DNA of 62,944 nt, counting the filler, from Globobulimina sp. (Eukaryota), in assembly GCA_003354225.1 (NCBI GenBank). It is 53 parts of 53 records of this genome, joined end to end, with 100 filler letters (N's around TTAATTAATTAA, not from the genome) between each part and the next. Parts side by side here need not be neighbours in the genome. Positions count along the whole stretch, not along the records: positions 23,802 to 24,891 come from PIVH01023808.1; 52 more parts are not named here. The stretch is one strand, 5' to 3'. Numbering within the stretch: the stretch's first letter is position 1; each line of letters opens with the position of its first letter. The notes under the pieces were generated by a model that made no database searches, was not told the origin of the DNA, and was given only the letters and a program-made list of their open reading frames with translations. The translations under genes were made by a program, and so were the position numbers. This document shows, piece after piece, positions 1-62,944 of the stretch.

Positions 1-1
1 T

Positions 2-1091
2 ACATTGGTGGTCAAAATGGTAAATGATTCTGTGTTAACGTCGAATGCAAATGAAAAGCAATATGAATATAGTTGGATTACGACTGATTGTAGTGGTGAA
101 TTATCGTCTTGGTCGTGTAATGCCATTGACAGAGCAAGTTATCAAGCCAATAATGACGAATATTATGTGTTGATGGATGATGATAAATCATGGAGTGAAG
201 CGAATAATTATTGTCAACATGTGTTTGGTACATCGCTTAGTACTGTTTATACTGCACAGGATATGAAGCAAATTGTTGACATGAAAAATGATATGAAAAC
301 AGCGCATGATATTGAGCCTGAACACGCATCCGACGAAGCAATATGGATTGGAATGAGATTAGATAATGGTAATTTTGCCGAATCGAAGCTGTCATGGTCT
401 GATAACTCAATCTCTAATTATTCCAATCTGGTGTCCGGCTGCGCGGCCATCGACGGCAACAATGCGTCGTTATGGACTTTGCAAATGTGCACTGAGCTAA
501 ATACACATTATTGGTGGTCGTGTAATGACTTTGTACCCACCGCAGCTCCCACGCTATCTCCGACAGTTTTGGTGAAGGAGGTTGAGACCGAATTAAGTGC
601 GTTGGAAAAGGTAATGCATTGGATAATGACCTATCCGTTGGAATTGATATATATGTTGGTGTTGGTACTGTCGTTATTGATTACTGTTTTTGCATTTTTC
701 CATTCTAAAAGTGCACATTGTTGTTGTGATGGATGTGTGATTAGTTACGCAGACGACGCCAAATATATTTGTGCTTTTTTATTTGGGTATGTGCTATATT
801 TAGTATACGTATTTATTGTAATTATACATATGCTGTGCATGTTCGACAGGCTTCAATTTTGGGATTTTGCGAGCGATATTTCGTTTGCATATAACTTACC
901 AAATAAATCCGCAAATATAATATTTCTTTTGTCTGTTATCTTTATTTTTGTGCCGTGGTTGATCAATATATTATTTTTATTACTTTATCGATACAATTGG
1001 TCGACCAATGCAGAAGTTAGTAACTGGCTAAGAGAGCATACATCGAAATTGGTATTGTGTACAATGGTCTGTGGCGGGGCTCAAACCAGTG
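2..1091 (+). CDS. C-type lectin domain membrane protein (partial), with a probable in-frame intron at 787-849
   Basis: Contains KSWSEANNYCQ..LSTV..AIWIGM..WSD..C (C-type lectin) and a PT-rich stalk, then TM helices. Removing GTATGT...GACAG (63 nt) gives FLFGLQFWDFASDISF. Confidence 0.75.
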
Positions 1092-1191
1092 NNNNNNNNN
1101 NNNNNNNNNNNNNNNNNNNNNNNNNNNNNNNNNNNTTAATTAATTAANNNNNNNNNNNNNNNNNNNNNNNNNNNNNNNNNNNNNNNNNNNN
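1092..1191. other. Artificial contig-joining spacer N44-TTAATTAATTAA-N44 (first of 52 copies)
   Basis: An identical 100-nt block recurs every 1189-1190 nt. Its core has stops in all six frames. Contig lengths plus 52 spacers sum exactly to 62944. Confidence 0.99.
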
Positions 1192-1192
1192 G

Positions 1193-1960
1193 CTTAGAAA
1201 ATCAGATCGTTATAAAACTGCATTGTCAGTCAATGGACACTTATATGAATGGAATGTAATGCCAATGGGTGCCTGCAATTCGCCCTCATATTTCCAAAAG
1301 GTAATGAATTCAATATTTCATGATTTGAAATATGTGATGGTATATATTGATGATATTGCCATATTATCTCATACAGCAGCAGAGCATAAACAGCATTTGA
1401 ATGAAGTATTTAAACGGATTGAAAAATATAAAATAAAAATACGACTCGATAAATGTGCATTTGCTCAACAATCCGTACAATATTTAGGATTCAAGGTTGA
1501 TAAAAACGGAATGCATATCACTAATAATTATAAAAATAAAATACAAAATATACCAACACCGCGTAATAAAAAACAAGTGCAACGCTTTTTAGGAATGATT
1601 CAGTTTTTACATAAATTCATTCCCGACTTGCAAATTGATCTTAAACCATTCCATAAATTAACTCGAATTGGATGACGAATTGGATGTATTGTTCAATGCG
1701 ATTAAAGTCAAAATAAATAATGCCAAAATGCTTCATCATCCAGATATGACCAAACCATTTGAAGTATATTGTGACGCATCAGGTAAAGGCCTTGGAGCAG
1801 TATTGGCACAACGAGGCCATGACGGACAGTTAAAGGCAGTACAGTTTTGTAGCAAAATCTTCAATTCGACTCAAGCCAATTGGCACGTTTCTGAACAGGA
1901 AATATTTGCCGTAATATATGCAGTGGAAAAATGGATTGGCTGACTATTTAAGTCGTGATG
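1193..1960 (+). mobile_element. Ty3/Gypsy LTR retrotransposon pol fragment (RT + RNase H), disrupted by two frameshifting deletions
   Basis: RT motifs MPMGACNSP, YIDD, YLG and RFLG. RNase H motifs CDASGKGLGAVL, EQEIFAVIYAVEKW and NGLADYLSR are spread over three frames. Confidence 0.92.
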
Positions 1961-2459
1961 CATTGATGACAGTTTTGCCATTATTTGAAGAGAAACAACA
2001 TTTTAAAACGGCAAATATATTATATATATATACACAACACGTCGCTGCAGAAACATTAAAAACAAAAAACATCGGATTTATTACGCAAACAAATAATAAC
2101 AATAACACACAAGAACCGACATGTTGCATATTACAGAACATAGAAACACAGACGCTATTATTAAATAACCACGAAATGGACGTAGACAGTGGTTCTGAGT
2201 CAGAATCAGATGATAACATTAATATAAATAACACACAGCAACTACAAGCTAATAAATCCAATGATAAACCGATACCGAAACNNNNNNNNNNNNNNNNNNN
2301 NNNNNNNNNNNNNNNNNNNNNNNNNTTAATTAATTAANNNNNNNNNNNNNNNNNNNNNNNNNNNNNNNNNNNNNNNNNNNNATTTATTTATTCGAGATAA
2401 ATATTCTGACTTCGTACTTTCTGTTTCAAAATCATAATTCATGGTATTGAGAAATCTTT

Positions 2460-3017
2460 CTAAACCCAACATGAACTTCTTGTTCCTCTTGGGGATAAAT
2501 CCGATTTATTTGATAAAATTTTAATTATATTTTCAATATTTCCAATTTGCATAATGATATTTTGCACTCTTTCTCTCGCAATTCCGTCCAAATCCAATTT
2601 ATCATTTAACATCATTACAATTTTCCGCCTTGAACTTGAGAGTAATAAGTCACTTTTATTTTGGATACATGATAGATTCCGTAATTTCCAATGAAATACT
2701 TTCTGTTCTTTTGTTGTATGAATATTGTTGTTTAATAATTCTATGTCTTTCTCTTCTTCGGTATTAATATTTGAATCGCTTTGATCTTTGTTTGATTTTG
2801 CTTTTTTCGATGCGTTTTCATGCTTTTTTTGTAATTCCTCGCTGTTTCTATTCATCGCTATATAACAACCATCTGTTTTTATTAATTGCCTAAATATTAA
2901 TGATTGTGTTTCTGATAATCCAGATTGCGTAATTGTTGATTCCATAAAATCGCGATTGTTTGAACAAGATTGCTTGAACAAAGGGAGCAATCCATTGTAA
3001 AGTTTGTAAGCTGCCAT
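2460..3017 (-). CDS. Hypothetical protein fragment
   Basis: 185-aa ORF with no recognised motif. Confidence 0.35.
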   Translation of the reverse strand: MAAYKLYNGLLPLFKQSCSNNRDFMESTITQSGLSETQSLIFRQLIKTDGCYIAMNRNSEELQKKHENASKKAKSNKDQSDSNINTEEEKDIELLNNNIHTTKEQKVFHWKLRNLSCIQNKSDLLLSSSRRKIVMMLNDKLDLDGIARERVQNIIMQIGNIENIIKILSNKSDLSPRGTRSSCWV

Positions 3018-3369
3018 GATAAAATGTTAAAGATTGTAAAGCTTTTACTTAAAACTTTCTAAACATAACCTTCGTCACATTTGACGTAATTTGACAAACG
3101 TGTTACCACAACGATGGAAGATAATATTAATTGTGGCACCACATCGATGCAATATAACGATTTGCATATTATACACAAACATTCAGATCGCAAACGCAAA
3201 CCTACCAAACCATCTGAATTACTATGGGTCAGCGGTACAGCTACACAATGGAATGAAATATACAGCAATTTATGTAATAAATTAGCAAATGTCACATGTC
3301 CAAATAAAGTTGAATCCAAATTAGGTGTATTAGATAGTCTTCATTCAGACACATTGAAGAATATCATTG

Positions 3370-3471
3370 TTATTCAAGAATTTGTGTCATTGTTTCGTAG
3401 CCATCCATCATCGGCATCATGATATCCATAAGCACGAGGTTCACATCCGGATTCTCTCCCAACAGTTTCAG
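3370..3471 (-). pseudogene. Bacterial response-regulator receiver (REC) domain fragment at a chimeric contig end
   Basis: Reverse strand reads LKLLGENPDVNLVLMDIMMPMMDGYETMTQILE*, the LVLMDIMMP-MDG phosphoacceptor motif. It is not in the ORF track. Confidence 0.85.
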
Positions 3472-3571
3472 NNNNNNNNNNNNNNNNNNNNNNNNNNNNN
3501 NNNNNNNNNNNNNNNTTAATTAATTAANNNNNNNNNNNNNNNNNNNNNNNNNNNNNNNNNNNNNNNNNNNN

Positions 3572-4472
3572 AGAAATTACCACATTTTTCATCATTACAT
3601 TGAATATAACAAACAATATTTGCAATATCTTCCATTGTTAAGCAATTTAATGGTTTTACTTTCTTTACAAAATACTGACCATTCATTAAACCAAATCGAA
3701 TAAACGGACATACCGATTTTAATAAATCTAATCTTGGACTGCTATTATTATTTGTATTGGTATTATTATTACTGTTGTTTTTTGATTTTGAGTCATTGTT
3801 TAATTTTTGTTTTTTCTTTGGTGGTTCGATTATATCAAAATCATTATTCTCATTGTTTGATATTTTATAATTTGCCCACTTCAACACAGCATCCCATAAA
3901 TCTTCTTCTTTAATATTTAAACTATCGCATTGTAGAAATATTATCATTGGATTTACATTCATTTGCAGGAATCCTTTGGATTTTACAATTTGTAGTGCCA
4001 TTGATCCAATTTGAGCTAATTTCTGTCGAATAATATTTTCATATTCAAATACTTTTGCATTCAATACGTGGTTTAATAATAAACATATATTTTTGAATGA
4101 AATGCATGAACTAAAATAATGATCACACAATTCCGACAATAACGAGATTTGATATTTATCGCAAATTTGCTTAATTAATACAATATTATCTGCAGATAAC
4201 ATTGGATCATTACAATATGCAAATTTTAATACTGATTCAAATGCATTTGGATTAATATCAATAATTTCGACTTCTGAATTTGGTTCACCTTCTCTCATAT
4301 TTCCATATAACATTGCTTTGAATACAGGCGATATGGAAGCTAATAACAACCGATGTGTTTTAATTTCTTTTCTTTCTTCGCCAACAATAAATGCCACATC
4401 ACATAGTTCTTGACTATCGAACAATTTTAATAGATTCTGTCGTTGTTTGAGTTGAGTTGTTTGGAGAGCCAT
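3572..4472 (-). CDS. BTB/POZ-BACK domain protein (3' partial)
   Basis: BTB: CDVAFIVG..HRLLLASISPVFKAML..AFESVLKFAY. BACK: LQCDSLNIKEEDLWDAVLKWA..IRFGLM. Confidence 0.92.
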
Positions 4473-4761
4473 GATAATGAATGTTGTTTTTCACAGTGTG
4501 ACTAGCTATGCTGCCTACGCAAAAGTGCTTTTTCAATGCCAACATTATTACAAAAGTGATGGGTGTACACATGAATGCATTAAAATGCCAATGCATAAAA
4601 ATAAAAATGGGAGTTTGTTGATTGCAACATATTTGTTGTCGCGTATGGATTTTGGTTCGGTNNNNNNNNNNNNNNNNNNNNNNNNNNNNNNNNNNNNNNN
4701 NNNNNTTAATTAATTAANNNNNNNNNNNNNNNNNNNNNNNNNNNNNNNNNNNNNNNNNNNN

Positions 4762-4902
4762 TATACTGTTACTAATGGAGATTTAACAGACTACAGAATA
4801 GCAGACGCAAAAGGTATCATAATTGGCTTAAAATGGAAACGTATTGCAGACAGACAAGCAGAGCAGGAAATTTTAAACTCTTGCTTCGTTGAGAAAGTAT
4901 AA
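4762..4902 (+). CDS. Phage protein C-terminus, Gp88-like
   Basis: YTVTNGDLTDYRIADAKGIIIGLKWK resembles the GD-D-R-D-G-I-GLK tail of phage Gp88-type proteins as I recall it. Stop TAA at 4900-4902. Confidence 0.5.
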   Translation, partial: YTVTNGDLTDYRIADAKGIIIGLKWKRIADRQAEQEILNSCFVEKV

Positions 4903-4912
4903 ATATAAACTG

Positions 4913-4946
4913 AATTGCCTTGTATGTAATGTACAAGGCAATTTTT
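4913..4946 (+). terminator. Intergenic hairpin, probable intrinsic terminator
   Basis: Perfect 12-bp stem AATTGCCTTGTA/TACAAGGCAATT with a 7-nt loop, followed by T residues just after a stop codon. Confidence 0.6.
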
Positions 4947-4972
4947 AATTAATAACCAAAATACATACAACA

Positions 4973-5533
4973 ATGAACAAACCAAAAGTAGTACTTAAGA
5001 AAGTAAAATATCACCAAGGTCATGAGGGAGATGGTGTTAATTGTGACGTTTGGCTAGATGGTGTTAATTGTCTTCATGTTTTAGATGATGGCAATGGTGG
5101 TGGTTTAAATATCACTGACTATGCTTATGGTAGTAAAAGACCTGACAGAGTTAAGAAACTGGTTAAAGAGTTAAATGACTTCGTTAATAGTCTACCTGAA
5201 CAAACTTTAGACTTTGGTAGTGGTAATTGTATTAAAGACGACCAAGGCAAAGATAAACTGTTTAAAATAACCTTGGAAGACTATATTAATGATATGTTAA
5301 TAGAACATCAAAAAGCAAAGGAAATGAAAAAGATGCAAAAACTTATGCAAACTTCATTTGTTATTGGTGTGCCTAATGGTGCAAGTTATTCATACATTAA
5401 TTATAAGAAACCATTGTCCAATATCCCTAAAGTTTGGCTACAAGGTAGATTAGACCATATAATTAAAAAGCATTGTACAGAGGATGCTGTTATCCTTAAC
5501 ACAAACTTAGTTGAATTAGGTTTAAAGATATAA
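4973..5533 (+). CDS. Phage hypothetical protein (Bacteroidota-phage-like)
   Basis: Complete intronless 186-aa ORF with an A-rich leader lacking an SD. N-terminal LKKVK..C-VWLDG..DDGNGG pattern resembles phage hypotheticals. Confidence 0.7.
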   Translation: MNKPKVVLKKVKYHQGHEGDGVNCDVWLDGVNCLHVLDDGNGGGLNITDYAYGSKRPDRVKKLVKELNDFVNSLPEQTLDFGSGNCIKDDQGKDKLFKITLEDYINDMLIEHQKAKEMKKMQKLMQTSFVIGVPNGASYSYINYKKPLSNIPKVWLQGRLDHIIKKHCTEDAVILNTNLVELGLKI

Positions 5534-5541
5534 TCCCTGCA

Positions 5542-5580
5542 AATTATGCGTCAAATAACTGTAACATTTGACGCATAATT
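5542..5580. repeat. Perfect 15-bp inverted repeat (operator/terminator-like)
   Basis: AATTATGCGTCAAAT-9 nt-ATTTGACGCATAATT between two phage-like ORFs. Confidence 0.85.
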
Positions 5581-5653
5581 GCGTATATTATGTTATTAAT
5601 TAAAAACCAATACACACACATATGGCAAACATTAAAGAAGAATTACAAAAGAT

Positions 5654-5851
5654 TTATGATGAATGTACGAGAATATATTCAGAGAAAGGTGCACCATCGA
5701 GCAGACACACTCCATCCAGCGGCTCAAGCAATCCTATCATCGATTTTAACAGGGTACTTTTTCCTGTACCATTCCTTCCTATGAGCGCCACCATCTCACC
5801 CCGGTTCACCGTCAGATTGAGCTGAGTTAAAAGGGCATTTTCCTTATGATG
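5654..5851 (-). pseudogene. Bacterial ABC-transporter ATP-binding subunit N-terminal fragment (chimeric)
   Basis: Reverse strand reads LNLTVNRGEMVALIGRNGTGKSTLLKSMIGLLEPLDG (Walker A). It runs into the phage ORF near 5675-5690. Confidence 0.85.
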
Positions 5852-5951
5852 NNNNNNNNNNNNNNNNNNNNNNNNNNNNNNNNNNNNNNNNNNNNTTAAT
5901 TAATTAANNNNNNNNNNNNNNNNNNNNNNNNNNNNNNNNNNNNNNNNNNNN

Positions 5952-7041
5952 TCAATGAAGTCGTGCCAGCCATTGCCGTACGCATTGAATATCTTCTTCA
6001 AATCTGACGTGATGGCAAACCGCGCCGTATCCAACGTAGTCGAGTCATTGAATATATATCCAAAGTCAATATGAAATAAGGCGCAGGATTCCAGATTGAT
6101 CAGTACATTGTCGTGGTGCCTATCCCTTACGCCACAGATAAAACTGGCTATGTAGGCTGCAGCCGAGCTAGTGATCAATTTATTAAATTTCTGCCGTGCT
6201 ATTATCTCATCTCTCGGCGTTATATTGCTCATAAATATGTTTTGTAACGTTTTCACTTTATTCAGCTCGATACAGTCCGATATCATTTCGATAATACCGA
6301 CGTCATTGCCCATCGGGATGCATTTATAAATCAAACACTCCACAAAATATTTGCCCTTTTGATATTTTAAGTTATTCTCCTTCCAAATATCATTCATAAA
6401 CTTGAACATTTGCAATATAGCCTGGTCTTTGCGTAAATCGTCGCCTTTTTTTAATATAAAGGATGAACTTAACTGCATGCCGTCGTATTTCATACGCGAT
6501 CCATGCACAGAGTCATTAATATCAGAATCCTGTTCGTTGTATTTCATCTCCGTATCTTTGACGTAGCAGTCAATGAGATATGGTTTGGCATTGCTGCTAA
6601 ATATATGCCTCACGGTCAGCTGTTGTAGGAATTTATTCCCATTGATAGGGTCAAAGAATCTGTTCTGTAGCTCCTTGGGTACAATGATAATGGTGCCTGG
6701 CTTCGATTTATTATCAATGGGCGCACGAAATAATTTAATCGGGTCTTTCTCTTTAAAATAGATCACATCCTCATGACCCACACTCGACGCATTGTCACAC
6801 CTTTTGTGCGGCAATGAATTTGTATCTGGAAATTGTCCCATTTCGGGCGAGCCCAAATAGCGTTTGGGTAACCCGGCCATTCCCGTCTCGTTCTCGGGGG
6901 AATACGGCGTGAATGGCGCAGAGCGTTCACTGAACACAGTGTTGGTTTCACTGAATATAGTGATGCCATCATCGAAATCTTTATCAGCACCGACATCACC
7001 ATCGACATCATCAACGCCAACAATATTATCAACATAATCAT
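5952..7041 (-). CDS. Phosphatidylinositol 3-kinase family catalytic domain (partial)
   Basis: FSSNAKP, FILKKGDDLRKDQAILQMF, GVRDRHHDN and LFHIDFGYIF. The frame is open across the whole contig. Confidence 0.93.
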
Positions 7042-7142
7042 NNNNNNNNNNNNNNNNNNNNNNNNNNNNNNNNNNNNNNNNNNNNTTAATTAATTAANNN
7101 NNNNNNNNNNNNNNNNNNNNNNNNNNNNNNNNNNNNNNNNNA

Positions 7143-7463
7143 CTATCAAAACATGCGATTGCAACAAATAAAAATGAGAAAATATCCGGCAAAAAACGCA
7201 GAAGAAGTGATATTACTGATATTAGCGATTCTGAGTCATCGAGTGATGATAATGATGAGGTTGAGGATAATCATATATTTGTCGTGCAAAAACTAGTGGG
7301 TCATAAACAAATTGGTGATAATAAATATAAATACCATGTAAAATGGCGTGATTATGATGAATTATCGTGGGAGCCACATAAAAATTTAATGAAATCAACA
7401 ATTAATAAATATTGGAAATCGATAGGGTATAAATGCGAAAAAAATAGTAATATGAAGCAATGA
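7143..7463 (+). CDS. Chromodomain protein C-terminal fragment
   Basis: Manual translation gives FVVQKLVGHKQIGDNKYKYHVKWRDYDELSWEPHKNL. It is absent from the ORF track. Confidence 0.8.
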   Translation, partial: LSKHAIATNKNEKISGKKRRRSDITDISDSESSSDDNDEVEDNHIFVVQKLVGHKQIGDNKYKYHVKWRDYDELSWEPHKNLMKSTINKYWKSIGYKCEKNSNMKQ

Positions 7464-7469
7464 GCTTAG

Positions 7470-7766
7470 TCAACAAAAAAACGGAAGAAAAAAAAACGTA
7501 AAAAAGAAAAAAATGGAGAAGCAAAAGAGTACAAATGTGTGGAATGTGACAGAACATTTAAGAATGCCATGGCTTTGGGCGGGCATAATTCTGCGGTACA
7601 TTCAAAAAAAAAGAAACAAAGAGAAGCAATGTTAGCATCACCATCACCATCACCACCACCAAAGGATGAGGATGTGCCTGATGTTGTAATTGTGGTTGAT
7701 GTGGCTGAGGATAATTTGGAAAATGATGATAGTGATAGAGATGTGCTTATTGTTGATTCGGATTGA
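7470..7766 (+). CDS. C2H2 zinc-finger fragment with acidic tail
   Basis: YKCVECDRTFKNAMALGGHNSAVH, in the same frame as the chromodomain but beyond TGA-GCT-TAG. Confidence 0.65.
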   Translation, partial: STKKRKKKKRKKEKNGEAKEYKCVECDRTFKNAMALGGHNSAVHSKKKKQREAMLASPSPSPPPKDEDVPDVVIVVDVAEDNLENDDSDRDVLIVDSD

Positions 7767-7968
7767 CTTTTATAGTCAAGATTTGCTGGTTTTTATTTAT
7801 TTAAGCACGATTTCCTGACGGACTGCTGCTGACCTTCGGTATTTGAGCGTTTTTGTAGACTTTATATTTAATGAAACAACTCATGTCCTTGCACACAACT
7901 GAAGTATCAACAAACTATACAAATATAAGTTACATTCTTACTACAAAAACTAGCAAAGATTGAACCAA

Positions 7969-8231
7969 TTAACCTCTCGCAACCGACATTTTCTTTAAAT
8001 GTTTCACCGGAACACCCACCAATTTTGAATATTTTTTCATGACTGCACTGACTTCGCGATTTAAATTTTCTGCAATTTTCTCCCATGAGCCATAACTATT
8101 TACACCATACTTCGAGACGGAGGCAAATAAAATATCACTCTCATCATCAGTCCATTGCCCAGTATCGTAACAAACCAATTGTACGGTACAGCTCAATTCA
8201 AATTGGCCATACTCTGCGCGCCACAATGTTT
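7969..8231 (-). CDS. Myb/SANT domain protein C-terminus
   Basis: GQWTDDESDILFASVSKYG..SWEKIAENLNR. Confidence 0.75.
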
Positions 8232-8332
8232 NNNNNNNNNNNNNNNNNNNNNNNNNNNNNNNNNNNNNNNNNNNNTTAATTAATTAANNNNNNNNNNNNN
8301 NNNNNNNNNNNNNNNNNNNNNNNNNNNNNNNG

Positions 8333-9421
8333 TTAAAACTAAATAATCAAATCCTATCATATAAAACCAATGATCCAATATATAATCTCGATACAATCGA
8401 TCCCATTCCATCCCAAATCCTCGATAGATACTATCCAAAACACATAACTCCAAAATTAATAATTGATAAACAACAATCCGATCCATGGCTATATGGGATA
8501 ATCCAATATATATTAACCAATAATACCAATCTAATCCGGTCGCTTCCTAAGTATTTATATCGTTATGTATTAAACGGAAAATACATATGTAACGACAACG
8601 GATTACTATTTTATAAATATAAAGAGAACGAATATAAAATAGTTATACCTGACACTTTGCGTAAATCCATAATGAAAAACGCTCACGATTTGGTCCATAA
8701 TGGTAGCGGCAAAATGTATACTTTAATTTTGAATGATTACTGGTGGCCCAAAATGAAAACAGAGATTGTAAATTACTGCAAAACCTGTATAGGATGTCAA
8801 GCAGTAAAAGGTATACAACACAAACAAAAACGAGGAACGCTTAACTTATTTCCAGCAACGCGACCTTTTGAACAGCTTAGCGTTGATATTGTCGGTCCAC
8901 TGCCTAAAACCGACGATGACTTCCAATATTTAGTGACCATAATCGACAAATTCTCACGGTATTGTATGATAATACCAGTGAAGGATACTTTGACACCGAC
9001 CATAATACGAGCCATAGAGCGATGGTACACTACGTTCGGTCCACCGGAATCCATTCTATCTGACAATGGATCGCAATTTCTATCAAAAATATATCAACAT
9101 TTTCAGAATTCAAACAGAACAAAGATAAAATACATAACTGCCTATCACCCGGAGTGCAACGGGCAAATCGAACGACTGCATCGATGGATAAAAGAGCGTC
9201 TGGCGCTGCTTGCGCATGACTTAGGTTTGGAATTCGCGGTTGGTAAAGCTTACCAATGTCATAATTGGTCGCATTACATTCCATTGATACAATATTGCTA
9301 TAATACCATGGTAAATAGAATGACATTATATACGCCGTTTGATATCGTTTTCGGCTCAAATCCTCGAGATATGGATATATTGCGATGTGATCCAAAATGT
9401 CCTGATATATATAAGAAATAT
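8333..9421 (+). mobile_element. Ty3/Gypsy integrase (zinc-binding HHCC + rve core), partial
   Basis: AHDLVH..YWWPKM..CIGC, SVDIVGPLP, IDKFSRY, ILSDNGSQF and YHPECNGQIER (DDE). The frame is open over the whole contig. Confidence 0.95.
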
Positions 9422-9997
9422 NNNNNNNNNNNNNNNNNNNNNNNNNNNNNNNNNNNNNNNNNNNNTTAATTAATTAANNNNNNNNNNNNNNNNNNNNNNN
9501 NNNNNNNNNNNNNNNNNNNNNGCAAGAATATTACATATATATAACATGTACAGCTGATCGGGAAGAAAAGCTGCAACTAAATTGCATAAAAATATCTATA
9601 ATAAATTGAAAAAAGTAAGTTGATGGTAATAAATCACAAATGAAAAAATAAATAAGAATACCACAAATCAACACTAATAAAAAAGTAACACTAAAAAAAA
9701 TAATACGAAAAAAAATGAAATAATTAGCATGAATATCATACGGTGTGGCAGTGATAATTGACACAAATTATCAAATAGAAATTTCAGGAAATAATTCAAA
9801 CAAACGCAAACCTCGTAAAGTATATAAAAAAAAAATAATAACTATGAATGATGAATCAGAGGAAAAAAAAAGGTACAATGAACATAATTTAATGGGAAAA
9901 TGAGGAAATGTTTTATGCGAAAATGCGTATTAATACGCAATGTTTTGATACCGACGTTTAGCTCTTAATGCAGCTTTTTTTTCACCTTGTAATCGTT

Positions 9998-10462
9998 TCA
10001 ATGCTTTTTTTCTTCCACCACTTCATCATGGGCATCATAGGCATAATCCGCAAGCAAATCATAATAACTCTGCCTTGCTCTTTCCGTGCGCGTTTTCAAA
10101 ATTTTCGGTACTTCTACCTTTGTTCCGGGGTTATCTCCAGGCGATCCTCCTCTCATTAAAGCTACATACGATATTAACTCCGGCACGGTTTTATAAAGCT
10201 CATTGACGCCCACGAGAACTGCGGCTCGTTGTTTCAAACCACCATCCGGTCTGCCCATTCGATCAACATACAATGACCAATGTGCTGTCCATTTACTTGT
10301 TTCACCATTCCATTTATATCGCCACAATTCATGCTTCTCTGTGTCAAAAATAGCAATTGCATCTCCCTTTTCCATAACAGTTTCATATATTACCGTATAA
10401 TCACGTTTTTTTCTGTCATTTATTTCTTTTATTTGAAATTTGTACGCTTTGCGATTTTGCAA
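9998..10462 (-). CDS. Hypothetical protein
   Basis: 154-aa ORF with protein-like composition and no recognised family. Confidence 0.45.
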   Translation of the reverse strand: MQNRKAYKFQIKEINDRKKRDYTVIYETVMEKGDAIAIFDTEKHELWRYKWNGETSKWTAHWSLYVDRMGRPDGGLKQRAAVLVGVNELYKTVPELISYVALMRGGSPGDNPGTKVEVPKILKTRTERARQSYYDLLADYAYDAHDEVVEEKKH

Positions 10463-11048
10463 TAAAAAATAAAAAAAATAAAAAATAAAATCATATATGA
10501 GGAGTGCAGATTTAAAACCTCAACATCCTCTCAACATCCTGACAAATCGAATTGAAACAATTGTTTTTGTCTTGTTTCAATTCATAGCGCTCTTTAGTTA
10601 TACATAATTGANNNNNNNNNNNNNNNNNNNNNNNNNNNNNNNNNNNNNNNNNNNNTTAATTAATTAANNNNNNNNNNNNNNNNNNNNNNNNNNNNNNNNN
10701 NNNNNNNNNNNCACTGAGCCTGGAATCGGATCTCCGACCCGTTGCATTTTGCCCCACACGTTGGAATATGCGATAGCAAGAACAAAAACGCATTGTGCAG
10801 AGGCAGCAGAGCTGTGGATTACGGATCAGGAGATTTGATCGAATTCCACTGCGATAGAAACAATGCATACAAAACAAATTGTCCTCTTATGCTACACACA
10901 AAAAAAAAGTGTACCATGGCAGCAGATTTCCGATCGCGAACAAATCTCTAATTAAAATATATAAATAATTAAAATATAGAACCGCCAATCTATATTGAGA
11001 TGAACAATAATTATGTCATTTCATGATACTTGCATAACATTATAAGCT

Positions 11049-11801
11049 CTAAAAGAATAAATACGGTCCAATGGAAGAGCAAACAATTAGACATATTAAA
11101 CCGCCTTCAATTCCGCCACAAAGTGTGTCACCAATCCAATGCTTACCAAAATAGATTCTGCCAAAGCCAGCAATGGGAATTAAAACAAGCGTCCACCACC
11201 ATTTTATATCATTGGCATTGAAATACCAATTCATTGTATATATCATAGTGCCCGTAAACACAGCCGCTTGTGCTGTATCTCCAGAGGGCATTGATGCGGA
11301 CCTTTTAAGCAAGAAAATGCCATCCAACTTTACCATTCTCTCTGCGATATTATTTAGATTTGGCCTCCTTCTCTTTATTGATCTCTTTACTGTTTCATTG
11401 ATAATTAAGCATAAGAATGAGTTTACAAAATATAACATAGATTGGAATACTATGGAATATATCAGTATTAATATAGTAATACCAATGAATGAGTAAACCA
11501 CTGTTGGTATCAACATAAATACATCAAATAAACAGCCAAATTCTAATCGTTGTATGAATGATGTATAATATTTGTCATTTTGATCCAATGTATTTAAGCA
11601 AGAATAGAGTCTAAAAGTTGATAAAGATGTTGTTTCAGTAATTCCTATATCACCGTCGCTTAATTCATTATCTTCATCTTGTACACGCAGTGATATTTTA
11701 TCTCTTGCAATGTCTATTAGTTTGTCATTTACATTTGGCTCGAATTTTAATTTTCTTTCTTCAATTTCAGATGATTTGATTTTTTTATTGTGTTTGTTGT
11801 C
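11049..11801 (-). CDS. PAP2-superfamily membrane phosphatase-like protein (5' partial)
   Basis: C1 KRSIKRRRP, C2 PSGD (normally PSGH), C3 GRIYFGKHWIGD, with several TM helices. Confidence 0.88.
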   Translation of the reverse strand, partial: DNKHNKKIKSSEIEERKLKFEPNVNDKLIDIARDKISLRVQDEDNELSDGDIGITETTSLSTFRLYSCLNTLDQNDKYYTSFIQRLEFGCLFDVFMLIPTVVYSFIGITILILIYSIVFQSMLYFVNSFLCLIINETVKRSIKRRRPNLNNIAERMVKLDGIFLLKRSASMPSGDTAQAAVFTGTMIYTMNWYFNANDIKWWWTLVLIPIAGFGRIYFGKHWIGDTLCGGIEGGLICLIVCSSIGPYLFF

Positions 11802-12038
11802 NNNNNNNNNNNNNNNNNNNNNNNNNNNNNNNNNNNNNNNNNNNNTTAATTAATTAANNNNNNNNNNNNNNNNNNNNNNNNNNNNNNNNNNNNNNNNNNN
11901 NTTGGTCTGGGAGTTGCCCGGTATTATGCCGTTACTGAATCCAAGGTGCTTCATGCTGCGGATAGAAACCATTCCGGTTCTGCTGTTTCCCCTGGGGGCA
12001 GCATACCGAAAAATGAAACACAATAAAGGATTTCGGGC

Positions 12039-12254
12039 ATGAAAAAAGAAGATTTCAAGCAGGCTTTAAGGAACTGTCTCAGAAGTATTGATCTTCAAAA
12101 ACGGCAGTCGTGGAATGATACAGACCTGCTCATCTGGTGGGGGGAAGTCCAAAAAAGTGCTTCTTATCTGAGATGGGATCGTGCAACTGGTGATTTATGG
12201 CAGCACGTAAAAATTATGTGTAAAGATATGATCGGTCAAAATGCAGTTTACTAA
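12039..12254 (+). CDS. Small bacterial hypothetical protein
   Basis: Complete 71-aa ORF with an AAGGA RBS. Confidence 0.75.
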   Translation: MKKEDFKQALRNCLRSIDLQKRQSWNDTDLLIWWGEVQKSASYLRWDRATGDLWQHVKIMCKDMIGQNAVY

Positions 12255-12282
12255 GTGAAACAAAATAGGGGAGAGCGAAGAG

Positions 12283-12516
12283 ATGAAAGTGAAAGAGATA
12301 ATAAAGGCTTTTGAAAAACTGGACCCTGAAAGCGATGTTCATTGTTACTCTGAAGATCCAGATTTATTTATCGGCAAACAAGGTATTTTTGAAATAGAAA
12401 ATATAACTGTAAATGACGCCGTAAGAGATCATGAAAAGGGCAACGCAACCATAGAGTTTACAAAGTCAAACAAATCAACAAAGCATGTTCTTATCAATAT
12501 AACTACTGATTTCTAA
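12283..12516 (+). CDS. Small bacterial hypothetical protein (MKVKE..DP..DV-C type)
   Basis: Complete 77-aa ORF with a GGGGAG RBS. Confidence 0.8.
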   Translation: MKVKEIIKAFEKLDPESDVHCYSEDPDLFIGKQGIFEIENITVNDAVRDHEKGNATIEFTKSNKSTKHVLINITTDF

Positions 12517-12554
12517 GGCAGCATAAAGCCTGAAACAAAATAAAGGAGTCAAAT

Positions 12555-12866
12555 ATGGATATAGAAGACATTCAAGACGGAATGGAACTTTCCGAATTAC
12601 TTCAAGAGTTATTAGATGACGGTTACATCGAACACGATGCCTCAATTGGGGTAACAAAAAAAATTATCAGCGATGGCATTGAAAGTCTTAAAGGGAATCA
12701 GATTACAGTTTATGAAAAATATATAAAATCTATTTTTAACAACCATGATACCAAATGTGGAAGATGCCAGACTACGATTGATGACTTGCCGACAAATGAA
12801 AAATTTTTCCTAATATCCCAGGGCTACTGCCCTCTGTGTGATCATAGAATGGGAAAAGATGATTAA
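12555..12866 (+). CDS. Small bacterial protein with a C-terminal CxxC...CxxC putative zinc site
   Basis: 103-aa ORF with an AAGGAG RBS; CGRC and CPLC motifs. Confidence 0.8.
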   Translation: MDIEDIQDGMELSELLQELLDDGYIEHDASIGVTKKIISDGIESLKGNQITVYEKYIKSIFNNHDTKCGRCQTTIDDLPTNEKFFLISQGYCPLCDHRMGKDD

Positions 12867-12895
12867 TTTTGCAACAAAATAGGGGAGTGGGTAAA

Positions 12896-12991
12896 TTGAA
12901 AAAAATAGTTATAATTGGGGTTTTAGTATCTTTAATTGGTATTGTTGGGGCAATTGCGGCCTTACCACCACGATACCAAAATATAAAAGAC
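12896..12991 (+). CDS. Bacterial secreted protein N-terminus (partial, TTG start)
   Basis: MKKIVIIGVLVSLIGIVGAIAA-LPPRYQNIKD looks like a signal peptide and follows a GGGGAG RBS. Confidence 0.7.
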
Positions 12992-13091
12992 NNNNNNNNN
13001 NNNNNNNNNNNNNNNNNNNNNNNNNNNNNNNNNNNTTAATTAATTAANNNNNNNNNNNNNNNNNNNNNNNNNNNNNNNNNNNNNNNNNNNN

Positions 13092-14181
13092 GTTGATATC
13101 CAATTAATCCAAATGTAAAATCCATATTTATTGCATGTATTACATATTTGCCGTACCAATTCCTGCAAATCCTTGCGATAAAAACAAGCACATTTCTTTG
13201 CCACTATGGAGCATACTGCCTTGTTGTCACAGAGTAATAGCAATGCTTTTCCACTCCATTGTGCTGGATTGATACTTAGCATTACGTATATTGCCATCAA
13301 TTCCAGATATACAATATCCGGTGGGTTTGCGTTATTCCATTCAAATAAGTCTTTGTACATTGTTCCATAATAAAATCCATCCTCTTTCATTACAATTCCT
13401 CCAATTCCGATCTTTCCCGATGCGTCAGTCTCAATTGTTACGTCGGCAGCGGCTTTATCATAGAGCAGCCATTTAAACTTAATACTGTTGTTTTGGTTGT
13501 CTTTTATTGGCCCAATCACCATTTCAATATCTCTTGCCATCTCCACTGTAATTCTTACCTTTTCGTTTGGCTCCTTTCCAGATACTGCCTCTTCCAACCT
13601 TCTTAGTGCCGGTATTATATAATAGTGTACGTAGGAAATATGCCGCGCAATTCCAATATATTCGGATATCTGCTTAGCATTTACTTCCTGTTTCTTTTTG
13701 TGCGCTGTTAAGAGCGTTGTTCCTCTCAATATCGTCTTTGATATTTTCACCATTGGTATTGCCAAGGTTTGCGTTACCAAATTCAAAATAAATCCAATCC
13801 ATATCATAATCTGTGTTGGTGTCATTAGTTTTCGTTCCTGGGTTGGTATTCCCAGCCCTTTAAACATCCATTTTATTACGTAATATTGCTGCCAACATTT
13901 CGTTTCTGTCCGATGTCCCGCAAAAAAATCGTCCAAATAATTGTGTAATATACATCTATCTCCCAAGAAAAATAAGTCCTGATATTTATTAGCAATGATC
14001 CATGCCACTGCCGATGCGAATATTGTGTAGATATTGCAACTCGATCCTCCTCCAAATACCAATGCCGTCCATAAAAAGATCCAAACTCCGATTTTCATGG
14101 CGAACCATGGTATAAATTTATTGTTTATTGGCACTCGATTGAATGCATTCTGCGCATCCGCCGAAATCATCCATTTTATTC
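13092..14181 (-). mobile_element. DIRS-type (tyrosine-recombinase) retrotransposon RT + RNase H, partial
   Basis: ISADAQNAFNRVP, LVFGGGSSC, YLDDF and WIGFILN, then RNase H motifs TDASGKIGIGG, DIVYLELMAI and CDNKAV. Confidence 0.85.
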
Positions 14182-14395
14182 NNNNNNNNNNNNNNNNNNN
14201 NNNNNNNNNNNNNNNNNNNNNNNNNTTAATTAATTAANNNNNNNNNNNNNNNNNNNNNNNNNNNNNNNNNNNNNNNNNNNNAGGTTAAGGTCACCGCCCA
14301 AAATTGTTTTCTCTCCTTCATATTTAAATTGGAATAATTGTGTACCGTCACCATATTTTTGGGGTCTATAATATGAATATATTGAGTTAATAACT

Positions 14396-15000
14396 ATGCT
14401 TGATATTAAGTTTGGATATTAAGTCTTGGAATTAAGTTTGGATATTAAGTTTGATTAAAATGAGCTCAAAACGCAAAATAAAGCATATAATCATGTTCTA
14501 TGATGTTGTGTGATGAAAAATCACCATTTCCATATACATTTGATCATCATTTCCACCACCAAACTGTGAATAAAGATAATTCTTCTAATTATATAATTTT
14601 GAAAATTCGATCTTACAATTTTGAAAACTTTAATCAACTCAACATCTTTTTCTTGTCATCATGAGTGCTTGGCATGCTCCAAGAAGGAATAGATTTACTT
14701 GTTTATAATTCATACACACATTCATTGTGCACACACATTGCGACTTATTCACGTGGCCCTTTACAATGCGACATATAATCAATGACATACTAGTATAACA
14801 ATGTTGAGAGATGTTAATTGAGCTTTCAAAATTATAAAAATTATTTTTATTCACATTTTTGGTGATGGAAATGATGATCAAATGTATATGAAAATGGTGA
14901 TTTTTCATCACATAATATGATAGAACATGATTGTATGCTTTATTTTGTGTTTTGAACTCATTTCAATCGAAACTTAATATCCAAACTTAATATCAAGCAT
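14396..15000. mobile_element. MITE/foldback-like element with long imperfect terminal inverted repeats
   Basis: About 14396-14604 is reverse-complementary to about 14824-15000. The arms contain TTTGGATATTAAG tandem units. No convincing coding sequence. Confidence 0.75.
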
Positions 15001-15005
15001 TGTCA

Positions 15006-15371
15006 ATATAATTAATCATATGGATTTAGCTGTATATCACCATCATTAGTTGTTGGGGCAAAGCTTTTTTTGTTTTTGAAATCAGCAGCCTTTAAAACCA
15101 TCAAAAACATAAAACTAGCATTTTTTATCAAAACGTTGTGCAACTTAACTCTGACAGTTTAGATTCATGAGATAGATATAAGTTTATTATATATTTATGA
15201 TATATTGAAGTATATTTAAAAAAAAAGACTTGTTTCATGTTGTAAACCATATAAAATGCTAGTTTTATGTTTTTGATGGTTTTAAAGGCTGCTGATTTCA
15301 AAAACAAAAAAAGCTTTTCCCCAACAACTAATGATGGTGATATACAGCCAAATCCATATGATTAATTATAT
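15006..15371. mobile_element. Second MITE/foldback-like element, 119-bp arms
   Basis: 15006-15124 matches the reverse complement of 15253-15371; I found two mismatches. Confidence 0.8.
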
Positions 15372-15472
15372 NNNNNNNNNNNNNNNNNNNNNNNNNNNNN
15401 NNNNNNNNNNNNNNNTTAATTAATTAANNNNNNNNNNNNNNNNNNNNNNNNNNNNNNNNNNNNNNNNNNNNT

Positions 15473-16561
15473 GATGAATACCATGAATCTGATGCAATAC
15501 ATAAAAATAAACCAGCCCCAATGATATTGCTCCAAAAACCGATCAATAAACAAATAATGGCGATAAATATACATAATCAATTACAGACATATAATACAGA
15601 CGAGATCCCATCGTGCCATCGTGCCAGATTTGAGAGCCACATAAAATTATATAATGATATAACCAATAAACCGTTTCCAATACTTTGGAACAATTTGCGT
15701 TACGATCGCGCCTATAGCCCGTCAGTAATGCACCTAAAGTTGACATTAAACGACAACAAGCTGTACTGCACAACATTTATGCGTTACTTAGGTGCCATGC
15801 TGTGCAGCTACGACGAGGATAATCTGGTTTCCACTGTGAACACAAACAAGCACTTTTTAAAAAAAAATGCATTGGATTTCAATCATGATTATATATCCCT
15901 GGATGATAAGATTCGTATCCTTAAAACTTTTTATTTAGTCTACACGGAGATCTTTGCGCAAATATTGGATGCGGATACTGTCAATTTGCAAGAAGCGAAC
16001 CAAAAACAGCTCGCAGCAATAAAACAGCAAACCAATATAAAACAGTTTGTGCCACAACAACTTTACCTTTGGGCTGGTATCCCAACGCCGTTTGAAAGAT
16101 GGGTGTCCTTAAAATTAGTATTTTATTGGAAACTGCTACACATTTCCAATGTCTCCTTAATGCACCAATGGGCCCGCCTGCCGCATATCAATCACCATAA
16201 ACTATATAAACAATATGCGTTATTAAAACGAAACTGGCTACCAACAGTTAGCCAAGTTGTCCAGAATACTGTCCTGACGGTGGATCCTTTTGACACCGTT
16301 GATGAACCACATGAACTGCGCCCAATGATAATAAAGGCGCAGCACCAACACATCCTCGACAAACTGAACAAGTACCATCCACTAAAGGTACTAAAATACT
16401 GCACCAGCGACTATAAACCAATGAACATGTATGAATTGAATGAATTGGAAGATTACATAAAGGTGGCGATGATTAAAACATATCGCGAATTATTCTATAA
16501 CTTCAACCAACATACTCCTTATTGTAAATTATGCCAAAAGACCATCAATAAACCATTGGAA
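15473..16561 (+). mobile_element. Non-LTR retrotransposon (LINE) ORF2, RT thumb to C-terminal Cys region, partial
   Basis: MRYLG, ISLDDKIRILKTF, LYLWAGIPTPFERWVSLKLVFYWKL and YCKLCQ..E occur in the LINE order. Confidence 0.65.
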
Positions 16562-17851
16562 NNNNNNNNNNNNNNNNNNNNNNNNNNNNNNNNNNNNNNN
16601 NNNNNTTAATTAATTAANNNNNNNNNNNNNNNNNNNNNNNNNNNNNNNNNNNNNNNNNNNNCAATATACAAAAATATACCAAATGGAATGGAATGGAATA
16701 TCTTACCATTTTTAATATAGCATCCAACCCTACTACGGAACACTAAACTGTTTTTTCAAATACTCCTCAACTTTTTGCAAACAAATTTCTTTTTATTCAT
16801 GGCAATGTTAGCTGGTAATACCGAATGGATTAACGAATGGCTGTACTGAATGATGGATTGAATTGAATTCGAAGCATCAAAAGTTTAGTTTTAACATGAA
16901 TTAAATGAATGTGTACATAAAATGATGAGAAACCAATGTATCATCCTTGCACGTTGAGATAATTGATCTATTTTACATTTTTTTCATGATAAACTATTGG
17001 ATACAACGTCTTTATCGTATAAATGATTGTCATTTATGGCATGATATACAATAAACCACAGACAATAAATATCCGATTACTTTTCATAGTTGTAATAGAT
17101 TATACTTTTTATGCGCAAAATGTGTATAAAAAAAAAAGTAGTAATTATCAATGACGATATTTGTGGCTTATTCCTGATCATAATATTCCTAAATTTATAC
17201 ATCTATTTTTTTTATAATGATTCATTATAAATCAACTTTTGCTGACCAACAAAACACAAACATACAAATTTCAGATATCATGCAACACGGAAAAAAAATG
17301 GTGATGGCGCAAATCAAAAAATGGTCATTGTCAAGAACATTCAACATAAGATTGCAAAACCTGAACAAATGGAAAAGAAAGGAAACAGTATTTGGCTGAT
17401 TGTAATTTCGTTGGGTTGCTTTGTTGCATCACTTGCAAGTATAGCAATTTATTTTTGTTGCATAGTGCCAAAAAAAGAAGTAACATCGGAAGTTAGTCAT
17501 CAGTCAGACTCAAATGTGGCTGTTTAATTATATATTTGAAATGAAATAACATCGTTGTGATATACGTGCGTGTAATGTTTCATATAACTTGAATCAGATT
17601 TAATTTAATTCAAATTCCCTTCTTCTTGACACACAATTAGTCTCTGCAGGTGATATGTTCGTATACCTTCAAACCTTTTTTTTTGTGGTAAAAAAGTTTA
17701 GTACGTTGCATGACTTCTCTGTTGCAACAACTGCAGAAACTTAGATTTGAANNNNNNNNNNNNNNNNNNNNNNNNNNNNNNNNNNNNNNNNNNNNTTAAT
17801 TAATTAANNNNNNNNNNNNNNNNNNNNNNNNNNNNNNNNNNNNNNNNNNNN

Positions 17852-18151
17852 CAATAATGTTAGCGGAGAAACATAATAAATGCAGTCTTCAAAACATGCT
17901 TGAGATTCTAACTCCAAATCAGTGCATATTTCGACTGTCTGCATATATGCATTAGAAATCGCATCACTGTGTTGTTGCGCAAAATCATTCCAATCTGCGT
18001 ATGAATTGGGATTAATATCACAGCTATCTAACAATTGAGAATGTTGCGAGTAAACAATAATATTCTGAAGAATGCGTTGTTCGTCGTTGAAATTCCGATT
18101 CGCACTGCAACTTAAAAATATAATCAAGAAAACGGATGGTATGAATTGCAT
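17852..18151 (-). CDS. Secreted protein N-terminus (partial)
   Basis: Signal-peptide-like MQFIPSVFLIIFLSCSA, with several Cys. Confidence 0.5.
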
Positions 18152-18383
18152 TGGGGGTTAGTTGAGGACAGTGATGCTTGCAAGTAAAAAACATTACCTT
18201 AAAGTCTTCATTAACTATCACAAATTATTTGCACAAATAAATCAGCAATGAAAATGTGGTGAATATTAAAAAAAACTAATAAACACAAAACTAGCTCAAT
18301 CCCTGATACATCGAACAAAACGAGTTTGAAAAAATTCGATCATTCAAATACATTTTTTTGAATAATATTAAATTATTAATCAA

Positions 18384-18737
18384 CTACTTTTTATTACGAC
18401 AATGCCGTGGCGCCATTAAATCATAAATCCATACAATTCTTTTTTCTGTTAACATAGTTCCATAATTTTCCTTTACTCCCAAATAATCGCCATTGGTATG
18501 AATACCCACAACCTCTCCATTTACAAATATTGGCGAACCGCTCTGTCCGCCGGTTGTATCAATATCATATGACAGCAAATACTCCTTATCCAATACAACA
18601 ATTTCACCATTCATTCCCCACAATTCACCATTTTTTTCACCTGGAAATCCGTATATTTCCTTTGAACCTGTTTGTTTTTTATTGTTTGTTTTTTGGACAT
18701 TAACAACTGCATTGATCGCACTTTTAACCAGATTCAA
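18384..18737 (-). CDS. Trypsin-like (V8/glutamyl endopeptidase-type) serine protease, C-terminal half
   Basis: YGFPG..YDIDTTGGQSGSPIF..VVGIH. The His/Asp half is not visible (upstream exon or truncation). Confidence 0.8.
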   Translation of the reverse strand: MNLVKSAINAVVNVQKTNNKKQTGSKEIYGFPGEKNGELWGMNGEIVVLDKEYLLSYDIDTTGGQSGSPIFVNGEVVGIHTNGDYLGVKENYGTMLTEKRIVWIYDLMAPRHCRNKK

Positions 18738-19231
18738 GATATTGCTCTGTTAATTGCGCAATTGCCAGAGAATACTAACTATTTCAGACCAAAAACGAAA
18801 ATGGGCAATTATTTAGTAACTATTTGAAGTGTTTCTAAAAAATGTAACAAATAATACATAAAAAATATATTTAAAATTTATAATAATAATAATAAGTTGT
18901 CTAATTTTAATTTGATTTCATTGAAAAATCACACGCATTCCNNNNNNNNNNNNNNNNNNNNNNNNNNNNNNNNNNNNNNNNNNNNTTAATTAATTAANNN
19001 NNNNNNNNNNNNNNNNNNNNNNNNNNNNNNNNNNNNNNNNNGGATTGTTTTTTTTTTGTTTTCATATACAGTGTAAGTGTGTTTCTGTTTTTACTTTATA
19101 TGAATGTAGTAATTAATTATTATATTCCTATTGTATTTCTGGTGGGCAATATCGAAAGTGAAGAAAAGTGTTACATCACTTACATGCTCAGTTAGAGTGA
19201 GTTTTGTGTAAATCAGAAATCAACCTTCCCC

Positions 19232-19976
19232 ATGACTGAACAAAAAACTTTTCAATTCTTAGACACACCAGTCAGACATCGTAACATGACAACAGGTTTA
19301 TTTCCTTTCATATATGATTTGTGAATGAAAACATATAAAATAAATGCATATTAAAGACCCAGGTGACGCAACAACAGAAATAAATTCCGCGATATCAGGA
19401 ACCATTAACTCTGCCATAGACACAACCGGATCACTAGCAACCAATAGAAATGTAGTCAAAAAATTAAAAAATAGCGTTAAATTCATTCAGGAAAGAAGAT
19501 GGTTGTCAACATGCAGGTACTCGCCACATCATACCACAATCACAAATAACCACAATAAATAACAGAGGGATTCCCGAATTTCTATCCCCGACTGAATTCT
19601 CCAGACCTGCTCCAAACTCAATTTGGAAGCGACTCTCCGCCAATACACAATATTTCTTTACAAACTGTATGTTGACTGGCTATGTTTTCCGATGGCACAC
19701 ATCATATATTCACAGATTCATATATATATATCTATAGATATCGCACTTAGTTTGTTAGTATTTTCATTTACAATATTAACGGATATATGGCTATTTTTTG
19801 GCATGTTAGCAATTGGATATTTATGGTTCATGGCCAGCAGACAACAAAAAATATCCATTGGGAAATTTTCATTGGAAGGAAATAGGAAAATTGGCGCATT
19901 GTGTATAGTGACAGTAATTGTGATGATTCTGTTAGGATTTCACGAAACAATTTTTGTGACTGCTGCAATTTCAGCG
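19232..19976 (+). CDS. PRA1 (prenylated Rab acceptor) family protein, three introns, 3' end truncated by a chimera
   Basis: Splicing GT-AG introns 19296-19356, 19517-19565 and 19667-19737 gives RGIPEFLSPTEFSRPAPNSIWKRLSANTQYFFTNYIAL followed by TM helices. Confidence 0.85.
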
Positions 19977-20131
19977 CCACTAAAGTTATCAGTCAACTTT
20001 ACAATTTCTGAGATTTTTACATCACTGTCAAGTGGCTTTTTCTTTGTATGAATCTCAAAGATATACAATCTTCCTTTTTCATCAGGATTTGGAACTTTGA
20101 TGATTCTATCAAATCTGCCTGGTCTAAGAAG
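19960..20131 (-). pseudogene. CDC48/VAT-type AAA+ ATPase fragment, archaeal-like (chimeric)
   Basis: Reverse strand reads LLRPGRFDRIIKVPNPDEKGRLYIFEIHTKKKPLDSDVKISEIVKLTDNFSGAEIAAV. Confidence 0.85.
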
Positions 20132-20422
20132 NNNNNNNNNNNNNNNNNNNNNNNNNNNNNNNNNNNNNNNNNNNNTTAATTAATTAANNNNNNNNNNNNN
20201 NNNNNNNNNNNNNNNNNNNNNNNNNNNNNNNTGTAGCGTAGAAACACTAGTTCGATATGATTTATATGGCGGTGTATTTTCTGCGGTTGACAAGCCATTA
20301 TTTGTCTGTCCATCGCAATCAAATAATATGCTGGTTTATGGATATCTGAATGGGATTAATTGCAATGTAAATAAGAGTGTGGCTCCATTATCTATTTATG
20401 AATTGGATTAAAAGTCGAAACG

Positions 20423-20956
20423 TCATAAAAACAGTTTCCGTTTATGTACAGTGTATACCTTTATTCTTTCCGGTACAAACGGAGCACATTCCGGTGGAGG
20501 CTGACTTTTCCTTTTTCCTTCAATGGATTGTTTTAATTGTAATGCTGCGGCATTGTTAGGAGACAATGATAATACTTCATTCACGAATTCTAAAGCAGAC
20601 GGCATATCTTTCATTTTATAAAAAGATAAAGCTGCTCGGAATATGGATTTAATGTGGGTCCGGTTTGAGAACATAGCAGCAGTCGTTGCGTGATGGTTAG
20701 CGCTGCTGTACTCTCCTAAATTAATGTAACATTGAGACGCATTGGATTGTGCCTTTACTAATAACATTTCATGAGCAGTTAATGCGCGCTCTGGATTATA
20801 GCCAGCAGGCATGTATTTCACCATTGTTGAGCAGATTGCCTCATACCTTGCTATTGCCGCTTTATATTTGCCTTGTTTGAATAACTTATTTGCTGCTTTA
20901 TTACTTTCTTCACCATCTATCAATGCACGTGATTTTAAAAATTCCTCTGATGACAT
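20423..20956 (-). CDS. TPR-repeat protein (co-chaperone-like triple TPR)
   Basis: ANKLFKQGKYKAAIARY, SNASQCYINLGEY, KSIFRAA and LSLSPNN. Likely start is MSSEEF at 20956. Confidence 0.85.
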   Translation of the reverse strand: MSSEEFLKSRALIDGEESNKAANKLFKQGKYKAAIARYEAICSTMVKYMPAGYNPERALTAHEMLLVKAQSNASQCYINLGEYSSANHHATTAAMFSNRTHIKSIFRAALSFYKMKDMPSALEFVNEVLSLSPNNAAALQLKQSIEGKRKSQPPPECAPFVPERIKVYTVHKRKLFL

Positions 20957-21022
20957 GATTAGGAAATAAAATAAAATAAAAAAACTACCAACTAACCACT
21001 CCAAAACTTGTACAGGCAAAGA

Positions 21023-21321
21023 ATGGGAAACAACAATAACTGTTGTGGTTGCGATGACAATCAAGCAAAACATGAACATCTATTATTAAAGCAACAAATG
21101 AACACACATAAGTTACTAAAAAATACTGAATCACAGCCTATGGAATGTTTAAATACAAATTGCAAAGAAAAACTTTCAGATGAAGCATATAGTGACAATA
21201 TTACAATTGAAAAAATAACAGAAAATGAGCAACAAAAAGAAAATAACCGCCAAGACAGCACACCTAATAATCCAGTATTGTTATATAAAAATAATATGCA
21301 TAGTTTATCTCCACTGAAATT
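21023..21321 (+). CDS. Putative N-acylated protein N-terminus (partial)
   Basis: MGNNNNCCGC start suggests myristoylation/palmitoylation. Confidence 0.5.
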
Positions 21322-21421
21322 NNNNNNNNNNNNNNNNNNNNNNNNNNNNNNNNNNNNNNNNNNNNTTAATTAATTAANNNNNNNNNNNNNNNNNNNNNNN
21401 NNNNNNNNNNNNNNNNNNNNN

Positions 21422-22511
21422 GAGATGAATACACCCACTGGCAATCCAAATAGAAATAATGATAATAGAATGGATAACATTGGATATTGCGTATTTATAG
21501 GAATTAGCAACGAAACAATTGCAAATAATAATTGAATGTATCAAGAATATTAATTATTGCAAAGAGAATTATTAATGGTAGATTAAATAGCATATGTTCA
21601 ATGCATAGAATGAAATTATTTAAAATAATATGATAAAAAAATGAAATCACTCAATAAAATAAAAAGAAATGAATTATGCATAATCGAAAGAAGCTAATTG
21701 AATAGAATTGAATCGAAATGTTGTCTTCATCCTTGCACGACAGATGCAATTGTAGATTAAAACGGATTCAACACCAAATTAATTGGACCGCATTGGTGTG
21801 AATAAATTACAATCAAAAAATTAACATTGCATCAATAAGTTATGAATTAATTTTAGCTGTAAAAAAGATGCTATTTTCTTCGGAAATAAAATTGTCTCAC
21901 ATTTCCGCAATGCTTTGCTGTTGTAAATATTTCTTTTCATTGTTTACTCATTGTTTGTGGAATATACCATTTTAAACACATCACAAATTAATTCATTCGG
22001 TCAAGATTTTGCAGTCCATTACAGCAGACGTTTTAATTGTGAGAAAGAGAGTACCCTGAATAAACAGATCGTGATGAACACAAAAACAATCACAATCACA
22101 ATCAAAATGACCTCTTGAATTTAATGTGAGTTAAAATACACAGTACATTGTCAAAATAGCCCAAAACAATGAAGTATCATTCCAATTTTTACTGAGGAAA
22201 TCGCTTTTCGATTCAATTCTATTCAATTAGCTTCTTTCGATTCAGTTCAATGTATGCATAATTCATTTCTTTTTATTTTATTTAGTGATTTCATTTTTTT
22301 ATCATATTATTTGAAATAATTTCATTCTACGCATTGAACATATGCTATTTAATCTATCATTAATAATTCTCTTTGCAATAATTATTTCTTGCTACATTCA
22401 ATTATTATTTGCAATTGTTTCGTTGCTAATTCCTATAAATACGCAATATCCAATGTTATCCATTCTATTATCATTATTTCTATTTGGATTGCCAGTGGGT
22501 GTATTCATCTC
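21422..22511. mobile_element. Foldback/MITE-like element with about 300-bp inverted repeats spanning the contig
   Basis: 21422-21718 matches the reverse complement of 22206-22511, with scattered substitutions and one short indel. The centre is non-coding. Confidence 0.8.
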
Positions 22512-22611
22512 NNNNNNNNNNNNNNNNNNNNNNNNNNNNNNNNNNNNNNNNNNNNTTAATTAATTAANNNNNNNNNNNNNNNNNNNNNNNNNNNNNNNNN
22601 NNNNNNNNNNN

Positions 22612-23352
22612 TACAATAATAGTAATTATAATTACCGCACTCGGACCAACACCAATATGCACAACAGCCAGCAAGCGGGCAATCGGTACGGCAGTGTGGA
22701 TATTATTGAGGAGCACATTGATTATAAGAATGGCTATGAGGATGACTTTGAGATGGAAAGCCAGCAACATTCTGTCGCCATGGAGGCGGAGGACAGTAAG
22801 GTGGAGAGCGGCGGCCATGGCGGCTTTGGGAGTCGCAGTGGTGTCCATGTCCAGCAGCAGCAGCAGCAGATGGAAGATGGCAAAATGAATATGGATGAGG
22901 ATGACATTGATTTTGATACTTTTGACTATCAAGCGATTGGATTGGATATTGAATGGCAGCCCGTTGATATGTTGGGCAGAGCGCAAATCCAAACGATTGA
23001 GCAGAAAGCACAATATATCGACGCCTTGTCATTATCGTCGGTGCCGCGTTATGGCGATAAAGGATTTCCGGCGTCGCCCGATAAAGCGGGCGTGATCCAT
23101 TTGTATTGCAACTCGAAACTTACAAATAAGAAAAAGAAATTCCAAGAATATACATTATTGAAAACCGAACCATCGCAACATGTGCGGTCCTGCACCATTG
23201 CGGCGAATCGGCAGACCGATAAATTGTTTGTGATGGTGGATGACCAGATTTATGGCAAATTCTCTAGGATTAAAATACAACCAATGATTGAGCCGATCAG
23301 TAAAGATCAAGTTTATATGCCCATTCGCACTTTCTTTCCTGTTAATGTTTAA
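22612..23352 (+). CDS. Eukaryotic protein C-terminus (poly-Q/acidic linker plus globular domain)
   Basis: Open frame from the contig start to TAA, followed by an AT-rich 3' region. Confidence 0.7.
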   Translation, partial: YNNSNYNYRTRTNTNMHNSQQAGNRYGSVDIIEEHIDYKNGYEDDFEMESQQHSVAMEAEDSKVESGGHGGFGSRSGVHVQQQQQQMEDGKMNMDEDDIDFDTFDYQAIGLDIEWQPVDMLGRAQIQTIEQKAQYIDALSLSSVPRYGDKGFPASPDKAGVIHLYCNSKLTNKKKKFQEYTLLKTEPSQHVRSCTIAANRQTDKLFVMVDDQIYGKFSRIKIQPMIEPISKDQVYMPIRTFFPVNV

Positions 23353-23801
23353 AAAACGATATCAAATCACATCACATTTCTTGCTTCTGTTGTATAATAA
23401 TTACACATTTGTTTTTTTTTTAATTTGTTATTTTCTCAAATTTTATATGTCCGAATATTAGGTTGAAAACCACCTCTAGCTAACACAAAAACTTTGCTAA
23501 TCATTGAAATGAAAGTTAATAGAGTTTTCCTATTTGACCTTGATTTTGCGGAAGGAAAATATGTTAAAAATATAATGTTAAAAGAGTCGCCCATCTGGTG
23601 ATTTGATTGGTTTCTTAGTGAACATTTTAAGGTTTTTCATATAATGTTAAAACGAAAACTTTATTTAATCGTGTAGATTTAAAAAAAAAACATGCCTGTA
23701 ANNNNNNNNNNNNNNNNNNNNNNNNNNNNNNNNNNNNNNNNNNNNTTAATTAATTAANNNNNNNNNNNNNNNNNNNNNNNNNNNNNNNNNNNNNNNNNNN
23801 N

Positions 23802-23852
23802 TTCTTTAGCCCATCCACTAGCTTTTTTAACTTTAATTTTAATTTTTCCCAT
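23802..23852 (-). CDS. Phage-like ORF start (partial)
   Basis: MGKIKIKVKKASGWAKE after an A-rich leader. Confidence 0.45.
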
Positions 23853-23925
23853 CGCTTTTTTATTTTTTAATTAGTACTCGTATTTAGTTTTGTGCGTTAT
23901 TTCGCACGTTTCTTATTGCTGTCCG

Positions 23926-24406
23926 TTATGGGTAATTCCTCCCATCCGCACAAAATCCCTCCAAGGAATTACCCATAATGTTCAGGGAATATTGGCTTCC
24001 CTTTTCAGTACATCAAATTCTATTAATTTCGTGAGCTCCCGCTACGTAACTACCCATAACAACGAATATAGGCAATGAAATTAAGGACTCTAACCTAATA
24101 CATGAAATTCGAAAAAATCATTATTCCATCTACTGATAGCGTCAGAAATTGTTATAGATGCAATTAGCTTATTACTGTCATCTTGCATTGTAAACCATTC
24201 TCCTAATGTATGGTCATACTTAACAATGCCAGTATAACAATTTCTTTCCTTGTTGTAGCATCCAATAATATTCTTTTCAGTAATATCATCAATGCGAATT
24301 TCATTAATTGATACTATTTTTTTTGCCATTTTACTAAATTTTATATGTTTATAATTAAAAAAAGTCCTTAATTTCCCTTCCCATATTCCCTGAACATTAA
24401 CGAGCA
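23926..24406. repeat. Nested attC-like inverted repeats
   Basis: Perfect IRs at 23926-23940/23964-23978 (15 bp), 23976-23992/24383-24399 (17 bp) and 24077-24089/24363-24375 (13 bp), with CCCATAAC/GTTATGGG boxes. Confidence 0.8.
24090..24329 (-). CDS. Phage-like hypothetical protein (79 aa) enclosed by inverted repeats
   Basis: Likely start is MAKKIV at 24329, after an A-rich leader without SD. Confidence 0.7.
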   Translation of the reverse strand: MAKKIVSINEIRIDDITEKNIIGCYNKERNCYTGIVKYDHTLGEWFTMQDDSNKLIASITISDAISRWNNDFFEFHVLG

Positions 24407-24546
24407 TGCCCAAAGGGGGCTGTCATACGGTTTGCTTATTCAAATTCGTTCAATGTACATTCTTCGCATTTACCATCAGCCCATATATCTCTATCTTTAT
24501 TGCATAGAGTGCAAACCTCATTAGACGGCTCATTGCCGTTAACGCT

Positions 24547-24744
24547 CTAGCTTTCCTTCTGGGTATGTAAAATTTTTATAGCTTCACCAAATTCCGCAAT
24601 TAAGTTTTCGGCATTAATTATTTCATAATCAATAACTGAATTCATTTCTATAAAAGCAGGCATACCTAGTTCCATGTGCCGAAAACTTAATTGCTTTTGC
24701 TTCTCAACAATAGCATCTTGTAATATTCTGATTGCATTTTTCAT
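24547..24744 (-). CDS. Phage-like hypothetical protein (65 aa, possible TAG read-through to 24436)
   Basis: MKNAIRIL..EFGEAIKIL helical protein with an A-rich leader. Confidence 0.75.
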   Translation of the reverse strand: MKNAIRILQDAIVEKQKQLSFRHMELGMPAFIEMNSVIDYEIINAENLIAEFGEAIKILHTQKES

Positions 24745-24803
24745 TTTATTAAAAATTTTAAGTTCATAAATATTTATTCAATTCATCGGTTAACCTTTGG
24801 ACA

Positions 24804-24891
24804 CAGCCGTTAAAAAGCTGTATAGCGAATGCCCAAAATGAATGGCTCTCGTGCGATACGTAAGAACTCCTCGCACACGCCATACAGCCAG
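24804..24891 (-). repeat. attC-like hairpin (left end cut by the contig edge)
   Basis: GCTGTATGGCG (24888-24878) pairs with CGCTATACAGC (24827-24817). Inner GTGCGA/TCGCAC stem, followed by TTTAACGGCTG. Confidence 0.55.
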
Positions 24892-24991
24892 NNNNNNNNN
24901 NNNNNNNNNNNNNNNNNNNNNNNNNNNNNNNNNNNTTAATTAATTAANNNNNNNNNNNNNNNNNNNNNNNNNNNNNNNNNNNNNNNNNNNN

Positions 24992-25863
24992 TGGGTTTCT
25001 ACATCACTTAATGCCGATGGATGTTTCCTTAAATGAACCTTCAAGTTGCTAGGCCGTTTATCTGTTGATTTGAAGTCACAATACAAACAAGATGAAATAT
25101 TATTTTCTCTCTTGAAATGTTTCCAAATCACACTGGGACCTCCAGAAATTCTGCCTGGCCGTTGTCTTTTCTCAGGTGGTTCATTATCCACTACAACTTC
25201 TTCAGCAACGAGAATAGAATTTGGATCAGGCACGGGAGATGACGTTGCTCTAGGTGGTGAACCAGAAATAATGTCTTCATCAGACTGATCCATTGTGTTC
25301 CAAGTATAAATGAATATTACAAACCGAAAGACAGGAAAGAAGGACACACAAATAAATCGCTATAATGAAGGGTAGGGGTCAAATAATCTAGACATAAGGT
25401 TCGTTTTTGACAGCCAAAATAAATGCGATAAAAATTCTAACACTAGGCACTATAAGTCTGTCGGCCGCAAATGACAAACAACACAAAAAACTAATAGGAG
25501 CCAGGCGGGGCTGCGAAGAAGTGTGGCACAATCTCAACTTTACTATCAACTAACACTATAGAAAAATATTATTTAGTAGCTAAGAATTGCTAGATCATCT
25601 TTGTGTGTCCATCTTTAATTTTTAATTATTTTTTTCCAAAAAGTCAGAAAATAATCGCTACAGTATATAAAAAAGTGGAACATTTATGACAAAAATATGT
25701 TTTCAGACAATATGTTTTATGTTTACATATTGGTCCTCTAAACATATACATAAAACATATTGTTCGATGAAAACATATGCATATAAATAAACATATATGT
25801 TTACAAAAAACAAAACATATTATGTTTTCAAAACATATACATATACATATATGTTTCCCACTG
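24992..25863 (-). mobile_element. Left end of a hAT-like DNA transposon, with BED zinc-finger transposase N-terminus (CDS 25293 to contig end)
   Basis: BED finger SVIWKHF..CLYC..SNLKVHLRKH. Putative terminus CAGTGGGAAACATA at 25863, followed by about 170 nt of clustered AAACATA/TATGTTT subterminal motifs. Confidence 0.75.
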
Positions 25864-26303
25864 TAGCACAGGGTACATGAAGGAGATCCCGATTGAGTCC
25901 ATTGTTTGTGAGACAATATAACGTTTTCATTTCTCACGTTACAAAGCATACCTAATACAAAATTGAATTTTTCCTCCATGCTCTTTTATTAAATTAAATG
26001 AAACAGATAATCCCAGTCCTGTTCCTTTTCCAACTTTTTTTGATGTAAAAAATGGGTCAAAAACTTTATCCTTTATTTCTTNNNNNNNNNNNNNNNNNNN
26101 NNNNNNNNNNNNNNNNNNNNNNNNNTTAATTAATTAANNNNNNNNNNNNNNNNNNNNNNNNNNNNNNNNNNNNNNNNNNNNCTGTAAAAAACTGTAAATT
26201 CAAAGAGTTTACAGTAAAAAACAGTAATTTCAAACTGAAAAGCAAAAAGTTAAATGTTACCTTTAACATTTTATTATTAACCTATTTTCCTTCCCAAAAA
26301 TAT

Positions 26304-27271
26304 TCAACCTGGCAACCAAGTATTTATACAAAACAAAAAAAAGGCAACAAACGGAGAGAAAAATGCTAAAAATAAGTTTCTACTCAACACTAATCCATAC
26401 ACAGAAATTGCAATTTCTCTACTTGTTGCTTGCCGGGCAACAGTTTGAGCCTGAATATACAAATTTTGCTTTCTTATTTGTATTTCAACCGCATTTATAC
26501 GCGCTTGCATTTCATTTTGTACCTCTTCCGCCTTATCCATATTTTCCTCACATTCCTCATGTTCAGGGATCACTTCCTTCACTTGTTCCGCACCGTTACT
26601 ATTACTATTATGAATAATGACATTTGAAAGCATTGGTGGCACTATCCGGCTGTTTATATTTTGTGTCTGGGGCACTTCAACATGTCCAAAATGAGCATTG
26701 GCCAATAAAAAATACGTCCTTCGCAACACAGTCTTATTCATATGAGAAACCTTGTTGCCAGCAAACAAAACATAAAACGAGACCAGCAAATTAATAATGG
26801 CTGGCAAATACATCTCCAAATGTTGAGGGAACACACTCAAATCTTGCGTTGTCAAATTAACCACAGCAGTCACGCCCGCAATAAAATTAAACATAACATT
26901 TACAAGTAGCCACCATCGAAATGCTTTGGATGTATCCCGTGTTGAGGCTGCAATGCGGTCCCAATCCCACACAATTGATGCTAGCCGAAACTCCAATGAA
27001 TTATAATATATTAACATCGATTCGTTAACGTTCTCAATATCCGATATATCATAATAATGTAAATGAATTAACAAATCACCGCGATGGCACTCGCAAATAA
27101 ATTGAAAATACAATGCCATAAATGCAAACTCACAGATATTATAAAAGATTCTCACAAATGTGAACGCTGTGTTTAACGGTATAAATATATCTATAAATAT
27201 CGGAGATTTGAAATCCGAATTGGTACTGATTGAAGAATGCAAATGTTTCGATATAATCTCAAGCAATAAAA
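26304..27271 (-). CDS. Gustatory-receptor-like / DUF3537-like multi-pass membrane protein (5' partial)
   Basis: TM spacing with a long final intracellular loop and the C-terminal ISVYGLVLSRNLFLAFF..FVAFFLF helix pattern. Confidence 0.6.
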
Positions 27272-27418
27272 NNNNNNNNNNNNNNNNNNNNNNNNNNNNN
27301 NNNNNNNNNNNNNNNTTAATTAATTAANNNNNNNNNNNNNNNNNNNNNNNNNNNNNNNNNNNNNNNNNNNNTTCATGCATGAAGAATTATGATGATCCAC
27401 ATTGTCTGTAAATAAATG

Positions 27419-28459
27419 TCACATTAATGACATTTTTAAATATGGAAATATCAAATCTTTAAACTCAAAAAATAAATTATTGAAATACGAATAAAATGAT
27501 GAAGGATTAAACAATGGAAATAATAAATGAATATATTTATTTATATAACGAAGCAATGCAAAACCACAAATCATATGATTTGATGCCATATTATTTACAA
27601 TAAAATCATGAATGGTTAAGTCAAACGGTGTTTTTTTATCTAATTTTTCTTCAATTTCTTTGTTTATAGACAATAACTCAGATTTTGATAATGATTTTAT
27701 GGTTGCTTCGAATATTCCATTTTCTAAATCTTTCGCTGTCTCTTCAAAGCTAATATATTCATTTTTAAATTCATCGCAATATTTTTTTTTGAATACATTG
27801 ACATTATTTTTATTTATTTTTATTTTATCAAAATCTTTCCAGTCCACAAAAAATAAATTATTTGTATTGGATTGGATTTGTAAAATAATTCTATGTCGAT
27901 ATTCACCCATAATTCGACACGTTTTCCCAGCAAAAGTTACCATATCACCGACTTCAATATTATGTTTGAGAAAATTCTCCGAATCGACAACCATTTCATA
28001 TCCAAATGCACCAAATCTGAAATATTTATTCTTATTTCTTATCCATAATATCAACCATTCATTTATTTCATTGATTATATTATTCTCATTCATTATTTCC
28101 AGCACTTGCGACAATGCATTATTATTTAAACTAATTATCATTTGTATAATATTTATATATTGCTCACATTTCACTGTCGGTGACGGCAAAATACATTCTC
28201 TATTCCATGTATTTGTAGATATAAAACATTCATCTTTTATCAATCGGATCGCATCTTTTTTCGAATACAATGAAACAGCCGGATACCAGACACAATTACC
28301 ACTCATATCTGTAATAATGCCATTCTTCAATGCATTATTGTTCAGATTCACAATGCTCGCACCGACCCCAATGCCTTTTTGGTCAAATAAATTATTGCTA
28401 TTATTATTATTGCCATTGGGGGAGTATAACGATGGCGTACTTTGTGGGAATATAACAAT
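27419..28459 (-). CDS. Large protein fragment, end of a SPRY-like domain followed by a helical region
   Basis: WYPAVSLY is a typical SPRY C-terminal strand. The frame is open from the contig end. Confidence 0.5.
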   Translation of the reverse strand: MVIFPQSTPSLYSPNGNNNNSNNLFDQKGIGVGASIVNLNNNALKNGIITDMSGNCVWYPAVSLYSKKDAIRLIKDECFISTNTWNRECILPSPTVKCEQYINIIQMIISLNNNALSQVLEIMNENNIINEINEWLILWIRNKNKYFRFGAFGYEMVVDSENFLKHNIEVGDMVTFAGKTCRIMGEYRHRIILQIQSNTNNLFFVDWKDFDKIKINKNNVNVFKKKYCDEFKNEYISFEETAKDLENGIFEATIKSLSKSELLSINKEIEEKLDKKTPFDLTIHDFIVNNMASNHMICGFALLRYINKYIHLLFPLFNPSSFYSYFNNLFFEFKDLIFPYLKMSLM

Positions 28460-28561
28460 GGNNNNNNNNNNNNNNNNNNNNNNNNNNNNNNNNNNNNNNN
28501 NNNNNTTAATTAATTAANNNNNNNNNNNNNNNNNNNNNNNNNNNNNNNNNNNNNNNNNNNN

Positions 28562-28822
28562 TGCCGAGTGGTTTTGTTTTAGTGGGTTGGATTGTGGACG
28601 ACGCGGTGATTGTATTTGTGTTTGTGATTGTGATTGTGGCTGTGATTGTGATTTATTGTTTGAATTTTTGGAGGATTGCGGTTCCTGCGACCGACGATTT
28701 AGTTGAGCAGAGACGATGGGTGGTCGCGGTGCATTTGGTTTATATACAGGGTGTCTATGAGCTTGCGGTGCAGAACGTTGTTTTGCAGCCTTCTTGTTTT
28801 TATTTTTGCCCCAACCGAACAT
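28562..28822 (-). CDS. Low-complexity (QS/P-rich) protein N-terminus (partial)
   Basis: MFGWGKNK start; QSQ repeats come from TGTGAT units. Confidence 0.55.
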
Positions 28823-29054
28823 GGTCTTGAGCTGACTTGCTAAAAGTAACTATTCTGTTTTTAGTTCTCAGCCGCACGCACAGCATCAGCAAAGAACAGT
28901 AGTTCCAACCTAACTGTAATAAATAGTACTGATTTTAAAGTATGACCAGTTTGAAACAACAAAAAATGTCAATTTAGTATGAGCGGAGATTTATTTTAGA
29001 TAAAAAATTAAATGAGATATTTCTTGAAAAATCAGAAATGTATATTTTTCTTCT

Positions 29055-29306
29055 TTACAGTTTCGATTTTAATTCTAAATCACCGATATATAGCTCCTCC
29101 TGAATTTCGGCAGCAGCTTGGGAATGGATAACAGATTGGAATTGTTCAGTAACATCAGTTCCTGCATAGGCAATTAATACACCTTCTCCTCCTGGATGTT
29201 CCTCGATAAATTCTGTTATATTATATACTTTCCCTGAAATTACAATCCAAGCATCTTCCGGTTTGTTGTGTTTACTCACTTGTTCCATCGTATATTTTTG
29301 TGGCAT
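29055..29306 (-). CDS. Soluble cytochrome b5 with C-terminal SKL
   Basis: HN..DAWIVISGKVYNITEFIEEHPGG..AGTDVTEQF..HS. Complete 83 aa, no TM anchor. Confidence 0.95.
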   Translation of the reverse strand: MPQKYTMEQVSKHNKPEDAWIVISGKVYNITEFIEEHPGGEGVLIAYAGTDVTEQFQSVIHSQAAAEIQEELYIGDLELKSKL

Positions 29307-29752
29307 ATTCTGTGTGGTTTAAATATTTTATGTGAATTGGATCGCAAATTCGCATGTATTGTTATGTTGATATATGTTTGGCTTATTATTAACTGCTTAT
29401 ATGTGTTAACGAAAACTGATCAACTAATACTGTATCAAATGAATGCTATCCTTCAAATGTAGCTCACCGAGGATTATCCTTCAAGAGAAAGTTTTTTTAA
29501 AGTTTTTGGATTTGAAAAGAAAATGATTCATACCCATACAATATTGTAGAATGGATATAAAAGGGTCCAGAGATGCCAATCGGAAAAATTAAACTTTCTC
29601 AAATAATGATTCTTTTTGGTGTGGTGATATAACTATGTGTTAGTATTGTAANNNNNNNNNNNNNNNNNNNNNNNNNNNNNNNNNNNNNNNNNNNNTTAAT
29701 TAATTAANNNNNNNNNNNNNNNNNNNNNNNNNNNNNNNNNNNNNNNNNNNNT

Positions 29753-30073
29753 AATCCAAACGACTCAATGTTGGATTTACATTTAAACGATTTGCAGTCC
29801 GAAGAGCGGAGGAAAGAAATATTCGTTTTTGATCAAAACTTAATAACGAAGCATGAGAGAGACATTAATTTGGATACATGTTTAGAATTCAATGCAGTAT
29901 CGAATACAAAGGAGATTTTAGAATTATTGGAAGACGAAGAAGAAGAGCGAAGAATTTATGATTTCAAGCCACAAAGAGAGTCGTTTGAGAGCAGGTGGAC
30001 GAAGTGGGAAAAAGAAGTATTATTAAAATTAAAACCTGGCGAAAAGTACGAGCCGTTCGCCTCAATGTTGTAG
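29753..30073 (+). CDS. Hypothetical protein C-terminus followed by a T/G-rich low-complexity tract
   Basis: Open frame from the contig start. Confidence 0.45.
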   Translation, partial: NPNDSMLDLHLNDLQSEERRKEIFVFDQNLITKHERDINLDTCLEFNAVSNTKEILELLEDEEEERRIYDFKPQRESFESRWTKWEKEVLLKLKPGEKYEPFASML

Positions 30074-30941
30074 TTTAGTTTTGATGTACATTGTACCATT
30101 ATCATTGTGTTTTTGTTTATGTTTATTATTATGTTTTGTTTTTTGTTTATTATTTTTATTTGTATTGAGGAATTTTGAGTTGGTTGACGTGGTTTGCTTA
30201 TCAGTATTTGTTATATTTATTTTTTTGCCAACCAACCATTTATTTTTCCTTTCTTTTATTTAATAAGAATCATTATTTATATTTGATTCGTCTATATTGG
30301 TTAAACGTTTTATTAGTTTGTTTTTTGTTTTGTTTTTGCTTTTGTTTTACTTTTGGTGGTGTGTCTAGTTTGAGTGTTTGTAAGTTTTTTTGTGATTAAA
30401 GACTTTTTAAGTTTTCAATTTAAACACTTTGACAATGGCTACTTTACGTTAGCCGAAAGCTCAGTGAAATTAAAATATAGATTCAACCAATTCACACTAT
30501 AATCTACACACAGTTTATTTCATTAAATATTAGTCCTATATGGATACAATGTGTAGAATTGGGACCAACCGATTTGGACGACACGTGCGATCGTTTACAT
30601 TCCTATTTCTTCGAAATCGCGTAAGGATCATGAAGTCATGCATGGAATCCAATTTTAGAGCAATGCCTCATCGGTCGACAGCATCAACATTTATTAGATC
30701 ACACACATCCGAGAATATAACCAATGTCAATTTCAATTATAAACATTACGGTGCCTTTTTTCATAAAAAGGTATTGTTTAACAATGATGTATGGCAAATG
30801 TATAAATTGTATCGCGGTTTAGGTAGAAAAGTATTACGCTANNNNNNNNNNNNNNNNNNNNNNNNNNNNNNNNNNNNNNNNNNNNTTAATTAATTAANNN
30901 NNNNNNNNNNNNNNNNNNNNNNNNNNNNNNNNNNNNNNNNN

Positions 30942-31325
30942 TTTCCTATAAAAATGCAGATGTTTTTGTTGAATAAAATGCATTTTTTGAGCATTTAAGT
31001 CGGTATGATTTAGAACTGCGTTTATCTGAAGATAGTGATAATAACTGTTTGCATCACATGTCGCATCGCAGCAATTGCAATACATCTCACTCTCTGTGAT
31101 ATCCTCCACTTTGTTCACATTGGTACAAATGCTGCATTTCCATAATTTATTACCATGATAATACTTATAAACCTCACAATTCTCGTTCAATGATACTGTC
31201 ATTTCACTATCACTGCATTTATGCTCTTCTTTGCCATTATTATTATTGTTACTGTTCATATTTACAGTGATTTTTGATATGTTGGAAGCTGGTATTTTGA
31301 GTAATAATTCTTGCGTAGATTGCAA
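30942..31325 (-). CDS. Protein fragment with a RanBP2-like zinc finger
   Basis: WKCSICTNVN..CNCC. Confidence 0.45.
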
Positions 31326-32211
31326 TTTTGTGGTTATGTAAATGGAGTCATTGTTTCTATTCTATCTGAACAAGCAACAATTTGATCTTTTGATTTTCAT
31401 TACCAATTTGACAATATTTATTATTTCCAAATAAGTATAAAATTAACTCCATTTTTATCCAACACCGCATTATGTGATTAGTGAATTGACTGTGGATAAT
31501 AATAAGAGTCACCAGACACAGCACGACCTAACTGACCTGACCTGACCCTCTGTGTTGCGTCGCCAACTATAAATATCTGCATTTCCATTAAAAAGAGTGC
31601 CACAGTGTGTTTGGTCTGAATATAATGTGCAATGTTTTTGTTATAATGTTGCAGTCGCAATGTTGTCCACACATAAATAGTTAATTTCCCATCATCACTT
31701 AAAAAAAAATGAATTTTTATCATTACATTCAGCTTTAACTATTTTAACACCGTTCTGATTATTGAAATATTTACATTTTGTGAATGCATTTACTGTTCTT
31801 CCATTTGTGTCAAATCCGCATTGATTACGTACATTATTACCAACACAGTATACCTGATCCGATATATTGTCATTGCCTTTGGATATATTTATAATTTTGT
31901 TATCATTTTGTTATCTGCAAATAAGCTAATTAAGTTTATGATATCTGGTGAATCGAAATGTAATCAAATGGGAATGCTGCAGCTGCCAACCAATAAGATA
32001 CAATGCGTCTTATTGCATCATTTTGAATTCNNNNNNNNNNNNNNNNNNNNNNNNNNNNNNNNNNNNNNNNNNNNTTAATTAATTAANNNNNNNNNNNNNN
32101 NNNNNNNNNNNNNNNNNNNNNNNNNNNNNNAGTTTGCAGGGGATATTCTAACGATTTCATAATCTGCGGAAAAAAGGTTAAAAAATCTCCTGGAATCTGT
32201 ACAAAAAAAGT

Positions 32212-32913
32212 TTATATATACCTTAATTCTGAACAAATATAAAAATTATCCCAGATTTTGGGGATAGATTTAAATATCACCAATAACATAATAAATGGAA
32301 CCACATAATTTATTGCATCAAACGCTGTCAATATACAATTTGCAATGTTTGACAGATCAACGTATTGTTCGACCAATAAGTAAGAAACTTTAATGAGAGC
32401 TGATATTAATATGAATGGGATAATAATATATTTGCCACAAAAGGAAAAATTGCCAAATGTTCTTTTATGTGTCAGATACCAATAATTTTCTACATCTTGC
32501 TTATTTTTCCCATAATGAGCATTGATTATACTTTGCCATTTATTCTTATTCATATACACTAATAATTTACACTCATATGATAATAACCAAAACCTCAACA
32601 CCCAGCAATATAAGATGCTAAACTCAAAAAACGTATTGACACAATTGAAAATTAATGCTAATAGCTGTAGATTGTCAGGAGTTGGTATTAGATATTGAAC
32701 GGTTAATACATCAGATTGAAAGAATAATTTTATCATAATAATTACTACCACAATTATGGTTACTTTCGCGTAACGCTTTTTAAACACAATATGATGTCTG
32801 TTAACGCTGTATTTGTAGCCATTTACAAGGATTATTGGCATGTACACCAATATAAATAAAGCTAATGTCAATACGACAGTTACGACTTGTGCTGTATGCG
32901 TAAGCGAGCCCAT
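32212..32913 (-). CDS. Multi-pass membrane protein, probably the N-terminal region of a 7TM-RGS-like protein (first exon)
   Basis: About five TM helices with FKKRY, LRFWL, W..I and PKIWDNFYICSEL motifs. No RGS domain is visible here. Confidence 0.6.
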   Translation of the reverse strand: MGSLTHTAQVVTVVLTLALFILVYMPIILVNGYKYSVNRHHIVFKKRYAKVTIIVVVIIMIKLFFQSDVLTVQYLIPTPDNLQLLALIFNCVNTFFEFSILYCWVLRFWLLSYECKLLVYMNKNKWQSIINAHYGKNKQDVENYWYLTHKRTFGNFSFCGKYIIIPFILISALIKVSYLLVEQYVDLSNIANCILTAFDAINYVVPFIMLLVIFKSIPKIWDNFYICSELRYI

Positions 32914-33034
32914 GTTGCAAAATATCACTTCAAAAAAAAGTTTATTAAAAAAAATCGTGACAACATTATAAATGGCATCATATCGGAGATTGGATTGATA
33001 TATATAAATACATATGCATGAATATGGGTATGTA

Positions 33035-33085
33035 AAACCATTGACAGCCTATAAACCATTGACAGCCTATAAACCATTGACAGCC
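33035..33085 (+). repeat. Tandem repeat, 18-bp unit, about 3 copies
   Basis: AAACCATTGACAGCCTAT starting at 33035, 33053 and 33071. Confidence 0.95.
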
Positions 33086-33141
33086 ATATTTCCCTACATT
33101 AAATACAACATTACAATTTACAATAGCAACAAATATAAAAT

Positions 33142-33219
33142 GACTCTGTAGCTCAATGATAGAGCGTGTGTCTGCAGTTAACTTTTGGAGTTAATCGCTC
33201 ACCACAATAGAGCGTGTGT
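33142..33219 (+). pseudogene. tRNA-like 5' half (Cys/Tyr-like), incomplete
   Basis: GACTCTG-TA-GCTC-AATGATA-GAGC-G-TGTGT-CTGCAG has a D-arm/A-box. No T-arm; ATAGAGCGTGTGT repeats at the contig end. Confidence 0.5.
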
Positions 33220-33319
33220 NNNNNNNNNNNNNNNNNNNNNNNNNNNNNNNNNNNNNNNNNNNNTTAATTAATTAANNNNNNNNNNNNNNNNNNNNNNNNN
33301 NNNNNNNNNNNNNNNNNNN

Positions 33320-34408
33320 ATGATTATTATGATGCATATTTTTATAGACTTTGATAACATATTCGACAACAAAGTGAATGGGATACTCAATACTGGTACA
33401 ATCATATTGTTTGGTCAAAGTACTATTAAATCCAGCAATCGATTCATAAAAATCATAAAAATAAACTCTATCTCTTTTATCACCTTTCAATCTGCGGATT
33501 GCTAAATTCTTAAACAATCCTAATTGTATTCGCTCATCAGTCAAATTCGTATTTGTTTGTCGCAGCATCAATTTGAATTGTTCGAAGGTTAAATATCCAT
33601 TTTTATCTGTATCTATCTGCTGGAATAGCTTCAATACAAGGTTTGGATTCGCAGACTTTGTTAAAATGATTTTAATTTCTTTCCTCCCGAAAAATTTGGA
33701 CAACATAGTCAACGATTCTTCATCCAACAAAGCTAATGAATCGATTGATAATTTTATTGTCGATAACGTGCATTTATCATTTGATAGTGCATCGATAATG
33801 GGACCCAATGATTCTTTATCAATATTAAAATATGCGAAATTACACTCATTGGTCAGACCATTTCGAGTCGCTGGCAACCTTGGAATTAATTTAATGGTGG
33901 GGATTTCAGATAATTGTAGCACTGACAACGCATATTCGGCAATGGTCATGCCGTGAAACTTCGACTCTTTGTGTAAATGATATAAATTGTACACAAAGTT
34001 AAATAGTGACATTGCTATGGACAAATATAGCGCGCCTGGCTCCACATAATCCGATCCCGAGCGCCAAATATAAATTTGTAGAATTAATTGCGGCAAAGAT
34101 TCGCCAAAGAATTCAATGACTTTACGGAAATTTTTAATTGCAGCTATTTGCTGATTGGAATTTATTATCAAAATCTGGCCGGTAAAAAAGTGATAAATAC
34201 CATTTAAAATATCAAAAAATACCCAATAAATTTCGACAAATGTCATTAATAAACAGCCCAACGGCGGGAATAAATAAAGTATTAAAAATGTATTGAATGC
34301 TACTTTTTTACATTTGTTTGTTTCGTGGCTATTTTCTATTTCCTTTGATAGGAATTTATGTACAAATCGTAGCGCCGCAGTCCGTAGTGGTGACGCAGTC
34401 GGGGTCGG
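33320..34408 (-). CDS. Membrane protein with an XK-like motif and an EF-hand (partial)
   Basis: FFGESLPQLILQIYI plus TM helices; canonical EF loop DTDKNGYLTFEQF. Confidence 0.75.
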
Positions 34409-34706
34409 NNNNNNNNNNNNNNNNNNNNNNNNNNNNNNNNNNNNNNNNNNNNTTAATTAATTAANNNNNNNNNNNNNNNNNNNNNNNNNNNNNNNNNNNN
34501 NNNNNNNNAATATAATATTTATAAGAGCGAGCCCAGAAAAAAAATGTTGTAATTTTTATATGATGATGTTTACAGTCAGTGAGCTGGTTCCAATCCCAAG
34601 CAAAATGATACTTTTTTGCAGTATAATCGTCCAATGGACAATATGATACACCAAGAGCAGAATAATTATAACTAAATGATTCCTGTGCTATATAATTATT
34701 ATACAT

Positions 34707-35105
34707 TTATTTCAAGATAGAATGTTGCACTCGTACAGTACCTGAGTGATTAAAATATGTTTCGCATTTATTGCAACTTGTACACAGAGGAATACATATT
34801 GATAAATCGAACCAACTGTTACTTGATAATACATCTTCACTGTAAAAATTTGGTGACTTTGAGATATAATAACAATTACAACAGTCGTGTTTATATTTAT
34901 CCATATTATCTATATTGTGAATATTTGCGACAAATATCAAAGCACCAATCAATATAAATCGTACAATATTTACTGAATTATAACATATGAATTGCTTTAT
35001 TTGGGTCTCCAAACATTTCAAACAACAGCAACACCTTTCATTTGTCCAACACTTATGTGATAAGCATTTTACACAGGTAGCTCCCACACCAGTGTCCTCT
35101 GACAT
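34707..35105 (-). CDS. Cys-rich single-TM protein (probably spliced, continuing toward 34509)
   Basis: 132-aa ORF with many Cys and one hydrophobic segment. Confidence 0.5.
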   Translation of the reverse strand: MSEDTGVGATCVKCLSHKCWTNERCCCCLKCLETQIKQFICYNSVNIVRFILIGALIFVANIHNIDNMDKYKHDCCNCYYISKSPNFYSEDVLSSNSWFDLSICIPLCTSCNKCETYFNHSGTVRVQHSILK

Positions 35106-35135
35106 GTTTGAAAGTAGTGGAAAATTAGTACAAAA

Positions 35136-35597
35136 ATGGGTTGTAATAATGACAGAGAGAAACCAACCACTGGCAATGCAGATGACCCACTAGTTCCTGC
35201 AAATGAAAAAAGTGAACAACCATCACAAGACCAACATGATGAAGTATATAAATGGTTGAACAGAATTAAATTTCCTAAGTATTATCGTATTTTCAAGGCT
35301 GAAGGCATCACAATGGATAAATTGATAAGAAATTGCGTAACAGTCGATACGTTACAAAATATGAGTATTAATGAACCAGACAGGAAACAAATAATGCAAA
35401 ACATTAATGCATTGCTTCCAAATCCAAATGATGAAGATGATTCATGTGACATTTCCTATCCAAATGATGAAGATGGTATAAAATTATTTATAAATGAAAT
35501 ACAGAATTTGGGAAATAAAGAATTTGTTATTAATCAGTTTATGGAAAACAAAATTAATGATTGTATGACATTGTATCAATTGACTGATGCAATATTA
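35136..35597 (+). CDS. SAM-domain protein with MGC acylation-type N-terminus (partial)
   Basis: EVYKWLNRIKFPKYYRIFKAEGITMDKL..LQNMSI..DRKQIMQNI. Confidence 0.75.
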
Positions 35598-36189
35598 NNN
35601 NNNNNNNNNNNNNNNNNNNNNNNNNNNNNNNNNNNNNNNNNTTAATTAATTAANNNNNNNNNNNNNNNNNNNNNNNNNNNNNNNNNNNNNNNNNNNNTTC
35701 AGATGTTGCATCTATGAATTTTGGATTAAAACAATAAAAAATGGAATTTATCAAGACATAGTCGGCAAGAAATAATTATTTGCGTTTTTATAATATCACA
35801 GGTACATTCCGTGTAAATATAATAATATTTTTTTTTGCGTGTTGAGATAACAAAAATATAACAAAAAAACAAGAGTTTAATTGGTAATGGGAATAAATCA
35901 GTTGAAAGCGAACATGTTTGAACACAAATAAATGAATGGATTTCATACGTATTGGCAGGTACATATATGCGTTTGTGTATATATAGATGAAATTTATATA
36001 TTATATAGTTAGAGATGTATTTGCTTCGTGTCTTCCATACTCAAACAAGTCGCTTTATTTCAATTGATTTATTCACATTTTGTGTTTTTTTTTTCTGTGT
36101 AAGTTATCTGAATAACTTTTTGATTTGAATAAATGTATAAAAATTGAAAAAAACCCTTTAATTACTCTTCTTCAACAAGCTCTCGCAAT

Positions 36190-36786
36190 ATGCGTAATTC
36201 TGCTTCAACAGAGTTATCCCCACACAATGTTACAAATAACGAACTTGAATATTTCCAGACAATATGGTATTGGACAGCAAAACATGAAGCAGCTCTGCAG
36301 ACATATTTACACCAAAATAATTTGAATTTTGCAGAAATGAATTCAATATTAACTCAATATCTATCCAACACGACATATTCATCACATAATAACCAAAATT
36401 ATGCTACATATATTCATATTAATTGTACGCCATTGAATAATTGTTATAAACACATTCCATTAAAATGGATTAATAATATTACGAAACATTATGTATCCAA
36501 CAAAAATGGATGCGTTGAAATTAAAGTATTTGGAAAAAAAGGAGTGGGAAAATCCAGTTTGGTGTCAACATTTATTGGAAAAGACAACCTGAAAAATGCA
36601 TTATATATGGTTTTGTATAAATATGACGGTGACGTTTCTATGTTGGACCATGTATATCAAACAAAGTTTGCATTGAATGTGGATGAAAAGCAATATGATG
36701 CATCATTTTCTGGCGATAAATTGCAAAATATAAATGTTTTAATATATGATAGTGGCGGGAATGGATACGGCCATTTAAAAGCAATG
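36190..36786 (+). CDS. Divergent Ras-superfamily P-loop GTPase domain (partial)
   Basis: IKVFGKKGVGKSSLV (G1) and VLIYDSGG (G3-like). Confidence 0.7.
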
Positions 36787-36886
36787 NNNNNNNNNNNNNN
36801 NNNNNNNNNNNNNNNNNNNNNNNNNNNNNNTTAATTAATTAANNNNNNNNNNNNNNNNNNNNNNNNNNNNNNNNNNNNNNNNNNNN

Positions 36887-37975
36887 TTCCTATTAATTCA
36901 TTTAATAAAAACACTTTATCCGCCAAACTACAATGCGTTTGACTGTAGAATGCGCGACAAACGGTATGACCCATACTGTTCACCATTAATAACGGAAAAA
37001 AACTCTTTAATTTGTGAAAAAACATTGAAAAGTATACAGGATTTCTGACTTTGGTTGAAATATAATTGCTACCCATTTGACTGCATGCATAGTGATAAAG
37101 TTGTGAAGGATTATTGAATTTTGCTGCCATATTTTCAAATGAATGTAAATTCGATGAATGCGGTCCCTGTCCTTGTCCTAGTTCTTGAGGATGAGGTGGT
37201 TGCCCTTTTTGTTGTTGATTTTGTTGTAACATAATAATATTATTGTTGATAGTATTTATATTTATCGACCTATCTACATTTTGAAATGTTGTAATTGGAG
37301 GCAAATTAGGCAAATTAGGCATATTTTGCATATTTTGCATAGTATTTATTGGCGGTAACGGTAATGGCATATTATTCAATGGTAATGGCACAGATAAAGG
37401 TACGGGTAATGGCAAAGGAGCGGGTGTCACCGAATTAATCATCGGAGAAAAATAATTTGGTGGCGCTAGTGCTGTAATATTATTTTGTGCTGCCATTGGT
37501 GTCGATGAACCATTGTTCAACGACGGAACAAATGATGGACATGGTGATGGAGCGTCATTTTCATGACTCATCATTGGCAATGATGAAAAGGGTGATATAC
37601 TGGTCGAACAAGCGGGGAATGTCAGCATTGAGATGCTCGCGGTGCTGGAAGCAGTATCGAAATGGCCATGGCCGCATCCTGATGTTGGTGCCATATTAGG
37701 GTTAAAAAAGAAATTATTATCAGCTGGGACCATAGCATTTGGTGCTTTAATCATCATATTATGCGGATACTGTGCTGTAATACTCCTCGTGTCGTCGTTA
37801 TCGTGCTCGTTGTCGTTGAACTCATACCGCAAAGATAAAATTTGTAATGCATAGTTTGGCTTTAATTTCATATTTACATTAACAATCAACATATTTCGCT
37901 CAATGGGGTCAAGATAGCGTAATTGATAGATTTTATTCAACAGTTTGTTGTTTAATAAATTTGCATTCGAAGGTG
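36887..37975 (-). CDS. Pumilio/PUF-like RNA-binding protein (partial)
   Basis: Pro/Asn/Gln low-complexity region, then YACSQMGSNYI and LMVNSMGHTVC PUF-like repeats. Confidence 0.7.
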
Positions 37976-38221
37976 NNNNNNNNNNNNNNNNNNNNNNNNN
38001 NNNNNNNNNNNNNNNNNNNTTAATTAATTAANNNNNNNNNNNNNNNNNNNNNNNNNNNNNNNNNNNNNNNNNNNNTTCGTACTGTTTGCGTCATTTGTAA
38101 GTTTTGAAATGTCCTAACCAGCTTTTTTTGTGAGCAGCTTCTTAACGATATATTCCAAAAGTTAACGATATATCGTAGGACCACTATGCAAGCGCAAAAA
38201 AGAAAAAAATGTCAAAAATGT

Positions 38222-39164
38222 TTAAAATGCAATAATTTGGACAAGACCAGGAATGGATGAAAGAGTCATATTAATTGGATAATATCTCAACATGTATTTC
38301 CCCGGCAAAATATTATGAAATACGCAGCCTCGCTGATATTTATAACACTTCCTCTGTTGCGTCAATCTTTTATTAAAATCATATTTATACTTCGCATCTC
38401 CACCATATTTATCATTATTTTTATGCATCCGTATACTTTGCAAATTTATTCCGATACTCTGTCCATTGCCATTCTCAATGTCATAAAAACTTTCTCCGCC
38501 TTCACCGGTAAACATTAACAATGAATGATTTCCAATCGCTGGTATTAAAAAAGCCACTTTTAAGTCATAATCATTTTGCAATATATATTTCCCCCATTCT
38601 TCAGGATGTCTACTGAATATTTGTCTGGCTTTGTTCTTCGTTTTTTTATTAGTTAATAACTCAAACATTTCTAAATCATCCTCGTTATTCGCAATATTTT
38701 CTGTTAAGAATTGTTTATATCTTTGGAACCAAACCTTTTCATGTATAACAATGCTCGGTTTCCGATCCATTGACCCAATTTTACCCGTTCTGTCCTGCGG
38801 GAAATGCGGCGGATCATTGCCACTCTGATAATATGTCCAGCCATTGAATCGCAATAATTTCTCTGTGGAAAACCTCGACTTTCTATCTGCAATTCCTTCC
38901 TTATCCACATCATCAATCATCTCATCGCCGACAGTGTAGTCATCAGAGATGTCATCATAATCATAAATAATATAATCTTTCATCCTAAATTACAAACAAT
39001 TTATATGCACATTACTGATATCGATCCTGTCGCAGTACACAATTATTTGTAATTTATACCTGAAGGCAACGTCCCAGTCGTTGGGCTCACTCGTTTTCAA
39101 CGAAAATGGAGCAATGGTATTACCACAAAATACTTTGCAATATTCTGGCGCTGGGAACAATTTA
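38222..39164 (-). CDS. Hypothetical protein C-terminus with an intron at 38985-39059
   Basis: Removing GTATAA...TTTAG (75 nt) joins DVAFR to MKDYII in frame. Confidence 0.65.
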
Positions 39165-39759
39165 NNNNNNNNNNNNNNNNNNNNNNNNNNNNNNNNNNNN
39201 NNNNNNNNTTAATTAATTAANNNNNNNNNNNNNNNNNNNNNNNNNNNNNNNNNNNNNNNNNNNNTGGAGAAAGGGCGAAGTTATATGGATATCTGTTGGG
39301 CAGATAGTTGTTTGTTTCATTTCATATCATGATCACACTTTTAATTGCTCACTTTTGCTCATTTATAATAAAAGGTAACTTATGGCATAGGAACATTGCG
39401 ATTTCCTACAATTGTTCATTTAGATAATATTAATGCAGTGGACCGATTTGGTGTTCATACGGATGGGAAAAATATTAATCATATTCCAATATCAATGGAG
39501 ACAAAAAGAACATATTTCAATACCCCAAATGTAATAAAATCGGATTGTGCAAATGAAATAATTGATACTGTTTATGGTGGAATGACAAACATTTTATCTC
39601 ATTTGATTAAAAATGCACCAACATCTGAATTACAACGAATATCGAAAATACTTAAACAAAAAAACTATAAATATCAAGAAAAAATAATGAAAAAAAGTTA
39701 AGAAATTTTTCTAACATTTTTATTTTTCGTTGAAAATTAATTTTAAACTTTTATAAAAT

Positions 39760-40353
39760 GAAAAGATGAATCAAAAAATGAAGCAAATGAGAAGGAAACA
39801 ACTGAGCAAGTGATACGTACTAAAATTACATCATTGTCACAATTATCAAGTAATTCTATTACAAATATTTGTGGTTATTTATCTAAAGAAGATATAAAAA
39901 TATTTAAATTAACATCGTTTAGGAATGGAATGATTTGTTTACGACGTTAATTTACGACAAAATATCGCAGTATTTAATTCAAACGAATTAATTAACGACA
40001 AAAAGCAGAAATATATGGATAAATTATGCTTAGTGAATATTATTAACGTGAATACAAATTATAAATATCAGAGATATCCAGCAAATATGACATTATTCGC
40101 ATTACGAGAAATATGGGAACAGCAATATGGCATTGCTTTATCAAAACAATTATTAGTAGAAATTGATAGTAATGGTTTCTGGTTTTGTGATACACAGCAA
40201 AATGACAGATATAAAACCATGAAACTCGAATCTATTGCAGTTAACAGTAAGTTTGTTATATTTGATAAAACGAATATGATTCATTTTGATGAAGTAAACA
40301 ATGCGGCGATTATAAATGGCTTCGATGAGTTTGATCAATCTAAAGATCCGCTG
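39760..40353 (+). pseudogene. Disrupted F-box-like gene fragment
   Basis: ITSLSQLSSNSITNICGYLSKEDIKIFKLTS ends in a stop, followed by a separate ORF from 40015. Confidence 0.3.
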
Positions 40354-40849
40354 NNNNNNNNNNNNNNNNNNNNNNNNNNNNNNNNNNNNNNNNNNNNTTA
40401 ATTAATTAANNNNNNNNNNNNNNNNNNNNNNNNNNNNNNNNNNNNNNNNNNNNGTGATCGACTGTATTGTTTCTTCCTTTTCCCTTGTTCACAAACATAT
40501 TTTTCTATACACCAATGTTAATGTTCTCCGCTTTCCTGTTCTCCACTTTCTGGATAGATACATTTTTTTATGTAGGGTACATTTGCGTCAGTCCAGGCGC
40601 AATAACAAATTATATTGACCTTAAATGCATCCACTTACATTTCCATTGGATTTCCTCTGGATTTTGTGATCCAAGTTTTATATCTAATATTCCAGATCAG
40701 TTTTTCTTTTTGTTTCGCCAAAAAAACAAAGTAATAAAGAAGAACACGACAGACAGAAATGACTAAAAAGGATCTTCAAAACATTATGTTTCACGACACA
40801 CAAAAACACAAAAATGGTATAAATTGTGCCGATCACAAAAAAAAAAGAA

Positions 40850-41542
40850 TTATAAAAACGAGAAAAGAAACAACTCCATAAAAAGAATCCACAACAATGC
40901 ATCCGATTTATTAGCACTGTCACATTCATACACTTGGCACGCTCCATCACCGCCATAATCCTCATACAACGCATCGCAGCCATTGGTCACCTCCACCGTC
41001 CCCATCGCGCCCTGATCTTCGTGCTGCAATATATGGCAATGCACCGTCACAGTGCCGGCAAAGAGGGAGGTTTTGAACTTTATCCATCCGGGACCCCATA
41101 TGGTGTCCACCCAATCCCCGCGAACTTGGTACCCCTCCGCCGGATAGGCATAGTTGGTCCATCCGTGCGAGTTATTGCTGGGCAGCGTCGAATTAAGCAT
41201 TTGAAAGTGATGCAAATGGACATGGAAGGGATGCAATAACCGCTGGTCCGCCACGTAAGAGGTGGTCACCTCCCACGTATTGATAGTGTTCAATGCGATC
41301 CTCTGCAAATAGGCAGTTTCGTTAATCAGAGCCTTGCCGGCTATGCTGGCTCCGGTCACCAATAAGTTTGGCCAATACGCAATTTGATTATTGCCGCTTT
41401 GGTCTGCATACAATTGGTCCTCTAAAACACCCTCATAATGCAACAGATTGTCGCGTAAATAAGCGGGCCGAATGGGAGTAAATGGAGTCAGCGCAGAAAG
41501 AGGCTCCGTCAACGCGGCACTGCCAACCACGTCCAATGTGGC
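40850..41542 (-). CDS. Multicopper oxidase, C-terminal cupredoxin domain with a hydrophobic (TM/GPI-like) tail
   Basis: HPFHVHLHHFQ and VHCHILQHEDQGAM copper-ligand motifs. Confidence 0.92.
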   Translation of the reverse strand, partial: ATLDVVGSAALTEPLSALTPFTPIRPAYLRDNLLHYEGVLEDQLYADQSGNNQIAYWPNLLVTGASIAGKALINETAYLQRIALNTINTWEVTTSYVADQRLLHPFHVHLHHFQMLNSTLPSNNSHGWTNYAYPAEGYQVRGDWVDTIWGPGWIKFKTSLFAGTVTVHCHILQHEDQGAMGTVEVTNGCDALYEDYGGDGACQVYECDSANKSDALLWILFMELFLFSFL

Positions 41543-41783
41543 NNNNNNNNNNNNNNNNNNNNNNNNNNNNNNNNNNNNNNNNNNNNTTAATTAATTAANN
41601 NNNNNNNNNNNNNNNNNNNNNNNNNNNNNNNNNNNNNNNNNNTATTTATATTTTGAATGTAAAGTGTCTTTTTTGTCTTTTGTCTTTTGTCTTTTTGTCT
41701 TTTTAAGAAATATTGGAATAGATGGACAGGCAAAAAAATATGTGATAACTGAATGCTTGGGATAACTGATAAAAGTAGTTTGA

Positions 41784-41930
41784 TACTTTAGAATAGGACA
41801 TGTTTGAAACACCGCGTTTTAGAAAAATTTTAAAACCTATGGAGAGGTCTTCACGATCTCCCAACAAAACGACTTGCGAATTTGCGGATTTTAAAAACAA
41901 TGTGTTTCAAACACGTCCTATTCTAAAGTA
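41784..41930. mobile_element. Short MITE with 29-bp terminal inverted repeats bounded by TA
   Basis: TACTTTAGAATAGGACATGTTTGAAACAC / GTGTTTCAAACACGTCCTATTCTAAAGTA (1 mismatch). Confidence 0.8.
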
Positions 41931-42003
41931 TAACGTTACATAAAACCATATTTTGGGAGGTTACATAAAAAGTAGGAAAAGTTTTTTTTTATCAAAAAAC
42001 ACT

Positions 42004-42731
42004 ATGGATAAATTACCGAAAAGAATACGAAAAGAAATACAGAGATTATCAAAGGACTGTCCACCAGGAATACATATATCACCTCATGAAGATAATTATC
42101 GTCATTTCGATGTTCAGATTGAAGGTCCTGCAGACACCATATATGAAGGCAAAATATATAAATTGGAAATGTTTTTAACCAAAAAATATCCAATATCACC
42201 ACCCCGTTGTCTTTTTATCACAAAAATACATCATCCAAATGTTGACTCATTAGGAAGGCTAAGATTAGATATATTGAAAGATAAATGGACTCCGGCTCTG
42301 ACCATATCTCGTTTATGTTTATCAATTCAATTATTACTGACCGATCCAGAGGATGTAAGACCAAATAAATTGAATTTCCCAACAGATAAAGGATTTAAAA
42401 TCTATATCAAAACACAGTTTGATGGAACTATAACAGTGTATGGGTTGCATCCACATTCGACCATGTTAGATATTGAGAGAAAGTTAGAAATAAAGCATGG
42501 TTCATCAATGTCAAAATCTGGTTTATATGTTAAACCACCAAAAGGTATTCATTCATCAATGTGGGGGACACCAAAAAATATGAAATTAAAAGATTTAGGG
42601 CTCAAACCCAATGATACTGTTATTTGGTCCACTGTTTATACAAAATATAAATCTAAATTATCAAATATTGTATCGGACAAAACTATGCAAAATAACTATT
42701 TTAAAGATAAGTTAATAACATATAAAACAGA
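42004..42731 (+). CDS. Ubc13/UBE2N-like E2 domain lacking the catalytic Cys, fused to a ubiquitin-like domain (partial)
   Basis: LPKRIRKEIQRL..YPISPP..HPNVDSLGRLRLDILKDKWTPAL, then FKIYIKT..STMLDIERKL..KLKDLGLKPNDTV. Confidence 0.88.
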
Positions 42732-42831
42732 NNNNNNNNNNNNNNNNNNNNNNNNNNNNNNNNNNNNNNNNNNNNTTAATTAATTAANNNNNNNNNNNNN
42801 NNNNNNNNNNNNNNNNNNNNNNNNNNNNNNN

Positions 42832-43920
42832 ATGTCCTACATATTATGGCAGTTAATGATAACTCATTTATTCTCACTAGTTCAATCCCAATCAGACTTT
42901 ACTTTTATTGGACAATTTAAAACCAAAAATCCATCATTTGTTGAATTACTAGATTTATCATCCTCTGGCTCAACTGATCCAGATCCACTAGATTTAGATC
43001 TTATTGTCACCAACTTTGCAGAACTAGGAAATGGAAATGGCGTCTCAGCATTTCCAAATATCGGTCGATATTTACAAAATATATCCAATGGTATAGCTCC
43101 ACCGAAGACAATCCTGACAGATAAAATTCTAACATGGTTCGTAATTTCATAACTTGCCTTTTTATTTCTATAATCGTTTCTGTCCAAAAATATAACTTAA
43201 GGCCGAATTTTGTTTACGTTTTTGAGTCAAATGTATTCGCGGCAGAAACCACATTAATTGTACATGATGGTTTTTTAACTCCTTTCCATTCTAATGGTGG
43301 TGTGTACGCATTGCTATTAAACAATTCTAAACCTATCGATTTAGTCCGTTTGAATGCAGAAACAAAAGGGTGTTACTACCATAATTCCACTATGATTGAT
43401 ATGAATGGTGATGGCTTAACTGATTTGTTGTTGGCACAAACGTGTCAAACTAACCATGATAACAAAGGTACATTGATTTGGTTACAGCAACCAAAGACAA
43501 ATCCAGCCAGTCCAAAATCATGGATTGCTCACTCACTCATTGCCGGTCCAGATGTGCTGATAACAACGCAACAATTAAATGAAACAACAATCTTAGGTAA
43601 GCATGCAAATATATTCAAATAGCTGCACTTTTGTGATTATTACCGTTGATATTCCAAAAATAAACAAATATCAATTACAATAATCACCAAAATGGATGTT
43701 GTGTTACAGTTTATGCTGCACAATTTTTTACAAATGCGTTGAAATATTATTATTTGCGGATTGGTTCTGATGAACCATATGTTATGAATGGGAGTGGTGT
43801 ATTAATAGATGATGCCATTGGGCCAGTTTATGATGTTCAAATTGTTGACATATTTAAAAATGGTAAAAAACAATTGCTTGTAAACGACCATGATGCGGAT
43901 GGATCGATAAATGGTGTATT
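42832..43920 (+). CDS. Secreted FG-GAP/VCBS-type beta-propeller protein, introns 43137-43201 and 43597-43709 (partial)
   Basis: Signal peptide; DMNGDGLTDLL and DIFKNGKKQLL motifs. Splicing restores one frame (LTW-PN, IL-VYAAQFF). Confidence 0.8.
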
Positions 43921-44534
43921 NNNNNNNNNNNNNNNNNNNNNNNNNNNNNNNNNNNNNNNNNNNNTTAATTAATTAANNNNNNNNNNNNNNNNNNNNNNNN
44001 NNNNNNNNNNNNNNNNNNNNCTTTTTTCAATTTTTTTAGCCAATTTTTAATATTCATTTCTGTATTTAAATTTTATATTATAGGACTGTGCATTGCATTC
44101 TGCACAGTCTGGATAAGCATTGTTAATTTTTTTATGATGAATGTATTTTAATGCAACACTGAATGTTTCCGTTGATGAGCCATAATCTGGTTCTTTCTGG
44201 TTTGTATGGTTTCTGCTAAACCAAGGATCTCGATCAATACCAACTCCAGGTTCAATAGTCGGACCCCGTGTGTAACATTTTTCGATTAACTCACATATTT
44301 CTCCCATTGTCATAAATGGAAACAGTATAAGGAATTTGTCAGCACAAGGGATTGCATGTAAAAATAGTCTAATGCCCATGGTAAAGCACTGTTTTTCTTT
44401 AGTCACAATTCAAAGTGATCTACTTTATAATTACAAGTTTCAAAAGTGTGAATACTGCGCCTCTATAAAATCAATTTCATTCATTCCATGATTGACAGAT
44501 AAAGAGCAGGTGGAAGATTTTCTTGAGAAAGGTG

Positions 44535-44933
44535 CATACATGCTGTTTTTTGGGTGGTTCATCCAATGTGATGTTTCTTTAGGAAACATTGCAAATAATG
44601 GCAAATATCCCATGAGAAAATATGAGAATACGAAATGTTGGAATGTTTAAAAATCACTTTCTTTACAGCTTTTTCCTCATCATTATTCATATAGAAGTGA
44701 TTGTCCACATTTTTGTACTTTATCAAATATAATGACTATGATAAATAAACGGTGACGAGATAGCATCAATACACTTATGGGATATCAAATCCAATGCAAT
44801 ATCCAATGCACTTTACGCAACCAACAATTTGAATAACATACATGTATCAAACAATATACATTTTCTTTGGAAAGTAGGATGAATGTGGGACATGTTTCCT
44901 TCATCCAATCCCACCCAAAAAACAGCATGTATG
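44535..44933. repeat. Perfect 23-bp inverted repeat in a non-coding contig
   Basis: CATACATGCTGTTTTTTGGGTGG (44535-44557) / CCACCCAAAAAACAGCATGTATG (44911-44933). Confidence 0.85.
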
Positions 44934-45209
44934 GAAAGGTGTTGATAAAGCAGCTAAATGGTCTGAAGATAAGGTCTGTAAAAGGAGGAAATATTACCAA
45001 AGTCAGATTATATATATGTTCATATGGTTAATTTTTATTGAACCACAATCAAGGATGCAATAAAGGGGAGGCAAATTTTAAGGACACAACTTTTTCTCTA
45101 ATTATATGANNNNNNNNNNNNNNNNNNNNNNNNNNNNNNNNNNNNNNNNNNNNTTAATTAATTAANNNNNNNNNNNNNNNNNNNNNNNNNNNNNNNNNNN
45201 NNNNNNNNN

Positions 45210-46298
45210 CACAGATTGGATATTACTGAATCGATTGCGTCAAATAAATTACCTGAAAAATTGAGAACAATCGCAAACATTCATGAAATCCATATCAATG
45301 AGAAAAAAGAAAGTTGGGCGCAATTGAATATAACGCAAGCCATACATTTCGGAGTTATGAAGTTTGCCGCAAGATATCCAGACTCGCCGTTACTACCATC
45401 CCCGTTTATTGATAAATATAACAAACGGACACACGAATTATGCCCGGTAATGACAAGAGCGATGAGGAAAGCGGAGGAGAAACGATGTCAAGAATCAGAA
45501 ATTGAGCAAAACATTGATCGAAATCAGACTTTGAAGAGTTTCAAAGATAAGAATTTGGTCAATATTGACACGAAAAATTATGATGTCCGAGATAAATTAT
45601 TTGAAAACGACATCATTCAAAGTATGGTAAAAGAGAATAACAAGCATTATCTATTGAAACCGTTGAAAAATAATGTGTTTTTAACATCAGATAAGTCGCC
45701 ATACGAATTGATCAAGTCCGAGCAACAAAGAATTTATAAATCAATCATTTTGAAATTATTGGATGATTCCTTCAAATTAAATCCAGCAACGTATTATGAT
45801 AAGCATTACATTGATTTGTTAAAGAAGAATAAATTGAGTTTGCGTTCGGATGGATTACTATTATACGAAAAACGCGTGGTAATACCACCCATTTTACGTG
45901 TACCAATCATGCAATATTGCCACGTGGAAGGTGTTAACCACAGAGGAACGACGGCGACCGTAAATTATTTAAATCGGTATTTTTATTGGCCACACAGCCA
46001 GGAAGATATATGTATTTATATTAAAAGATGTTTCTGTAAATTAGTTGACAAGAAACAGAAAAGCAAATATAACAAAGATAAAGGTCCGTTATCGCCATAT
46101 CACGTTTCCGGACCCAATCAATTTGTATTTATGGATCTGTACGGCCCAATGCATGATGGTGGAATGATTATGGTTATGTTCGATATATGGGATGGAATGC
46201 TGAGATTATCCAAAGTGAAACCCCGATCGTTCGAAATTTGCCGCAAAGTGTTATTTGTATGGTGCTATGTTTTAGGATTTATGCGAAAGTTAGGAAAC
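45210..46298 (+). mobile_element. Divergent LTR-retrotransposon pol fragment (integrase zinc-binding domain + start of rve)
   Basis: RVVIPPILR..CH..HRG..YFYWP..CFC, then PNQFVFMDLYGP and MFDIWDG. Confidence 0.8.
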
Positions 46299-46398
46299 NN
46301 NNNNNNNNNNNNNNNNNNNNNNNNNNNNNNNNNNNNNNNNNNTTAATTAATTAANNNNNNNNNNNNNNNNNNNNNNNNNNNNNNNNNNNNNNNNNNNN

Positions 46399-47487
46399 CC
46401 ACAGCCACAGCCACAAACACAGCCACAGCCACAACCACAGCCACAGTCACAACCGCCAGTTGCAATCAGTAATAATAATAATAATGAAGCTGTTCCCCAA
46501 GCAAACAGTCAGCAAAATACAAATACAATTCCACCACTTATAAGCGACGAAAGCAGTGCAAATACTACGGCAAATACTGCAAATACAGCAAATAACAATG
46601 ATTTATTATCATCACTGCTCGATTCATTTGCTGGTTCTGTCCCAAATCAAAATGAGAATACTGAAAATGCAGCAAATATGGAAGTTGATAATGATAATGA
46701 TAACAATACAACAAATACCGAAACCAGCACACAAAACAGCACACAGAGCACAAACAACAACAGAAACCCAATGAGTGCGCTACTAAATGCATTTGCAAAT
46801 AATAACAACAACTCCGCCAGAGGTGGTAGCTCCAATCCATTGGCATCGCTAATGAGCGCATTTACCGGTGGCGGCGCACGCGGAGCAAATCGAAACAGCA
46901 ACAACCGGAACGATAACAACAACAACGATCGTAATCCATTAATGTTAATCAATCGGACCTTGAAATTTATGATTGATACCCTATCCATGTCTGAAATCAA
47001 TGAAATACGCAATGGAAATTATAGCTTTATCCGCAATTATCGCAATATATTATCTTCGTTCATGTTGAATACCATATTAACCGGTAATGACACACCAATG
47101 CGGCGACATGAGATTGCCATGGATTATGCCAACGGATTTGGGCTATTTATCATCTCACAATTTAGCAACGAGAGACGTGATGTGATTCGGTCGTTGACTT
47201 TAACCCATTTCCGCAACAACACGCCGTTGTTAATTGATATTATATTAGATAGCAACAATGAGATTATGTTCGAAGAGAAACTAATTAATTGGATCGCTTG
47301 CGTGTATTCTTCGTGGATTTATAAGTTATCCCTTCAATATCGCAATAAAATTGAAGATGTGAAGAAATTGTTGACACAAATTTTAATCAATGCGAGCAAA
47401 TATTTATACAGAAATAATAATAATATCTTGAATAATTTGCAAGTGATAGCGTCGTTTGTAGGGCATTTGAAGACAATGTGTCCTGGT
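46399..47487 (+). CDS. BAG6/BAT3-like protein, internal fragment
   Basis: PQ/N-rich region, then LSMSEINEIRNGNYSFIRNYRNILSSFMLNTILTGNDTP, which resembles the conserved central BAG6 segment as I recall it. Confidence 0.5.
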
Positions 47488-47588
47488 NNNNNNNNNNNNN
47501 NNNNNNNNNNNNNNNNNNNNNNNNNNNNNNNTTAATTAATTAANNNNNNNNNNNNNNNNNNNNNNNNNNNNNNNNNNNNNNNNNNNNC

Positions 47589-48676
47589 CTTTGTAATGCG
47601 CCAGATTCAAAAATGTTAGCAAAAGAATATAAAGATGGCAGTAATAATTATAAATGGAAATATTGGACCAGGAAAGAGATGCATTCGGAAATATTATCCG
47701 CAGCGCGCGCATTCATCGCATTAGGTTTAAATGCGTTTGAATCTGTATGTATTATGGGATTTAATTCACCGCAGTGGTTTTTTGCCGACCTGGCCGCAAT
47801 TTATAGCGGTGGCTTAGCCGTTGGATTATATACAACAAACAATGTCGGACAATGTGAATACATTTTAAATAATTGTAATGCGCGAATCCTCGTCGTGCAA
47901 AATCAGAAATTATTAAATAAATTCTTACAAATAAAACAACGTAATAATTTAGGCAATGTTTGTGCGATTATTGTGTGGGAAGAATATGACACTGATATAC
48001 AACCACAATACGATGATTTGAAGATAATGCATTGGGAGGAATTAATACATAATTATGGCAATACAGAGATTGATAAATATAATAAGATTATATTGCAACG
48101 GCAAAAAGTAATAAAACCAGGCAATTGTTGCACCATTATATGGACGAGCGGCACAACGGGGACACCCAAAGGGGTCATGTTGTCGCATGACAATTTAATA
48201 TGGACCATACGATCGGTATTATTATCGCAAAAACATATTCATTTTTGGGGCGAAAAATCCGTGGCTAGACATGCCATTATTTCCTATTTACCGTTATCGC
48301 ACATTGCAGCTCAATTGCTGGATATTTATGGGCCATTAATGATTGCGTATAATGATGGCAATGGCACTATTTACTTTGCACGGAACGATGCATTAAAAGG
48401 CTCATTAATCAAAACCTTATCCTATGTAAAACCGACTGTTTTTTTGGGTGTGCCTCGTGTGTGGGAAAAAATTGAAGCAAAAATGAGATTGATTGGCAAA
48501 AGAGGCAATTTTGTGGTGAAATTTATAAGTAAGAATGCAAAAGCAATTGGACTGCGTGCTGCGTATAACAAAGAGTTAGGCGGTAATATGAAGGTACCGT
48601 TGTTATATTGGTTGGTGAATAAGTTAATATTTGCAAGTATCAAAAAGAAATTAAACTTGGGCCGATTGCAACTGGC
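47589..48676 (+). CDS. Long-chain fatty acyl-CoA ligase, bubblegum (ACSBG) type (partial)
   Basis: IMGFNSPQWF, WTSGTTGTPKGVMLSHDN, SYLPLSHIAAQ and FLGVPRVWEK. Confidence 0.95.
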
Positions 48677-48776
48677 NNNNNNNNNNNNNNNNNNNNNNNN
48701 NNNNNNNNNNNNNNNNNNNNTTAATTAATTAANNNNNNNNNNNNNNNNNNNNNNNNNNNNNNNNNNNNNNNNNNNN

Positions 48777-49483
48777 CTGCTTTTTCTCTTTCGTCGGACA
48801 GTAATCTTGTTTTTTTATCATTTTGCATTTGAATTTGTTTTAATTTTAATCGTAAGACAGTAATATTTCTTCGAAATTCAACAATATTTTCTTCGAGGGA
48901 TAGATTGGGTAAACATCCAATTTCATTCAACAATTTTAATCGTATTTTTCCTTTAATGTTTACACGCTTTGGTCCCGTGGCATGGTCCCAGGCAGCGAAC
49001 ATTTCATTTGCTTTCCCATCAAATTTAGATAAATCATCAATTGTTCTCTTGCTGTGACCTTTAAATAGTGATAAATCATTGCCACCCATTAATTCTTCAA
49101 ATAATTGAGCGGTTTCTGTATTTCAAAGGGTAAAAGTATACATTTCACATTATTGCACGCAACGTATACAAAGAAATTATGGAAAACAAACCTTTTTCTA
49201 CATTGGCGAGTGGTAATTGGAGTGCATTGTAAAATTCAGAGTTATTTGAAATCATTGTTTTGGTGTAATCGGTTTGTCGCCATCCATCAACTTTATAATA
49301 ATAAAAAAATGTGCCGGGAGGTCCTGAAATGTTGATAGTTTCACCAAACATAGTGCCACCATTAAATTTTAATTGTGTTCCTTTGCTAAAATCATCCCAT
49401 GATCCATATACATCGACAGAGGTCGGAATTGTACCGTCTCTGCAATGCCAAAAAAAGAAAATACCATCATTTTTTTGTGACAT
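48777..49483 (-). CDS. CBM48 / AMPK-beta-type glycogen-binding domain protein, intron 49116-49191 (partial)
   Basis: FFW..SVDVYGSWDDF..YYYKVDGW. Splicing joins it in frame to the 49089 ORF. Confidence 0.8.
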
Positions 49484-50294
49484 TGTTGGATATCAATTAT
49501 TCAGAAAAGCTTTGATTAGCGGCGATTGATAAATGATCGGTGATAAGCGGTGAATCAATTTTTTTCGTATTTGCGTGTTCATTGGGTACTTACATGCAGC
49601 TGAGCAGCAATAATGCAATGTTGTAGAAAGAGCAGCAATCTTCTCCAGCGGACATATGCAGTTTCTATCACTTTTAAAAATACCAAAATAATGCATTCGT
49701 TCATGTTATTTGAGGGATGTTGAGGTAAATTGAGTAACTTCATTATCATTTAATTAACTGTCCCAGTCTGGGTCCCAGGGATCACCACACTAACTCTTTC
49801 GTCATTTTGCTTGCTTTTTGTGTTGTTGCATTGTGTGCGTATTGTATGAATCCGATCGATCCTAANNNNNNNNNNNNNNNNNNNNNNNNNNNNNNNNNNN
49901 NNNNNNNNNTTAATTAATTAANNNNNNNNNNNNNNNNNNNNNNNNNNNNNNNNNNNNNNNNNNNNCCCATCTAAAATGTGGTTATTCATTCATATTTATA
50001 AAATATTTCAGGGTTCATCGGGAATTCTGTACCGTCGCGGTCGAAATATAGGTACGGCGCAAATGAGCCGTCGGTTGTTTGCAGATCATCCTCGTCGTCG
50101 TTGGGCAGCAGATTCTTATTCTCCTTCTTTTCATAGCTATACGTGTTGGTATACGAGGTTCATTTCTATGGCAATGTGCTGCGGACTGTGAATGCGATGC
50201 TGATAATTCTTGCAATCCACACAAACCCAAATTATCCACAATCTCCTTCAAGCCACTCCGAGCTCCCTTTAATTACGCCGTAATCCGAGACACT

Positions 50295-50337
50295 CAGAAA
50301 CGTAGCTCAATTGGTAGAGCATCTGCTTTTATGCAGG
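50295..50337 (+). pseudogene. Degenerate tRNA 5' half
   Basis: GTAGCTCAATTGGTAGAGCATCTGC-TTTTAT-GCAG has a D-arm and anticodon stem but a 6-nt loop and no T-arm. Confidence 0.5.
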
Positions 50338-50465
50338 TGATATTGGGCATTCTTGCATTATATGATTGAATGTAGACGGATGCAGGGAATAGATTTAAGA
50401 AGCTATAGAAGAATGCGATACAAATGAAGAATGTGTAAAAAACAAACCGAAAACGTTCACAGAAA

Positions 50466-51054
50466 ATGAACAATGCTGTCAGGAAAAGACGATCCCGATT
50501 ATTAGTAAGTGGATACGTCAGAAAATGTAGCACTCCATACATCCATACAGATATTATTAGTATCATCCATGCGTTCCATTATTATATCTTATTGCTATTA
50601 TATTCTATTGGTAGCAACGAAGAGGGACAACAAGGTAACGGAGGAAATGAAGACCTTGGAAAAATAACAAAAATAAAAACATTTGAAAAAGCAATAAAAA
50701 ATATTGTTACTTGTTGTGGTTGGAATGGCTATGGTTATAGTGCAGCAGCATATATTTTATTTGAGGATGAAACATATGAATGTTGCGGTTGTAATAGAAG
50801 CGGTGTATTAGGTGTTGGCCATTATAATAATATTAATATATGGCATCAAATAAAATATATGAAAATTAAAAATATATTTGCAACACCAAACCGATCAGAA
50901 CATTCATTTTGTATTTCAAATGAGAATAAATTATATGCGGTCGGATCGAATGAGAATAATCAATTTGGTATAGAAACAAATGAAGAAAATAATAATAAAT
51001 GGACACCAATTAATACATCGTTATCGATTCAAAAAGTAGCCACAACAGGGTATT
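50466..51054 (+). CDS. RCC1-repeat protein (partial)
   Basis: YSIGSNEEGQQG, GCNRSGVLGVG and YAVGSNENNQFG, with N-terminal LLVSGYVR..DIISII. Confidence 0.88.
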
Positions 51055-51423
51055 NNNNNNNNNNNNNNNNNNNNNNNNNNNNNNNNNNNNNNNNNNNNTT
51101 AATTAATTAANNNNNNNNNNNNNNNNNNNNNNNNNNNNNNNNNNNNNNNNNNNNAAAAAAACTAAACTAAATATGGTAATTTATAAATAAACAGATTGAC
51201 CAAATAAAGGAGACATAAAACATACACAAAACTACATTAAATATCTATTTATTATTTGTTTTATCAAACTGTTTAACAAATAATATTAGAAAAAACAAAA
51301 AATAACATAAAATAACCAAAATCCATGAAGGGAATATATAAAAAAATAAAGCAAAAGATTTTACAAACAACACACAAACACGGTATAATTTATTAATATT
51401 ATAAGTATAAAAAAATAAAAAAA

Positions 51424-52243
51424 CTAATTTTTTGGCTCCCCTTTTAATTCCAACGAGATATTAAATACTTTTTCGGCAATTTCTTCCGTTGAAAACTGCC
51501 TTGACACCAAATTGCGATAAATTGCTTGAATAATTTCCCAAAAATCCTCAAAAAAGGCACTTGAAACTTCACCTTTAATATCTTCATCAATATCAGTTTG
51601 CGATGATGCTAATTCCAATAAAAATGATGTCGCATCCAATGTTAATTTATGTTTAATCGATGGATATGTATAATTATCCACTTTCTTGTTATGTGCTCCA
51701 TAATTTACTCCCAATGAAATATCATTTTCTTTCTCATTCCCATTACAAATATCATTTTCTTTCTCATGTCGATATGTTTTAATTCATCAAAATCCTAATA
51801 TAATGTCAATTTTTTCAATTTCTTTTTCTTTTTCTTTCTATTCTGATTTGATTTGATTTCATCCAACGGTTTCGACTCAATTTCATCTAAATCCATGTCG
51901 GCGGCCAAAATACTTTTAAATTTAAATGCGATATCATCCGTTTCCATGTTATTCGAATTATTGTTATCTTTCATTGGCGGCCATGGGATTTGATGCATTC
52001 TTGAATTATTACTGTTTGATCCCATAAATCCAAAATGATGATCGATGGGCGGCGGTAATTGATTTTTATTGTCATGTTTCAATGACGAATGCACCAATGA
52101 TAATATTTGCGATATTTGCGAGTTCTTGCAATTCCAAGTTGCCTTTGATAATATTTGCTTATTTTCCTTTGCTTGCGACGTATTGGCGACGGCTTTTAAT
52201 GCTTCGCTGGCTGTTTTAGTTTCAGTTTGAAACTAACTCTTAT
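51424..52243 (-). CDS. Hypothetical protein C-terminal region, split into two ORFs around a local duplication
   Basis: ORFs at 51795-52243 and 51424-51714; AAATATCATTTTCTTTCTCAT is duplicated at about 51717-51768. Confidence 0.35.
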
Positions 52244-52343
52244 NNNNNNNNNNNNNNNNNNNNNNNNNNNNNNNNNNNNNNNNNNNNTTAATTAATTAAN
52301 NNNNNNNNNNNNNNNNNNNNNNNNNNNNNNNNNNNNNNNNNNN

Positions 52344-53432
52344 AAAAAGGAGAAACACACTGCGTTTATCACATTGGTCAGCGACGCGATCAGCGCCTTC
52401 ACCACCACTCGAACCTGCGGGATGCGAATGGCAATGCGGATGGGACGGATTGCTCGTAAACCACGCAAGAAGCCCACCTCCGGGAAGCCTAAGCCGATGA
52501 TGGCGAACAGCACCACCAACGCATCCAATCTGTTCCACCATGACTGCAAATACGCGTTGGTGCACGGCAACGCTCCGTAATCTATGTCGGAATCATCATA
52601 TCGATGGTCGTGATTCAAATGTTTCTTCAATCTCCGCTCCCGCTCCTTCTTCTCGTCCTGTTCCGTCTTATTCTTATCCTTCGATTTATAAATGCCTAAA
52701 GCCGTCATCTTGATACACATTTCCACGAAGAAAATGGAGGTAAACACCCAATCTAAAACACGCAGAGTCCGCCCTAACTCACTCGCATGGTCCACATGCG
52801 GCCCATTGAACGCTAAGAACACGCAATTAATCAAAATTAAGATATTAATACACCATTCAAACACATCGCTCGCCTGCAATTTATGTAGAAATAATCGCGT
52901 CGCGTTGCTTGGTTCCAAACAGCCCAACGATTTGCCCGTAATCTTCTTGCTCGCTTCAATGGCCTCGATCCGTTGTTGATGCTTCGAGGCCGATTGCGAT
53001 CCCATCCGTTCTTTACGAATTCGGCGAACATCTTTTTCAAACTCCTTAATCGCAGTCTTCTCGTCAAAAATGCGTTGCTTTTCGCGCGCTAAAATCAACA
53101 AATCGTCAATCATTAATTGAATGTTGTCCTGAGAGCCCATCCGATTTATCAAAATCGCTAAAAACATGTTGCGAAACAGCCACAATCCGATAATCACAGT
53201 GACGATGATCACGACCATCGTCCCCGTCGAGCCCGTGGCGTCCACAGTGTCCTCCATCACCGAGGCCCAGCCGTCCGCGGTGAATAACTGCAAGAACGTA
53301 ATCATAGAATACCACAACGTGTCGAACCGCCACGGCCGAGTCATCATTAAAAAGCCATCATTGGCTCGCGCTTCGTCATGGATTTGACCTGCAAATAACT
53401 GCACGCCCAACACACCGAACATAAATACAAAT
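52344..53432 (-). CDS. Voltage-gated Na/Ca channel alpha subunit (four-domain type), internal fragment
   Basis: S5 LGVQLFAG, pore FDTLWYSMITFLQLFTADGW, S6 NMFLAILI, then the next domain S1-S4 with WNRLD and LRGLRAIRPIR. Confidence 0.93.
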
Positions 53433-53532
53433 NNNNNNNNNNNNNNNNNNNNNNNNNNNNNNNNNNNNNNNNNNNNTTAATTAATTAANNNNNNNNNNNN
53501 NNNNNNNNNNNNNNNNNNNNNNNNNNNNNNNN

Positions 53533-53992
53533 CAATTATAAAATTGATAATTCATATTTTCAAAATAAAAAAAGGAAGCATTTTACATATTTGTTAAAAC
53601 AAGAATGTGGCATCAAAGCCTCAGCTGCGTGCTATTTATGGCGTATCATTACATCTGAAGAAAATGATATTTTTTATGTATCAGAAACAGCGAAACTGGA
53701 CCTCGAGCAATTTGCATTGCAGTTGTACAGCGAATTAGAAACACAAAATATATATTTACTGCAGCAATTATCATTAAATCGGAAACACATTGAATTGCTG
53801 GAAGGGTATACTCGTAAATTAATTAAAATGCACGGTATATGTGAAGATTTATTCATATTTAATAACAAACCTATTCAGTCTCAATTGGACATTCAAAGTG
53901 ATTGGGAAGATAACGAGAAAAGGGAAAGAATGATATTTGATATTGATTGCATGGAATACGGTACAAATTCAGCATCTGAAATATCTCAATAA
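53533..53992 (+). CDS. Hypothetical protein C-terminus
   Basis: ORF followed by an AT-rich 3' region. Confidence 0.45.
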
Positions 53993-54344
53993 TTTATTAG
54001 ATGTGTTTTTTTGTATGTCGTAGAATTTGCGATTAAATTGATATTATATTCAACCGACTGAGGCGTAACAAAGTTGACCGCTTAGTCTGTTTGCTATATT
54101 TCTTTTTCTTGTTGTTGATTTTATGTAATTTTATCTTCTGTATATTTTCGTGTAAGATATGATAAATAAAATTATGTGTTTTTTTTAATATATTATTAGT
54201 AGTTGTATGTAATGAATGATGTGCGTTTAAAATTGCCCTTTTATACACAATAATGAATTTAGTATTCTTGCTTTATACATTTTAAAAACTGTGCAGTAAC
54301 GCAATTTTACTATTTTCTCATACGAACACTTTAGTTACTGTAAT

Positions 54345-54429
54345 AATCAATATTTTCTGCTTTGATTATTTCTTGCGCTTTCATCAAAGTGTCATAGGTG
54401 GGATTTGGTTCGATACCTGAAAATTCAAA
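54345..54429 (-). pseudogene. Bacterial iron-containing alcohol dehydrogenase (YqhD-like) fragment
   Basis: FEFSGIEPNPTYDTLMKAQEIIKAENIDY. Confidence 0.8.
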
Positions 54430-54621
54430 CAGAGGTTGTGCAAACTGGCTGTTTTTAACTGACTTATCTTTTTCAACAATGGTATCTTTATAAGTGACAT
54501 TGCTGTCGATATAATTCCAAACTTCAACTTGTTTTTGTTGTGAATCAAGAGATTTCATAACCAACGATTTCTCTTTGGAAGGACAAACCTCCACACAGTT
54601 TCCACAACCTGTACAATCTAA
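54416..54621 (-). pseudogene. nifJ: Pyruvate:ferredoxin/flavodoxin oxidoreductase fragment
   Basis: LDCTGCGNCVEVCP..KNSQFAQPLFEFSG. Confidence 0.9.
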
Positions 54622-54721
54622 NNNNNNNNNNNNNNNNNNNNNNNNNNNNNNNNNNNNNNNNNNNNTTAATTAATTAANNNNNNNNNNNNNNNNNNNNNNN
54701 NNNNNNNNNNNNNNNNNNNNN

Positions 54722-55559
54722 TTAAGCAAAAAATGAAATGCCCACAGATATAAACGAAGATTTCTTGAAGGAAATACTGCGCGTTTCCCGACTGATAAAT
54801 TATATGTTGGGTGCTTGGAGTGATGGCAATGAGCACGTGTTTGGAATTCTAAATATTTTCGGTTCTGTGAATTGGAGTATTTATTCCTTGCATTGCTATG
54901 TGATCAAATTGGTGTCGATCAGCAATGTCGACACACAGTCAATAACCAATCGATTGCGAATCGCCCAGTTGGTCTTAGACATTTTAATGGAGTTAGTGGG
55001 CGGCATTCGATTGTTTATGAAACGTAACGACAAATGCCAGAAATTTGTGATTCGCAATAAAAATAACCGAGATATTGTGAGTAAATTAGAAAGTTTACAG
55101 ACGGATTTGGGCGCATATTGCGGTGCACATAAACCCGATTTGAGATTAGAAGTAAAGACAAAGAATGGCCAACCGTATAAATATGCATATTATAAGATAT
55201 TGAATGATGATGAAAGTGAGAGTAAATGCGATGGCGATGGCGATGATAATATTTATTTTGCGATGAAAGATATTTGGAATACAATCAATAGCATTTTAAG
55301 GCATGTTAAGCGATATCGAGATCATTGTAAACGGCAAGAGATCGAGAGAGAGCTTTGGAGGAAAACCACAAAAAAAGGAAAACAATATACTAAAAAAATG
55401 AAATTAATACGACAGAAAAAACTGAATTGTTCGGCACAGCCTTCGGTGTCTCCTCCGCCAATGTCGATGCGTAATCAATTGGTTTTATTCGATAAAAATA
55501 AACACAGACATAAGTCTAAAAAAAATAAACAGCATAAAAGGAAAAGAAAGCATAAATAG
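54722..55559 (+). CDS. Hypothetical protein C-terminal region with a basic, NLS-like tail
   Basis: 273-aa ORF ending KRKRKHK. Confidence 0.65.
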
Positions 55560-55912
55560 TTTTTTATTATATTGTTGTTCCTTATTTTGTTGTTGTTGTT
55601 TTTGCAGTGTTTTTAATTGTTTTTTTTAATTATATTTACTTTTATTGTTGTTATTTTGTAATGTTTTAAAATTTAAATAGAGAGAGAGATGAATATCGGG
55701 CGGAAAGAAAAAAAGAGCGGAAAGAAAAATTGATTGAAAAGAAAGAATTAAACCAAAATAGCAATGATAAAGAGATTATAAATAATGAAATAAGGGACAA
55801 TGATAATGATNNNNNNNNNNNNNNNNNNNNNNNNNNNNNNNNNNNNNNNNNNNNTTAATTAATTAANNNNNNNNNNNNNNNNNNNNNNNNNNNNNNNNNN
55901 NNNNNNNNNNCG

Positions 55913-56908
55913 TATTTAATCATTGATGCATCGGGAATAGAAAAAACATGGATTTATAATTATACCGAGAGAACTTCCTGTTTTTTTAACTCAAATGGCG
56001 AGGAAATAGCGCCAGGCATTGGCGCTGGTTTATGGACGAAACCACGTACGAGATATTCACAAACCGTTTCTATATTAATCACGTTGAGTTGTAATGAGAA
56101 CAATGCGCAATTAAACATTGCTGGCAATAATGTGTTGATTTATTATTCAGAGGCTGTGTCAATTACTATTATTGTGGTTATTGCGTTGATCATCATTACT
56201 ATAGTAATGGTTGGCTTTTTTTGTTGGTTAAAAAAAACAAATCATCGCCATCATCATTATCAAGTAAATGCCTATAACCGTAAAAAAAAGAAAAAGAAAC
56301 AATTGCAGCAACAACAAACGCAACAGGCACAACATGTGGTGGCTAATTATGACGAGGATGAGGATGAAGATGAAGATGAAGACGACGATGAGGATACCAG
56401 TGATGTATCGAGTGACAATGGTCGAGAAAAAACGCAAACAATAACAATTATTCGATATAAAAATACAACCACAGAGGATGAGGATGACGAAGACGACCAA
56501 GAAGAGAGCAGTTGTACTGTGAATCCGCATGAAGTGATATTTTCAACTTCAGACCAAAATACACATATGTTTGATAATATTGCCATGCAAGAGATTCGAC
56601 GAAAAGAGAAATATGAGAAACGGATAAAAATAGATAGAAGGGATATCAATCCACAATATAGAATACCAGAAGCAATACAAGAACCGGTGCCATCTGAATT
56701 GCATTCACATGAACCACAAACACCGCAACACCAACACATAGCCAATACACCGGTGATTGTCAGTTGTCCGCCTCCGCCACCACCTGTACAGGCCACTATG
56801 TTTATTATTGATTCGGCAGAGAACAGCCTCTCTCATAATGTGTCTCTACTCTCTCTATCTAAAGATAATTATGCTGGACATGTTAATCAACATATTTCTA
56901 GAAAATAA
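55913..56908 (+). CDS. Single-pass type I membrane protein, C-terminal part
   Basis: TM segment ITIIVVIALIIITIVMVGFFCW, then a basic stop-transfer and acidic/poly-P tail. Confidence 0.75.
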   Translation, partial: YLIIDASGIEKTWIYNYTERTSCFFNSNGEEIAPGIGAGLWTKPRTRYSQTVSILITLSCNENNAQLNIAGNNVLIYYSEAVSITIIVVIALIIITIVMVGFFCWLKKTNHRHHHYQVNAYNRKKKKKKQLQQQQTQQAQHVVANYDEDEDEDEDEDDDEDTSDVSSDNGREKTQTITIIRYKNTTTEDEDDEDDQEESSCTVNPHEVIFSTSDQNTHMFDNIAMQEIRRKEKYEKRIKIDRRDINPQYRIPEAIQEPVPSELHSHEPQTPQHQHIANTPVIVSCPPPPPPVQATMFIIDSAENSLSHNVSLLSLSKDNYAGHVNQHISRK

Positions 56909-57129
56909 ATAAATAAATAAATAACTTATAATATAATATAATAATATAATATAATATTATTTTAGTAGTGTTTCATTCTTTTATTTCTACGTTTTTCCTN
57001 NNNNNNNNNNNNNNNNNNNNNNNNNNNNNNNNNNNNNNNNNNNTTAATTAATTAANNNNNNNNNNNNNNNNNNNNNNNNNNNNNNNNNNNNNNNNNNNNT
57101 CAAGTTGCCATGATTTTGATGGTTGAAGC

Positions 57130-57705
57130 TTGAAAAGTTTTTATTTCAAGTCTTTACTTAGAATAATGGCAAATGTACTTTTTTCGTACTGTTATGCAGA
57201 TGATAGCGACGATGCAATCGATAAAATAATATTTGTGGACAGTGTGTTGTGCGGTGCTGTGGCCATTGCACCGCATCGTGTTGATATTGCTTTGAGTAAA
57301 TCCTATGCGAAAAGAGAGAGTGTTAATATATCGGATGTTGATGAAAATGACGCAGAGTCGGTGACATCAGAAATCTCTGAAATGTCATTAGCGACCAGCG
57401 CGAAATTTGATGTTCGGAATAATTTGCGAGTGATGTTCGGATATGATGATATTGGAGCGTTTAATGCAAAATCTTTACATATTTTACAGCACGAAATTGT
57501 GATTGAATTGAAAAATATGAAAGCGTTTAGTGTAATAATTGATAAATCGTTAAATTTTTATGAATATGATAAATGTGAGAATTTAAAAATCTATGAAGGA
57601 TTTGTTAGAGTAAGATCAAGAAATAAAAATGGATGGAGTAAATATAAATGTTTACCATTTAGATTTGACGAATATGGAAATAAATTACAGCTACCACTAC
57701 TTTGA
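57130..57705 (+). CDS. Hypothetical protein C-terminus with an FN3-like last strand
   Basis: VRVRSRNKNGWSKY. Confidence 0.5.
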   Translation: MKSFYFKSLLRIMANVLFSYCYADDSDDAIDKIIFVDSVLCGAVAIAPHRVDIALSKSYAKRESVNISDVDENDAESVTSEISEMSLATSAKFDVRNNLRVMFGYDDIGAFNAKSLHILQHEIVIELKNMKAFSVIIDKSLNFYEYDKCENLKIYEGFVRVRSRNKNGWSKYKCLPFRFDEYGNKLQLPLL

Positions 57706-57896
57706 TTTGTTTATTTTTTTGTTTATATATTTATGTACGTAAAATTTGTATACATATATTTCACCAAATGGTTTATATAAAAGTATATTTTTGTATATGT
57801 GCGAAGAGAATATTTTTGCCTCACTAATTCGGAAACTTTTTGAAAATCAAACAGCATCCTTCCTTGACCAACAAATAAAGTGTTCATTTGTGTGAA

Positions 57897-58188
57897 ATGG
57901 GTAATACGAACAGTAAAAACGCCGATAGTAATTTAAAGTGGGTGAAAGCATACGATTCTTTTTTATCGACTGGCTATGTATCATTTGAAGATTTTTATAT
58001 TAAATTTGATGGGAATATTGAGAAATGTATGGAATTTATAGAAGAAGAAAGAAATTCAAAACAAGAGGCTGTGTATCAACGAATGGAGGAACTCTTTGAA
58101 GTTTATGATTTGTGGAAGAATGATGAGAATAAACCAAATATTTATGCTTTAATTTGCAAACATTATCAATCCCAAAATATTGATCCGT
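57897..58188 (+). CDS. Putative myristoylated protein N-terminus (partial)
   Basis: MGNTNSK matches MGxxxS. Confidence 0.55.
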
Positions 58189-59477
58189 NNNNNNNNNNNN
58201 NNNNNNNNNNNNNNNNNNNNNNNNNNNNNNNNTTAATTAATTAANNNNNNNNNNNNNNNNNNNNNNNNNNNNNNNNNNNNNNNNNNNNTGGAAAATAGCG
58301 GCAATATGTATGATATGTCAGTAACATATATTTTCATATTAAAGCGTTTGTGACAAATCAATCATTAGCATGGTAAACAGCTGATGTATCATTGTAACAG
58401 TAGTAGCTCTATGTTAAAGTTTAGTAAGTTAGTAAGATATCTCAGATCCTGTCTGGTAATGATAATTACACTGTCACTTACATCTAACACGGAGCGACGT
58501 CAGTTTCATGGATGTATATAATTGCAGATTGCGAGTGTCCGAGAAAGAATTTTACAACTTGATCCCTCGGTTCATGCTGAAAAGAATCCAAACATACTTT
58601 AGTAATCCAGCAAAGACGCAAACATATGTTGTTGTTGATGTAACTTGGTTTAGCTTATTTTTTAATTATCATCTGCACGTTTTTCGAATGTAATGTCAAT
58701 TTCAATGATATTTCATTATCTTTCAATTGCTTGGTTTGTGTATTTCCAATCAATCAATGAAATTCATTTGTCAAAAACTGAGCAATAACAAGTTTAAAAC
58801 TATTTATTCTTTATTGTGTATGTTAATCTGAGTTTTGCAGCGTTGTGGTCAGCAGGAAGTGGTTATTGACAGAAAGAATACCATTATTTTTGTATTACAT
58901 ACAAATCAACAAACAGAACCCCTGGTTTTTGACAGAAAAGGAGACATCATTGATGTAAACAGTAATTTAAAACATGATCTGCTTAATGTGGCCCACATAG
59001 CTATTTAGATCCCCATTGTTGTCAGAATGAAATCGAACCAAACAGTTAAATGTGAAAAGCTTAGAAAGGAGAACATTCTTTTATGCAAAGATATTTTTGG
59101 TCATTTACTTTCCATGTTTGATGTGAATATGGGAGCAATGCTTTTATCACTTGGGTGGTTGATATCCACAAACAATAGTGAAGCTGTAAAGGATAAACAT
59201 GGTATTGCTTTCAATATACATATTTATGCTATCTTCATGTAATGCTGGCTTTTGTTGTACATCCTATTTTTCAGCTTACAATGGCATCTTGATTATGTTT
59301 GGAAACCATTCATGTGGAAAAACAACACTTGCAAAAATTATGTTGGACATGATTGGCACGCGAATTGAAAGTCTTAANNNNNNNNNNNNNNNNNNNNNNN
59401 NNNNNNNNNNNNNNNNNNNNNTTAATTAATTAANNNNNNNNNNNNNNNNNNNNNNNNNNNNNNNNNNNNNNNNNNNN

Positions 59478-60566
59478 AGCACCACTGAATTTGCTGATAA
59501 TTTTTGATTTTTGCTGTGGTTCCTTCAATCCCTTTTGAACCATTTGCAAATATATTTTTTTTAAAGTAAAATTAATTTGCGTTGAATTTGCTGTTCCGCT
59601 CTCGCATATTTCAGCTGTTCTGTCATCATTCACTAATATTGGATAGTTTATAATATATTTTATTATTTCTAATGCACTATCTATACTTTTGTAGGTCTGA
59701 TGCAAAAAATCTGTCACTAAAATCTTTGTAAAATAAGCCTGCTGTATCTCAATTGGCCATGAAATTACATTGCCAATATCTATATATATATATACAGTAT
59801 GCACATCGGAATTAATTACAGTACAATGCATTACGTAACGTTTATTTGCAATAATTTGACAAAATTCAACAGCATCACTGGTATTATTTATCCATATTAA
59901 CACAAATTCTTGTAATAAATTAAAATATATATTAGTATTGTTAATTTGCCAGGTTTCCAATAATAGAAACATAACAGACAACAAATGAACTCTTAATCGT
60001 ATAATAATTGTGCAATTATTTGATAATATATTATTATTATTATTTAGCGATGGCGATACAATGCGTGTTAAATGTTTCCATATAATATCAATGCCAGTTA
60101 CAATAACTCTAAATTGTCTCCATATAATATCATTAGACATTAAATCTAAAAAATCATGAATTTCCTTTTCATTATGTAAACAATTGCAATCTCCAAATAA
60201 AAGAGACTCTAATTTGTCCACTAATGTACTGATTAATATATTTGCCATATAATTAACATTAGAGATTGCTTGCTTATATCCATCGGATAATTCGGATTCA
60301 TCTAAATTTCTATTTGTTGAAATATATCCATAATGGTGCGATATTACATTATGACAACATTGTAAAATATCTTGGTATTTTAGTATATCTTTTAATTTTT
60401 TTATAATAGATCTAAATGTGTTTGTGGCATTACTGTCAATGTTGCCCGATGACAGAGCATTGTGCAAAACGCTTGTAATTATTTTGTCTGCGTTTCTTAG
60501 TTTGGAGACGACTGTCTCTGTGTCGAGTGTTAACATTGTATCATTACAAATATCTAGTAAATGCAT
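59478..60566 (-). CDS. Alpha-helical protein, internal fragment
   Basis: Frame open across the contig; no motif recognised. Confidence 0.6.
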
Positions 60567-61856
60567 NNNNNNNNNNNNNNNNNNNNNNNNNNNNNNNNNN
60601 NNNNNNNNNNTTAATTAATTAANNNNNNNNNNNNNNNNNNNNNNNNNNNNNNNNNNNNNNNNNNNNGTAACTCCAAGTTCATTGTCATTTGTTCAAATTT
60701 TGGTCAGAAATGTTATTTTTGTATGAAGAGTGAGCTTAGCTACCTCACTTGGACTACTGTATTTTGGAACAGTTCATTTCGTCCTGAAGTAGCAAGTCGC
60801 AAATGGGCTGCAAAGGGTGGAGAAATTTACGTTCAGTTAAAAGTAGCACTATTGAGTCGGAGGCTACAAGGGAGAATGGTATACGGCAAAATTTTTGGAA
60901 ATTCGGCAAAAACAAGTCAGTATTTTCGGCTAAAATCAGTTCATCATTTGTTCCGGTGAAAAAACGCGGACCGGTCAACGTTCATACTAAAATGGCAAAT
61001 TTTCCTGTATTCGGCCATAAGGAGATCATGTTTTTGTCAATTTTCGTACGGTCATTTGGTCAAGTCAAAAAGTGCTGTCCTGTGAAATGTTATTTGGACA
61101 TACGTGAATTTTGTACGTACATATACGTGTTTTGTATTTGTCCACTTGTATTTTTAGGTGGATGTATGTCATCTTGTGTTTGTAAAATGTTAATTTCAGG
61201 TAAATGTATTGGTGCATGTAAATGTTTAGTGCACGTCAATTTTATAATATGTAAAAATTGAAAATTTTCAAAGTCAAATGTCTTTGCATGTTTTTGTATT
61301 CCCATCCCATGTTATATGGATGTATGTTCTGAATGTATGTACCTATGTTACCAAAGGGAGAAACTAACGACGGACCCGAATGACCATGGATGGAAGTGTT
61401 CAGGTGTACTATCAAACAATCAGAGAAGATGGACCATATTTGACAATGTTACCGGAAGGAAGAACAATTCTGATGTTTTTATGTTAATTGTATGTATTTG
61501 TCTGTTTTTGTGCTGTTAGGTCAATTCAAGGAGAAGATCAAACGGTCAAATGAAGGATGACTGTCAGCCAACTGTATTAACGGAACATTTTCCTTAGCCT
61601 TAGCGGGATAGTGGTGTTCTAGTAATATTTTTACTTACTTTCAAAGTCGACAAAGATCAGAGCAAGAGTGGTAGCAGTTGGTGAACAAATTCGATTGTAC
61701 GGAGATTTTTTTTTGGAGCAATTGTGATAAGCAAGGAGAAAAATATCATACAACCNNNNNNNNNNNNNNNNNNNNNNNNNNNNNNNNNNNNNNNNNNNNT
61801 TAATTAATTAANNNNNNNNNNNNNNNNNNNNNNNNNNNNNNNNNNNNNNNNNNNNT

Positions 61857-62944
61857 ATCACCGATATCACGCAAACTAATAACGACAACATAAAAAATAA
61901 AAAAACTCCATTACCGAAAGCGAAATCCGCAACAAAAGAAATAAAATCATTATCGGTCACCGTATCTACGCGCTCCCGAAGGAAAAGCAGGAAAAAAAAA
62001 GCCGCCACTTCACGTTTATTGCAATCCAAATCTTTTATGTCGACGCAATGTTCGCAAATTGTATTCGATCACGAAAACGATAACCATAACGATTCAAAAC
62101 AACAGGAAAACGAAAGTGAACATGGAAGCGAACCCGAACCAGACCGCCAGGATAAAAAAACGCCATTAAAAACACGCAAAACACGCAAGAAATCAAATGT
62201 GACCGTAAAAAGAAGTAAAAAACAACGCGATTTGTGCAAACTAGAAAAAATCGGCTTGAAACGTACGGATTTTATTGAAGGCGATTTCTGTGCGGTTTGC
62301 TGTATGAATGACGTGGATGACACCGCTGTTTATTGTGATGGTTGCGATGTATTGGTACATATGGAATGTTATGGCATTATATCAGCGCCATCAAAAAGTG
62401 AAGAATGGTTTTGCGACCCTTGTAAACGAGATCTATCATTGCATGCAAATGGTGTGATTTCGTGTGTGATCTGTTTAACAGATATCGATTGTGCGTACAA
62501 AGTAGTGTTGAAATCAAATAAATGGGCACATACTTCGTGTGCGTTATGGCTGACTGGGGTTAATTTTGTAAATAAACAAACCTTATCACCCATTTCGATT
62601 GATGCTATCGACCCTGATCGATATAAATTGCGTTGTATATTTTGTAAGAAACGTGGTGGTGCCTGTTTACAATGCGAGTTATGTACGCATTCGTATCATG
62701 TGCCATGTGCGCATCGTGGAACTGCACACTTAGAATTACGTGAAGTTAAGTTGTTGACATTGTATTTTGAGTAAAGTGAAGTAAGGTTTTTACATTTTCA
62801 GCATGGCGAACGAGTGTATTTTCATAGTTTTTGTCCATTGCATGCCGACGAGGTGTCGCGAAATTCAGTGCCTGATAATAACCACGACTACCCATTGTAT
62901 CCCAGGAAAAATACGAGGCGAGGAAGGAAACGTAAACGTGACGA
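61857..62944 (+). CDS. PHD-Zn knuckle-ePHD (PZP) chromatin protein, BRPF/JADE/AF10-like, intron 62745-62801 (partial)
   Basis: CAVC..YCDGCDVLVHMECYG..WFCDPC, WAHTSCALW, CIFC..GACLQC..YHVPCA. The spliced exon supplies FCPLH. Confidence 0.93.

Follow-up and report, generated by a model that had tools for sequence, protein, structure and literature searches.

The question raised by this locus is why each of four small co-oriented ORFs should be headed by one and the same short sequence, and in particular whether that sequence is simply an RBS or marks a boundary at which genes are exchanged. The window (the whole stretch of DNA that was analysed, 62,944 bases) is a chain of 53 mutually unrelated contigs of ~1,090 bp, connected by N..TTAATTAATTAA..N linkers, so that the array piece at 11902-12991, a separate contig of 1,090 bp, is one entire contig and its neighbours in the window supply no context for it. 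Within this contig, exact matches to the pattern TGMAACAMAATARRGGA start at 12014, 12256, 12531 and 12870, all on the + strand, as compared to a chance expectation of 0.44 for the whole 62,944-base window and both strands. The window total of five motif matches was reached by none of 100 shuffles; the fifth, at 45039, has two mismatches and is the only one to lie outside the array contig.

Going through the contig from its 5′ end (all features being on the + strand), the segment at 11902-12013 could be either the 3′ end of a preceding cassette gene or non-coding, leader-like sequence. A frame at 11904-12026 is open and ends ...NETQ*, its TAA (12024-12026) lying inside motif copy 1; its 40-aa product has no family match in Pfam or PHROG. 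When the 5′ end of the contig was compared with the conserved leader that follows the recombinase gene in other arrays (see below), only short islands (GCCCGGT, GCCGTT) were found to be alike, and homology to that leader is not claimed. Copy 1 (TGAAACACAATAAAGGA, 12014-12030; like the other three, an exact IUPAC match) carries both this TAA and the Shine-Dalgarno (SD) sequence of ORF1 (12039-12254), a cassette gene of 71 aa for which Pfam, PHROG and NCBIfam were all blank. Copy 2 (TGAAACAAAATAGGGGA, 12256-12272) precedes the cassette gene ORF2 (12283-12516, 77 aa), the N-terminus of which weakly matches two phage families of unknown function (phrog_22847, E 4.2e-5; phrog_5861, E 8.2e-5), while copy 3 (TGAAACAAAATAAAGGA, 12531-12547) precedes ORF3 (12555-12866, 103 aa), a cassette gene with two CxxC pairs that probably form a zinc ribbon, and for which 5.8 billion protein clusters yielded a single homologue, at 72% identity. 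Behind copy 4 (TGCAACAAAATAGGGGA, 12870-12886) lies the hydrophobic N-terminus of ORF4 (12896-12991), which is either a signal or a TM segment; the gene, of about 98-102 aa in all, runs on in the overlapping contig described below, and its full-length product belongs to the ssr3402 family (NF052671, 119.4 bits against a cutoff of 90). The motif is extended upstream in copies 1 and 3 by a shared element, GGCAGCATA (11997-12005 and 12517-12525). A related sequence, AGCATAAAG, sits 5′ of the palindromic site ahead of the recombinase gene in another genome (G051).

An earlier reading of this DNA from the sequence alone (here called the sequence-only reading) had described essentially this layout, and the analysis bears it out: there are four motif copies at these positions, one ahead of each of four co-oriented ORFs (three of 71, 77 and 103 aa, with CxxC pairs in the third, and a fourth of which the contig has the hydrophobic N-terminus), copies 2-4 being separated from the preceding stops by 1, 14 and 3 nt, the first copy holding the TAA of the upstream frame and copies 1 and 3 sharing an upstream element. 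Pfam, PHROG and NCBIfam gave no assignment of function for ORFs 1-3, a blastn search of a phage database with the contig gave zero matches, and protein searches of viral contigs for loci of these three ORFs gave one 15-residue match and no usable locus. Internal promoters and terminators in the contig are not above chance level, so that the cassettes are probably co-transcribed, each of them needing an initiation signal of its own.

From 12873 onwards the contig coincides base for base with the beginning of a contig (C478) from a Desulfobacteraceae MAG (G001), with an exact overlap of 119 bp, and the joined array of ~6.2 kb contains 12 copies of the motif, every one of them on the coding strand and none on the reverse strand. 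It was in this overlapping MAG (5.9 Mb), rather than in the window's own assembly, that the genome-wide test of the motif was run: allowing up to one mismatch there are 10 matches, as against 3 for a reversed control, and these cluster on three contigs, half of them (5/10) on the 5.2-kb C478. At two mismatches the number of matches equals that of the control, making the looser pattern uninformative. A scan of the family found a match of any kind in 13 of 151 genomes (control: 7 matches), with clusters in G001, G051 and G074 only, and a scan of the order found one in 10 of 401 (control: 9), these being single matches in all but G001. Arrays occur in four of the nine genomes of one genus; it must be remembered that the TGAAACA-type arrays all come from one genus, so that the loci are not fully independent. 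A variant of the motif (TGAATCA) in a further genome, G106, has seven exact matches in 5.2 Mb, six of them within one 3.2-kb array, and none in the control. Scans of metagenomes and of genome collections gave, among the at least 117 and at least 121 stretches listed, single chance-level matches except for the G001 contig, and these listings are uninformative as to the frequency of arrays; a scan of viral contigs gave 15 single matches, again at chance level. One viral locus with two copies of the motif proved to be nothing more than two paralogous repeat-protein genes with duplicated 3′ ends. The motif is array-local, and is not a genome-wide RBS consensus.

The motif itself, T-GAAACA-R-AATA-R-GGG-A, is 17 nt long and non-palindromic. 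Across 30 junctions the conserved block spans positions -1 to +15, with background level on either side; conservation at positions 0-13 is inflated, since the sites were gathered by pattern, and T(-1), G(+14) and A(+15), conserved in 25, 27 and 25 of the 30 respectively, all lie outside the search pattern. Synonymous changes in GAA ACA are absent, also where it is coding (...ETK* or ...ETE*). Among 31 sites, the upstream ORF ends on the TAG or TAA of the motif in 13 cases and on the TGA of the motif in 4; another 13 have the stop 4-25 nt upstream, and one site has no upstream ORF. The distance between the SD in the motif and the starts is 5-17 nt. At nine of the 31 sites an ORF of at least 25 codons is lacking behind the motif, implying that the motif is more than an RBS. 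All array copies are in direct orientation, and the motif is missing between HigB and HigA (G051), between MazE and MazF (G074, G068 and G051) and between an RHH gene and a 60-aa ORF (G074); it delimits functional modules rather than single genes. The junctions are 25-40 nt long, and folding of 30 of them gave nothing resembling attC (complementarity between the motif and its upstream sequence 5.3 nt, as against 5.7 nt in the control; mean MFE z-score -0.54), in keeping with the earlier impression that the contig has no attC-like hairpin; Rfam found no family in four array loci.

If the motif is a boundary, the next matter is whether the genes on either side of it change partners. Four segments shared between arrays start or stop at the motif, with unrelated flanks, and a search for altered gene order, of the kind proposed in the sequence-only reading, found the ORF2 and ORF3 cassettes in other contexts, in contigs of four independent studies; the loose ends of contigs fall within 5 nt of a motif edge in 10 of 14 cases. 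Contigs of three studies show similarity to the window that begins exactly at 12256, with differing sequences upstream, and three runs each have two different upstream neighbours joined to ORF2. The ORF2 cassette (12270-12547) recurs between different flanking sequences in runs X2, X5 and X8, its identity there being 95-99%, the ORF3 cassette lies behind different upstream sequences in X2 and X4, and foreign contigs have loose ends exactly at 12531 (before) and 12547 (behind). This comparison used assembled contigs, which cannot reveal circles, and no joints were listed, so that neither the lack of joints nor the gaps left by the assembled contigs of four runs (11902-12234 and 12790-12860) carries any meaning. 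Cassettes assort independently, with their breakpoints at the motif, and may well be mobile via circular intermediates.

A scan of MAGs for motif arrays with a linked recombinase, another check that had been proposed, found a small tyrosine recombinase (206 aa) at the head of all three arrays for which the 5′ side is known (G051; a remnant in G074; a broken gene in G068), co-oriented with the array, and a PF00589 gene also heads the TGAATCA-junction array of G106. The match to PF00589 is 66.8 bits (cutoff 27.1), and R52, R154, H179 and Y188, catalytic residues assigned from the motif pattern and not from structure, are invariant in all four intact homologues, Lys151 replacing the usual first His of HxxR. 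Identity as IntI was rejected (TIGR02249, 29.6 bits against a cutoff of 265; NF011946, 33.5 against 435; length 206 aa), as was identity as Xer (XerD, 60.6 bits against 329.6; XerC, 41.8 against 335.15; equivalog cutoffs). The family comprises more than 1,700 sequence clusters (1,722) and occurs in sulfur bacteria, both sediment-dwelling and symbiotic, on chromosomes as well as plasmids; its ordinary role may be resolution or integration. No arrays were seen beside the plasmid homologues examined or at any of seven recombinase loci in a viral collection (37-51% identity), where TGAAAC words show no overall enrichment; G128 and G224 have homologues with neither an inverted repeat (by the criteria used) nor a repeated junction motif. 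The short arrays G051:C485 and C196 have no recombinase alongside, and MAG G001 has no close homologue. Promoter-like sequences were read by eye in G074 (TTGCTT-17-TATAAT), G068 (TTGACA-17-TACTTT) and G106 (TTGACT-17-TATAAT).

A connection between this recombinase family and the motif is suggested by palindromic sites. Ahead of the recombinase gene in G051 lies TGAAACAAAA-N6-TTTTGTTTCA, the junctions having TGAAACA, while in G106, where the junctions have TGAATCA, the palindrome is TTGAATCAAAA-N8-TTTTGATTCAA; plasmid homologues have two palindromes before the gene, with TGAAACA arms in Sedimenticola, and the arms are TGAATCA in both of the Shewanella plasmids examined. The arms of the family's palindromic sites are the same as the 5′ half of the junction motif, and, on sequence comparison, the arm sequence both matches and co-varies with that motif. 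There are nonetheless two caveats: the palindrome overlaps the RBS of the recombinase gene and so may be an operator, and, since only one junction arm is conserved and the palindrome spacers differ from the 3′ half of the motif, AATAGGGG, a simple exchange between palindrome and junction is not obvious.

The explanation that we favour, and in which we have rather more confidence than doubt, is that the motif is the cassette boundary of an integron-like system, with short asymmetric sites that double as stop codon and Shine-Dalgarno sequence. Its 5′ half (TGAAACA plus an A-run) would be one binding arm of the site of the ~206-aa Xer-like tyrosine recombinase, and its 3′ half the likely crossover region, with the recombinase presumably binding and cutting at the junction. 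The gene for this enzyme comes first, ahead of the cassettes and in their orientation, and is followed by a conserved ~90-nt leader and a sigma-70-like promoter; from this promoter the promoterless cassettes, comprising small genes and whole toxin-antitoxin (TA) pairs, would be transcribed. The 3′ half of the motif would at the same time be a translational adaptor, offering stops in two frames (TGA and TAG/TAA) to the upstream gene and an SD to the downstream one, and both promoter and SD would be expected to function as proposed. Recombination between direct repeats would then excise, insert and reshuffle the cassettes. The sequence-only reading had suggested a crossover scar of cassette capture, with short non-palindromic sites that supply an RBS, and that idea gains support from the array-local motif, the breakpoints at it, the two-gene toxin-antitoxin units left whole, the recombinase-headed arrays and the arm match. 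Opinion is evenly balanced as to whether this amounts to a novel gene-capture platform, in which a small recombinase family was recruited in Desulfobacteraceae, a 17-nt double-strand site replaces attC hairpins, and a crossover site encoding stop and RBS has converged on the integron principle; no earlier account of such attC-less cassette arrays was found in the literature outside subscription journals.

A competing view, which we think unlikely but which deserves to be taken seriously, is that the motif is mainly regulatory or translational, being either a stoperator-like operator (for the recombinase or some other element protein) or a coupling of stop and SD with an A-rich enhancer, and that turnover of genes is a by-product of homologous or illegitimate recombination among these short conserved repeats. 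The motif does contain a stop codon, and its SD is at a working distance from the starts, the palindromes overlap the RBS of the recombinase gene as an autoregulatory operator might, many recombinase homologues have no arrays, and promoters and terminators inside the window contig are no commoner than expected by chance, leaving its cassettes in need of initiation signals; moreover, short-homology recombination at an 18-nt repeat could equally yield breakpoints at the motif. However, this view has difficulty with the nine sites that have no gene behind them, with the absence of the motif inside two-gene units that likewise require an RBS, with its being array-local and always direct, and with breakpoints that are very precise across several genomes and four studies.

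Considerably less probable is a signal at the RNA level, whereby the motif would be an endoribonuclease processing site (e.g. for an array-encoded MazF) or the start of a dedicated promoter, giving each cassette a short-leader mRNA. MazEF comes first among the modules of G068 and G051:C196, lies also within the G074 array and has left a remnant in G051:C485, the motif has ACA-type words and its strict orientation agrees with transcription, but there is no MazEF in the window contig, in G001:C478 or in G106. Similarly, the ...ATAGGGGAG of the motif resembles the initiating region of promoters used by the single-subunit RNA polymerases of phages, yet the arrays examined have no gene for such a polymerase, and the palindromes at the DNA level and the covariation of arm and junction are left unexplained. 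Still more improbable is a classical integron with attC sites deleted or decayed, which the sequence-only reading had offered as an alternative and which finds no support here: a tyrosine recombinase and a promoter followed by TA cassettes and by small genes that are co-oriented and lack promoters would be in line with it, but the recombinase (206 aa and co-oriented) is not IntI, scoring 29.6 bits against 265 for TIGR02249, and traces of attC are absent from junctions of 25-40 nt, with complementarity at control level, a z-score of -0.54 and a blank Rfam result. That the motif is the ordinary translation-initiation consensus of the source organism, as its Shine-Dalgarno ending might suggest and as the sequence-only reading had named as the finding that would count against it, has next to no chance of being correct, given 10 matches in G001 against 3 in the control, their location on 3 contigs, equality with the control at two mismatches, and only one two-mismatch match elsewhere in the window.

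Among known systems, the definition of integrons rests on IntI and a folded attC, and tools of the IntegronFinder type search for these; IntI is ~320 aa long with an IntI-specific insertion, while attC sites are imperfect palindromes of ~57-141 nt that fold into hairpins and lie at the 3′ end of the cassette. The present arrays are like integrons, especially sedentary chromosomal ones, in having a tyrosine recombinase that adjoins co-oriented, mostly promoterless, small and diverse genes (including TA), a common promoter, junction sites that are homogeneous within a lineage, and a cassette order and context that vary among genomes and samples. They differ in that the recombinase is non-IntI, consists of a catalytic domain alone (206 aa) and is encoded in the same direction as the array, and in having no attC hairpins, the 17-nt non-palindromic double-strand motif being also stop codon and SD.

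The pdif sites are complete 28-bp XerC/XerD sites, in which two conserved 11-bp arms flank a 6-bp spacer; their orientation alternates, and it is the host Xer that acts upon them. As described in two accounts, the pdif (dif) modules of Acinetobacter plasmids are small gene modules, TA pairs among them, bounded by short Xer-type recombinase sites and shuffled between replicons (PMC6449649, PMC13141974). The arrays here, in contrast, are chromosomal, with one conserved arm, direct repeats throughout and a recombinase of their own; a test for a complete two-arm XerC-XerD site found one arm conserved, and zero reverse-strand copies in the window and C478. A precedent for a one-arm junction motif is the R64 shufflon, for which one account describes asymmetric tyrosine-recombinase sites (sfx), many of them closely spaced beside the recombinase gene, in which one arm varies while the core and the other arm are conserved; these sites are inverted and invert pilV segments only, and Rci is larger, with an extra C-terminal domain (PMC11852207). 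The array sites here, on the other hand, are direct repeats that separate whole genes. Cis-mobilisable elements (CIMEs) are integrase-less, att-flanked cargo modules, accreted in tandem next to integrative elements and mobilisable in trans, and are similar in that several site-flanked modules are stacked beside one integrase, but they measure kilobases, and their att sites, tens of bases long, usually lie at the end of a tRNA or other gene, whereas here the modules are single small genes and the sites are fused to translation signals. Finally, the start-associated sequences and stoperators of mycobacteriophages are likewise short asymmetric motifs that recur in a single orientation where genes meet and that overlap stop or start signals; these are regulatory and occur in conserved synteny, whereas here the genes assort independently at the motif, which matches a recombinase site.

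All this said, these rows of small, swappable genes in a relative of the sulfate reducers of sediments look like an unrecognised gene-capture system that works in an integron-like way without the parts of an integron. The claim is directly testable, using one recombinase gene and a two-site substrate. If it is true, then, because the crossover site encodes stop and RBS, any captured ORF would be expressed at once, and a site that is short, asymmetric and directional, with its own stop and RBS, would be an attractive part for synthetic operon assembly. To our knowledge, no general system other than integrons is as yet well established for capturing, stockpiling and reshuffling single promoterless genes by site-specific recombination; a second such system would mean that the integron strategy had evolved more than once, here on the basis of another clade of recombinases and of a short double-strand site merged with the translation signals, and that anoxic sediments and symbionts would hold reservoirs of cassettes invisible to present methods of detection.

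The window is not one genomic stretch: it consists of 53 length-sorted contigs of 1,089-1,091 bp each, joined via N..TTAATTAATTAA..N linkers, and since 11902-12991 is one complete contig in this chain, its neighbours in the window are uninformative about it. (AT-rich sequence and retroelement-like ORFs mark many of the neighbouring pieces, e.g. an integrase-like one at 8657-9469 and an RNase H/RT-like one at 13040-14170, in contrast to this bacterial contig.) The sequence-only reading had seen here four copies of a motif, each heading an ORF, and this is borne out: a pattern scan of the window places exact matches to TGMAACAMAATARRGGA at 12014, 12256, 12531 and 12870, all on the + strand, where 0.44 would be expected by chance in the whole window and the observed number was reached in none of 100 shuffles, and an ORF starts 5-15 nt past the G-run of each copy (71 aa; 77 aa; 103 aa with two CxxC pairs; and one with a hydrophobic N-terminus). 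The distances of 1, 14 and 3 nt from the preceding stop codons to the motif, the TAA within the first copy and both GGCAGCATA words are likewise present. The N-terminus of ORF2 (12283-12516), MKVKEIIKAFEKLDPESDV, resembles the starts of small phage protein families of unknown function (phrog_22847, phrog_5861).

Scanning the genome collection for the motif led to a 5.2-kb contig of a Desulfobacteraceae MAG with several copies (PIVS01000360.1; contig C478 of genome G001), the first 119 bases of which are identical to the last 119 of the window contig, implying that it carries the array onward, the strain being the same or almost identical. Across the two contigs there are 12 motif copies in ~6.2 kb, every one of them on the coding strand, and the genes so separated are mutually unrelated, among them those for an ssr3402-family secreted protein (ORF4 of the window), a Cys-rich 133-aa protein in two copies, a 576-aa TPR protein, a secreted endonuclease/exonuclease/phosphatase-family protein, small membrane proteins and others. 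A second locus of this MAG (L255, contig C368) has a paralogous TPR gene (85% identity), at whose end the junction motif is internally deleted (cgaaat/taggagag), a small gene, and a secreted staphylococcal-nuclease homologue that ends at the motif's TGA. The search for further arrays that had been proposed thus found one on C478 and then others in G051, G074 and G068; with an array taken as two or more clustered motif copies, four of the nine genomes of this genus in the collection have them.

Genes common to different arrays are few and their neighbours differ, and for these genes the DNA similarity between arrays starts or stops at the motif. G051 and G074 have in common a 57-aa membrane-protein gene (94% identity) with unrelated flanks, the similarity running between AATAGRGGAG in one junction and ...GAATAGGGG in the next; similarity in a 49-aa gene common to contigs C123 of G001 and C485 of G051 begins at the motif; a DUF1841-like 87-aa gene, 97.6% identical between G001 and G051, is preceded by different genes; and the repeat with the duplicated Cys-rich gene of C478 runs from 3 nt before the start codon through the next ...AATAGGGG. 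At read level, the material compared was the assembled contigs of four sequencing runs from four different studies. The ORF2 cassette (12270-12547) occurs in three runs at 95-99% identity, diverging upstream exactly at 12256, with two different upstream contigs in each of X2, X5 and X8, and downstream exactly at 12547, into one common foreign sequence in all three and not into ORF3; ORF3 itself occurs in two runs, preceded by other sequences and in one run by the variant motif GATGAACCAAAATAGGAGAG. Of 14 loose contig ends, 10 lie at most 5 nt from the motif edge, 3 more at most 12 nt, and one within ORF4. Different ORF neighbours do meet at the motif, as the sequence-only reading had suggested looking for, and no joints are listed in these assembled contigs, a kind of data that cannot show circles. 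Motif-bounded modules assort independently, and they break at the motif.

The site itself was described from 31 examples in ten loci, or 30 once one doubtful site is removed. In these 30 the conserved block is 17 nt long (T-GAAACA-R-AATA-R-GGG-A), with background level on either side; conservation at positions 0-13 is inflated by the pattern used to pick sites, and outside that pattern it is 25/30 at -1, 27/30 at +14 and 25/30 at +15. Two of the block's frames have stop codons. Of the 31 sites, 13 end the upstream ORF with the motif's TAG/TAA and 4 with its TGA; in another 13 that ORF has already reached a stop of its own 4-25 nt before, and the remaining site has no upstream ORF. Those ending at TAG/TAA have tails such as ...ETK or ...ETE before the stop, and synonymous codons for GAA and ACA are never seen, so that the constraint bears on the DNA or RNA rather than the peptide. 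No fewer than nine of these sites have no ORF of at least 25 codons behind them, and two-gene units (HigB/HigA, MazE/MazF, and an RHH gene with a 60-aa partner) are never split, so that the motif flanks functional modules and is not simply a pre-gene signal.

A co-oriented tyrosine recombinase gene stands at the head of each of the three arrays whose 5' side is known, the linkage that had been proposed as a search target. The G051 array contig (L293, contig C680) begins with a 206-aa gene (PF00589, 66.8 bits), the G074 array (L292, on a 332-kb contig) lies behind a remnant whose C-terminal 41 aa are 90% identical, and the G068 array (L311, on a 184-kb contig) behind a copy split over three frames; the G001 array and the window contig lack their 5' side, and no close homologue was found in the fragmented G001 assembly. 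Candidate catalytic residues R52, R154, H179 and Y188, assigned by motif pattern, are invariant in four intact homologues, and the first His of HxxR is replaced by Lys in the homologues. The ends of C680 (L293 1-50 and 2878-2927) are presumably sequencing adapters, so its true ends, including the sequence before the palindromic site, are hidden. Upstream of the G074 array (L292 3262-8051) are a DDE transposase, second-integrase fragments and a truncated reverse transcriptase (PF00078), the last lying between two ~180-nt related repeats.

Immediately 5' of the G051 gene, TGAAACAAAA-cattaa-TTTTGTTTCA forms a perfect palindrome that has the 5' half of the junction motif as its arm. A homologue in another genome, G106 (54% identical), is preceded by TTGAATCAAAA-N8-TTTTGATTCAA and followed by a promoter-like site and then a small-gene array with junctions TGAATCAAAATA(A/G)GG; GAATCAAAA has nine + copies in 5 kb, one being the left arm of the palindrome, one GAAACAAAATAG junction is also present in the array, and the variant has 7 exact matches in the whole 5.2-Mb genome, 6 of them in the array (control 0). 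Plasmid homologues have the same site design, with two palindromes 5' of the gene, without arrays: the arms are TGAAACA in a Sedimenticola plasmid (58.7% identity) and TGAATCA in both Shewanella plasmids examined. The homologue on a Desulfosarcina plasmid (45% identical) has one palindrome, with different arms. The TGAAACA and TGAATCA arms of the family are thus exactly the two junction variants of the arrays, and each array type has junctions that agree with its own palindrome arm. At some junctions of the G106 locus (L315, reverse complement) motif copies are paired, 33-41 nt apart (3262/3303, 3705/3741, 5993/6026); two of the three pairs have a first copy ending in ...AAAAC, as the palindrome arm does, and a second ending in ...AAAATAGGG, and one pair mixes TGAATCA and TGAAACA types. 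The end of the recombinase gene in G106 is overlapped by the frame for a 61-aa protein, RHH-like by eye, of which the array holds a paralogue (L315 reverse 2298-2483, 4988-5164); the protein is a candidate directionality factor or regulator.

Past the recombinase stop codon lies a ~90-nt leader (AAGCTGCCGCCCGGTGGTKGCCGTTCGTTC...CCAGGGGCGAATTTT), nearly identical in G051 (L293 713-800), G074 (L292 8831-8920) and G068 (L311 reverse ~9800-9945), and present without the gene on contig C485 of G051 (L295 3113-3200), i.e. at four loci in three genomes. Next after it in G074 and G068 come a sigma-70-like promoter, recognised by eye, and the first module. The leader could serve as a primary site of insertion, or act as a regulatory element at the RNA or DNA level. 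Related words occur behind the junction motif at L293 1356 (CTGCCGCCCGGTAGTT), behind a G106 junction (GGCCTGCCCCGGTCGG) and at the 5' end of the window contig (GTTGCCCGGTA).

On the mechanism judged most likely, the promoter behind the recombinase gene would transcribe a row of promoterless modules, each junction comprising one recombinase-binding arm and the conserved core AATAGGGG. A module between two directly oriented sites would be cut out as a circle by their recombination and could insert again at any other site, where the stop codon and SD of the core would insulate it from its upstream neighbour and give translation. Shufflon sfx sites, as described in PMC11852207, are a precedent for one conserved arm with a conserved core. 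The main rival is that the motif is mainly an operator or translational junction, modules being exchanged via short-homology recombination. The earlier suggestion of a crossover scar of a cassette-capture system with a ready RBS draws support from the reshuffling of modules at the motif, the recombinase linkage and the arm identity, all three of which are shown; that the recombinase binds the junction, cleaves within the core and yields circular intermediates is inferred.

The second alternative offered, attC-deleted cassettes of a classical integron, did not hold up. The recombinase scores 29.6 bits against TIGR02249 (cutoff 265) and 60.6 against the XerD model (cutoff 329.6) and, judged by these scores, is neither IntI nor Xer. 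The absence of an attC hairpin was corroborated at the junctions, where the motif is no more complementary to the preceding 130 nt than the control (5.3 nt against 5.7 nt), the mean folding z-score is -0.54 with no attC-like hairpin, and an Rfam search of four array loci found no family. That the motif is an ordinary genome-wide translation-initiation consensus is contradicted by its array-local distribution: the whole 5.9-Mb MAG G001 has 10 matches with at most one mismatch against 3 for the reversed control, 5 of the 10 on C478 (at two mismatches the count equals the control); exact matches to the 16-nt core occur in 13 of 151 genomes of the family, with 7 control matches and clusters only in G001, G051 and G074; and in the order they occur in 10 of 401 genomes, with 9 control matches, singly in all but G001. 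On an unrelated viral contig (L012 1240-3010, reverse strand) the motif lies inside the identical 3' ends of two paralogous genes built from many (Y/F)G(D/N/S)A(K/Q/E)V repeats.

Among known systems, an integron cassette array works alike, but the arrays here have neither of its defining marks, IntI and attC; pdif modules differ in having complete Xer sites, alternating orientation and host enzymes, and shufflons in making inversions. A literature search, with subscription journals outside its coverage, found no description of such arrays. They are rated a variant among the known cassette platforms based on site-specific recombination; a bolder reading would make them an independent invention of the integron principle.

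The recombinase family is much wider, with 1,722 clusters at E <= 1e-20; the members listed are mostly of 201-234 aa, a few reaching 277, and are named in the sources only as integrase or XerD. Homologues of 50-53% identity in genomes G128 (a 4-kb contig) and G224, and of 37-51% at seven viral-collection loci, have no palindrome, by the criteria used in the former, and no repeated junction motif. In the viral-collection contigs L321-L324 (~7630-7960; recombinases 38-42% identical) the 130-330 nt 5' of the gene hold a cluster of three to five TGAAAC(A/G) words, a word without overall enrichment in these loci. The family is also found on small plasmids, so that members may ordinarily act in resolution or integration at their own palindrome, and if so the arrays may be a derived use of the recombinase in some Desulfobacteraceae.

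Follow-up and report, generated by a model that had tools for sequence, protein, structure and literature searches.

Does the small gene that lies between paired flanks in this contig sit in the loop of an attC-like hairpin, as part of an inside-out integron in a phage, as originally predicted, or do the repeats around it belong to some other kind of element? The window, i.e., the whole stretch of DNA analyzed (62,944 nucleotides with filler, from Globobulimina sp., GenBank assembly GCA_003354225.1), is made of 53 unrelated contigs of ca. 1.09 kb joined by Ns, and the finding covers one of them entirely. Positions 23802 to 24891 are a complete 1,090-bp contig (PIVH01023808.1), both ends of which fall at N/TTAATTAATTAA/N linkers that had been overlooked. 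Since it is stand-alone and bounded by linkers, the flanking DNA of the window is not its genomic context, and the adjoining contigs are unrelated, carrying eukaryote-type genes (domains BTB/BACK, UQ_con, RVT_1, and Ion_trans). The genes of the contig are read on the minus strand (Table 1). By blastn, it had no match among 50,697 phage records, and Rfam 15, searched at E values of up to 10, gave only chance matches to miRNAs and snoRNAs (best E value, 0.63). A single sequencing run, probably from the source sample of the assembly, contained the full contig, at a depth of 4 to 5x, and two further runs of that sample, X4 and X5, had almost none of its sequence; no RNA run was among the matches listed for runs carrying it.

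Table 1. Features located along the contig (positions are those of the window)
Feature	Position	Strand	Description
Whole contig	23802..24891	-	34% GC; by its linker bounds and a cassette common to viral contigs, taken to derive from the small-gene (early-type) part of an uncultivated phage genome
Variable-slot gene	23802..23852	-	First 17 codons; cut by the contig end
Conserved 75-nt cassette	23853..23927	-	Small hairpin of 5 bp, ACGAG motif, and leader rich in A, running up to the start codon (ATG) of the following gene
I2 local hairpin	23925..23978	-	Arms 23926-23940 / 23964-23978, 15 bp perfect, loop of 23 nt; end of 3' arm is TACCCATAAC, right arm of a GTTA...TAAC module
I3 right arm (outer bracket of ORF79)	23976..23995	-	Pairs with 24380-24399: 20 nt, 95% complementary, 17 nt perfect; end overlaps start of I2 left arm
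Left half of GTTA...TAAC module	24051..24076	-	GTTATGGGTA, preceded by a left flank of 16 nt that follows the family pattern
I1 right arm	24064..24089	-	Pairs with 24363-24388: 26 nt, 85% complementary, 13-nt perfect core; first base is the base after the ORF79 TAG stop
ORF79	24090..24329	-	ORFan, 79 aa; entirely within the I1/I3 bracket
Inverted repeat within ORF79	24144-24156 / 24233-24245		13 nt, perfect
Composite 5' arm of ORF79	24363..24399	-	Upstream of ORF79; outer I3 left arm (24399-24380) and overlapping inner I1 left arm (24388-24363)
In-frame extension beyond the ORF65 TAG	24436..24546	-	Carries CxxC-x12-CxxC
ORF65	24547..24744	-	TAG-terminated; no family match
I4, inverted repeat within ORF65	24596-24613 / 24677-24694		18 nt, perfect; 63-nt loop
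Branched hairpin	24807..24888	-	Arms 24873-24888 / 24817-24832, then T5-AAC|GG; weak alone

A stretch of 700 nt contains five perfect inverted repeats of at least 13 nt, when 300 first-order Markov shuffles gave a mean of 0.037 and a maximum of 1, which rules out chance for the main repeats. The paired flanks described around ORF79 are indeed there, as arm pair I1, whose left arm ends 33 nt before the ATG, and so are the complementary boxes GTTATGGGTA (24060-24051) and TACCCATAAC (23934-23925). The outer bracket, I3, is also real, with a structure that the original prediction had given only in part, and the perfect repeats inside ORF79 and ORF65 had escaped it. Two other proposed elements did not stand out from chance by themselves: the region of the GTTAACGGCA/TGCTCGTTAAT box pair has a z score of -1.45, 18 of 200 shuffles fold equally well, and the pair is unused in the minimum free energy (MFE) structure, while the supposedly compact attC-like hairpin at 24804-24891 has a z score of -1.87, with 9 of 200 shuffles folding as well. 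The branched hairpin in the latter region may close a module on its right side, the left arm of which would be outside the contig. RNA folding of 23853-24420 gave z scores of -7.3 (sense) and -6.1 (antisense), with MFE values of -157.4 and -120.7 kcal/mol, respectively. The sense strand was favored as well for the I1 duplex (dG of -32.0 versus -24.3) and for the imperfect stem M3 (-19.5 versus -15.6).

No homologue of ORF79 was detected in a full phmmer search of 1.84 billion representatives or in the protein atlas (best value, 0.77), and neither ORF79 nor ORF65/P0001 gave anything in Pfam and PHROGs (best E values, 0.03 to 0.14) or in a word-indexed search. The segment that follows ORF65 in frame is probably a gene remnant or a separate module and not evidence of recoding. 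Recoding of TAG at ORF65 was considered and rejected, TAG being an ordinary stop among the relatives: it ends 25 of 102 ORFs in the related viral record G004, 86% of which is covered when ATG-started ORFs are called greedily with the standard code, and the ORFs at the slot equivalent to that at the contig end have a TAG stop with a conserved trailer behind it.

The arms that bracket ORF79 were seen in one sample only, probably that from which the assembly was made, and in no other collection examined. In IMG/VR, there were no matches to the I3 20-mer or the I4 18-mer, and the five matches to the I1 17-mer are attributable to chance, as none had the partner arm or similarity in the flanks. Together with the density of perfect inverted repeats of at least 11 nt (six in 1.09 kb, against 78 in ca. 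184 kb of relatives, i.e., about 10 times higher) and the single, shallow run that holds the full contig, this would fit an origin of the contig-specific repeats (I1, I3, I4, and the 13-nt pair in ORF79) by amplification fold-back or chimeric assembly in a low-coverage sample. Such an artefact nevertheless seems quite improbable. Fold-back chimeras are long inverted duplications and not arms of 13 to 18 nt around unique loops, separate run contigs cross the arms in the same order with no strand-change joint, and the geometry, with the 3' arm at the stop codon and the 5' arm in the untranslated region, is that of a stem family recovered from independent assemblies. It should be noted that phase-variable invertible switches are common in Bacteroidota, and that the arm lengths (13 to 20 nt) and spacings (270 to 390 nt) found here are within the inverton range. 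However, inverted repeats flanking invertible DNA, or serving as paired operator half-sites of a DNA-looping regulator, are a very improbable explanation: no invertase is linked in the relatives, the strand-specific wobble described below is not expected of double-stranded protein sites, the arms vary from site to site, and the run contigs contain no joint in the opposite orientation, a weak indication at a depth of 4 to 5x.

On sequence grounds, the contig is phage-derived, coming from the small-gene part of a tailed, uncultivated phage with host signals of the Bacteroidota type, which agrees with the origin originally proposed. The key is the 75-nt cassette, present with 82 to 100% identity in 12 other contigs of siphovirus-like phages (six from IMG/VR and six from further metagenomes) that include viral contigs with TerL, portal, and tape-measure genes; two unrelated metagenome runs contain it at 100% identity. 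A 28-mer of the cassette recovered five IMG/VR contigs and a 23-mer recovered 10 metagenome loci, 4 of which, judging by length, are the IMG/VR contigs again. The 23-mer was absent from the 185,579 GTDB genomes searched, and neither a prophage nor a host was thereby identified. Among the relatives, G004 (a CheckV-complete, i.e., 100%, record) and G002 code for TerL, portal, tape measure, Erf, DnaB/DnaC-type proteins, and NinG. The best TerL E value is to Flavobacterium phages, leaders are A-rich, and 4-mers resembling Shine-Dalgarno sequences precede only 12 of 192 ORFs; the absence of Shine-Dalgarno sequences is typical of Bacteroidota. The cassette and a 3' element are almost the sole nucleotide similarity among these otherwise diverged genomes.

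In the relatives, small genes are bracketed by stems with GTTA...TAAC ends, the sequence of which changes from site to site. Over 202 kb, perfect inverted repeats of at least 8 nt with GTT at their outer ends numbered 84 against 36.7 expected, GTT being the top-ranked triplet. The signal is regional and strongest in G002; across the whole of G004, GTT-ended perfect repeats of at least 9 nt were not enriched (6 versus 3.5). Of 12 instances of the TAAC|GG boundary that borders the cassette, 10 had a GTTA partner 39 to 361 nt upstream, each with its own sequence. The pairing continues past the perfect run used for selection, at 4.78 of 8 positions versus 3.42 when partners were swapped (maximum, 4.10 in 1,000 swaps). 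An outer helix between the conserved flanks was dropped as a part of the stem, as it was not partner specific (6.04 versus 6.03 with swapped partners). Wobble pairs fell on the regional sense strand in 37 cases and on the antisense strand in 2 (P = 3e-9), and one orthologous site has five different arm sequences with full complementarity kept. The stems, which were detected by a rule-based script, have loops of 23 to 430 nt and draw on a limited repertoire of arms (33 distinct 9-mers in 50 stems). G002 alone contains 19 to 24 of them between 16.9 and 41.4 kb, and 16 of 19 right arms end 0 to 30 nt past a stop codon, when random positions gave a mean of 1.4 and a maximum of 6 (2,000 trials). 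In half of these 16, the loop contains a whole ORF; in the other eight, the left arm lies inside an ORF. The arms that bracket ORF79 are without the GTTA/TAAC ends. The contig does have an arm pair of the family, GTTATGGGTA/TACCCATAAC, downstream of ORF79 and adjoining the cassette, as an almost empty module; in G002, the same pair encloses an ORF of 93 aa. This long-range pairing and the local I2 hairpin are mutually exclusive.

These regularities suggest, tentatively and at a little short of an even chance, that the stems are candidate clamps of the sense strand, probably at the mRNA level, located at conserved gene-boundary elements that double as mosaic joints. Under this model, each small gene, or the 3' part of a gene, would be closed by a long-range stem in this group of phages, with the 5' arm in the 5' untranslated region or within the ORF and the 3' arm at or just past the stop codon. 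The commonest type would keep its GTTA...TAAC ends and, directly after, the right-flank motif TAAC|GG..., whereas the interior would be specific to each site and the G.T(U) wobble would always be on the coding strand. Acting in the sense strand, most likely in the mRNA, such cistron clamps might set the stability or processing of 3' ends and would couple folding to translation. ORF79 would carry a two-tier bracket (I3 and I1) of this kind, and the 75-nt cassette would head a hypervariable gene slot. The model is less at ease with the left arms inside ORFs in G002, with the missing GTTA/TAAC ends of the ORF79 arms, and with a density of long perfect repeats in the contig so far above that of its relatives. 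Alternatively, the stems may have no structural function, the boundary elements being regulatory repeats shuffled by homologous or illegitimate recombination, like the PeSL cassettes of other phages, and the complementarity a by-product, e.g., of template switching at quasi-palindromes. The near restriction of nucleotide similarity to the cassette and its 3' element, the mosaic joints at the boundaries, and the perfect, undecayed arms of the contig, which suit recent templated events, are all compatible with this proposal. We consider it rather unlikely, as it would leave unexplained why 37 of 39 wobble pairs are on the coding strand, why 16 of 19 right arms are located at a stop codon, and why one orthologous site keeps full complementarity across five arm sequences.

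At the level of sequence comparison, the boundary elements around the stems are shown to be joints where modules are gained, lost, or replaced between phages. After the same cassette, we found nine unrelated ORF groups in 12 instances, and four of the eight complete slot ORFs scanned matched different PHROGs (E < 1e-4). Pairs of stems with the same arms had unrelated loops in 27 of 31 cases. The prediction that half-sites would hold different ORFs in related phages was thus borne out for stems ending in GTT...AAC, and not for the ORF79 arms, found nowhere else. G001 and L023 are 98.5 to 99.65% identical on either side of a 1.69-kb block with breakpoints at ...TAAC|G on both sides, and in the run contigs divergence begins within CGTT at 23924-23927. 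Module boundaries in the relatives coincide with mosaic joints in the same comparison.

A DNA-level process would explain more directly than clamps why the same arms enclose unrelated contents and why breakpoints fall exactly at TAAC|G. Accounting for this, the stems may be recombination sites in single-stranded DNA, i.e., GTTA...TAAC modules that fold on one strand, with a structure-specific recombinase or nuclease cutting and rejoining them at the stem base, TAAC|G; the system would be integron-like but inside out and without IntI. We regard this as unlikely, even with the breakpoints exactly at TAAC|G in the recent 1.69-kb indel and in the run variants, the exchange of contents between identical arms, the small arm set, a strand bias of G:T pairs like that reported for attC (PMC5027507), a Xer-like recombinase adjoining five stems in G003, and genes for HNH endonucleases in G002 and G004. 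Against it, a tyrosine recombinase (PF00589) was found in only one of the five related viral records, with none in the complete G004, and no recombinase or transposase domain appeared in the 50 proteins scanned of the 59 in G002 with at least 90 aa. Half of the left arms are within ORFs, so that excision of a module would truncate genes; loops reach 430 nt, the order of the boxes and the strand are opposite to those of attC, and the shared 5-nt TAACG would also permit microhomology-mediated deletion. The broader possibility of an uncultivated siphovirus clade, probably infecting Bacteroidota, with a hairpin-addressed cassette system that would work by single-strand excision, insertion, and replacement at TAAC|G and without a dedicated integrase, so that one frame could receive unrelated genes, as an inside-out functional analogue of the integron in a virus, is doubtful to the same degree.

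Whatever its mechanism, the system is not an integron. The tyrosine recombinase mentioned above is best described as Xer-like: against the integron integrase model TIGR02249, it scored 152.3 bits in two stretches, under the cut-off of 265, and its best score was with a Xer-like model, again under the cut-off of the model concerned. No linked IntI was found, and the 1,090-bp contig is too short for an intI gene. The study PMC5027507 describes attC sites as imperfect hairpins of 57 to 133 nt placed between genes, with the order 5'-RYYYAAC...GTTRRRY-3', R and L boxes around an unpaired central spacer, folding of the bottom strand, and a requirement for IntI and attI; it also gives strand-biased G:T mispairs in single-stranded DNA (1.24 versus 0.39 per site). 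Since those single-stranded DNA sites have the same bias, the wobble found here indicates a structure in a single strand and not by itself RNA. Both kinds of site are imperfect hairpins set by structure more than by sequence; both have GTT/AAC triplets that are conserved, a terminal region that varies, and G:T mispairs biased to one strand, and both are associated with exchangeable small genes. They differ in that the boxes here are in the reverse order, GTTR...YAAC (GTT...AAC) instead of AAC...GTT, with the gene inside the stem, and that the wobble and the lower folding energy favor the coding strand and not the bottom strand.

If the clamp reading, which we tentatively prefer, is correct and the stems act in RNA, they would represent a new form of cistron insulation in hosts where initiation is not led by Shine-Dalgarno sequences; if they act in DNA, they would be a new cassette-exchange system. 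Either way, gene borders throughout this group of uncultivated phages follow a precise, testable grammar, with site-specific arms, fixed GTTA/TAAC ends, strand-specific wobble, the 3' arm on the stop codon, and breakpoints at one dinucleotide step, and the 75-nt cassette with its 3' partner can readily serve as a marker for hypervariable gene slots in metagenomes. Phages gain and swap small early genes, many of them anti-defence candidates, by mechanisms that have been detailed for few systems, PeSLs being one. In the literature outside subscription journals, we found no account of phage genes bracketed by GTTA...TAAC stems; only papers on PeSLs and attC came up.

Among known systems, ORF-bearing intervening sequences of 23S rRNA and the rRNA processing stems cut by RNase III resemble our stems in that the sequences flanking a gene-sized loop pair into a long stem on the transcribed strand. 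Those known stems are in rRNA and involve one conserved gene family, while here there are dozens of stems per phage genome around unrelated protein genes, in putative mRNA. In the ultra-small mobile elements of mycobacteriophages (MPME), too, short inverted repeats flank one small phage-borne ORF; in them, however, the interior is conserved and the insertion sites vary, and here, unlike in MPME or MITE elements, it is the frame that is conserved and the interior that varies. The I3 arms have no direct repeats at their flanks and thus no target-site duplication. Sigma-70-like sites were rarer than expected (1 versus 5.8), the single terminator-like site was on the antisense strand, and no joint of the PeSL mini-circle type was present among the run contigs, at their depth of 4 to 5x. 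The PeSL cassettes of T4-type phages, as described in two studies, combine a sigma-70 promoter with a local terminator stem-loop of conserved sequence and border small genes, mostly of unknown function, in plastic regions where insertions, deletions, and replacements fall (PMC2839356, PMC4122927). The resemblance is in the many conserved noncoding copies beside small ORFs and the phage-to-phage indels and replacements that occur at them. Unlike PeSLs, the elements described here lack a sigma-70 consensus and a conserved local terminator, and their stems are long range, enclose a gene or its 3' part, and vary in sequence from one site to another.

The window is not one stretch of genome; it consists of 53 contigs of 1089-1091 bp, ordered by size and separated by linkers of 100 nt (N/TTAATTAATTAA/N), and positions 23802-24891 coincide exactly with one of them. 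In a Pfam scan of six other contigs, five had a match above a family's curated threshold (RVT_1, BTB/BACK, UQ_con, Ion_trans and AMP-binding; eukaryote-typical in several cases), and the sixth had only a sub-threshold C2H2 zinc-finger match. Given these domains, the assembly is mainly eukaryotic and contig 23802-24891 is a passenger in it. All the genes of this contig are on the minus strand. Neither ORF79 nor ORF65 had relatives in any library searched, and blastn of the contig against 50,697 cultured-phage records gave no match. Past the TAG of ORF65 (24436-24744 region, minus strand), the frame stays open for another 36 codons up to a TAA, giving a tail with CxxC-x12-CxxC. Another contig from the probable source run has 205 other bases in place of 24578-24770 and keeps 24512-24577. 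The pattern points to a gene remnant or a module joint more than to recoding of the stop codon. ORF79 and ORF65 share a leader or promoter-like region: the 36 nt that run up to each start codon and slightly beyond it form direct repeats (75% identical).

Features of the contig at 23802-24891, in window positions
Feature	Position	Strand	Remark
ORF65	24744..24547	minus	first gene in reading direction
In-frame tail past the TAG of ORF65	24436-24546	minus	between ORF65 and ORF79
ORF79	24329..24090	minus	followed by a non-coding stretch
Cassette (conserved, 75 nt)	23853-23927	minus	runs up to the ATG of a gene truncated by the contig end
Direct repeats	24322-24357 and 24737-24772		
Inverted repeat I1	24064-24089 / 24363-24388		
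Inverted repeat I3	23976-23995 / 24380-24399		
Inverted repeat I2	23926-23940 / 23964-23978		

The inverted repeats of the original prediction are present where it had placed them. ORF79 is enclosed by a two-tier bracket made of I1 (26 nt, 85%, with a perfect core of 13 nt) and I3 (perfect over 17 nt, or 95% over 20 nt). The 3' arm of I1 begins with the base directly after the ORF79 stop, and 33 nt separate its 5' arm from the ATG. Downstream of this bracket are the pair GTTATGGGTA...TACCCATAAC and, competing with long-range pairing, the perfect 15-bp local hairpin I2. In total, five perfect repeats of at least 13 nt fall within 700 nt (two of them inside ORFs) versus 0.037 expected. Taken alone, the first predicted box pair (GTTAACGGCA / TGCTCGTTAAT) and the attC-like hairpin proposed at 24804-24891 do not exceed chance. 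Folding of 23853-24420 favors the sense strand (-157.4 versus -120.7 kcal/mol for the antisense), and imperfect stems are better on the sense strand by 4-8 kcal/mol. Since the ORF79 bracket has no GTTA/TAAC ends and is known from one low-depth sample, that part has a small probability of being an artefact.

The cassette connects the contig to viruses. Its sequence is identical in two unrelated metagenome runs (one sediment, one marine), both of which diverge immediately past 23927, and a second contig of the probable source run agrees with the window over 23924-23955 but has no resemblance to it ahead of 23924. Five IMG/VR contigs contain a 28-mer of the cassette, and a 23-mer was found in 10 metagenome loci (four of them, judging by length, the same contigs as in IMG/VR); the 23-mer was absent across 185,579 GTDB genomes. 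Family scans of their ORFs indicated that the cassette-bearing viral records are siphovirus-like, so that the phage origin proposed at the outset holds. The record G004 (56.7 kb, 33% GC, CheckV 100%) codes for TerL, TerS, portal, tape measure, Erf, DnaC/DnaD loaders, methyltransferases and HNH (25 of 102 ORFs scanned), and G002 for TerL, portal, capsid, NinG, YopX and a DnaB-like helicase (50 of 60 ORFs of at least 90 aa scanned). Leaders without SD and rich in A are a trait of Bacteroidota. Here, SD-like 4-mers precede just 12 of 192 long ORFs, leaders contain 42-51% A, and the best TerL match (E-value 3e-40, 36% identity) is to Flavobacterium phages, so a Bacteroidota host, also part of the original prediction, is a reasonable inference.

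Nucleotide similarity between cassette genomes is otherwise near nil (1.4 kb of 57 kb is common to G002 and G004); the shared parts that stand out are the cassette (82-100% identity) and a 3' element (75-93%). Among 12 cassette instances, including that of the window, the ORFs in the variable slot that follows belong to nine unrelated groups, and four of the eight complete ones scanned match different PHROGs (E < 1e-4). Where the stop is on the locus, the slot ORF ends in TAG in 7/10 cases and is followed by a conserved trailer in 8/10. The A-rich leader and T-rich trailer form an inverted repeat of 14-17 nt spanning the slot ORF, which has two allelic forms, with leader matching trailer in all eight instances that have a trailer. 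G004 carries a second, diverged cassette copy (47520-47898, 82-87% identity) in the other strand cluster, heading a 97-aa ORF whose leader and trailer again form an inverted repeat, perfect over 12 nt. The 3' element (~90-170 nt past the slot ORF in loci L001-L005, L011, L014 and L023) comprises a T-rich trailer, a motif containing ACGAG, and a hairpin with a conserved 22-nt loop and a stem that varies, with compensation, between loci. A GTT...AAC hairpin overlaps this one, and only one of the two can form at a time. An attenuator, a small RNA and an origin-like element are all conceivable identities for the 3' element.

In 10 of the 12 instances, a GTTA... sequence complementary to the 5' edge of the cassette (...TAAC|GG) lies 39-361 nt upstream of it, and the paired sequence changes from instance to instance. 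In the 202 kb of related sequence, the count of perfect repeats (at least 8 nt) with GTT outer ends is 84 versus 36.7 expected, the top excess among outer triplets. G002 alone has 19 such stems of at least 9 bp between 16.9 and 41.4 kb, and for 16 of these the end of the right arm falls 0-30 nt past the stop of a sense ORF of at least 40 aa (random positions, 2000 trials: mean 1.4, maximum 6). The TAA of TAAC is itself the stop codon in 6 of these 16; the whole ORF lies within the loop in eight, and the left arm is inside the ORF in the other eight. In the remaining three stems (loops of 58-67 nt), no ORF of at least 40 aa ends at the right arm. Stems are built of 9-10 perfect pairs, sometimes a T.T mismatch, a conserved G.T wobble and 3-6 further pairs. 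The extension past the perfect run is partner-specific (4.78 versus 3.42 of 8 positions; maximum 4.10 in 1000 partner swaps). We do not claim an outer helix, because the apparent pairing of the conserved flanks lacks partner specificity.

The stems also bound exchangeable modules. The predicted recurrence around other ORFs in related phages was borne out for stems with GTT...AAC ends, identical arms enclosing unrelated contents, whereas the particular arms that flank ORF79 had no counterpart elsewhere. Among 50 stems there are 33 distinct 9-nt arms, and the loops of same-arm pairs are unrelated in 27/31; at the protein level, such pairs gave short matches only, traced to shared flanks. The window arm pair GTTATGGGTA/TACCCATAAC plus GGACAGC surrounds a 93-aa ORF in G002 and 116 non-coding nt in the window. 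One orthologous site in the 3' element has five different arm sequences, all fully complementary. Viral record G001 (1-966) and locus L023 (1-2671) have flanks 98.5-99.65% identical, and a 1.69-kb block present only in L023 contains the cassette, a slot ORF, the 3' element and further modules. Both its breakpoints fall directly past TAAC (...TAAC|G).

The long-range complementarity is thus strand-specific and tied to stop codons and 5' UTRs, and mosaic joints occur at conserved boundary motifs. We suggest that the stems form in mRNA, where they would clamp each cistron, protecting or defining its 3' end, and would open each time a ribosome arrives at the stop codon. At the slot, pairing of leader and trailer may shut the A-rich initiation region after transcript completion. 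The wobble pairs number 37 on the regional sense strand and two on the antisense, both of the latter at a flip of the regional strand call beside terminase genes. This bias proves a single-strand structure and not RNA as such, because G:T mispairs are also enriched on the recombinogenic strand of attC, as described in PMC5027507. An exchange at the DNA level, guided by the hairpins, is the most far-reaching reading compatible with the data; we consider it rather unlikely. Searches of the literature outside subscription journals found no published description of such stems in phages.

The proposal of an integron turned inside out fails on recombinase, box order, gene position, loop size and strand. 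No linked IntI-like integrase emerged: PF00589 occurs in one of five viral records, is missing from the complete one, and its sole protein scores as Xer-like, below every curated cut-off (integron-integrase model, 152 versus 265 bits). This 268-aa tyrosine recombinase, below all NCBIfam cut-offs and the sole recombinase seen in the five records, lies at 3120-3926 (minus strand) of G003 and directly adjoins five consecutive GTTA...TAAC stems (3963-7032). The stems do not correspond to attC as defined in PMC5027507: the boxes come in reverse order, the stem encloses the gene instead of lying outside it, the loops are far longer and, unlike in attC, the coding strand is favored. The boundary elements described here would act as recombination linkers, a role that PeSLs have in T4-type phages (PMC2839356, PMC4122927).
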